Source: Bdellovibrionales bacterium
GTDB taxonomy: Bacteria > Bdellovibrionota > Bdellovibrionia > Bdellovibrionales > Bdellovibrionaceae
Assembly (NCBI GenBank): GCA_031370005.1
Contig: JANMPT010000014.1
Span: forward strand, 1-29,644
Direction: 5' to 3'
DNA: 29,644 bases
Of this stretch, positions 1 to 29,644 are shown one piece after another. The notes under the pieces were generated by a model that did no database searches, had not been told where the DNA came from, and saw only the letters and a program-made list of their open reading frames with translations. Positions within the stretch are counted from its first letter, which is position 1; each line of letters begins with the position of its first letter. The position numbers and the translations under genes were made by a program.

Positions 1-1
1 T

Positions 2-124
2 AAACAAGATTTAGACAAGCTTTCCAAGGTTCATATTGTTCCTGAGGTATTTAAGAAATTTATAAACGGTTTTGAGTGTCACGCTCCAGTTGATCGCCCC
101 AAAAGCTCACTTGATTCCCTTTAA
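2..124 (+). CDS. 3' end of a hypothetical protein, paralog of the gene at 201..767 (runs off the window start)
   Basis: Frame 2 reads KQDLDKLSKVHIVPEVFKKFINGFECHAPVDRPKSSLDSL*, matching KSELEKAAKNHVVPEVFKKFVASFQC in the next ORF. Confidence 0.8.
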   Translation, partial: KQDLDKLSKVHIVPEVFKKFINGFECHAPVDRPKSSLDSL

Positions 125-200
125 TCAACTATTTTAAAAGTAGAGAGTTTTGCCCCATAGTGATGAAGACGAACAATAAGTTTTAAATAAAAGGGATTCT

Positions 201-767
201 GTGATACCACGAGCGAAAGCATTTAAAAAACTCATTATCATGGCAAAGCTCCTGGCTTTGTTGAGTTTTGTTAGTTTGCCAATGTTCTCCGCATGTACCT
301 GTAAAAAACAAGAAACCAAAAAAGTATGGAGTAGTGGCGTAAACCCGTACTTTTCAATTCACTATCCAGAATGCTGGCGTGAAGGAAAAAACGTCCATCT
401 ATTTGATATACCAGATCGGCTTGACCTTTTTTCGTCGCCAGATTGTCCTAAATCTGATCAAGGAAGTTGGCACATTGGCTTTATGCCTCCGCCGGATAGG
501 CCGCTTCCCGCAGGCCCTAAAGAACGTGAGCAGGAAATCAATATAAATGGAATTTCGGCACAATTTTACGATCAAATAGTTTTTGATTCTACTGCTGAAA
601 ATATAATTTGGACGGTAAGGTTTAGGTGCGACGGACATCTTCTAAGTGCGGAATATAGTGACCATCTGGATAAGTCCGAGCTCGAAAAAGCCGCCAAGAA
701 TCATGTTGTTCCTGAGGTGTTTAAAAAATTTGTTGCGAGTTTTCAGTGTGTTGATTCTGAAAAATAA
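201..767 (+). CDS. Secreted or lipoprotein hypothetical protein, Cys-rich, possibly PsbP-like fold; start may be ATG 240
   Basis: Hydrophobic N-terminus ending FSAC, FSIHYPECW motif, and a paralogous C-terminus upstream. Confidence 0.7.
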   Translation: MIPRAKAFKKLIIMAKLLALLSFVSLPMFSACTCKKQETKKVWSSGVNPYFSIHYPECWREGKNVHLFDIPDRLDLFSSPDCPKSDQGSWHIGFMPPPDRPLPAGPKEREQEININGISAQFYDQIVFDSTAENIIWTVRFRCDGHLLSAEYSDHLDKSELEKAAKNHVVPEVFKKFVASFQCVDSEK

Positions 768-790
768 AGGAGCTTCTTCAAAGCTCGTGG

Positions 791-1906
791 TTAGATAAGA
801 TCTTCAAGTTTTTGTAGCCAAAAGATCATCGCGCGCTCTGCAAAGTAAAGTGCCTTTCGCTCTGTCATTTTTGAAATCATAAAAGGCGCTTCGAAAATAT
901 TTTTAAAGCTCGCTCCTCTATAATGAATTTCGGCCACCGCACTTGTGGAGTCCCAGGATTTTAAGAGCATTTTCAGCGCTTGGGGATCGGCGCTGAGATC
1001 ATTGTGATTGGTAAAATTCCAAGTTCTGGTACTCATAAAGCTGCGAAGGGCCGGGCTGAGGCGATTGAGCAGGGCTTGCCCCGAGAGGGAGTCCACCACT
1101 TGGATTTTGCTCACACTTGTTAATTTCTTGGCGATGAGGGTTGGCACGTCATCACCATTGCGGGTGACGGTGATACCATGAAGGGCTGCATCGACTCTTT
1201 GGATTGCGGGCATGAGCTGTTCTTGTTGGGAATCCAGACAAGTAAGCTTTACTTCTACGTAGGGAAGATGGACGCGATAAGCTTTTTCGATTTCAATACC
1301 TTCAAGGCAAAGCTCCGTGATGTGAGCCACATCAGATTCACCGAGACCCATCGTGTCCCAGGAATAAGTAATGTGTTTATCGAGATCTTTCGTCTTCTCT
1401 CGAATAAAGGCATCAAGGCTGGATCCCCAAATCGCTGCGATCTCGTTCGGAGGGCCCGGCAATACAACCACGTCTTTATTGTATGCTCTTAGTTGAAAGG
1501 CATTGGCCGTGCCTTCAGGATTTAGCAAAACTGTCGAGCCTTTTGGGAAAAGGCATTGTTGACGTTGGGACTCGCGGACTTCAATACCTCGGGATTTTAG
1601 GCGATTGTTCACGTGCTCCCAAGAGGCTTGGTGAAATTCAAGGGCTAAACCTGACCACTCCGAAATAAGCTCGCGAGTAAAATCATCCGAGGTGGGCCCA
1701 AGTCCACCAGTGACAAAGAGCGTGTCGCAGCGTTCAGCGCAAAAGTGAAGGGCGTCGAGGATAAGGGCACGGTCATCGGGCACAACTAAATGGCAACGAG
1801 TAAGAACTCCAAGATCTTTTAGATTTTTAGAGATCCAGGCCGAATTTTTATTTATAATCTGACCTGTGGTGAGCTCTGTACCAACGCTTATGACCGCTAC
1901 TTTCAT
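791..1906 (-). CDS. cinA: CinA-like competence/damage-inducible protein (MoCF-biosynthesis-like domain, degenerate C-terminal domain)
   Basis: SVGTELTTGQIINKNS, TGGLGPTSDDFTRE, NPEGTA, LPGPPNE and GLGESDVA motifs; start set at MKVAVI. Confidence 0.88.
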   Translation of the reverse strand: MKVAVISVGTELTTGQIINKNSAWISKNLKDLGVLTRCHLVVPDDRALILDALHFCAERCDTLFVTGGLGPTSDDFTRELISEWSGLALEFHQASWEHVNNRLKSRGIEVRESQRQQCLFPKGSTVLLNPEGTANAFQLRAYNKDVVVLPGPPNEIAAIWGSSLDAFIREKTKDLDKHITYSWDTMGLGESDVAHITELCLEGIEIEKAYRVHLPYVEVKLTCLDSQQEQLMPAIQRVDAALHGITVTRNGDDVPTLIAKKLTSVSKIQVVDSLSGQALLNRLSPALRSFMSTRTWNFTNHNDLSADPQALKMLLKSWDSTSAVAEIHYRGASFKNIFEAPFMISKMTERKALYFAERAMIFWLQKLEDLI

Positions 1907-2004
1907 ATTTACTATATAGCCCATAACTTAACGCAGCGAAATGGCTTTAGGCTTGCGTTATAGAGGAATACCTCCGAAAAAAGAGCTTATTAAACTATAA
2001 CAGG

Positions 2005-3225
2005 ATGGTCACAATGTCTGATTTTAATTGGAAAGCATTCGATCTTTACAATCCTACGCCTGAGCACGGGATGCTGCGTGAGACCATAGCCAATTTCACT
2101 CAGCAAGAGATTGAACCCCAGGCTCATGAGTATGATCGGAAAGAGCGCTTTAATTTGGCACTTTTTCGTAAAGTGGGCGAACTGGGCCTTTTGGGCATTA
2201 CGGTTCCTGAGCAATTTGGGGGGGCGGGAATGGATGCCACTGCTGCAGTTCTTGTCCACGAAGAAATGTCTGCCTCAGATCCTGGTTTTTGTTTGGCTTA
2301 TCTGGCTCACTCCATGCTTTGTGTAAATAATATCGCGATGAACGCCAGCGAAGCTCAACGGATGAAGTATTTGCCGAAGCTTTGCTCTGGCGAATGGATT
2401 GGCTCCATGTCGATGTCTGAGCCGGCAGTTGGCACAGACGTGATGGGCATGCAAACGACAGCTGTAAAAAAAGGCGACAAGTATATTTTGAATGGTCGCA
2501 AGATGTGGATCACCAATGGCACCATTGACGAAAACAAGACACCTTGTGATTTGACTTTAGTATATGCCAAGACAGCCGAGAAAAACGGTCGTGCTTTGAT
2601 ATCTTCTTTTTTGGTTGAGAAATCTTTTAAAGGTTTCCAGGTTGGGCAGAAAATCCAAGACAAGCTCGGCATGCGGGCCTCTAACACTGCTGAGCTTGTT
2701 TTCCAGGACTGCGAAGTTCCCATTGAAAACCTGATCGGTGCTGAAGGGGACTCCATGGTTCATATGATGAAAAACTTGGAGTTGGAGCGTTTGACTTTAG
2801 CGGCAATGAGTCTGGGGATTGCACGCCGATCTGTCGAAATTATGAATCGTTACGCAACTGAGCGTGAAGCCTTCGGAAAGTCCTTAAACGTTTTCGGTCA
2901 AATCCAAGCTTATATAGCCAATAGTTATGCCGAATACAAAGCTGCTCGCACGTATGTATACGAAACCGCACGGCGCATGGATTTGACCAAAGAAGGCAAT
3001 CGCATGGACTCTGACGGCGTAAAGCTTGTGGCAACAAGCATGGGTAAAAACGTTGCTGATCGCGCAATCCAAGTTTTAGGTGGTTATGGTTACGTCGGTG
3101 AGTACGTGGTAGAGCGTTTGTGGAGAGACGCGAAGCTGCTTGAAATCGGTGGTGGAACTATCGAAGCACATCAAAAAAACATCACACGGGATTTGGCAAA
3201 AAATCCAGAATCACTCTATAAATAA
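2005..3225 (+). CDS. Acyl-CoA dehydrogenase, isovaleryl-CoA dehydrogenase type
   Basis: MSEPAVGTD, KMWITNG, KLGMRASNT, LELERL (IVD-type catalytic Glu position), GGYGY, RDAKLLEIGGGT. Confidence 0.92.
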   Translation: MVTMSDFNWKAFDLYNPTPEHGMLRETIANFTQQEIEPQAHEYDRKERFNLALFRKVGELGLLGITVPEQFGGAGMDATAAVLVHEEMSASDPGFCLAYLAHSMLCVNNIAMNASEAQRMKYLPKLCSGEWIGSMSMSEPAVGTDVMGMQTTAVKKGDKYILNGRKMWITNGTIDENKTPCDLTLVYAKTAEKNGRALISSFLVEKSFKGFQVGQKIQDKLGMRASNTAELVFQDCEVPIENLIGAEGDSMVHMMKNLELERLTLAAMSLGIARRSVEIMNRYATEREAFGKSLNVFGQIQAYIANSYAEYKAARTYVYETARRMDLTKEGNRMDSDGVKLVATSMGKNVADRAIQVLGGYGYVGEYVVERLWRDAKLLEIGGGTIEAHQKNITRDLAKNPESLYK

Positions 3226-3234
3226 GAAGGTCTC

Positions 3235-3945
3235 ATGTTTCCCTATCAAGAGCGAATCCCCGTTGGCACGCATTTATCAGTTCATTATGAACTGATCTTG
3301 CAGCACATCGGTCCTTTGCTCACGTTGGAGCGCCGTCAAAAAATTGATAGAGTGCTTGCGGGTCGCAGTTTCGAAACGGCAGTGGTGCTCGAAGGAATCT
3401 ACGATCGCGGCAATATTAGTGCGGTGATGAGAACCGCAGAAGGCTTAGGCTACGCCAACTTTCATGTGATTGAAACTCAGGAAAAATTCAAAGAGGCCAA
3501 CCGGGTTACTCAGGGTGCTGATAAATGGGTCGAAGTCCAAAAGTGGAAGCAAAGTAAGGATTGCATCAAACAGCTCAAAGATCAGGGCTATAGAATTTGC
3601 GTTACGACTCTCGAAGCAAGTAAGCCACTCGCAGAGGTCGATTTTTCCGGAAAGACAGCCTTGGTACTTGGAAATGAAAAAGATGGAGTTACCCGTGAAA
3701 TGATCGACGCCGCTGACGAACGCATCATCATCCCAATGCCAGGTTTTGTACAAAGTTTTAATATCTCGGTGGCCGGGGCCATTTGCCTTTACCATATTAT
3801 GCTTGATCGCATTAAACGCAGAGGCAGAAATGCGGATCTTACTCAAAAAGAACAAGATATTCTTAAAGCTCTCTATTATATGCGCACTCAGGACTCTGCG
3901 GAGGACTACCTCAAAGAAATGTTCTCTAGGGGCACTATTGCGTAG
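3235..3945 (+). CDS. trmH: SpoU/TrmH-family RNA 2'-O-methyltransferase
   Basis: VLEGIYDRGNISAVMRT, LGNEKDG and IPMPGFVQSFNISVA SPOUT motifs. Confidence 0.85.
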   Translation: MFPYQERIPVGTHLSVHYELILQHIGPLLTLERRQKIDRVLAGRSFETAVVLEGIYDRGNISAVMRTAEGLGYANFHVIETQEKFKEANRVTQGADKWVEVQKWKQSKDCIKQLKDQGYRICVTTLEASKPLAEVDFSGKTALVLGNEKDGVTREMIDAADERIIIPMPGFVQSFNISVAGAICLYHIMLDRIKRRGRNADLTQKEQDILKALYYMRTQDSAEDYLKEMFSRGTIA

Positions 3946-4102
3946 CCCACAGGTATAAGTCCGCTTTGGATGGACAATTTTTGTCTTAAAGACCCTCTTA
4001 TCAAGCCTCAGAACGCTTGTTGCTGATCATATCGCGGCTTGTATTTTGCAGTCGCTTGATAGGGTGTTTTAAGGGCTGTCCCCTAGCTTTTCGGAGATAA
4101 GA

Positions 4103-5146
4103 ATGAGAGTGCGAGAGCAACAAGGAAATCAAAAAGGATATTGGGTCACCGTAGAGTCTTTAGTGCTACTTGCGACCAGTTTTCTTTTTTGCATACCCTT
4201 GATGGCTCAAGATTCAAGCTTTGATAAGTTTGGTCGAAGGGTGATCCCAGAAATTGTCAAGCTTTCGGATGATAAGAGGATTCCAGAAAATGTCTATAAA
4301 GAAAACGACTCAAGATCCATAGGGGAGTCCATCGTTTCCAGAGTTGCCGCAACGAGAACCGCATCGAGATACTCTGCAGTTCCATTCAACGCGTTTAAGA
4401 ATGCTCAATTGCATTACTACTTTTCATTTCAGGATTTGAAACCCGCTGATTTGTCTCGTCGAGGAATTCTTAACATATTTCAAGTCGAGGAAAAAGATTT
4501 ATATAATACGAGAGGAGCAAGGCAGCTGAGACATCGTGAAACTGCGAATAAACTTGCGGGAATTAAAATAGAAGAAACTAAAAGCACAACTGATGAAGCA
4601 AATTACGTGAGGCCGAAGTACGTGGGCCTGGATGTTAATTTGGGTAAGGAATTGGAATTTGCGACCGAGGGGCTTGATCACTTTGGCGAGGCAGTGGCGG
4701 TTCTGAAGCCTGAGGTAATGTTGCGTGCCACCTATACTGCTTTTGATTCAGGAGCTTTTTCCCAGGGATTTCCAGGACCAAAACGCGAGGTTCGCTCTTT
4801 AACTGAGCCTTTTTTATATGCACCACGAGGAGGGAGTTCCCAGTATTTTGAGGCGCAGGTGTGGGGAGAGTTGGACCTTAGAGACATTCAAGAGTTTCTA
4901 GTGCCGAGCGGAACGAGTTCCCGATTGCTTGCTCAGCTTAAGGAGATGGGACTGCCAGTCTATCAATACGCTGAGGTCAGAGATTTTGGTCGATATCGAC
5001 GCATTCGAGATAAGTTACTGTATGCCGGGAGTCTGGAAAAACAAAAGGCTTTGGAGTTTTCACTTCGAATGTCACGAAAGTCGCTCCGAGGGCAGCAAAG
5101 TCAGGTGGGGCAATGCAGCTCCTTATTCACAAGCCTTACAAATTAA
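4103..5146 (+). CDS. Secreted DUF3626-like protein
   Basis: GGAG RBS at 4093-4096; signal-peptide-like ...LVLLATSFLFCIPLMA|QD; RPKY, FGEAVAVLKPEV..RATYTAFDS and YFEAQVWGEL...DI motifs recalled from DUF3626. Confidence 0.65.
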   Translation: MRVREQQGNQKGYWVTVESLVLLATSFLFCIPLMAQDSSFDKFGRRVIPEIVKLSDDKRIPENVYKENDSRSIGESIVSRVAATRTASRYSAVPFNAFKNAQLHYYFSFQDLKPADLSRRGILNIFQVEEKDLYNTRGARQLRHRETANKLAGIKIEETKSTTDEANYVRPKYVGLDVNLGKELEFATEGLDHFGEAVAVLKPEVMLRATYTAFDSGAFSQGFPGPKREVRSLTEPFLYAPRGGSSQYFEAQVWGELDLRDIQEFLVPSGTSSRLLAQLKEMGLPVYQYAEVRDFGRYRRIRDKLLYAGSLEKQKALEFSLRMSRKSLRGQQSQVGQCSSLFTSLTN

Positions 5147-5170
5147 AAAGACTAATCTACTTAATTGCGT

Positions 5171-6796
5171 CTAGTTTTTCCGAATGACGACTGATTTCAT
5201 CAAGGGGTCCTCATCGGGGAGCTCGAAGTCCAAGCAGAACCCTGGCGAGGATAGCACCGTGAAGTAGAACTGACTTTTGAGTTTCTGGATATTCTTCACA
5301 AGATCTGCTTGGGTCCATTTTTCATAGTTCGTGCAAAATAACAGCAGACCACCTTTGCCGAGGCAATAGAGACAATTTACGAGGAGCTCCTCATAGTTCT
5401 TACTGATACTGAAGGTTGAGTTTTTAGACCGGCCGAAGGAGGGCGGATCGCAGATGATCAAATCAAATTTGCGTTTACGACGAGCTGTACCTTTTAAGAA
5501 AAGAAGGCTGTCTTGAACCCAGAACTCATAAATTGGTCTTGGGGCTTCTTCTGACATCATGGATTTGAAATCCAGTTTTGGCCGCGGGATGATTTCCTCA
5601 GACGTTGAAACAGACAGCTTGTTGATCTCAAAATTCTTTTTACTCCATTGGATGAAGTTGCTGCTGACATCTACGGTGACAACTTCTTTAGCTCCACCAA
5701 GGGCCGCATTGACGCTGAAGCCTCCAGTGTATGAAAAAAGATTAAGAACTGCTTTGTCTTTACTATGCTCGCGGACCCAGCGGCGATTTTCGCGTTGATC
5801 TAGGAAGAGCCCAGGGGAAAGGCCTGTGTCATTGCGACAGTCGAATTTTACCTTATTTTCAGAGGCAATCCAACGCAGGCTTTCTTTGCTAGGCCACAGA
5901 ATTTGTGCATTGGGGTCTTCTCCGCGATTGAGCATTTTGCGAACAAAATATTTTTTGCCAAATCGTTTTGAAACTCGTTCAAAGCGTTGCAGGTCTTTTT
6001 CCGTGGGATCATTGTCCTTATACCAATAAAACCACAGATACTCGCCAAACATGTCTATGCGGTAGGAATCAATGTCCTGGTGGCTTAGACGGAAGCATTC
6101 ATTGGGTTTAGATTGAAAATCCAAGAGCCATTGGCGTTTTTGGAAGGCTTCTAAAATCATAAGCTCTTCCTGCTCTATATTCGGATCATTCTCAAGATCA
6201 CTTATCCAAACAGGGGCTGCTGCTTGAAAACTGAATTTTTGTGACTTGTATTCAAAGTTCAGACTATCTGCATGAAGGCAAAGGCGATAAAAGGGGCTGC
6301 CACCGTGCTCTTTACAACCAAGAACGGCAATGCCGTTAGCTTGAGCGTGCAGACGAATTTGATGAGGCTTTCCCGTGATGGGCTCAGCTTGCCACAAATC
6401 GTAGAGTCCTAAGTTTTTTAGTTTTTTAAAATGAGTTTTGGAGTTGAAGGCTGAGTTCGGACGGCCAGAAATATTTATGAATTGCCCCTTTTCTTTTTCA
6501 ATTAGAGATTCATATTCGAAACGGTCTTTGTTTATTTTTTTATCCGTGAGGAAAAAATATTTTTTTTGAATAAGATGCTTTTCAAACAGGGCGGCGAGTT
6601 CTGCGGCTCCCTGCTTGCTTGTGGCAAAGAGCATGGCTCCAGAGGTTTCTTTATCGAGGCGGTGGACAACAAAGAGCTCTTGCTGTCTTATTTCTGAAAG
6701 AACCTCGACAAAACCCTTTTTGCCAATGTCTGGCGAATGGGTGTTATAGCCCGATGGTTTTTGTGTGAAAATAAAGTCAGAGTGGGGAGGGGTCAT
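5171..6796 (-). CDS. Fusion of an RluA-family pseudouridine synthase and an RlmI/RlmK-like class I SAM methyltransferase
   Basis: N-half has KPSG, VHRLDKETSG, TGKPHQIRLH, LCLHA; C-half has GLFLDQRENR, VLNLFSYTGGFS, DLIICDPPSF; start set at ATG 6796 to avoid the lemA leader. Confidence 0.88.
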   Translation of the reverse strand: MTPPHSDFIFTQKPSGYNTHSPDIGKKGFVEVLSEIRQQELFVVHRLDKETSGAMLFATSKQGAAELAALFEKHLIQKKYFFLTDKKINKDRFEYESLIEKEKGQFINISGRPNSAFNSKTHFKKLKNLGLYDLWQAEPITGKPHQIRLHAQANGIAVLGCKEHGGSPFYRLCLHADSLNFEYKSQKFSFQAAAPVWISDLENDPNIEQEELMILEAFQKRQWLLDFQSKPNECFRLSHQDIDSYRIDMFGEYLWFYWYKDNDPTEKDLQRFERVSKRFGKKYFVRKMLNRGEDPNAQILWPSKESLRWIASENKVKFDCRNDTGLSPGLFLDQRENRRWVREHSKDKAVLNLFSYTGGFSVNAALGGAKEVVTVDVSSNFIQWSKKNFEINKLSVSTSEEIIPRPKLDFKSMMSEEAPRPIYEFWVQDSLLFLKGTARRKRKFDLIICDPPSFGRSKNSTFSISKNYEELLVNCLYCLGKGGLLLFCTNYEKWTQADLVKNIQKLKSQFYFTVLSSPGFCLDFELPDEDPLMKSVVIRKN

Positions 6797-6878
6797 GTCC
6801 CTAAGCGTTACACGGATTTGATTGTCGGTCACGGGGAGTTTCAGTAGATTGATTTCACATTTAGGAGGATTCATAGAG

Positions 6879-7472
6879 ATGAAAACACTAGCAAAAATAA
6901 TGTCATTATTTTTAACACTTACGGTTCTCTCTGGTTGCGGAGTTCAATCTATTCCTCAGGCAAAGAACCAGGTCGAGGCTGCCTTGGCCGAAGTGACTAA
7001 TCAGTACAAACGTCGGGCCGACTTGATTCCAAATCTCGTGAATGTGGTAAAGGGTTATGCAAAGCATGAGGAAAAGACTCTGACATCTGTTATTGAGGCT
7101 CGTGCTAAGGCAACACAGGTGACGATTGATCCAAGCAAGGTGACCCCTGAAAAACTTAAAGAGTTTCAAGCAGCGCAAAGTGGAGTTTCTCAGGCTTTGG
7201 GAAGACTGATGGTTGTCTCAGAGCAATATCCGAACTTGAAAGCAGACACTCAGTTCAGAGATTTACAAGCGCAGCTGGAGGGTACTGAAAATCGCATTAC
7301 GGTTGCTCGTCAAAGATACATCCAGGCTGTGCAGGATTTTAATAACCAAGTGACTGTTCCGCCAACAAGTTGGACCAACTCTATTTTCTATCATCATGAG
7401 AAAATGCCACAATGGGAGCTTGCTGAAGATGAAAAAGGCAAAGTAGAAAAACCTCCTCAGGTTAACTTCTAG
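6879..7472 (+). CDS. lemA: LemA family protein (lipoprotein type)
   Basis: AGGAGG RBS at 6863-6868; LSGC lipobox; QYKRRADLIPNLV, YPNLKA, LEGTENRITVAR. Confidence 0.95.
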   Translation: MKTLAKIMSLFLTLTVLSGCGVQSIPQAKNQVEAALAEVTNQYKRRADLIPNLVNVVKGYAKHEEKTLTSVIEARAKATQVTIDPSKVTPEKLKEFQAAQSGVSQALGRLMVVSEQYPNLKADTQFRDLQAQLEGTENRITVARQRYIQAVQDFNNQVTVPPTSWTNSIFYHHEKMPQWELAEDEKGKVEKPPQVNF

Positions 7473-7476
7473 TAAA

Positions 7477-8199
7477 ATGGCTCATTGGTTTGTTAGCTTC
7501 ACACTCTTGTTTTTTTCTGGGTTTTGCTCTTTGGCTCGAGGGGAGTTTGAAGTTCCGCGTCTGACGGGGCCGGTGATGGATTTGGCGGGAGTGATTCGCC
7601 CACAAGATCGTAACGAGCTTGAAAAAGTGATTCGCGATTACAACAGCCAAGGTAAAGCGCAGATACAGATCCTGGTGATCGACTCTTTGCAGGGGCTTGA
7701 GATTGAGGAAGCGGCAATCAAGATCACCGACAAGTGGCAGCTCGGGACGGCAAAAAAAGACAATGGTATTTTATTTCTGATTGCGCCGAATGAGCGCAAA
7801 CTGCGTATTGAGGTCGGGCAGGGGCTTGAGGGCACTCTTCCTGATGTGATCGCAAAGCGCATTATTTCAGACACAGTTTTGCCGCTCTTTAAGGCTCGAA
7901 ATCTTTCAGCTGGGGTGGTCGTTGGCACTTATCAGATCATCAAGTATATTGATCAAGAATACGCAGATCAGCATCTTGCGGAACCAGCTCCCGAGTCTAC
8001 GAAAAGCATTCCAGGCTGGGTCATCATTGTGATTTTACTTTTACTTCTTTTTATTGGTCGCTTTTTGCCAGCGTCCTCTTTCCGTGGGGGCGGCTTCGGC
8101 GGTGGGGGATTTGGAGGCGGCGGCTTCGGTGGCGGCGGCGGTGGTTGGTCTGGCGGTGGCGGCGGCTTTAGTGGGGGCGGGGCTTCGGGCTCTTGGTAA
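7477..8199 (+). CDS. TPM domain (YgcG-like) protein with Gly-rich tail
   Basis: DNGILFLIA, RIEVGQGLEG, a TM helix and the GGGGFSGGGASGSW terminus; follows lemA. Confidence 0.93.
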   Translation: MAHWFVSFTLLFFSGFCSLARGEFEVPRLTGPVMDLAGVIRPQDRNELEKVIRDYNSQGKAQIQILVIDSLQGLEIEEAAIKITDKWQLGTAKKDNGILFLIAPNERKLRIEVGQGLEGTLPDVIAKRIISDTVLPLFKARNLSAGVVVGTYQIIKYIDQEYADQHLAEPAPESTKSIPGWVIIVILLLLLFIGRFLPASSFRGGGFGGGGFGGGGFGGGGGGWSGGGGGFSGGGASGSW

Positions 8200-8202
8200 C
8201 TT

Positions 8203-8880
8203 ATGAAACAAAGATGGATTAAAAAATATCTCACAGAAGATCAAATCACAGCTATCGGCAAGGCTGTTCAACAAGCGGAGCTTGGAACCAGTGGGGATAT
8301 TGTTCCCATGGTGGTTCGTCGAAGTTCGGCAGTTCGCCATGTCCCAGTGGTTTTGGGTTTGAGTTTTGCCTTGGTTTTTTTGGGTGTTGAGGTTTTGGGC
8401 TTTAATGGCTGGTATATGAGCGATCTGTTTCCTTTTCTGATGGGGCATTGGGCTTATCAAGTAGGCTTTTTGGCATTTCTGATGCTTATAGCTTGGGGGC
8501 TTTCACATCTTCATCCTGTTCAACGGCATTTAACCTCGGACGAGGATGAGAAAGAGCAGGTTTGGAAAAGGGCCCAGTTGGAGTTTTTCCTGCATCGCCT
8601 GAATCGCACGCACAAAAAAACCGCAGTGTTAATATTTGTTTCCATTATGGAAAGACGGGCAGTGATTTTAGCCGATGAGGGCATAGCCAAAATTCTCCCA
8701 TCAAATACCTGGGAAGAGGTTTTAAAGCCATTAATGGAATTCCTTCGCCGCGGCGAATGGTCCACGGGTTTCCAAGACTCCATTCACCGCAGCGGCGAGC
8801 TCCTCAAAACCCACTTCCCAGAACCCACTAACAACCCCCACACCAACCAAATCAGCAACAACCTCATCATCAAAGAATAA
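8203..8880 (+). CDS. TPM domain membrane protein (third gene of the lemA operon)
   Basis: AELGTSGDIV, two TM segments, VLIFVS..ERRAVILADEGI, HFP. Confidence 0.88.
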   Translation: MKQRWIKKYLTEDQITAIGKAVQQAELGTSGDIVPMVVRRSSAVRHVPVVLGLSFALVFLGVEVLGFNGWYMSDLFPFLMGHWAYQVGFLAFLMLIAWGLSHLHPVQRHLTSDEDEKEQVWKRAQLEFFLHRLNRTHKKTAVLIFVSIMERRAVILADEGIAKILPSNTWEEVLKPLMEFLRRGEWSTGFQDSIHRSGELLKTHFPEPTNNPHTNQISNNLIIKE

Positions 8881-8902
8881 AAAAGGTACCTGGTAACTTT
8901 TT
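8880..8902. repeat. 23-bp near-perfect palindrome AAAAAGGTACC-T-GGTAACTTTTT
   Basis: 11-bp arms with one mismatch and a 1-nt centre, directly after the TPM stop codon. Confidence 0.8.
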
Positions 8903-8980
8903 GCAGTAATGCTGCGTTATTTAGGGCTGGAAAAATATCAACTGCGGTGATAAATAGTGATAGTTCTTATAAATCGAAAT

Positions 8981-9057
8981 GCGGCCGTAGCTCAGCTGGA
9001 TAGAGTACTTGGCTTCGAACCAAGGTGTCGGGAGTTCGAATCTCTCCGGCCGCACCA
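8981..9057 (+). tRNA. tRNA-Arg, anticodon TCG
   Basis: Acceptor GCGGCCG/CGGCCGC, D arm GCTC/GAGT, anticodon arm CTTGG-CTTCGAA-CCAAG (TCG at 9015-9017), T arm GGGAG-TTCGAAT-CTCTC, encoded CCA. Confidence 0.98.
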
Positions 9058-9081
9058 ATTTTAAATCTTAGAAAGATTTAT

Positions 9082-9116
9082 GGTTCTTCTCACTGGTTGG
9101 TTCGGTTCTTCTCACT
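9082..9116 (+). repeat. 13-bp direct repeat GGTTCTTCTCACT x2
   Basis: Copies at 9082-9094 and 9104-9116, preceded by the hairpin TAAATCTT-AGA-AAGATTTA (9062-9080). Confidence 0.8.
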
Positions 9117-9217
9117 TAACAGTTTATCACGAAGCGCATTCTAGTAAAAACAAGCGTTTAGGGTTTTCAAACGATAGTTTACAAAGTTTCTAAAGCCTCT
9201 CGCCCTTCTCTGGAGGG

Positions 9218-9445
9218 GCTGCTGCCGCTGGACTCAAAATTGGTTTTCGGCAGCTGAAACTCAATCGCCTGGAAGCCGCAATCAATTTGGATAACAAAAA
9301 ATCCCTGCGCCTAGTACGCGCAATTGGCATGAAAAGAGAGGGAATAAAGAATAGATATTGGTTTGAATACGGGAAGTGGGTCGATCATATCATCTACGTT
9401 GCGAATCCAGAAGATGTGGGTCTGAAAGCACATCATCCATTCTAG
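9218..9445 (+). pseudogene. C-terminal remnant of a RimJ/RimL-type GNAT acetyltransferase
   Basis: Reads AAAAGLKIGFRQLKLNRLEAAINLDNKKSLRLVRAIGMKREGIKNRYWFEYGKWVDHIIYVANPED...*; in-frame TAA at 9191 and no suitable upstream start. Confidence 0.85.
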
Positions 9446-9606
9446 CCTTCTAGCCCCTCAGGATAGGATGGAAGCGTAATGACTGTCTAAGTTTTAGGCG
9501 ACTTTGAACAAAATAACTATGAACCCTTGAGTGTAGAAAGAGCTTAGAAATTTTGTTATATCTATGCTCGTTAACTTTTAGCCGAAGATTTACATAGGAG
9601 ATTGTC

Positions 9607-9927
9607 ATGAAAGCTATTTTGCCTGTTTTGATTTTATTTGTTTCAAATTTATCTCTTGCTAGCACGATACAAGTTGAAAGGCCCTGGAAGGAAGTTGTCT
9701 GTATGAGGCTAGCTCAAATCTACAATGTGAAACTTTTTGATCTTGAGTATTGTATTGATAACTCTGCCGTATCAACAGGAAACGTAAACCACCGCAATCA
9801 AATGGTTCGATTTAACTTTAAAGGATATCCGCATGCCAACTCAGTGATGGAAAACTGCGATGGAGCATTTTTGCTTGATGAGTCCGGGCACTTCGTTAGA
9901 ATTTTTGACGTGGTTTGTAAGCATTAA
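9607..9927 (+). CDS. Small secreted hypothetical protein (4 Cys)
   Basis: AGGAG RBS; signal peptide MKAILPVLILFVSNLSLA. Confidence 0.8.
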   Translation: MKAILPVLILFVSNLSLASTIQVERPWKEVVCMRLAQIYNVKLFDLEYCIDNSAVSTGNVNHRNQMVRFNFKGYPHANSVMENCDGAFLLDESGHFVRIFDVVCKH

Positions 9928-10107
9928 ATACTTATTTGTCGACGACAGATCGCATTTTTCAATCCGAATAATCAACTCGCATCAGGTTTTTTTGCGTACT
10001 GATTGAATTGCACTCCATTGACGGGCTAGCTGACCGAAACAGAGTTCTTGAACCAAGTCCATATTTAGCTCGATTAATTTTAGAAAATAACTAAAAACTG
10101 GATAGCT

Positions 10108-10509
10108 TTAAGTTATTGCTATCGCTAGGCGATCAAGAATTTGACCCCATCCAGATTTCATTCCCTCAAATGCCTGACGACCCATTGGGTGATCTAGATT
10201 AAATCCTGCATGTATGAGCTTCAATTCGGTGTATTTCTTTTCTTTTGGAGTTAACTTCCAGGTGATCGTTGTATCAAGCAACCCCTTGGAAAATAAAAAA
10301 CTAAATTCTTTATGGAGCTCTACACGAAGGACTTCGCACTGTTGTGGACCAAATTTTGGCATTAAAAGTTGAAATTTATAACCCTCAATAGCTTTTATAT
10401 CACTCGGCACCCACCATTTCTCAAGGAGTTCCGCCTCAGTTAAATACTTCCAAACGATCTCTGAAGGGTGGTTATAGATGTGTTCAATTTCAATTTGATT
10501 ATTTTTCAT
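10108..10509 (-). CDS. SRPBCC/AHSA1 domain protein
   Basis: VWKYLTEAELLEKWW, TELKLIHAGF, GWGQILDRL; overlaps the ArsR gene. Confidence 0.9.
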   Translation of the reverse strand: MKNNQIEIEHIYNHPSEIVWKYLTEAELLEKWWVPSDIKAIEGYKFQLLMPKFGPQQCEVLRVELHKEFSFLFSKGLLDTTITWKLTPKEKKYTELKLIHAGFNLDHPMGRQAFEGMKSGWGQILDRLAIAIT

Positions 10510-10825
10510 TTTTTTTCTCCATTCTGTTCATTAAGTGCTCAAGATCGGTCAGCCGACTTTTCCAAACTGTTTTGAATTCATTAATCCATGATTCCACCTC
10601 TAGAAGAGGCTTTGGATTGAGATGATATAACCTTTCCCTACCAATTCGTTCCTCTTTAACCAATCCAATATGTCTTAAAACTTGAAGATGCTCGGAGACT
10701 GTGGATCTTCCTACATCTTGAGTGGCTGCAATTTCATTTACTGTCCGAGGTTTTCTTTTTAAGTAACAAAGAATATCTCTGCGAATTGGACTAGCAAGTG
10801 ATCCAAAAATATCTAATCTTTCCAT
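10499..10825 (-). CDS. ArsR/SmtB family transcriptional regulator
   Basis: FGSLASPIRRDIL, STVSEHLQVLRHIGLV, GRERLYHL; start set at MERLD. Confidence 0.92.
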   Translation of the reverse strand: MERLDIFGSLASPIRRDILCYLKRKPRTVNEIAATQDVGRSTVSEHLQVLRHIGLVKEERIGRERLYHLNPKPLLEVESWINEFKTVWKSRLTDLEHLMNRMEKKNEK

Positions 10826-10831
10826 AAGAGC

Positions 10832-10876
10832 ATAATATATCGGAAAAGTCCGACATGTCAATAATTTCCGACATGT
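10832..10876 (-). promoter_or_regulatory. Promoter and tandem operator of the ArsR-SRPBCC operon
   Basis: Palindrome ATATCGGA-AAAG-TCCGACAT (10837-10856) plus a second half-site; TTGACA-N18-TATTAT on the minus strand. Confidence 0.75.
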
Positions 10877-11179
10877 TTTAATTATAGGCTAGCGGCTTAA
10901 TCAATTTGAAGTTCTAACTATAGAGTCCTTACTATAGAAATGGCGTACGCAGTTAGAAAAGATATTATAATTTATCTACCAACCCGAGCAGAGGTCTCGA
11001 GCTGAGACTTACAGATGTCCTGTAAGTTGAGGCGACTCAGCATCTATGATCTTCTGATGATTTAAATTGGCTAATTTAGCTTAATAAGCTAATGGCATTG
11101 AAGAAACGCTTATGACTTTGCGATCCTGTTTTTCACGTAATTTGCCAAATTTAGAATTCATTGCGATGCAGAATGTGAA

Positions 11180-11876
11180 CTAAAGTCCTAAGCCACTCAG
11201 AGTTTCATTAAGCTGAATATTGAACTCATCGGGATTTTCCAGCATTGGGTAATGTCCGACTCTAGAAATGACTCGAAAATCATAATCTGCAAAATATTTT
11301 TTATTGATGGCAGAATCTGTGGGCATTGCATCTGAATTAATTGAACGAACTGGTACAGTCACTTTTTCTGCAGAGTCTCGAATATCTGTTTTATAAAACG
11401 GCTCGAGAGTTGCAATAGCATGTTCAGGAGAATTTTAGAGGAACTCGCTTTGAAGCTGTGAGACGACCTGTGGCGGAGATGATTTTACGAAAAGATATTG
11501 TGGTAAGATTTTTTAACGTATCAACAAGAATAATAGCCCTTACTTTTGCAACGAGCGGAAAAGCCTCAACGACGTTTGAGCCTGACATGGAATGTCCTAT
11601 CAAGACAATGTTATCAACATCCAACGTATTTGCAACGGACTTGATGTCTTCAGCATATGTTCGAACAGACCATTTGCGACGTGATTTTTCGGATTTTCCA
11701 TGGCCAGCAAGATCCATTTGAATAATTTGATATTTATCGGAAAAATAATCACGCTGAGAATCCCACCACCGAGAATTCCCCATCCAGCCATGAACAAACA
11801 AGAGTCCAGTTTTGCCCTTGCCAGTGACTTCATAATATATTTCAGAATTATCTGCTGAACTTGCTATATGCCCCAT
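11180..11876 (-). pseudogene. Alpha/beta hydrolase pseudogene
   Basis: HGW, DLAGHG and GHSMSG in one frame; GHYPMLENP in another; frame switch near 11505 and an in-frame TAA at 11435-11437. Confidence 0.88.
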
Positions 11877-12015
11877 GTTTTCCTCGCGCTATTTGTTTTG
11901 ACCCGCTTCGAAATACTGACAAAAATGGACTTCTTTCTGTTTAAACTGAGTGTGCGCCTTTAGCAAGGGAGTCTTGCTGCGGCGGAGCTGGCTGAGGATA
12001 CGCCAACCCCGTTTC

Positions 12016-12063
12016 AATATTACCCGTATAATATTGACTTCAGATTTATATACGGGTAATATT
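12016..12063 (+). promoter_or_regulatory. 15-bp perfect inverted repeat overlapping the promoter of the DUF2239 operon
   Basis: AATATTACCCGTATA (12016-12030) / TATACGGGTAATATT (12049-12063); TTGACT(12034)-N17-TAATAT. Confidence 0.8.
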
Positions 12064-12084
12064 AAAGCGAGTAGGGGGCGATTC

Positions 12085-12651
12085 ATGTTTACATATACTG
12101 CATTTGACGGTTTTCAACTGCTATCACGGGGAAGTCTTGAAAAAATTGCCCTTGACGTAAAAAAACGATTAAAGGCAAATCGGGAGGCGCGAATATTGAT
12201 TTTTAGCGACTTGACCGGAAGACAAATTGACCTTGACCTCAGTGGCACAGAAAATGACGTTATTGATCGACTAAAAGTCTATGCTCCACAGCGACAAGAA
12301 GAACAAAGGGGAGCCGGTCGTCCTAGGCTTGGCGTTGTACCAAGAGAAATATCTCTTTTACCACGACACTGGGAGTGGTTGGCCAATCAGGAGGGTGGAG
12401 CGTCGGCTACAATCAGAAGCTTGATTGATGAGAAGAATATGGTTGTGCTTCAGGAGAAATACAGAATTAAACAGGCTCAAGAGGGGACTTATAAATTTTT
12501 GTCAGCAATAGCAGGAAACCTGCCTAATTTTGAGGAGGCCACTAGGTTTTTATTTCGAAAGGATAAAGTTAAATTTGAAGAATTTATAACGAATTGGCAC
12601 GAGGATATAAAAAAATACGCTCTCACATTATCTAAAGAGGTTTTTAAATGA
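12085..12651 (+). CDS. DUF2239 family protein
   Basis: YTAF.G..L, LIFSDLTGRQIDLD, GRPRLGVVPREISLLPRHWEWL..Q.GGASATIR, AGNLPNFEEATR; AGGGGG RBS. Confidence 0.88.
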   Translation: MFTYTAFDGFQLLSRGSLEKIALDVKKRLKANREARILIFSDLTGRQIDLDLSGTENDVIDRLKVYAPQRQEEQRGAGRPRLGVVPREISLLPRHWEWLANQEGGASATIRSLIDEKNMVVLQEKYRIKQAQEGTYKFLSAIAGNLPNFEEATRFLFRKDKVKFEEFITNWHEDIKKYALTLSKEVFK

Positions 12652-13526
12652 AGTCTGTAAATGCAATGAAACATGTGTCTGATACTGCCTATTGGGTGGC
12701 GGCACATCGTGCCACTGAGTCGGAGCGTAAGGAGGCTCTTTTTAATGATCCGTTGGCAAAAGTACTTATTGGTGAGCATGGTCAAAAGATTGCGGATTCA
12801 ATGTCAGAGTTTTCTCGATATTCCTATTGGACTATAGTTATCCGCACACTCGTTATTGATGATTTAATCCAAAAATATATTAAAAATGGCTGTGGAACCG
12901 TGATCAATCTCGGTGCAGGTCTTGATACCCGACCATACCGCCTAAAACTTCCTGAAAATATTAACTGGATTGAGCTTGATTTCGCAGAAGTCATTGAGAT
13001 GAAAAATATAAAACTAAAAGATGAAAAGCCAAATTGTAGACTAAAAAGAATTGCAGTTGATCTTTCAAATGGAGATGAGCGGCGCAAGATTTTTGCCGAC
13101 CTGAACAGAGAGGCCGATTCTGCGATTTTAATAACAGAAGGAGTCATTCCTTATTTATCTGAAGAGGTTGTTAGTGAGCTTGCAAAAGATTTAAAAATAC
13201 AAGATAACTTTAAATATTGGATTTCAGAGTATTACTCCCCCAAAATATACCCTAGGTTTCAAGCGCAAAATTTTCGAAAACTTTTTGGTAGTTCGCCGAT
13301 GCAATTTTTCCCTACTGATTGGTTCTCTTTTTTTAAAACGAATGGATGGATCAATAAAGAAATGATTTATTTGTACGATGAATCTGAAAAAGTCGGAAGA
13401 AAATTCCCTCTTCCGCGGTGGGTTTCTATTCTTAAACTACTAATTGGTGAAAAGAAAATTATTGAAAACATAAGGCTTTCGGCTTATTCCATTCTTGAAA
13501 AGAATATTGATTACAGCAAACTGTAA
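12648..13526 (+). CDS. SAM-dependent methyltransferase (LCM / O-methyltransferase family)
   Basis: VSDTAYWVAAHRA, FNDPLA, INLGAGLDTRPYRL, TEGVIPYL; ATGA overlap with DUF2239. Confidence 0.9.
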   Translation: MKSVNAMKHVSDTAYWVAAHRATESERKEALFNDPLAKVLIGEHGQKIADSMSEFSRYSYWTIVIRTLVIDDLIQKYIKNGCGTVINLGAGLDTRPYRLKLPENINWIELDFAEVIEMKNIKLKDEKPNCRLKRIAVDLSNGDERRKIFADLNREADSAILITEGVIPYLSEEVVSELAKDLKIQDNFKYWISEYYSPKIYPRFQAQNFRKLFGSSPMQFFPTDWFSFFKTNGWINKEMIYLYDESEKVGRKFPLPRWVSILKLLIGEKKIIENIRLSAYSILEKNIDYSKL

Positions 13527-13737
13527 CCAATAAAATGGGTCAACATTTTCTGGAGAATAATAAGAATGCAAAGGCATTGCATTCGCTCGAAGGCTCCCAT
13601 ATCTTCAAGATTCATTTCGCCAAGTGCCTGGATACAGGTCTTGATAAAACTTTAGCGCTTCCTCAGCCAAACCGGTGCGGATCATAGTCGAGTAAAACGA
13701 TTTTGTTTTTGCTAAGGGCTGAATTCAACTAATGATT

Positions 13738-14349
13738 TTAGCGAGTGCCATCGGCTTCTCTAGTGTTAATAGATTTCTGTTGCCGATCAGTTTTTAAAAA
13801 ATTTGAGAATTTGCTACAGAATGCTTTTATTGAGGATTGAATGTATCGACTTATCGGTTTGCCCATTTTGTCATTTAAAGGAAGCCGTGAGCACAATTTA
13901 GAGTCGATAACAAATGGCTTTCCGGGATCGCGCAAATTAGTGTATTCATCCGACCAAAGTTCAATTTTATTTATATCACATCCAGGAGACAGCGCAAAAT
14001 CAATTCTTTCAACCGCTCCTATAATTGATGTAGTTCTAAACACCGCATCGATCATATAGGCCGTTTCGCTCGAACCTGAGTTTTCGTAATATGAGATTCT
14101 ATTTCTGCTCGGCAAATAAAGACCAGAATTGTTTTTAATATTGTCTGATGCAAAATATTCCTCAAAGGTAATATTAGAACCATCTTTAGAAACGTTTTTG
14201 CTATAATTACAACCTGGACGTGAAAAATCACCCACATTATAGGAATTTAATACCAGGTTTAAAATTTTCTTACATTTTGAATCTATTGCTTTTGATTGAC
14301 CTAATAGTGGCAATAGAAATGAAAACATGAAGAGTAATTTTTTTATCAT
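13738..14349 (-). CDS. Secreted hypothetical protein
   Basis: Signal peptide MIKKLLFMFSFLLPLLGQSKA; 203-aa ORF; GAAGGTG RBS. Confidence 0.75.
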   Translation of the reverse strand: MIKKLLFMFSFLLPLLGQSKAIDSKCKKILNLVLNSYNVGDFSRPGCNYSKNVSKDGSNITFEEYFASDNIKNNSGLYLPSRNRISYYENSGSSETAYMIDAVFRTTSIIGAVERIDFALSPGCDINKIELWSDEYTNLRDPGKPFVIDSKLCSRLPLNDKMGKPISRYIQSSIKAFCSKFSNFLKTDRQQKSINTREADGTR

Positions 14350-14596
14350 TTTTGTTCACCTTCCGAACACGATTACAAGGAAATGATATCATTCGACAAT
14401 AGTATTTAAAACTAGACGGACGTCCCCGTTTATAGTTTTAATTTTTATTAAAACTAACACTTCACTGCGCACCTGATGACGATAAATGAAACAAAAATTG
14501 TCAAAAAATCCAAAATTGGCAACAGAACATTTTATGATTTGATGGATCATCCAGTCGTTGGCGGCTTAGGGTTTAAATGCTGCCAGCTTCTTCATT

Positions 14597-15031
14597 TTAA
14601 TTTGATTGAGTTTTCAAGAACTCAGTAGGAACAGCTCCAATAGCTTGAAGCGGGCCAAGTTTATCAACCACGGCAATTGAACTCACAACTTTCCCATTTT
14701 CTAGAGTATAGATTGCCATTCCGTCAGTAACCGCTTTTTTCCCAGTCGGCATAATGCTCCGAAAATTCCCTTTATGAGTGCCTTGCCACTGCCAACGAAT
14801 AACAACGCGGTTCTTTTCTGCAACCAGATCCTTTATTTCAAATTGAATATCTGGAAAGCCTAAAATTAAGCTTTCAATATTTTGCATATAAGCCTCAACT
14901 CCTTTTTTGCCTGTGCCAAGATCGATATACTCAGAGGAGATGAGCTCGCTCAGCTCTTCGATATTTCCTTTATTTATATAGTTTTCAAAAATTGATTTTA
15001 CGATATTTTTGTTCTTTTTGTCTTCGCTCAT
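14597..15031 (-). CDS. SnoaL-like ester cyclase family protein
   Basis: GFPDIQFEIKDLVAE, WQGTHKGNF...PTGK. Confidence 0.9.
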   Translation of the reverse strand: MSEDKKNKNIVKSIFENYINKGNIEELSELISSEYIDLGTGKKGVEAYMQNIESLILGFPDIQFEIKDLVAEKNRVVIRWQWQGTHKGNFRSIMPTGKKAVTDGMAIYTLENGKVVSSIAVVDKLGPLQAIGAVPTEFLKTQSN

Positions 15032-15231
15032 TTTTTGCTCCTACTCGTGAGTGGAAAATAGAATTGACAAAATAACAAAATTGTCTTCTTTACTCAAGTG
15101 AGGCCCTCTGCTTCGATGGCGCCGCGCATTGCAGTATCTGATTTAAAAATCGACGCTGCCGAAAACACCGTTCCAAAAAGAGTATTTGCTCGCCGCCGGA
15201 AAAACGCGTTCATTTTTTTGAAAGTATTCGT

Positions 15232-15846
15232 TCATTGGCATAAAACTCTTTGAACCTCTTGTTTGGCTTTTGCTAAAGCGGCCTCTTGCGCTTTTTGGTC
15301 TCCTATAGAAGCCCCTTCTGCGCAGAAAAATGTAACGTCAGTAATGCCAATGAATCCCAATATCAAACGAAGATAGGGCTCCTGGAAGTTACGCTCTCTT
15401 GCAGGGCCCGTTGAATAAACACCTGCACTTGCAGACGCAACAAACACTTTTTTTCCAGTAGCCAATCCCTTTGGCCCATCCGCACCAAAGGCGACCGTAC
15501 GCCCTGGACGAACGATGTGATCGATCCATGATTTGAGCCCAGACGGAATGCTAAAATTCCAAATTGGAGCACCAATAACGAGAATATTTGCTGCGATAAG
15601 CTCATCTATCGCCTCGTCGGATAACTTAATTGTATTCTTTTGATCGAGATTACGCTGCTCCGGTTGAGTAAAAAACGCCACGATTTCAGAATTTGACAAG
15701 TGAGGAAATGGCGCTTCGGTTAGATCACGAACCTTCACATCGCTCCCAGGATATACTAAACAAAGTTTCGCAACGACTTCTCGCGTGAGCTTTCGACTTA
15801 AGGATTCTTGATCCCTGGGGCTACTCTCAATGACCAGAATTTTCAT
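15232..15846 (-). CDS. azoR: FMN-dependent NADH-azoreductase / quinone reductase
   Basis: MKILVIESSPR..SLSR, APIWNFSIPSGLKSWIDHI.RPG.T, GFIGITD. Confidence 0.92.
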   Translation of the reverse strand: MKILVIESSPRDQESLSRKLTREVVAKLCLVYPGSDVKVRDLTEAPFPHLSNSEIVAFFTQPEQRNLDQKNTIKLSDEAIDELIAANILVIGAPIWNFSIPSGLKSWIDHIVRPGRTVAFGADGPKGLATGKKVFVASASAGVYSTGPARERNFQEPYLRLILGFIGITDVTFFCAEGASIGDQKAQEAALAKAKQEVQRVLCQ

Positions 15847-15878
15847 CGTTTTCTCCTCTACTCCATTACGACTCATCT

Positions 15879-16280
15879 TCACCGCCTATGAGCGAATCCA
15901 AGAAGGACTCCAGCGCCCGTGAACTGAACAAAACCAACTAGAAATTCGACTCCTATCCATGTGACTACATCGGGAACGGCATATTTTGCGGCCTCTGCCA
16001 AAGCAATATAGCTGCCGAGAAATACTCCAAAAAGCCAAGCTAGTTTCACGGCGTCAAAGAGCGACTTTGTGGCAAATCGAGAGTTTGCATATACAACTGA
16101 CAAGACCGTTCCCTGGAGGATCATGCTCAAGAAGCCGAGTGCGAAGATCGGTTCTTGTTTGATATATGGAACCTCGGCGTAATGTTTTGTGAAAAGCAAA
16201 AAATGCGATGTCGCCTGAGCACCAAATGTTGCAAGAATATAACCTAAAATAGAAAGAAAATGTTTCTTCATACCGTCCAT
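15879..16280 (-). CDS. Four-TM membrane protein (DUF1761-like)
   Basis: Four hydrophobic segments; lies in an operon between the VOC gene and azoR. Confidence 0.7.
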   Translation of the reverse strand: MDGMKKHFLSILGYILATFGAQATSHFLLFTKHYAEVPYIKQEPIFALGFLSMILQGTVLSVVYANSRFATKSLFDAVKLAWLFGVFLGSYIALAEAAKYAVPDVVTWIGVEFLVGFVQFTGAGVLLGFAHRR

Positions 16281-16284
16281 GACT

Positions 16285-16647
16285 CTATTTCATACTATGA
16301 AGAGCGATGCGATTGCCCTCAGTGTCTCGAAAGATGGCCATAAATCCATTCTGACCAATGCTGGTTTTTTCCTGCAAGACCTTACCTCCTGCATCTGCAA
16401 CACGCTTCAGTGGGACTGACAAATCGTCGCCACCATTTAAATAAAGAAGCGGTCCCTTGTCGGTAACCATATCCTTATCTTCCACTAGTCCACCCGAAAC
16501 CACACCGGGAGCAAAAGGAAACATGGCATACTTTTTAGGAGCACCCTTCATTTCGTTTATTTCTACTGCAAATACCTTTGAGTAGAATGTCATTGCGCGT
16601 TTAAGATCTTCAACTGGAATGTCAAACCAAGCCACAAAATTATCCAT
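16285..16647 (-). CDS. VOC/glyoxalase family protein
   Basis: WFDIPVEDLKRAMTFY, AGGKVL, FRDTEGNRIALHS. Confidence 0.93.
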   Translation of the reverse strand: MDNFVAWFDIPVEDLKRAMTFYSKVFAVEINEMKGAPKKYAMFPFAPGVVSGGLVEDKDMVTDKGPLLYLNGGDDLSVPLKRVADAGGKVLQEKTSIGQNGFMAIFRDTEGNRIALHSMK

Positions 16648-16670
16648 CGGAATCTCCTTTTTCTTTTATT

Positions 16671-16728
16671 ATGCAAGTGATTGTAGGATACCAAATAAAT
16701 TGCATAATGCAAGTATTTTTTATACAAT
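16671..16728. promoter_or_regulatory. Divergent promoter and operator for the HxlR module
   Basis: TTGCA-TAA-TGCAA (16700-16712), a second ATGCAAGT at 16671, and TTGCAT-N17-TACAAT. Confidence 0.72.
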
Positions 16729-16736
16729 GTATTTAA

Positions 16737-17186
16737 ATGGCTAAAAGTAAGACAGACTACAGACAGTCAGGGTGTCCAATAGCATTTACCCTCGATATTA
16801 TTGGGGATAGGTGGTCGCTTTTGATTATCCGCGACATGGTGTTTCTTGGAAAAAGATATTTCGGGGAATTTCTTGAATCTTCTGAAAAAATTGCGAGCAA
16901 TATTTTGGCAGATCGACTTAAGAGACTAGATGAGCAAGAGATCATTTCAAAAAAAGATAATCCGCATAACAAAAAGCAGGCTATTTACTCACTGACAGAC
17001 AAAGGCATTGGTCTTCTTCCTATGATACTAGAGCTGATTCTATGGGGAGCAAAACACGACCCCAAAACAGCAGCGCCGAAAGAATTTATTCGAAAACTTA
17101 AAAAAGATAGAGATGCCTTACTGATTGAAATAGTTAGTAATCTTAAGAAAACCAGTGACCTTTACGAAAGTAAAAAAGTGAAATAA
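16737..17186 (+). CDS. HxlR/DUF24 winged-helix regulator
   Basis: SGCPIAFTLDIIGDRWSLLIIRD, IASNILADRL, YSLTDKG. Confidence 0.93.
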   Translation: MAKSKTDYRQSGCPIAFTLDIIGDRWSLLIIRDMVFLGKRYFGEFLESSEKIASNILADRLKRLDEQEIISKKDNPHNKKQAIYSLTDKGIGLLPMILELILWGAKHDPKTAAPKEFIRKLKKDRDALLIEIVSNLKKTSDLYESKKVK

Positions 17187-17653
17187 TGGAAATAGATCAA
17201 GACAGTGCTCATGTCAGAGTCCCACCCCCGTTCATTTTTCTTGCCTTTGTTTTAATGGGCGTTGGATTCAATATCTTATATCCAGTTCATCTTGTTACGG
17301 GATTTATAAGGTGGTGTCTCACCCTCGTTTTGTTTGGTTCCGCCATAGCAGTTGTAAGTTATTGCTTCTGGGCATTCAAAAAAATAGAAACCAACATCGC
17401 GCCCTGGAAAACAACGACAGGCCTTGTAACGAGTGGAGTCTATAGATTTTCTAGAAATCCCATCTACCTTTCATTTGTTCTTCTGGGGCTGGCAATTGCT
17501 TTTGGTTTAAACAATGCGTGGATTCTCCTGATGCTCACGCCATTTATCTGGGTGATAAACAGATTCGTAATCGCCAAAGAGGAAAAGTATCTGGAAAATA
17601 AGTTCGGGGATGAGTACGAGCAGTATAAGAAAAAGGTAAGACGATGGATTTAA
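17186..17653 (+). CDS. Isoprenylcysteine carboxylmethyltransferase / PEMT family membrane protein
   Basis: LVTSGVYRFSRNPIYL, EEKYLENKFG..Y..YKKKVRRWI. Confidence 0.92.
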   Translation: MEIDQDSAHVRVPPPFIFLAFVLMGVGFNILYPVHLVTGFIRWCLTLVLFGSAIAVVSYCFWAFKKIETNIAPWKTTTGLVTSGVYRFSRNPIYLSFVLLGLAIAFGLNNAWILLMLTPFIWVINRFVIAKEEKYLENKFGDEYEQYKKKVRRWI

Positions 17654-17681
17654 CTTTTTAGGAGAGCGCATGGGAGACAGT

Positions 17682-17990
17682 ATGAACATTTTTGATTTTA
17701 TCATCGGGCTGACCTTAATGAATGCAATGCCTCATTTAGTTCTGGGTATCTGGAAGGGGCGCATGCTTTGTGGATTCGGCTTTGGAGATTTTAAAAATAT
17801 TCTTTATGGCGTTCTGAATTTAGTAATCTCCATCGGACTGTTTTTATATAGTTATGGGGTCGAGAAACTTTTTGAGAATGGAATCTACTTAGGAGCACTG
17901 GCGATACTTGTCGTTTATTTTATAACGGGGCAGTTTTGGTACTCTGTTTTCCACAAAAAGTATTATGAAAAAAACACACAACTCCGTTAA
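17682..17990 (+). CDS. Small membrane hypothetical protein
   Basis: Three hydrophobic segments, NAMPH motif, GGAG RBS (alternative start 17670). Confidence 0.75.
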   Translation: MNIFDFIIGLTLMNAMPHLVLGIWKGRMLCGFGFGDFKNILYGVLNLVISIGLFLYSYGVEKLFENGIYLGALAILVVYFITGQFWYSVFHKKYYEKNTQLR

Positions 17991-18077
17991 ACATGTTCTG
18001 CACACCTACACAGCCATTGAACGTTTATCAGAGTTGAGACGACACTGGTATCTTGCGAGATAGGAAAGGAGGCACAA

Positions 18078-18848
18078 TTGTCAGTTGAAATTAGCTTTGT
18101 GAGTTATGGAAATGGGCCTATTCGTGTGCTTGTTCTACATGACTGGTTTTGCGACCATTCCAGTTGGGATGCAACGCTGCCTTACTTCACGCCGGAACAC
18201 TTTACTTACGTCTTCGCAGATTTGAGAGGTTATGGAGCCTCCCAGCAAATATCAGGTGCCTATACTCTTGATGAAGCTGCAAACGACGTGATTGCTCTCG
18301 CTGATCGGCTAAATTGGTCCCGTTTTTCAATGCTTGGGCATTCTATGAGCGGCCTTATTGTTCAACGTATTGCGCAGCTCGCGCAGGAACGAGTCGAACG
18401 AATTGTGGCTGTCACTCCTGTCTCGCCAGCCGGAATGGGACTTGATCTCACGACTTTAGATTTTTTCCGTTCGATCGCCCTTGCTGATGATAACGGACGT
18501 TTTTCAGCACTGAGTAAGCTTTGGGGCACTCGTTTGTCTGAAACGTGGATCAAATACAAGCTCAGGCGATGGCGTGAGACTTCGACTCCGGTGGCTGTAG
18601 CAAAATATTTGGAATTGTGGGGATGTACCGATATTTCTGAGGGAGCGCGTGGAATTAAAACGCCGATGCTGATAATTGCCGCAGCACAGGACGCGCCGCC
18701 CTTCCAGGCAGGAGCACTAGAAGCATCGATGCTTCCGTTCTATCCCAATGCAAAACTGTTATCTCTAGGAGAATCGGGCCATCATCCGATGCAGGAGCAG
18801 CCCCCACAGTTGGCTACAGCCATCGAGCTCTTTTTGGGTGAAAAGTAA
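18078..18848 (+). CDS. Alpha/beta hydrolase (esterase-like)
   Basis: AGGAGG RBS and TTG start; HDW, DLRGYG, GHSMSG, GHHPMQE. Confidence 0.92.
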   Translation: MSVEISFVSYGNGPIRVLVLHDWFCDHSSWDATLPYFTPEHFTYVFADLRGYGASQQISGAYTLDEAANDVIALADRLNWSRFSMLGHSMSGLIVQRIAQLAQERVERIVAVTPVSPAGMGLDLTTLDFFRSIALADDNGRFSALSKLWGTRLSETWIKYKLRRWRETSTPVAVAKYLELWGCTDISEGARGIKTPMLIIAAAQDAPPFQAGALEASMLPFYPNAKLLSLGESGHHPMQEQPPQLATAIELFLGEK

Positions 18849-18987
18849 CAGCGAGCAGACTTCACCCTAAGTCACCTGTTTGCTCACCTTGAGGCCTTTG
18901 AACGCGGAAAGGTGACGTGACTGTGCTCGACAGGCAATCATCTATCCCATAAAATTATTGATACGTGGAATTTTCAGAGGGAAAAGG

Positions 18988-19371
18988 ATGAAGCCAAAAA
19001 TTCATGTGGATTACGAAAAATCAGTTTTTACCATAAAGTTGACCCAAGAAATGTCAATGGGTGAGGTGCAGGAATTCCTAAAAGAATTTGCAGTGTCGGT
19101 AAACGAATTTAGCAAAAAGGGCATGTCAATTTCAGTCTTAATTGATGCCGCAGAAAAATATTTTTCAGATCTAAATACTACGCGAGCATTTTCTCAAGGT
19201 TTTAGAAAAATTTTAGAGTCTAGCAAAGTAAATAAAGTTGCGGTCTACAGGCCTCAAGATGACTTTCACGGCGATGAAGAATTGGCTCAACCTAATAAAA
19301 TAAAAACTTTTGTGACACTTGAAGACGCCAATCTTTGGCTTCTACAAGAGTGGCAGCCAGGAGTAATATAA
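18988..19371 (+). CDS. STAS/SEC14 (SpoIIAA-like) domain protein
   Basis: SVLIDA, KVAV and F.TLEDA..WL pattern. Confidence 0.65.
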   Translation: MKPKIHVDYEKSVFTIKLTQEMSMGEVQEFLKEFAVSVNEFSKKGMSISVLIDAAEKYFSDLNTTRAFSQGFRKILESSKVNKVAVYRPQDDFHGDEELAQPNKIKTFVTLEDANLWLLQEWQPGVI

Positions 19372-19372
19372 A

Positions 19373-19879
19373 ATGACTTCACAAAAACCGACTTTGCATT
19401 TTATTTGCGGGAAGATTGCCTCTGGAAAAACAACCCTTGCTCAAAAAATAGCGAGAGATACGGGGGCAGTATTTATCTGTGAAGATGAGTGGCTCTCTAA
19501 GCTTTACTCCGATGATCTAAAAACTTTTGATGATTACATCAAGCTGACGAATCGAATGAAAGTATTGCTATTGAGTCATGTCACAAACTTGTTGCGAAAT
19601 GGCATGTCAGTCGTTTTTGATTTTTCTGGCAATACGCCCAGTCATAGAAAATGGGTTCGATCTGTTTTTGAAGCAGCAAACGCAGATCATAAACTATACG
19701 TTTTGGATGTTAGCGATGTAGAGTGTAAAAAAAGACTTTCAAATCGAAATGCAGAAAAACCAACTGGCTAGTACTGGGGGAAATCCCCAACTGAGGATGA
19801 TTACGACAAGATTACTAAATACTTCTCAAAACCAACTTCCGAAGAAAAGTTCAATGTTATATATGGTGACCACGTCTAA
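19373..19879 (+). pseudogene. AAA_33-type P-loop kinase/ATP-binding protein with a premature TAG
   Basis: LHFICGKIASGKTT, EDEWL, VVFDFSGNT; TAG at 19769-19771 followed by 35 in-frame codons (YWGKSPTEDDYDKITKYFSKPTSEEKFNVI...) that resemble the family C-terminus. Confidence 0.85.
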
Positions 19880-19905
19880 CCCCTGCAAAATAAAATGAGG
19901 ATCCT

Positions 19906-20205
19906 GTGACATACGAAATAATGGTAGGATTGACAGTGAGTGACGACAAAGTATATCAGGAGTACCGCGAAGCTTTGTCCCCGATACTTAAGTTATATGG
20001 CGGGGGTTTTCGTTTTGATTTTGTTGTGTCAAAAGTTTTGAAATCTGAATCCAATCACGAGATCAATCGAGTCTTTGCGATCTATTTTGCGAGTTTGGAA
20101 AGCAAAAACGCATTCTTTTCACACCCTGATTATAAAATCATTAAGTCAAAATATTTTGAGCGCTCGGTTACGGGTACAACAATCATCGCGGAGTATGAGC
20201 GATAG
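19906..20205 (+). CDS. DUF1330 family protein
   Basis: YQEYR....PILKLYGGGF, FFSHPDY..IK; GAGG RBS and GTG start. Confidence 0.82.
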   Translation: MTYEIMVGLTVSDDKVYQEYREALSPILKLYGGGFRFDFVVSKVLKSESNHEINRVFAIYFASLESKNAFFSHPDYKIIKSKYFERSVTGTTIIAEYER

Positions 20206-20269
20206 ATACTCTGGACGAGTCGCGGCGATTCGCAACCTGGGCTAATTTCTAAGAATTAAAAGTACTTGC

Positions 20270-20305
20270 AATTAATGAATATTTATAGAATAATATTCAT
20301 TAATT
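20270..20305. promoter_or_regulatory. 14-bp perfect inverted repeat, likely TetR operator
   Basis: AATTAATGAATATT-N8-AATATTCATTAATT just upstream of the RBS of the 20319 operon. Confidence 0.72.
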
Positions 20306-20318
20306 ACTGGAGGCATAA

Positions 20319-20633
20319 ATGCAAATGACTAAAAAAACTAAATACATTTTAGCTGCGGTGGCTTTGTTGGCAGCCGTTGGTCCTAATGGGCTTTACTTGT
20401 ACGCAGTTTTTACTCAGCCAGAGCTGAGCGGACTTGCCCTCAAAAACCCAGTGGCTTTAGCCTTTATGATTGAAGCAATGATGCTGCTATCGCTATTTCT
20501 TTGGTATGTTTATAAGCAGACTCATTCGTGGGGAAAGGTTGTTATTTATTCTGTTCTCAGTTTTATGGGTAGTTTGGCGTTCAGCTTTCCACTTTTCCTT
20601 TATTTAAATGGAAAAGATCCCCAGGATGACTAA
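20319..20633 (+). CDS. Small membrane protein (DUF2834-like)
   Basis: GGAGG RBS; three TM segments; GSLAFSFPLFLY. Confidence 0.75.
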   Translation: MQMTKKTKYILAAVALLAAVGPNGLYLYAVFTQPELSGLALKNPVALAFMIEAMMLLSLFLWYVYKQTHSWGKVVIYSVLSFMGSLAFSFPLFLYLNGKDPQDD

Positions 20634-20643
20634 TAGAGTTTGA

Positions 20644-21234
20644 ATGGCGCGATTAAAAACTGGAGATAAAGAAAAGGCTATTATCGAGGCCGCCTCCCAA
20701 CTTTTTCTAGAGGCAGGGGTCCGCAAGACGACTATACAAAAGATTGCCAAGCTGGCAAAAGTTTCAGTTGGTAGTGTTTATCTCTATTATAACGATAAAC
20801 TGGATATTGTTCGTCGCTTGGCTTACTTCTTTGCAGAACAACACCAAGCTCTTGCTCAAGAGGTTCTTGCTTCGAGTAGATCCCCTAAAATTAAACTGAA
20901 CAACTACATCTTAGGTTTTTATGACATGTGGAAGCCATATGGTGAAAACTCAAAAGGATCTGTTGAACTGGCCGACGCAGTTTTAAAAGTTGCTCCCGAT
21001 ACACCAGGGATCGCACAGCAAGAGTTTTTGAAGGCGGTGAGTTCGATTTTAACGGAAGCTAAAAATGTTGGCATGAAAGTGGGAAAACCTAATGAAGAGG
21101 CAAAATGGATTGCCCTAGCCACGTCGGCTTTTTTTCCATTAGCCGGTACACCCGAAATTCATTTGATGAGCACTCTATTGACTAGAAAAGATTTAAGGGG
21201 GTTGCTAAATTGGGTTGTAGAAAAGTACGAGTAG
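20644..21234 (+). CDS. TetR/AcrR family regulator
   Basis: IIEAASQLF...G...[22 protein letters not shown]. Confidence 0.93.
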
Positions 21235-21241
21235 TTCCTCA

Positions 21242-21442
21242 GAGACTCCTATCTATGCAAAAATGAAAATGGACGAGGAGCAAATGAAGGAGTTTTCCAC
21301 TTTTATTCTAAACGCAGTACCCTTACATCGTTTTGCGAGCGCTGAAGAACTTGCGCGAACCGTACTTTTTCTAGCCTCAGATGATTCAAGTTTTGTGACA
21401 GGCATTGATCTTGTTGCAGACGGTGGATTTACTCAGGTTTAG
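21242..21442 (+). pseudogene. C-terminal remnant of an SDR oxidoreductase
   Basis: Reads ETPIYAKM...[41 protein letters not shown]; the Rossmann N-terminal part is absent. Confidence 0.9.
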
Positions 21443-21522
21443 TTGTGTATAGCAGATTGCTAAAAATGAGGCTCCTGGGTATAGTGGGGCCTGAGAGCGT
21501 TAGGGGACTTAAGTTTACAAGC

Positions 21523-21987
21523 TCAAGAGAGTCGTCTGCTATTCCACAGTTTCATTGTCTCAGGCAGCTCCTCGCCCACCGATCTTAGAAAAAATACGAC
21601 GGTAGATCCACCCATATATGAAAATCTCTTTGAGATTGACTTGCAGAGGTGCTCCTCTCCAGCCTTGCCAAGTTCTTTTAAGTATTTTGAAAATGACCCA
21701 TGCTCTTTTTTTATTTCAAGAAACTCTTTCGCATTGTTCACAGTGGCGCTAAGCTTTCCATAATTACGAACAAGATTTTTATCAGTTATCAACTTATCAA
21801 TGCGCTCTTCGGTGAATCTCGCTACCTTAGAAAAATCAAAACTGGCGAAAGTAGCTTTGAAGTGGCCCCACTTCGCATCAATCACTTTATGGTTAAGACC
21901 GGAACGAAAAATAACTTTCGTCATCATCTCAAAGTAGGCTCTGTCGTTTTTTGGTTTTTCACCCAACACGCACTTCAGCATTGTCAT
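21523..21987 (-). CDS. Short DNA-3-methyladenine glycosylase I-like protein
   Basis: YFEMMTKVIFRSGL, FDFSKVARF, VRNYGKLSATVNNAK; lacks the Zn-binding termini of canonical Tag. Confidence 0.82.
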   Translation of the reverse strand: MTMLKCVLGEKPKNDRAYFEMMTKVIFRSGLNHKVIDAKWGHFKATFASFDFSKVARFTEERIDKLITDKNLVRNYGKLSATVNNAKEFLEIKKEHGSFSKYLKELGKAGEEHLCKSISKRFSYMGGSTVVFFLRSVGEELPETMKLWNSRRLS

Positions 21988-22000
21988 TTCCTAAAGATAC

Positions 22001-22422
22001 TTACTTTTCATTGTTTATCAGCTTTTCAATTCCATTAATTCCCATGGTCCAAGCCCCCCGGAACATCTCTTTGGCTTGTGTCTCTTTGTCTTCTTCCACA
22101 TCAAAAGTGCTGACCATTCTACGGATGATTTTCCCTTACCCAAATCATAAACTTTCATCGTTCCAAAAATGTTTTTTACAGGAATCATATTTTGCTCTGG
22201 AATTGCATACTGAAAGATTCGACTTGCATGATCCACTTTTTCGATATTTTCGATCAATTCTCCCGCCTCTGTTCCACAAATTCTTTTATTACCTTCTACA
22301 CGGCAGGATTGTATGACCGGAGCAAACCATTTATCCACCCCGTCAACAGCACCAATTATTTTCCACACCTTTTCGACAGACGCATTTACTTCTACGGTAA
22401 CCTTTTCGTTTGATTTTTTCAT
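22001..22422 (-). pseudogene. SRPBCC / polyketide cyclase family gene with a 1-nt frameshift
   Basis: After VEWSA the natural-looking end TFDVEEDKETQAKEMFRGAWTMGINGIEKLINNEK* continues in a shifted frame (near 22108); could be a sequencing error. Confidence 0.8.
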
Positions 22423-22449
22423 AATTTTAAACTCTCCATTGTTTTAATA

Positions 22450-22518
22450 TGTAATAAATATTACACTATATTTACAGTGGTCGTCAAGGCAGTGTTTTTA
22501 TTTGTAATAAAAGTTACA
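22450..22518. promoter_or_regulatory. Two 16-bp palindromic operators between divergent SRPBCC and TetR genes
   Basis: TGTAATAAATATTACA (22450-22465) and TGTAATAAAAGTTACA (22503-22518). Confidence 0.78.
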
Positions 22519-22593
22519 ATTTGATAGAATATTTAAATAAGTTAGAGTGGGTTTGAACCCCAGGAAGCTATTCTTTTAATGGTGGTATAAGCA

Positions 22594-23178
22594 ATGGCCC
22601 GAACGCGTGAGTTTGATTTTGAAAAGGCAATAGACAAGGCGACGAAGCTCTTTTGGCTAGAAGGGTATAAAAAAACCTCCATCCAAAAGCTCATGAAGAC
22701 GATGGGACTTGGTGAAAGCTCGTTCTATAACTCTTTTAAAAACAAAAGAGATCTCTATTTGCAGTGTCTGAAATACTACAATTCAAACATCACCAGTCGT
22801 CGAGCCGAGGCGCTCAATTCACCTAAACCCATCCAGAAGAAATTGAGAGATCTTTTTAACGTCATATTCGATGATTTGGAGAGTGGTACTGGAACTCCTG
22901 GATGCTTGATGACGAATAGTCTATCATTTGAAGTTCTTAAGGATGCTCATTTAAGAAAATATGTTTTAGGTGAAATGGATAATTTCCGATTGTTCCTAAA
23001 AAACACGTTCCAGCAAGCAATAGAAAATGATGAACTAAGTGTGGATTTCGATAGTATCTTAACTTCAGAATTAGTTGTAACTTACCTACAGGGACTTTTT
23101 AAGATTTCTATGACGACTACCGACTATTCTCAACTGCGAAAACAAACGGAGTACTTTCTAAAGGCTCTTGGATTATAA
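22594..23178 (+). CDS. TetR/AcrR family regulator (NemR-like)
   Basis: MARTREFD, FWLEGY..TS, SSFYNSF.NK, GCLMTN. Confidence 0.93.
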   Translation: MARTREFDFEKAIDKATKLFWLEGYKKTSIQKLMKTMGLGESSFYNSFKNKRDLYLQCLKYYNSNITSRRAEALNSPKPIQKKLRDLFNVIFDDLESGTGTPGCLMTNSLSFEVLKDAHLRKYVLGEMDNFRLFLKNTFQQAIENDELSVDFDSILTSELVVTYLQGLFKISMTTTDYSQLRKQTEYFLKALGL

Positions 23179-23182
23179 ATGT

Positions 23183-23256
23183 CTATCGACATGCATGATG
23201 CCGGAAACAATCAATCGTATGATCGTTCACCATACCCGCATGTGGGCATAGATCAC
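23183..23256 (-). pseudogene. Diverged second copy of the tag 3' end
   Basis: Reads VIYAHM-[7-nt gap]-GMVNDHTIDCFRHHACR*; 23191-23256 aligns with 23650-23722. Confidence 0.92.
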
Positions 23257-23318
23257 GACTTCCGCGCACGTTCATGAGCATGAAGCGGACACGAACAAAG
23301 CTGCCAAGGGAAGGAAAG

Positions 23319-23609
23319 CTACTCAGTCGCTAGAAATTGTAGCCGCTCGTCAGTCTTTGATGGCTCAATTTCAATAATTTCAGCACTCACCACATTTTCC
23401 AGCACAAACGGATCACTATTCACCCTGCTTTGAAGGTCCGGCAGCAGCGTATTGTGGGCCAAAATTCCACCACCCAAATTGGGCTGAAGACTACCGACCA
23501 ACAAAAACACGCCGTCATCAAAGCCGCGCTTGATCCATTCTTTGTGGCCTTCCATGAGTTGGCTGGCTCGGCCCTTATTGTCAGAAAATTTAAGAAGCAC
23601 GATAAACAT
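23319..23609 (-). CDS. YciI family protein
   Basis: MFIVLLKF, H.EW...GF..G.FLLVG, GGGIL, DPFV...V. Confidence 0.88.
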   Translation of the reverse strand: MFIVLLKFSDNKGRASQLMEGHKEWIKRGFDDGVFLLVGSLQPNLGGGILAHNTLLPDLQSRVNSDPFVLENVVSAEIIEIEPSKTDERLQFLATE

Positions 23610-23614
23610 CGAAT

Positions 23615-24226
23615 TCATTCTCCTATCAAATTTTGTTTCTCATTCATGAATGCATGATATCGAAAACAATCAATCGTATGATCATTCACCATACCGACGG
23701 CCTGCATATGAGCATAGATCACTGTCGACCCTACAAATTTAAAGCCTCGCACTTTGAGATCTTTGCTAAAAATGTCTGACTCCTTCGTTATTGCAGGAAT
23801 CTGCTTGTGGGATTTCCATTTATTGGTCTTTGGTCTCCCACCCACAAACTGCCAACAATAAGAATTAAAACTACCAAACTCTTTCTGGATTTTCAGAAAC
23901 TGCTTGGCATTGTTGACTGTGGATTCAATTTTAAGTCGGTTACGAATGATACTGGAATTGAGCATGAGCTTTTCAATCTTTTTTGAGCTATATTTGGCAA
24001 CCTTCACCGGATCAAAATCGCTAAATGCCTTTCTATAGCCCTCCCGTTTCTTTAAGATAGTAGACCAACTCAAGCCAGCCTGCGCTCCTTCTAAAATAAG
24101 AAACTCAAAATGCTTATTGTCGTCGTGAGTAGGAACTCCCCACTCAGTATCGTGATAGGCAATCATCAGGGGATCTGCCCCAGGCCAACGGCATCTCTTT
24201 TTAATTTTTGTCACACCTTGCTCCAT
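23615..24226 (-). CDS. tag: DNA-3-methyladenine glycosylase I
   Basis: RCRW, YHDTEWGVP, LEGAQAGLSW, IIRNRLKI, GFKFVG, GMVNDH..DC. Confidence 0.97.
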   Translation of the reverse strand: MEQGVTKIKKRCRWPGADPLMIAYHDTEWGVPTHDDNKHFEFLILEGAQAGLSWSTILKKREGYRKAFSDFDPVKVAKYSSKKIEKLMLNSSIIRNRLKIESTVNNAKQFLKIQKEFGSFNSYCWQFVGGRPKTNKWKSHKQIPAITKESDIFSKDLKVRGFKFVGSTVIYAHMQAVGMVNDHTIDCFRYHAFMNEKQNLIGE

Positions 24227-24534
24227 TATTTCGCGTGTTCGCCCATTTTTTCGTAATGGGACGTGACTATCGATTTATCATCTATTTTAGAAATAATATT
24301 GCTGCAAGCAGGGCTCTTAAAAAACTCGTCTGCCGCGTTCTTGGCAGACGTCAAATCCGTCCAGGTCACGAGGTCCACCCACCGATTGTCATGCTCACTA
24401 TAATAATACTCCCTGTTCTTAAATCCCTTGGAATTTGTGACATGCGCATTCATTTTTTCCATTAGGATTTCTTGCTCCTTTGTTGGGACTTCCTCTTTAA
24501 ATTTAAAAACGACGATCTCATAAATATCTGCCAT
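24226..24534 (-). CDS. Antibiotic-biosynthesis-monooxygenase-like (dimeric alpha-beta barrel) protein
   Basis: EIVVFK.K, GF..R, WVDLVTW...SAK.AA; GGAGG RBS. Confidence 0.72.
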   Translation of the reverse strand: MADIYEIVVFKFKEEVPTKEQEILMEKMNAHVTNSKGFKNREYYYSEHDNRWVDLVTWTDLTSAKNAADEFFKSPACSNIISKIDDKSIVTSHYEKMGEHAK

Positions 24535-24619
24535 AGCGATACCTCCGGTTAAAAAATAAGTCCAATAAGAATCAGTGCGACTTTTCTCTTGTTATCCTGT
24601 AAATCATTATATGGAAATA

Positions 24620-24640
24620 TATGTCGTTTAATGGCATAAT
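24620..24640. promoter_or_regulatory. Putative operator and -10 box of the WYL regulator
   Basis: TATGTC-N7-GGCATA overlapping CATAAT, 6 nt before the ATG. Confidence 0.55.
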
Positions 24641-24646
24641 TCTTTT

Positions 24647-25381
24647 ATGCCCAAGAATACCTACTTAGACCGTAAAAATAGACACGATGAGTTACTAGGG
24701 CTTTTGAAGTCTCGTGAAATTTGGACGACCCATGCGCTGAGTCGAGTCCTGCGCGTGAGTCTAAGAACCCTGATGAGAGATCTTCGGGAGCTTGAATCTT
24801 CAGGGCTTCCCCTCGAATCGGATCGGGGACGAGGAGGGGGCATTCGCCTTCATCAATCGTGGGGATTGGGGCGACTACAGTTGAGCTACGTCGAGATTCT
24901 GGATCTTTTGGTGGCTTTAGCTACGATGGAAAAACTCCCGTCTCCTCTTCTTATGAAAAATCTCCGCAGTGTTCGTCTAAAAATTGCACAATCTTTTCCT
25001 GAATCTCAAAGGCGTCTTATTGAAAATCTCAGACGAAGAATTTGGATAGGAGAAAAAGCATCAGACCAAATTCTTTCAAATTTCAAAGCCCCTAGACCAG
25101 AAACTCTTGGTCCTCTACAGCGAGGATTCTTTGAGTGCAAACAGCTTAAGATACAATACTCTGATGAAAAACAGCGCCTAACCAAGCGGATAATCGAACC
25201 CCATTATTTTTTGTTCAATTGGCCTGTTTGGTACGTTCATGCCTGGGATCATCTGCGATCTGACATTAGATTTTTTCGAGTGGACCGCATTCGTTCGTGC
25301 GAGATTGTGCCTCACGAATTTAAAATAAGAGATAGAGAGAAATTTGTTGAAACCATGGAAGAATTTTTTGAGTCGGTGTAG
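24647..25381 (+). CDS. YafY-like HTH_11-WYL domain regulator (short form)
   Basis: VSLRTLMRDL..L...G.P...RGRGGG; RIIEP, WYVHAWDHLRSDIRFFRVDRI. Confidence 0.93.
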   Translation: MPKNTYLDRKNRHDELLGLLKSREIWTTHALSRVLRVSLRTLMRDLRELESSGLPLESDRGRGGGIRLHQSWGLGRLQLSYVEILDLLVALATMEKLPSPLLMKNLRSVRLKIAQSFPESQRRLIENLRRRIWIGEKASDQILSNFKAPRPETLGPLQRGFFECKQLKIQYSDEKQRLTKRIIEPHYFLFNWPVWYVHAWDHLRSDIRFFRVDRIRSCEIVPHEFKIRDREKFVETMEEFFESV

Positions 25382-25469
25382 CATTTTAGGTTTACGTATT
25401 TTGAAAAATTGGAAATTAATCCAACAAACTTCGATATGATATCAAAAATCAACGACGGCTGGAGGAACT

Positions 25470-26609
25470 ATGACTGAACATCTAACAAAAGATCAGGTAA
25501 AACGGCTGTGGATTCATGCACAACGCCTGGATCAGGCCGAGCCTTTTGGGAGCGGGCCGAGTGCAGTCCAGTCAGCTGTGGAACACCTGGGCTACGTGCA
25601 AATTGATACGATTAACGTCATTGAGCGTTGCCACCATCACATTTTATTCAATCGAATACCGCAGTATAAAAAACAAGATCTGCATCGCGCCCAGACGAAA
25701 GAAAAAACTATTTTTGAATACTGGACCCATGCTCTTTCAATTGTACCTACGAGGGATTTCAAATTTTATATTGGTGCAATGAAGAGAACTGCGAGTTCGC
25801 CGGGACGGTGGTTAAAGACAGTCAAGCCCCATGAGCTTCAGAAAGTTTTAAGATTGATAAAAAAAGATGGTGCCCAATCTATACGAGATATCGAAGATGA
25901 AGTCTTAGTAGAAAAAAATCATCCCTGGGCCAGTCGAAAGCCGTCGAAAGAAGCACTGCAATTCGGATTTTACACAGGTCGCCTTGTGGTCAGTGAAAGG
26001 GTGGGAATGCTGAAGAAGTATGAATTGACCGAGCGTCACTTTGAATGGAAGAAAAAACCAAAGGCCGCCACTGAAAAAGAAGCATTAAACTACAGTTTGG
26101 ATCGAGCATTAAGGTCACAGTTCGTGGTTAGCCTTGATTCGATTTGTTACCTTGAACCGAAGAAGAAGTCGGGGATGTCCAGGCTCATCGATGCTCGTGT
26201 GAAAAACGGACGTCTTCTAATTGTGAGAGTGAAGGGAATTGAAAAAGTTCAAGTTTGGATTCAGCCTGAAGATCTTGAGTTGAAGTTTAAATCCATAGAC
26301 ACGTGGACTCACATTCTATCTCCCTTTGATCCATTGATCATCCACCGCAAACGGTTGGACATGTTTTTCAATTACGCTCATCGTTTTGAAGCCTACGTCC
26401 CAAAGGACAAAAGGATCTTCGGGTACTTTGCTTTACCCGTGCTTCTGGATGATCAAATTATTGCGGCCATTGACATGAAGACAGACCGTGCTCAAGGCAA
26501 GTTGCTTATTCAAAAATGGAACTGGATCGGCAAGGGAAAAACCGCGATAAATAAAAAGAGAATTGAAGAAGAGCTTCAGCGTTTTGAAAAGTTTCAACTG
26601 GGAATTTAG
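25470..26609 (+). CDS. ycaQ: YcaQ-like (HTH_42/AlkZ superfamily) DNA glycosylase
   Basis: VQIDTINV (QxD motif), FEYWTH, LSPFDPL, FEAYVPK.KR.FGYF.LP. Confidence 0.9.
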   Translation: MTEHLTKDQVKRLWIHAQRLDQAEPFGSGPSAVQSAVEHLGYVQIDTINVIERCHHHILFNRIPQYKKQDLHRAQTKEKTIFEYWTHALSIVPTRDFKFYIGAMKRTASSPGRWLKTVKPHELQKVLRLIKKDGAQSIRDIEDEVLVEKNHPWASRKPSKEALQFGFYTGRLVVSERVGMLKKYELTERHFEWKKKPKAATEKEALNYSLDRALRSQFVVSLDSICYLEPKKKSGMSRLIDARVKNGRLLIVRVKGIEKVQVWIQPEDLELKFKSIDTWTHILSPFDPLIIHRKRLDMFFNYAHRFEAYVPKDKRIFGYFALPVLLDDQIIAAIDMKTDRAQGKLLIQKWNWIGKGKTAINKKRIEEELQRFEKFQLGI

Positions 26610-27408
26610 AATGGAAAACCCGTCATGCTTAAAAAGCTAAATTCGATTGCTTGATTGTAGGTGACGGTTTAAAAAGGGACCAATGGCGCCGATTTGGAAG
26701 TCCCATGGTCCACGCCTAAAGCATGTGCAAAAGGGGCCAGGGATTTCATCATTCAGAAAAATTATCAAATAATTTTATCCAACAAAATCCACTGGAGTTA
26801 ACAGGCGGCGAAAAAAATTAAATTTTCAAAACTGAATAGCTTGAATTTTATTTTCTTTCGAAGTGTTTTCGATAAACTATTTTTACTCATGTAGGTGCTC
26901 CTTTGTAGTTCGCTAGTTTCCATTCTTGAGCATCAACGAAGGTCATCACAACGAAGAAAGGATTTTTATTGAGGTGTCTTAAATCTTAAATAACATGGCT
27001 CTGCAGAGCGACTATGGCTTAAGACGCCTTTTAAATTATATTTTCAAAATTCTTAGGACTAACGTTCTGCTGATATCGCTTGCGCTGAAGTGGCCCCTAT
27101 GGGACCGGCTGTCCGCCGAAAATGGCCCCTTTTTAAACCGCCACCTACACTATCCATCAGAAAATCAATCAAAATAAAAATTTGTCAGTCGCATTAAGTA
27201 CTTAACAACAGAACGAAAGCGACATAATCGAAAGCGGAATATTTCAGAGTATTTCTAGGTATTTCAAAGTCTTGCTACAGTCTGCTACAACTTTTACTAC
27301 ACCTAATTTCTATAGAGCGATTTCATATGCGCCGACCGCTGCACTTCTGCGGGGACGGCGCGTGTGAAATAAATTTTTTGAACCTGAATAAAAGGTAAAG
27401 GACTTGCT

Positions 27409-27576
27409 ATGGAAATCGTAAAATTTGTTTCGTTCGTTGTAAGGCTTGGTTTGCTGCTGGCCTTTGTCGGTCGGCTAAAGTTCTGCACGCTGATGATGAT
27501 GGGGCTTGCTAGCGAAAAGTCACAAAAAGGAATTATGTCGTACTCGAAATACACAAAGCAGCTTACAGGCCGCTAA
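27409..27576 (+). CDS. 55-aa small protein with a hydrophobic N-half (absent from the ORF track)
   Basis: AAAGGA RBS; MEIVKFVSFVVRLGLLLAFVGRLKFCTLMMMGLASEKSQKGIMSYSKYTKQLTGR*; followed by a terminator. Confidence 0.65.
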   Translation: MEIVKFVSFVVRLGLLLAFVGRLKFCTLMMMGLASEKSQKGIMSYSKYTKQLTGR

Positions 27577-27607
27577 AAGCTCTATCAAAACTAAAAAAAT
27601 TATTTTT

Positions 27608-27637
27608 AAGCCTGAAGCTAACCCTTCGGGCTTTTTT
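27608..27637 (+). terminator. Intrinsic terminator
   Basis: AAGCCTGAAG-CTAACC-CTTCGGGCTT followed by a T run. Confidence 0.8.
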
Positions 27638-27673
27638 ATATTCAAAAAACCAAAATTTCATATGGACGTAAAT

Positions 27674-28460
27674 ATGTCGAAAAAAACATTTCTATACATA
27701 AGAGTTTCAACATTAGATCAAGTGAATGGGGCTGAATCACAGGCCCGCGCACTTTTAGAATGGTGCACCCGTAATAACATCACCGAATATGAAACTTTCA
27801 CCGATCACGGCATTTCGGGCGCTAAAGAAAGTAGGCCGCACTTGATAAAATGATGGACCGAGTGAAGCGGCTTGAAGCTGACCAAGTCATCGTTTTTGCC
27901 TTTAGCCGATTCGCCAGAAGCACAATGTATTTACTCAAAGGTTTACAGATTTTCAAGGACTGCAAAACCCGTTTTGTCAGTATTACCGAGCAGATTGATA
28001 CTGAATCCAGCATGGGAATTGCTATGTTTACAATTTTAGGCAGTTTGGCTCAATTAGAAAGATCAATGATCCAAGAAAGGGTTCGCTCGGGTATGAAAAA
28101 TGCGAAAGCTAAAGGTAAAATTATTGGCCGCGTACGCAAAAGAAATTCGGCTTTAATCGAATCGCTTTTAGAAGCTGGATTATCGTTTAGGGAGATTGCT
28201 AGGATCTCAAAATGTTCGCACGGTTCAGTATCAGCCCAGAAAAAGGAATTTTTAGCTCGTAAAGATAAAGAACAAAAGCGAAAATTAGACGATCTTCAGA
28301 AAAAATCACTGAAAATAAATCTGAAAGTCCGATCGATACCATGAAAGCAATGAAAGTTTCAGATGATATTATTCAGCAAGTACAGGTTAAAATCGAAACT
28401 GAAGCTAGAACTAAAGTACATGAAGTTACCGGCGGAGCTGGTTACGAAACATTTGACTGA
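27674..28460 (+). pseudogene. Small serine recombinase (resolvase/invertase type) with two apparent 1-nt frameshifts
   Basis: YIRVST, DHGISG...RP, FSRFARS, ERSMIQERV..G...A...G...GR and a C-terminal HTH; shifts near 27837 and in the A6 run at 28300-28305. Confidence 0.88.
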
Positions 28461-28473
28461 GTTATCGGGTAAT

Positions 28474-28510
28474 AAAAATACGGAAGCAAAGATGGTTTCC
28501 GTATTTTTTT
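28474..28510 (+). terminator. Intrinsic terminator after the recombinase
   Basis: AAAAATACGGAAGC-AAAGATG-GTTTCCGTATTTTT and further Ts. Confidence 0.8.
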
Positions 28511-28624
28511 GTCTGAAGTGACTAAAAAGATATCTTTTTGACTGGTTTCACTTTGATCCCCGTTTCAAAAATAAATTTGTTTGTGCCAAGAAAATATTTT
28601 TTAAACTTAATGCGGGTACAAAGA

Positions 28625-28653
28625 AAAAATCCACTTTTTTGAAGTGGATTTTT
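28625..28653. terminator. Bidirectional terminator-like hairpin
   Basis: AAAAATCCACTT-TTTTG-AAGTGGATTTTT downstream of the minus-strand gene at 28706. Confidence 0.7.
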
Positions 28654-28705
28654 GGTAGCTAAAATTTTTCAGAATGAAGTGATTGTGACATGAGCCTCAA
28701 GCTTT

Positions 28706-29119
28706 TTAATTTGATTTTCCGAAGATAAGACCAATTGTGAGGCCACCGGCTCCCTGCTCGACAAGAGCCCACAAAAAATCTAAAGGTAGCGCGTTATAGG
28801 GGAATTTATAAACCCCAAATAGCACAAGGCTGTATGGCATCAGCCAACATACTCCCGCAGCCAATCCAAAGCGCAGCCCACTGATTGCTGGTGAGCTTCT
28901 CACCGGAACCAGCCTAGGGTAAAGCAACACCATAAGCACCGCCAGCATCAAATAACCAAAAGCAACAAGGACGAGGTTGGGTGGGTTTCGCATGAGTGCT
29001 GGATCGACATTGTTAATAATGAAATCGTGGACCAACACACCAGTATATAGACCAGCAAGAGCAAACATAACTGCTGTTGCCACGATGATAGCAATTAATG
29101 TTTTTCTAGTTTCCCACAT
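28706..29119 (-). CDS. Four-TM membrane protein (DUF1761-like), distantly similar to 15879..16280
   Basis: GAGGAG RBS; four hydrophobic helices; GLRFGL motif. Confidence 0.8.
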   Translation of the reverse strand: MWETRKTLIAIIVATAVMFALAGLYTGVLVHDFIINNVDPALMRNPPNLVLVAFGYLMLAVLMVLLYPRLVPVRSSPAISGLRFGLAAGVCWLMPYSLVLFGVYKFPYNALPLDFLWALVEQGAGGLTIGLIFGKSN

Positions 29120-29474
29120 ATAGTCTCCTCATCGAAGGGGCGAAGTGTTTTTACAGTGACAAGCAGTATTCTATTTACTTCATCCTAAGCTGTAAAGAAA
29201 TCAAATCCATTTAATAGCCAGTTCTCATATACGTAATATAGCTTTTGAAGCCTTAGAAGCTGGAACGACTTTTTAAGTTAGCTCTGGTTTAGCAACATTT
29301 AATCCAGAATTTTGAAAAAACAAATCTCGTCCCCACGGCTTTGTTCAAAAGGATCGCTATGCTGACAAGGTGATCTTTACTGATTTTTGAAAATAGTGAG
29401 CCCCACTACGTCCTCGTCGAAAATATTAATTTTATTTAAATCCAAGATATTTAACGGGTACTCCGCAGAGAAAG

Positions 29475-29503
29475 AAAAAGCTCTGTTATTTCTAACAGAG
29501 CTT
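29475..29503 (-). terminator. Intrinsic terminator-like hairpin
   Basis: AAGCTCTGTTA-TTTC-TAACAGAGCTT preceded by an A run. Confidence 0.65.
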
Positions 29504-29644
29504 AAAGTAACTAAAGTTTTTCAAATACAAGGGGTTATTGGATGCGTATAAACGCAAAACTACTTTAGTTCAATTTTCCAATAGGAGTATGTGTCGTCCT
29601 TTGGACAGTCCATCGCGCAATCAGCCTGGGAAAGAATAATGCTC

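Follow-up and report, generated by a model that had tools for sequence, protein, structure and literature searches.

A strand-specific C/A footprint at silent sites beside dispersed terminal repeats of Y1 transposases in Bdellovibrionota

The TPM gene, its tail and the adjoining palindrome

The stretch of DNA analysed here (the window; 29,644 nt from the genome of a Bdellovibrionales bacterium, G000) carries a TPM-domain gene (8203..8880, plus strand, from the list of open reading frames; Pfam PF04536), which is the third gene of a lemA-TPM-TPM operon, has orthologues in 49 of the 61 genomes searched and bears at its 3' end the footprint described below. In the tail of this gene (8755..8877, plus strand) the silent positions are shifted toward C and A on the plus strand, with a peak beside a palindrome (8880..8902, plus strand) whose A-run overlaps the TPM stop codon. 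The initial annotation had counted 25 C or A endings in the last 26 sense codons and 33 in the last 36, against 7 of 40 at 8341-8460, and had given the limits of the palindrome and a G+T content of 19/28 on its far side; all of these figures are exact. From the amino acids and the codon usage of the genome, 11.9/26 and 16.6/36 would be expected (P 2e-8 and 5e-9), and the C/A fraction of the last 30 codons (0.93) lies above all 2,330 control gene ends (maximum 0.87). The contrast stretch at 8341-8460, correctly counted, is nevertheless not representative, since 15.3/40 would be expected there and the remainder of the gene has 66/175; it is a low outlier. In the comparison with G005, a relative without the palindrome, the synonymous differences in the last 40 codons are 12 K>M (G/T to C/A) against 2 M>K, and those in the first 145 columns 20 against 21.

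The 28 nt beyond the palindrome (8903-8930) had been read as leaning the mirror way; the lean is not significant (P 0.09) and consists mostly of the inner, non-palindromic part of the repeat (8903..8921, plus strand), a tail of the GC..GCTGCG type which is alike in the terminal repeats of four other loci (L046, L052, L054 and L061) and of which a homologous remnant persists in G005. At the window locus G005 holds only this remnant, with a C/A fraction of 0.53, and G004 a decayed palindrome, with 0.70, so that the window repeat may be old and lost in relatives rather than newly gained. Run X1, which may derive from the source sample and is therefore not independent, has a contig that equals 5418-9136 without differences, and at 8770-8930 the contigs of X1 and X2, which cannot show a mutation spectrum, carry no variants.

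Downstream of the repeat, and outside the mechanism proposed below, lies a tRNA-Arg gene (8981..9057, plus strand; ARAGORN; Rfam RF00005), the sole match in an Rfam search. The remainder after it (9060-29644) begins at lower GC, holds small accessory genes (regulators, DNA glycosylases, a WYL protein) and is a probable island integrated at tRNA-Arg; a resolvase split across two open reading frames lies at 27506-28344. At the other end, 1-770 is a short unannotated gene region, the end of which is duplicated at the contig start and to which several divergent contigs map; it probably belongs to a small paralogue family.

The repeat family and its Y1 transposase genes

Comparison of sequences identifies the palindrome as the outer part of a solitary terminal repeat of TIRYT type (GGTACC-start family), that is, as a dispersed non-coding copy of the putative terminal repeat of a resident HUH/Y1 transposase: 20-21 of its 25 bases are identical to terminal repeats around Y1 genes of relatives, and a near-identical second copy lies elsewhere in the same genome (C67:33282). 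Iterative motif searches of this genome gave 47 matches, which, after removal of two readings of an unrelated palindrome and one doubtful case, left 44 dispersed sites in four variants, nearly all starting GGTAC and running into a T tract; the smallest variant comprises the window copy and that at C67:33282, and 22 of the sites are solitary copies. By context, 24 of the 44 lie at the stop codon of a gene of at least 150 codons, at -5 to +7 bp, and nine face the start of a gene on the other strand; the other 11 were not assigned to a gene, genes having been taken from simple ORF calling with high-GC contigs excluded. The bases 5' of the repeat core are A-rich and variable, with no GTAG or GTGG tag. 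A GTDB scan gave no match to the exact variant of the window; a looser pattern recovered the family, and most of the named records carrying it belong to Bdellovibrio bacteriovorus or are Bdellovibrionales MAGs. At some junctions of genes with this repeat there is also a second repeat family of greater length, and a hairpin of about 22 nt is inserted centrally in some copies (L153 vs L173; L152, L149, L201; L171, L176, L202).

A REP-type transposase, of the kind that the initial annotation advised looking for, is represented by three Y1 (HUH) genes elsewhere in the genome (C2:42118-42756, C67:138924-139529 and C70:79521-80150), bounded by inverted copies of three repeat variants. Two of the proteins were tested: they have NHFH and YxYxNP motifs and align to E. 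coli TnpA-REP (4ER8, E 6e-6) with HUH and tyrosine kept; both match PF01797, one scoring just under the curated cut-off, and the NCBIfam RAYT model NF047646 (E 2e-20 and 8e-17), in both cases below its 80-bit cut-off. In a search for a C-terminal HTH, Pfam gave Y1_Tnp alone (E<=0.1).

Y1 homologues are present in 70 of 121 genomes of the family (E<=1e-20) and in 79 of 151 of the phylum (E<=1e-12), and inverted ends scoring at least 15, mostly of the same GGTRCS type, bound 30 of the 33 Y1 loci examined. The repeat tracks the Y1 gene across genomes: ten relatives with a Y1 gene have 8-57 pattern matches each, nineteen genomes without a Y1 match (E<=1e-20) have 13, against 31 for the reversed control, and G001, also without a Y1 match, has two. 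No Y1 gene with ends of the exact window variant was found in the 123-contig assembly of G000, where the nearest family is 2/17 core bases off; closer ends occur in Y1 loci of relatives.

Three further observations concern these genes. In G111 (C1:1866215-1867388) a TIRYT gene adjoins mutS, and the same layout recurs in G097, G131, G139 and G143, probably from one ancestral insertion. A separate multicopy Y1-like family without TIRYT repeats (G000 C2:8915, C55:8769 and C81:33035; L003, L005, L006), for which 16-mer counts indicate about 9-13 near-identical copies, resembles a recent IS in its behaviour. A 1.5-kb GC-rich contig of the same assembly (C90; L001), alongside other short high-GC contigs, carries a TIRYT bounded by GGGGACAG-type ends and looks like contamination from another organism.

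The skew at other copies and in orthologues

In the window's genome, third-position C/A rises in the last 30 codons over the gene body in 24/24 genes ending at a repeat, and its mean there is 0.74, against 0.49 for the 2,330 control ends (P 2e-13). It decays with distance from the repeat, from 0.79 in codons 1-10 to the baseline by codon 41-50 (about 130 bp), and the fourfold sites nearest the repeat have C 0.60, A 0.19, T 0.16 and G 0.04, with no strong preference of sequence context for the gain of C. Among the nine genes facing a repeat on the other strand, seven shift to G/T on their own strand and two are unchanged; since G/T on the strand of a facing gene is C/A on that of the repeat, the skew follows the strand of the repeat and not that of the gene. 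In the complete genome G111 the shift is equal on leading (17/17) and lagging (8/8) strands, so that it also ignores the replichore. The GTDB scan added 34 Bdellovibrionota genes ending at a repeat, with a C/A fraction of 0.80 in the last 15 codons.

For the orthologue test, 76 repeat sites in six congeners yielded 53 usable gene pairs with an orthologue in G000. In the 24 distinct cases in which the latter lacks the repeat, the repeat-bearing copy is always the shifted one, in 19/19 tail genes (0.73 vs 0.47) and in 5/5 facing genes. Among the synonymous differences within 90 bp of the repeat, T>C outnumbers C>T by 100 to 18 and G>A outnumbers A>G by 44 to 22, and G>C occurs 17 times and C>G never, against a background beyond 300 bp of T>C 534 vs C>T 353 and G>A 307 vs A>G 351; non-synonymous differences within 90 bp (39 K>M vs 49 M>K) are neither biased nor raised. 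On the inner side of the repeat a general mirror effect is weak and inconsistent across solitary copies.

These results establish a one-sided, strand-specific and mostly synonymous C/A footprint, which extends over about 130 bp outside the repeats; its counts come from related genomes that are not independent. The initial annotation had proposed, from this one locus, a change anchored at the palindrome, specific to one strand, largely synonymous, dominated by T>C and G>A and fading over 100-150 bp, and each of these traits holds at the other copies and in the orthologues: every gene ending at one of the 44 copies is skewed, and in all 24 pairs the copy without the repeat has no skew.

Repeats in other bacteria

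A near-identical palindrome occurs, in arrays and in 62 exact copies, in five freshwater Rickettsiales-type MAGs (G398-G402; L245, L251, L260, L282, L301, L388), three of which have a Y1 homologue; it flanks the Y1 gene in G400, and it was found in 1 of the 151 genomes of the order searched, which suggests that it was transferred from, or is common to, Bdellovibrionota. Rho is present in 3/3 of these MAGs tested; MutS, sought as a hit with two Pfam domains, was found in 0/5, the genomes being incomplete. They show no skew: C+A is 0.50 at 23 sites, and the mean shift is -0.02 in the only five genes within 120 bp of a copy, against +0.22 in 59 genes of congeners (55 positive). The repeat of these genomes may be recent, hence unskewed. 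No MutS-positive relative of theirs carrying the palindrome was found.

In E. coli K-12, in which repair is methyl-directed, 28 gene ends at REPs in 300 kb, located by a REP motif, show no shift relative to 177 controls. Pseudomonas-type REPs with a GTGG tag (metagenome contigs L444-L523, the taxonomy of the host being assumed from the REP motif) have a modest skew of opposite polarity on the strand reading in: C+A is 0.37 at the ends of 33 genes facing on the opposite strand, against 0.46 for 11 REP-free and 30 same-strand ends (site-level P 5e-5, one locus omitted). As a separate observation, a GGGGACTGAC-type palindrome, which occurs in 2 of 301 genomes of the phylum, was noticed at two loci (G000 C99:1120-1341, L370; G213 C13:7900-8100, L371); in G000 it has on one side a non-coding C/A tract of about 200 nt, with C+A of about 0.8 in the nearest 100 nt, and on the other a GC-rich hairpin, and its polarity would be the opposite one if the hairpin side is the interior of the element.

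Substitution rates in closely related genomes

Rates were estimated from 100 regions of G111, G097 and G131 (90-94% identical), picked around pattern matches. Third positions vary less close to the repeats: at 27 shared sites the figure is 0.10-0.18 up to 120 bp away and 0.23-0.26 at more than 300 bp. Over the pooled shared sites, T>C and G>A per base equal the background, and C>T and A>G are about 0.6-fold. In genes ending at a repeat, T>C per base is 17/42 (body 0.19) and C>T 27/250 (body 0.18), and among transversions C>G is 2/250 (body 0.044) and A>T 0/99 (body 0.033). Divergence is lower at the gene end than in the body in 17 of 21 repeat genes; in a two-genome comparison control gene ends have 0.174, repeat tails 0.160 and the body 0.219.

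A star-tree likelihood fit to 12 genes at which each of the three genomes has the repeat (302 sites; a small data set on an unrooted tree, with intervals taken from a coarse grid) gave factors near the repeat of x2.04 toward C/A (about 1.6-2.5) and x0.46 away from it (about 0.4-0.55), against x0.94 and x0.88 at control gene ends. Among one-parameter models, reciprocal bias reached a log-likelihood of -478.8, protection only -487.3 and hypermutation only -492.8; a two-parameter model, hypermutation with halved divergence depth, reached -479.4. The substitution bias is thus reciprocal, about 2x toward C/A and about 0.5x away. Recombination at repeat junctions is visible (L153/L173) and can distort rate estimates. 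In a group of these junctions (L153 vs L173; L152, L149, L201; L171, L176, L202) synonymous divergence is dense only in the last 100 bp or so before the repeat, the genes being otherwise 95% identical, a pattern that is that of a recombination tract ending at the repeat.

Interpretation of the footprint

The reading that we favour, tentatively and at somewhat less than even chances, is that, in the resolution of mismatches or lesions, nicks made by the transposase at the repeat favour the retention of one strand over the other. A TIRYT enzyme would repeatedly nick one strand at the outer edge of the repeat (both cut strand and site are what we infer from the footprint); host repair would remove the nicked strand and recopy it from the opposite one, the likeliest agent being MutH-independent MutS/MutL with the nicks as strand signal, and the opposite strand would thus prevail at mismatches and lesions beside the repeat. 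On the strand that reads into the repeat, nicked and rewritten as it is in this scheme, errors of its own (C>T, A>G) would disappear, and those of the opposite strand, of which the commonest would be G opposite T, T opposite G, and deaminated C and A, would end up as T>C and G>A. None of this requires a higher mutation total, and the outcome would be limited to silent sites by purifying selection. In vitro, HUH enzymes of other subgroups (groups 2 and 3) cut single-stranded repeats strand-specifically and leave a 3'-OH (PMC8266576); nicks have been proposed to direct the strand choice of MutS/MutL in bacteria without MutH (PMC8744996); and the errors of Pol I on the new strand favour C>T over G>A and, as the marker list of the same source implies, A>G over T>C (PMC3167613). 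In the genome of the window, MutS and a MutL that carries the endonuclease motif are present, and no MutH was found. The non-synonymous differences near repeats, neither biased nor raised, count against this reading. As MutS is almost universal in the host family (117/121 genomes), no contrast within the family is possible; the Rickettsiales-type genomes, without MutS and without skew, are weak evidence for the repair reading, drawn from one narrow and possibly recently invaded clade.

Preferential retention of one strand in repair should give a reciprocal bias with little change in the total rate, and so should weak selection for a C-rich, G-poor, unstructured strand into the repeat, either as a Rho loading site, with the repeat as terminator, or as a single-stranded flank for hairpin folding; indeed, a selection strength S of about 1.5 predicts mathematically the same rise and fall. 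Rho is encoded in G000 and G111, most copies lie behind stop codons, some of the REPs of E. coli act as partial terminators that depend on Rho, and a C>G skew is seen at many terminators of the Rho type (bioRxiv 10.64898/2026.03.23.713779). We consider selection rather unlikely nevertheless: genes facing the repeat with their start share the DNA-strand bias, so that their mRNAs are rich in G and U at the 5' end, C is not raised at ordinary gene ends, the REPs of E. coli and the repeats of the Rho-positive Rickettsiales-type genomes lack the skew, the polarity on the strand reading in is reversed at Pseudomonas-type REPs and the GGGGACTGAC palindrome, and C is favoured over A, although C could presumably pair with the G runs of the repeat. 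The family-specific polarity and the indifference to gene direction favour a process at the level of DNA, defined by the enzyme, over selection on RNA.

Unlikely too, in our judgement, is local hypermutation, in which, after a nick, Pol I would copy the opposite strand anew, outward from the repeat and with errors, or that strand would be exposed as single-stranded DNA and deaminated, with T>C and G>A raised several-fold. The direction of the synonymous differences fits deamination and the error asymmetry of Pol I (PMC3167613), the decay length matches a repair patch, and T>C per T is doubled in repeat-tail genes (17/42 vs 0.19-0.22); with depth halved, for instance by recombination at the repeat, the fit is nearly equal to that of reciprocal bias. 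On its own, however, hypermutation fits far worse, third-position variation is lower near repeats (though it is lower at control ends as well), transversions away from C/A are suppressed too and amino-acid divergence is not raised. In the rewriting process anchored at a site that the initial annotation had proposed, the anchoring, the strand asymmetry and the length are thus supported, and the mirror footprint and plain error-prone hypermutation, the latter 14 log-likelihood units worse than reciprocal bias unless depth is about halved, are not.

That the repeats insert beside gene ends already rich in C/A is very improbable: insertion is not random, as copies cluster at stop codons, but the unoccupied orthologous ends of G000 have the genome norm of 0.47 against 0.73 with the repeat (19/19), and some copies unique to one of two close genomes show, by eye, little skew. 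That the tail reflects chance, the amino acids encoded or a faulty assembly at a single locus can be practically dismissed despite the unusually low contrast stretch of the initial annotation, given the P of 2e-8 after conditioning on amino acids, the 24 genes of this genome (P 2e-13), the many relatives and the identical read contig. Diversity-generating retroelements are marked by a template repeat with adenine-specific differences and a reverse transcriptase; the variable region of such an element was considered and is an ill fit, the changes here being synonymous, reciprocal and at dozens of unrelated genes.

Biased repair at the repeat could be part of a wider picture, which we regard as speculative, in which the dispersed repeats of domesticated HUH transposases act as fixed strand-discrimination marks, at which enzyme nicks redirect mismatch and lesion repair over about 130 bp and leave in each family a footprint of specific polarity, dependent on the enzyme and on MutS, in Bdellovibrionota and also at Pseudomonas-type REPs, there weaker and of the opposite polarity. 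If true, this would mean that a mobile element directs biased repair of chromosomal DNA, and the genome itself would document where RAYTs are active and with which polarity they cleave. The evidence of cleavage by RAYTs is in vitro (PMC8266576); a strong and oriented footprint at nearly every copy may offer a sequence-level read-out of the activity of RAYTs and TIRYTs in living cells, scorable in any genome and indicative of the strand and side acted on, and the culturable, harmless Bdellovibrio bacteriovorus carries the repeat family. The footprint also shows that an adjoining 40-bp element, rather than translation or replication, can determine the composition of silent sites at gene ends.

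Comparison with known systems

The window repeat fits, as far as motifs and architecture allow, a Bdellovibrionota variant of the TIRtron/TIRYT class (Di Nocera et al. 2013, PMC3733652), corresponding to TnpA-Y1 subclass 2.1 (Quentin et al. 2018, PMC6006769). In the accessible parts of these two papers, the shared features are a Y1 gene with terminal inverted repeats on both sides, a moderate number of dispersed repeats, single or paired, several divergent copies per genome, and the motifs NH[YF]H and Y..NP. The ends differ, being GGTRCS here and carrying a GGGGWSAS terminal motif in some, not all, TIRtrons, other TIRs of which are unrelated to GGGGWSAS (PMC3733652, same portion); subclass 2.1 proteins have a C-terminal HTH-type domain in the part of that description available, whereas Pfam gives Y1_Tnp alone here (E<=0.1). 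No effect on flanking host sequence is described in the same parts of PMC3733652 and PMC6006769.

REP/REPIN-RAYT systems (E. coli TnpA-REP and Pseudomonas REPINs; PMC3116915, PMC5581495 and PMC8266576, each in part) are alike in having a domesticated HUH nuclease and dispersed palindromes that favour gene 3' ends; they carry a GTAG tag and run to hundreds of copies, whereas the present repeat has no such tag and tens of copies. Their flanks differ as well, with no skew at E. coli REPs, a weaker one of opposite polarity at Pseudomonas-type REPs and a strong C/A skew in Bdellovibrionota. The same asymmetry, one strand G/T-rich and the other C/A-rich and fading from a fixed site, is produced by Pol I at the ColE1 origin (PMC3167613), and the A/C bias of the mitochondrial L-strand (PMC1794132) has the same direction; in contrast to both, as presented in the available parts of these sources, the footprint here is chromosomal, about 130 bp long, found at dozens of dispersed repeats and independent of the replichore, and divergence is not raised. 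With nick-directed, MutH-independent mismatch repair (PMC8744996) it would share the proposed principle that a strand discontinuity marks for MutS/MutL the strand to be replaced; that the nick comes from the nuclease of a mobile element and leaves an evolutionary footprint is what we infer here.

A published description of skew beside REP or TIR repeats was not found in the literature searched. The class of the repeat is known, and the oriented substitution footprint is real, reproducible and, apparently, undescribed. What the present analysis adds to these systems is the link to a cognate enzyme family, the test on orthologues with and without the repeat, a bias that is reciprocal rather than hypermutagenic, and the lead toward MutS.
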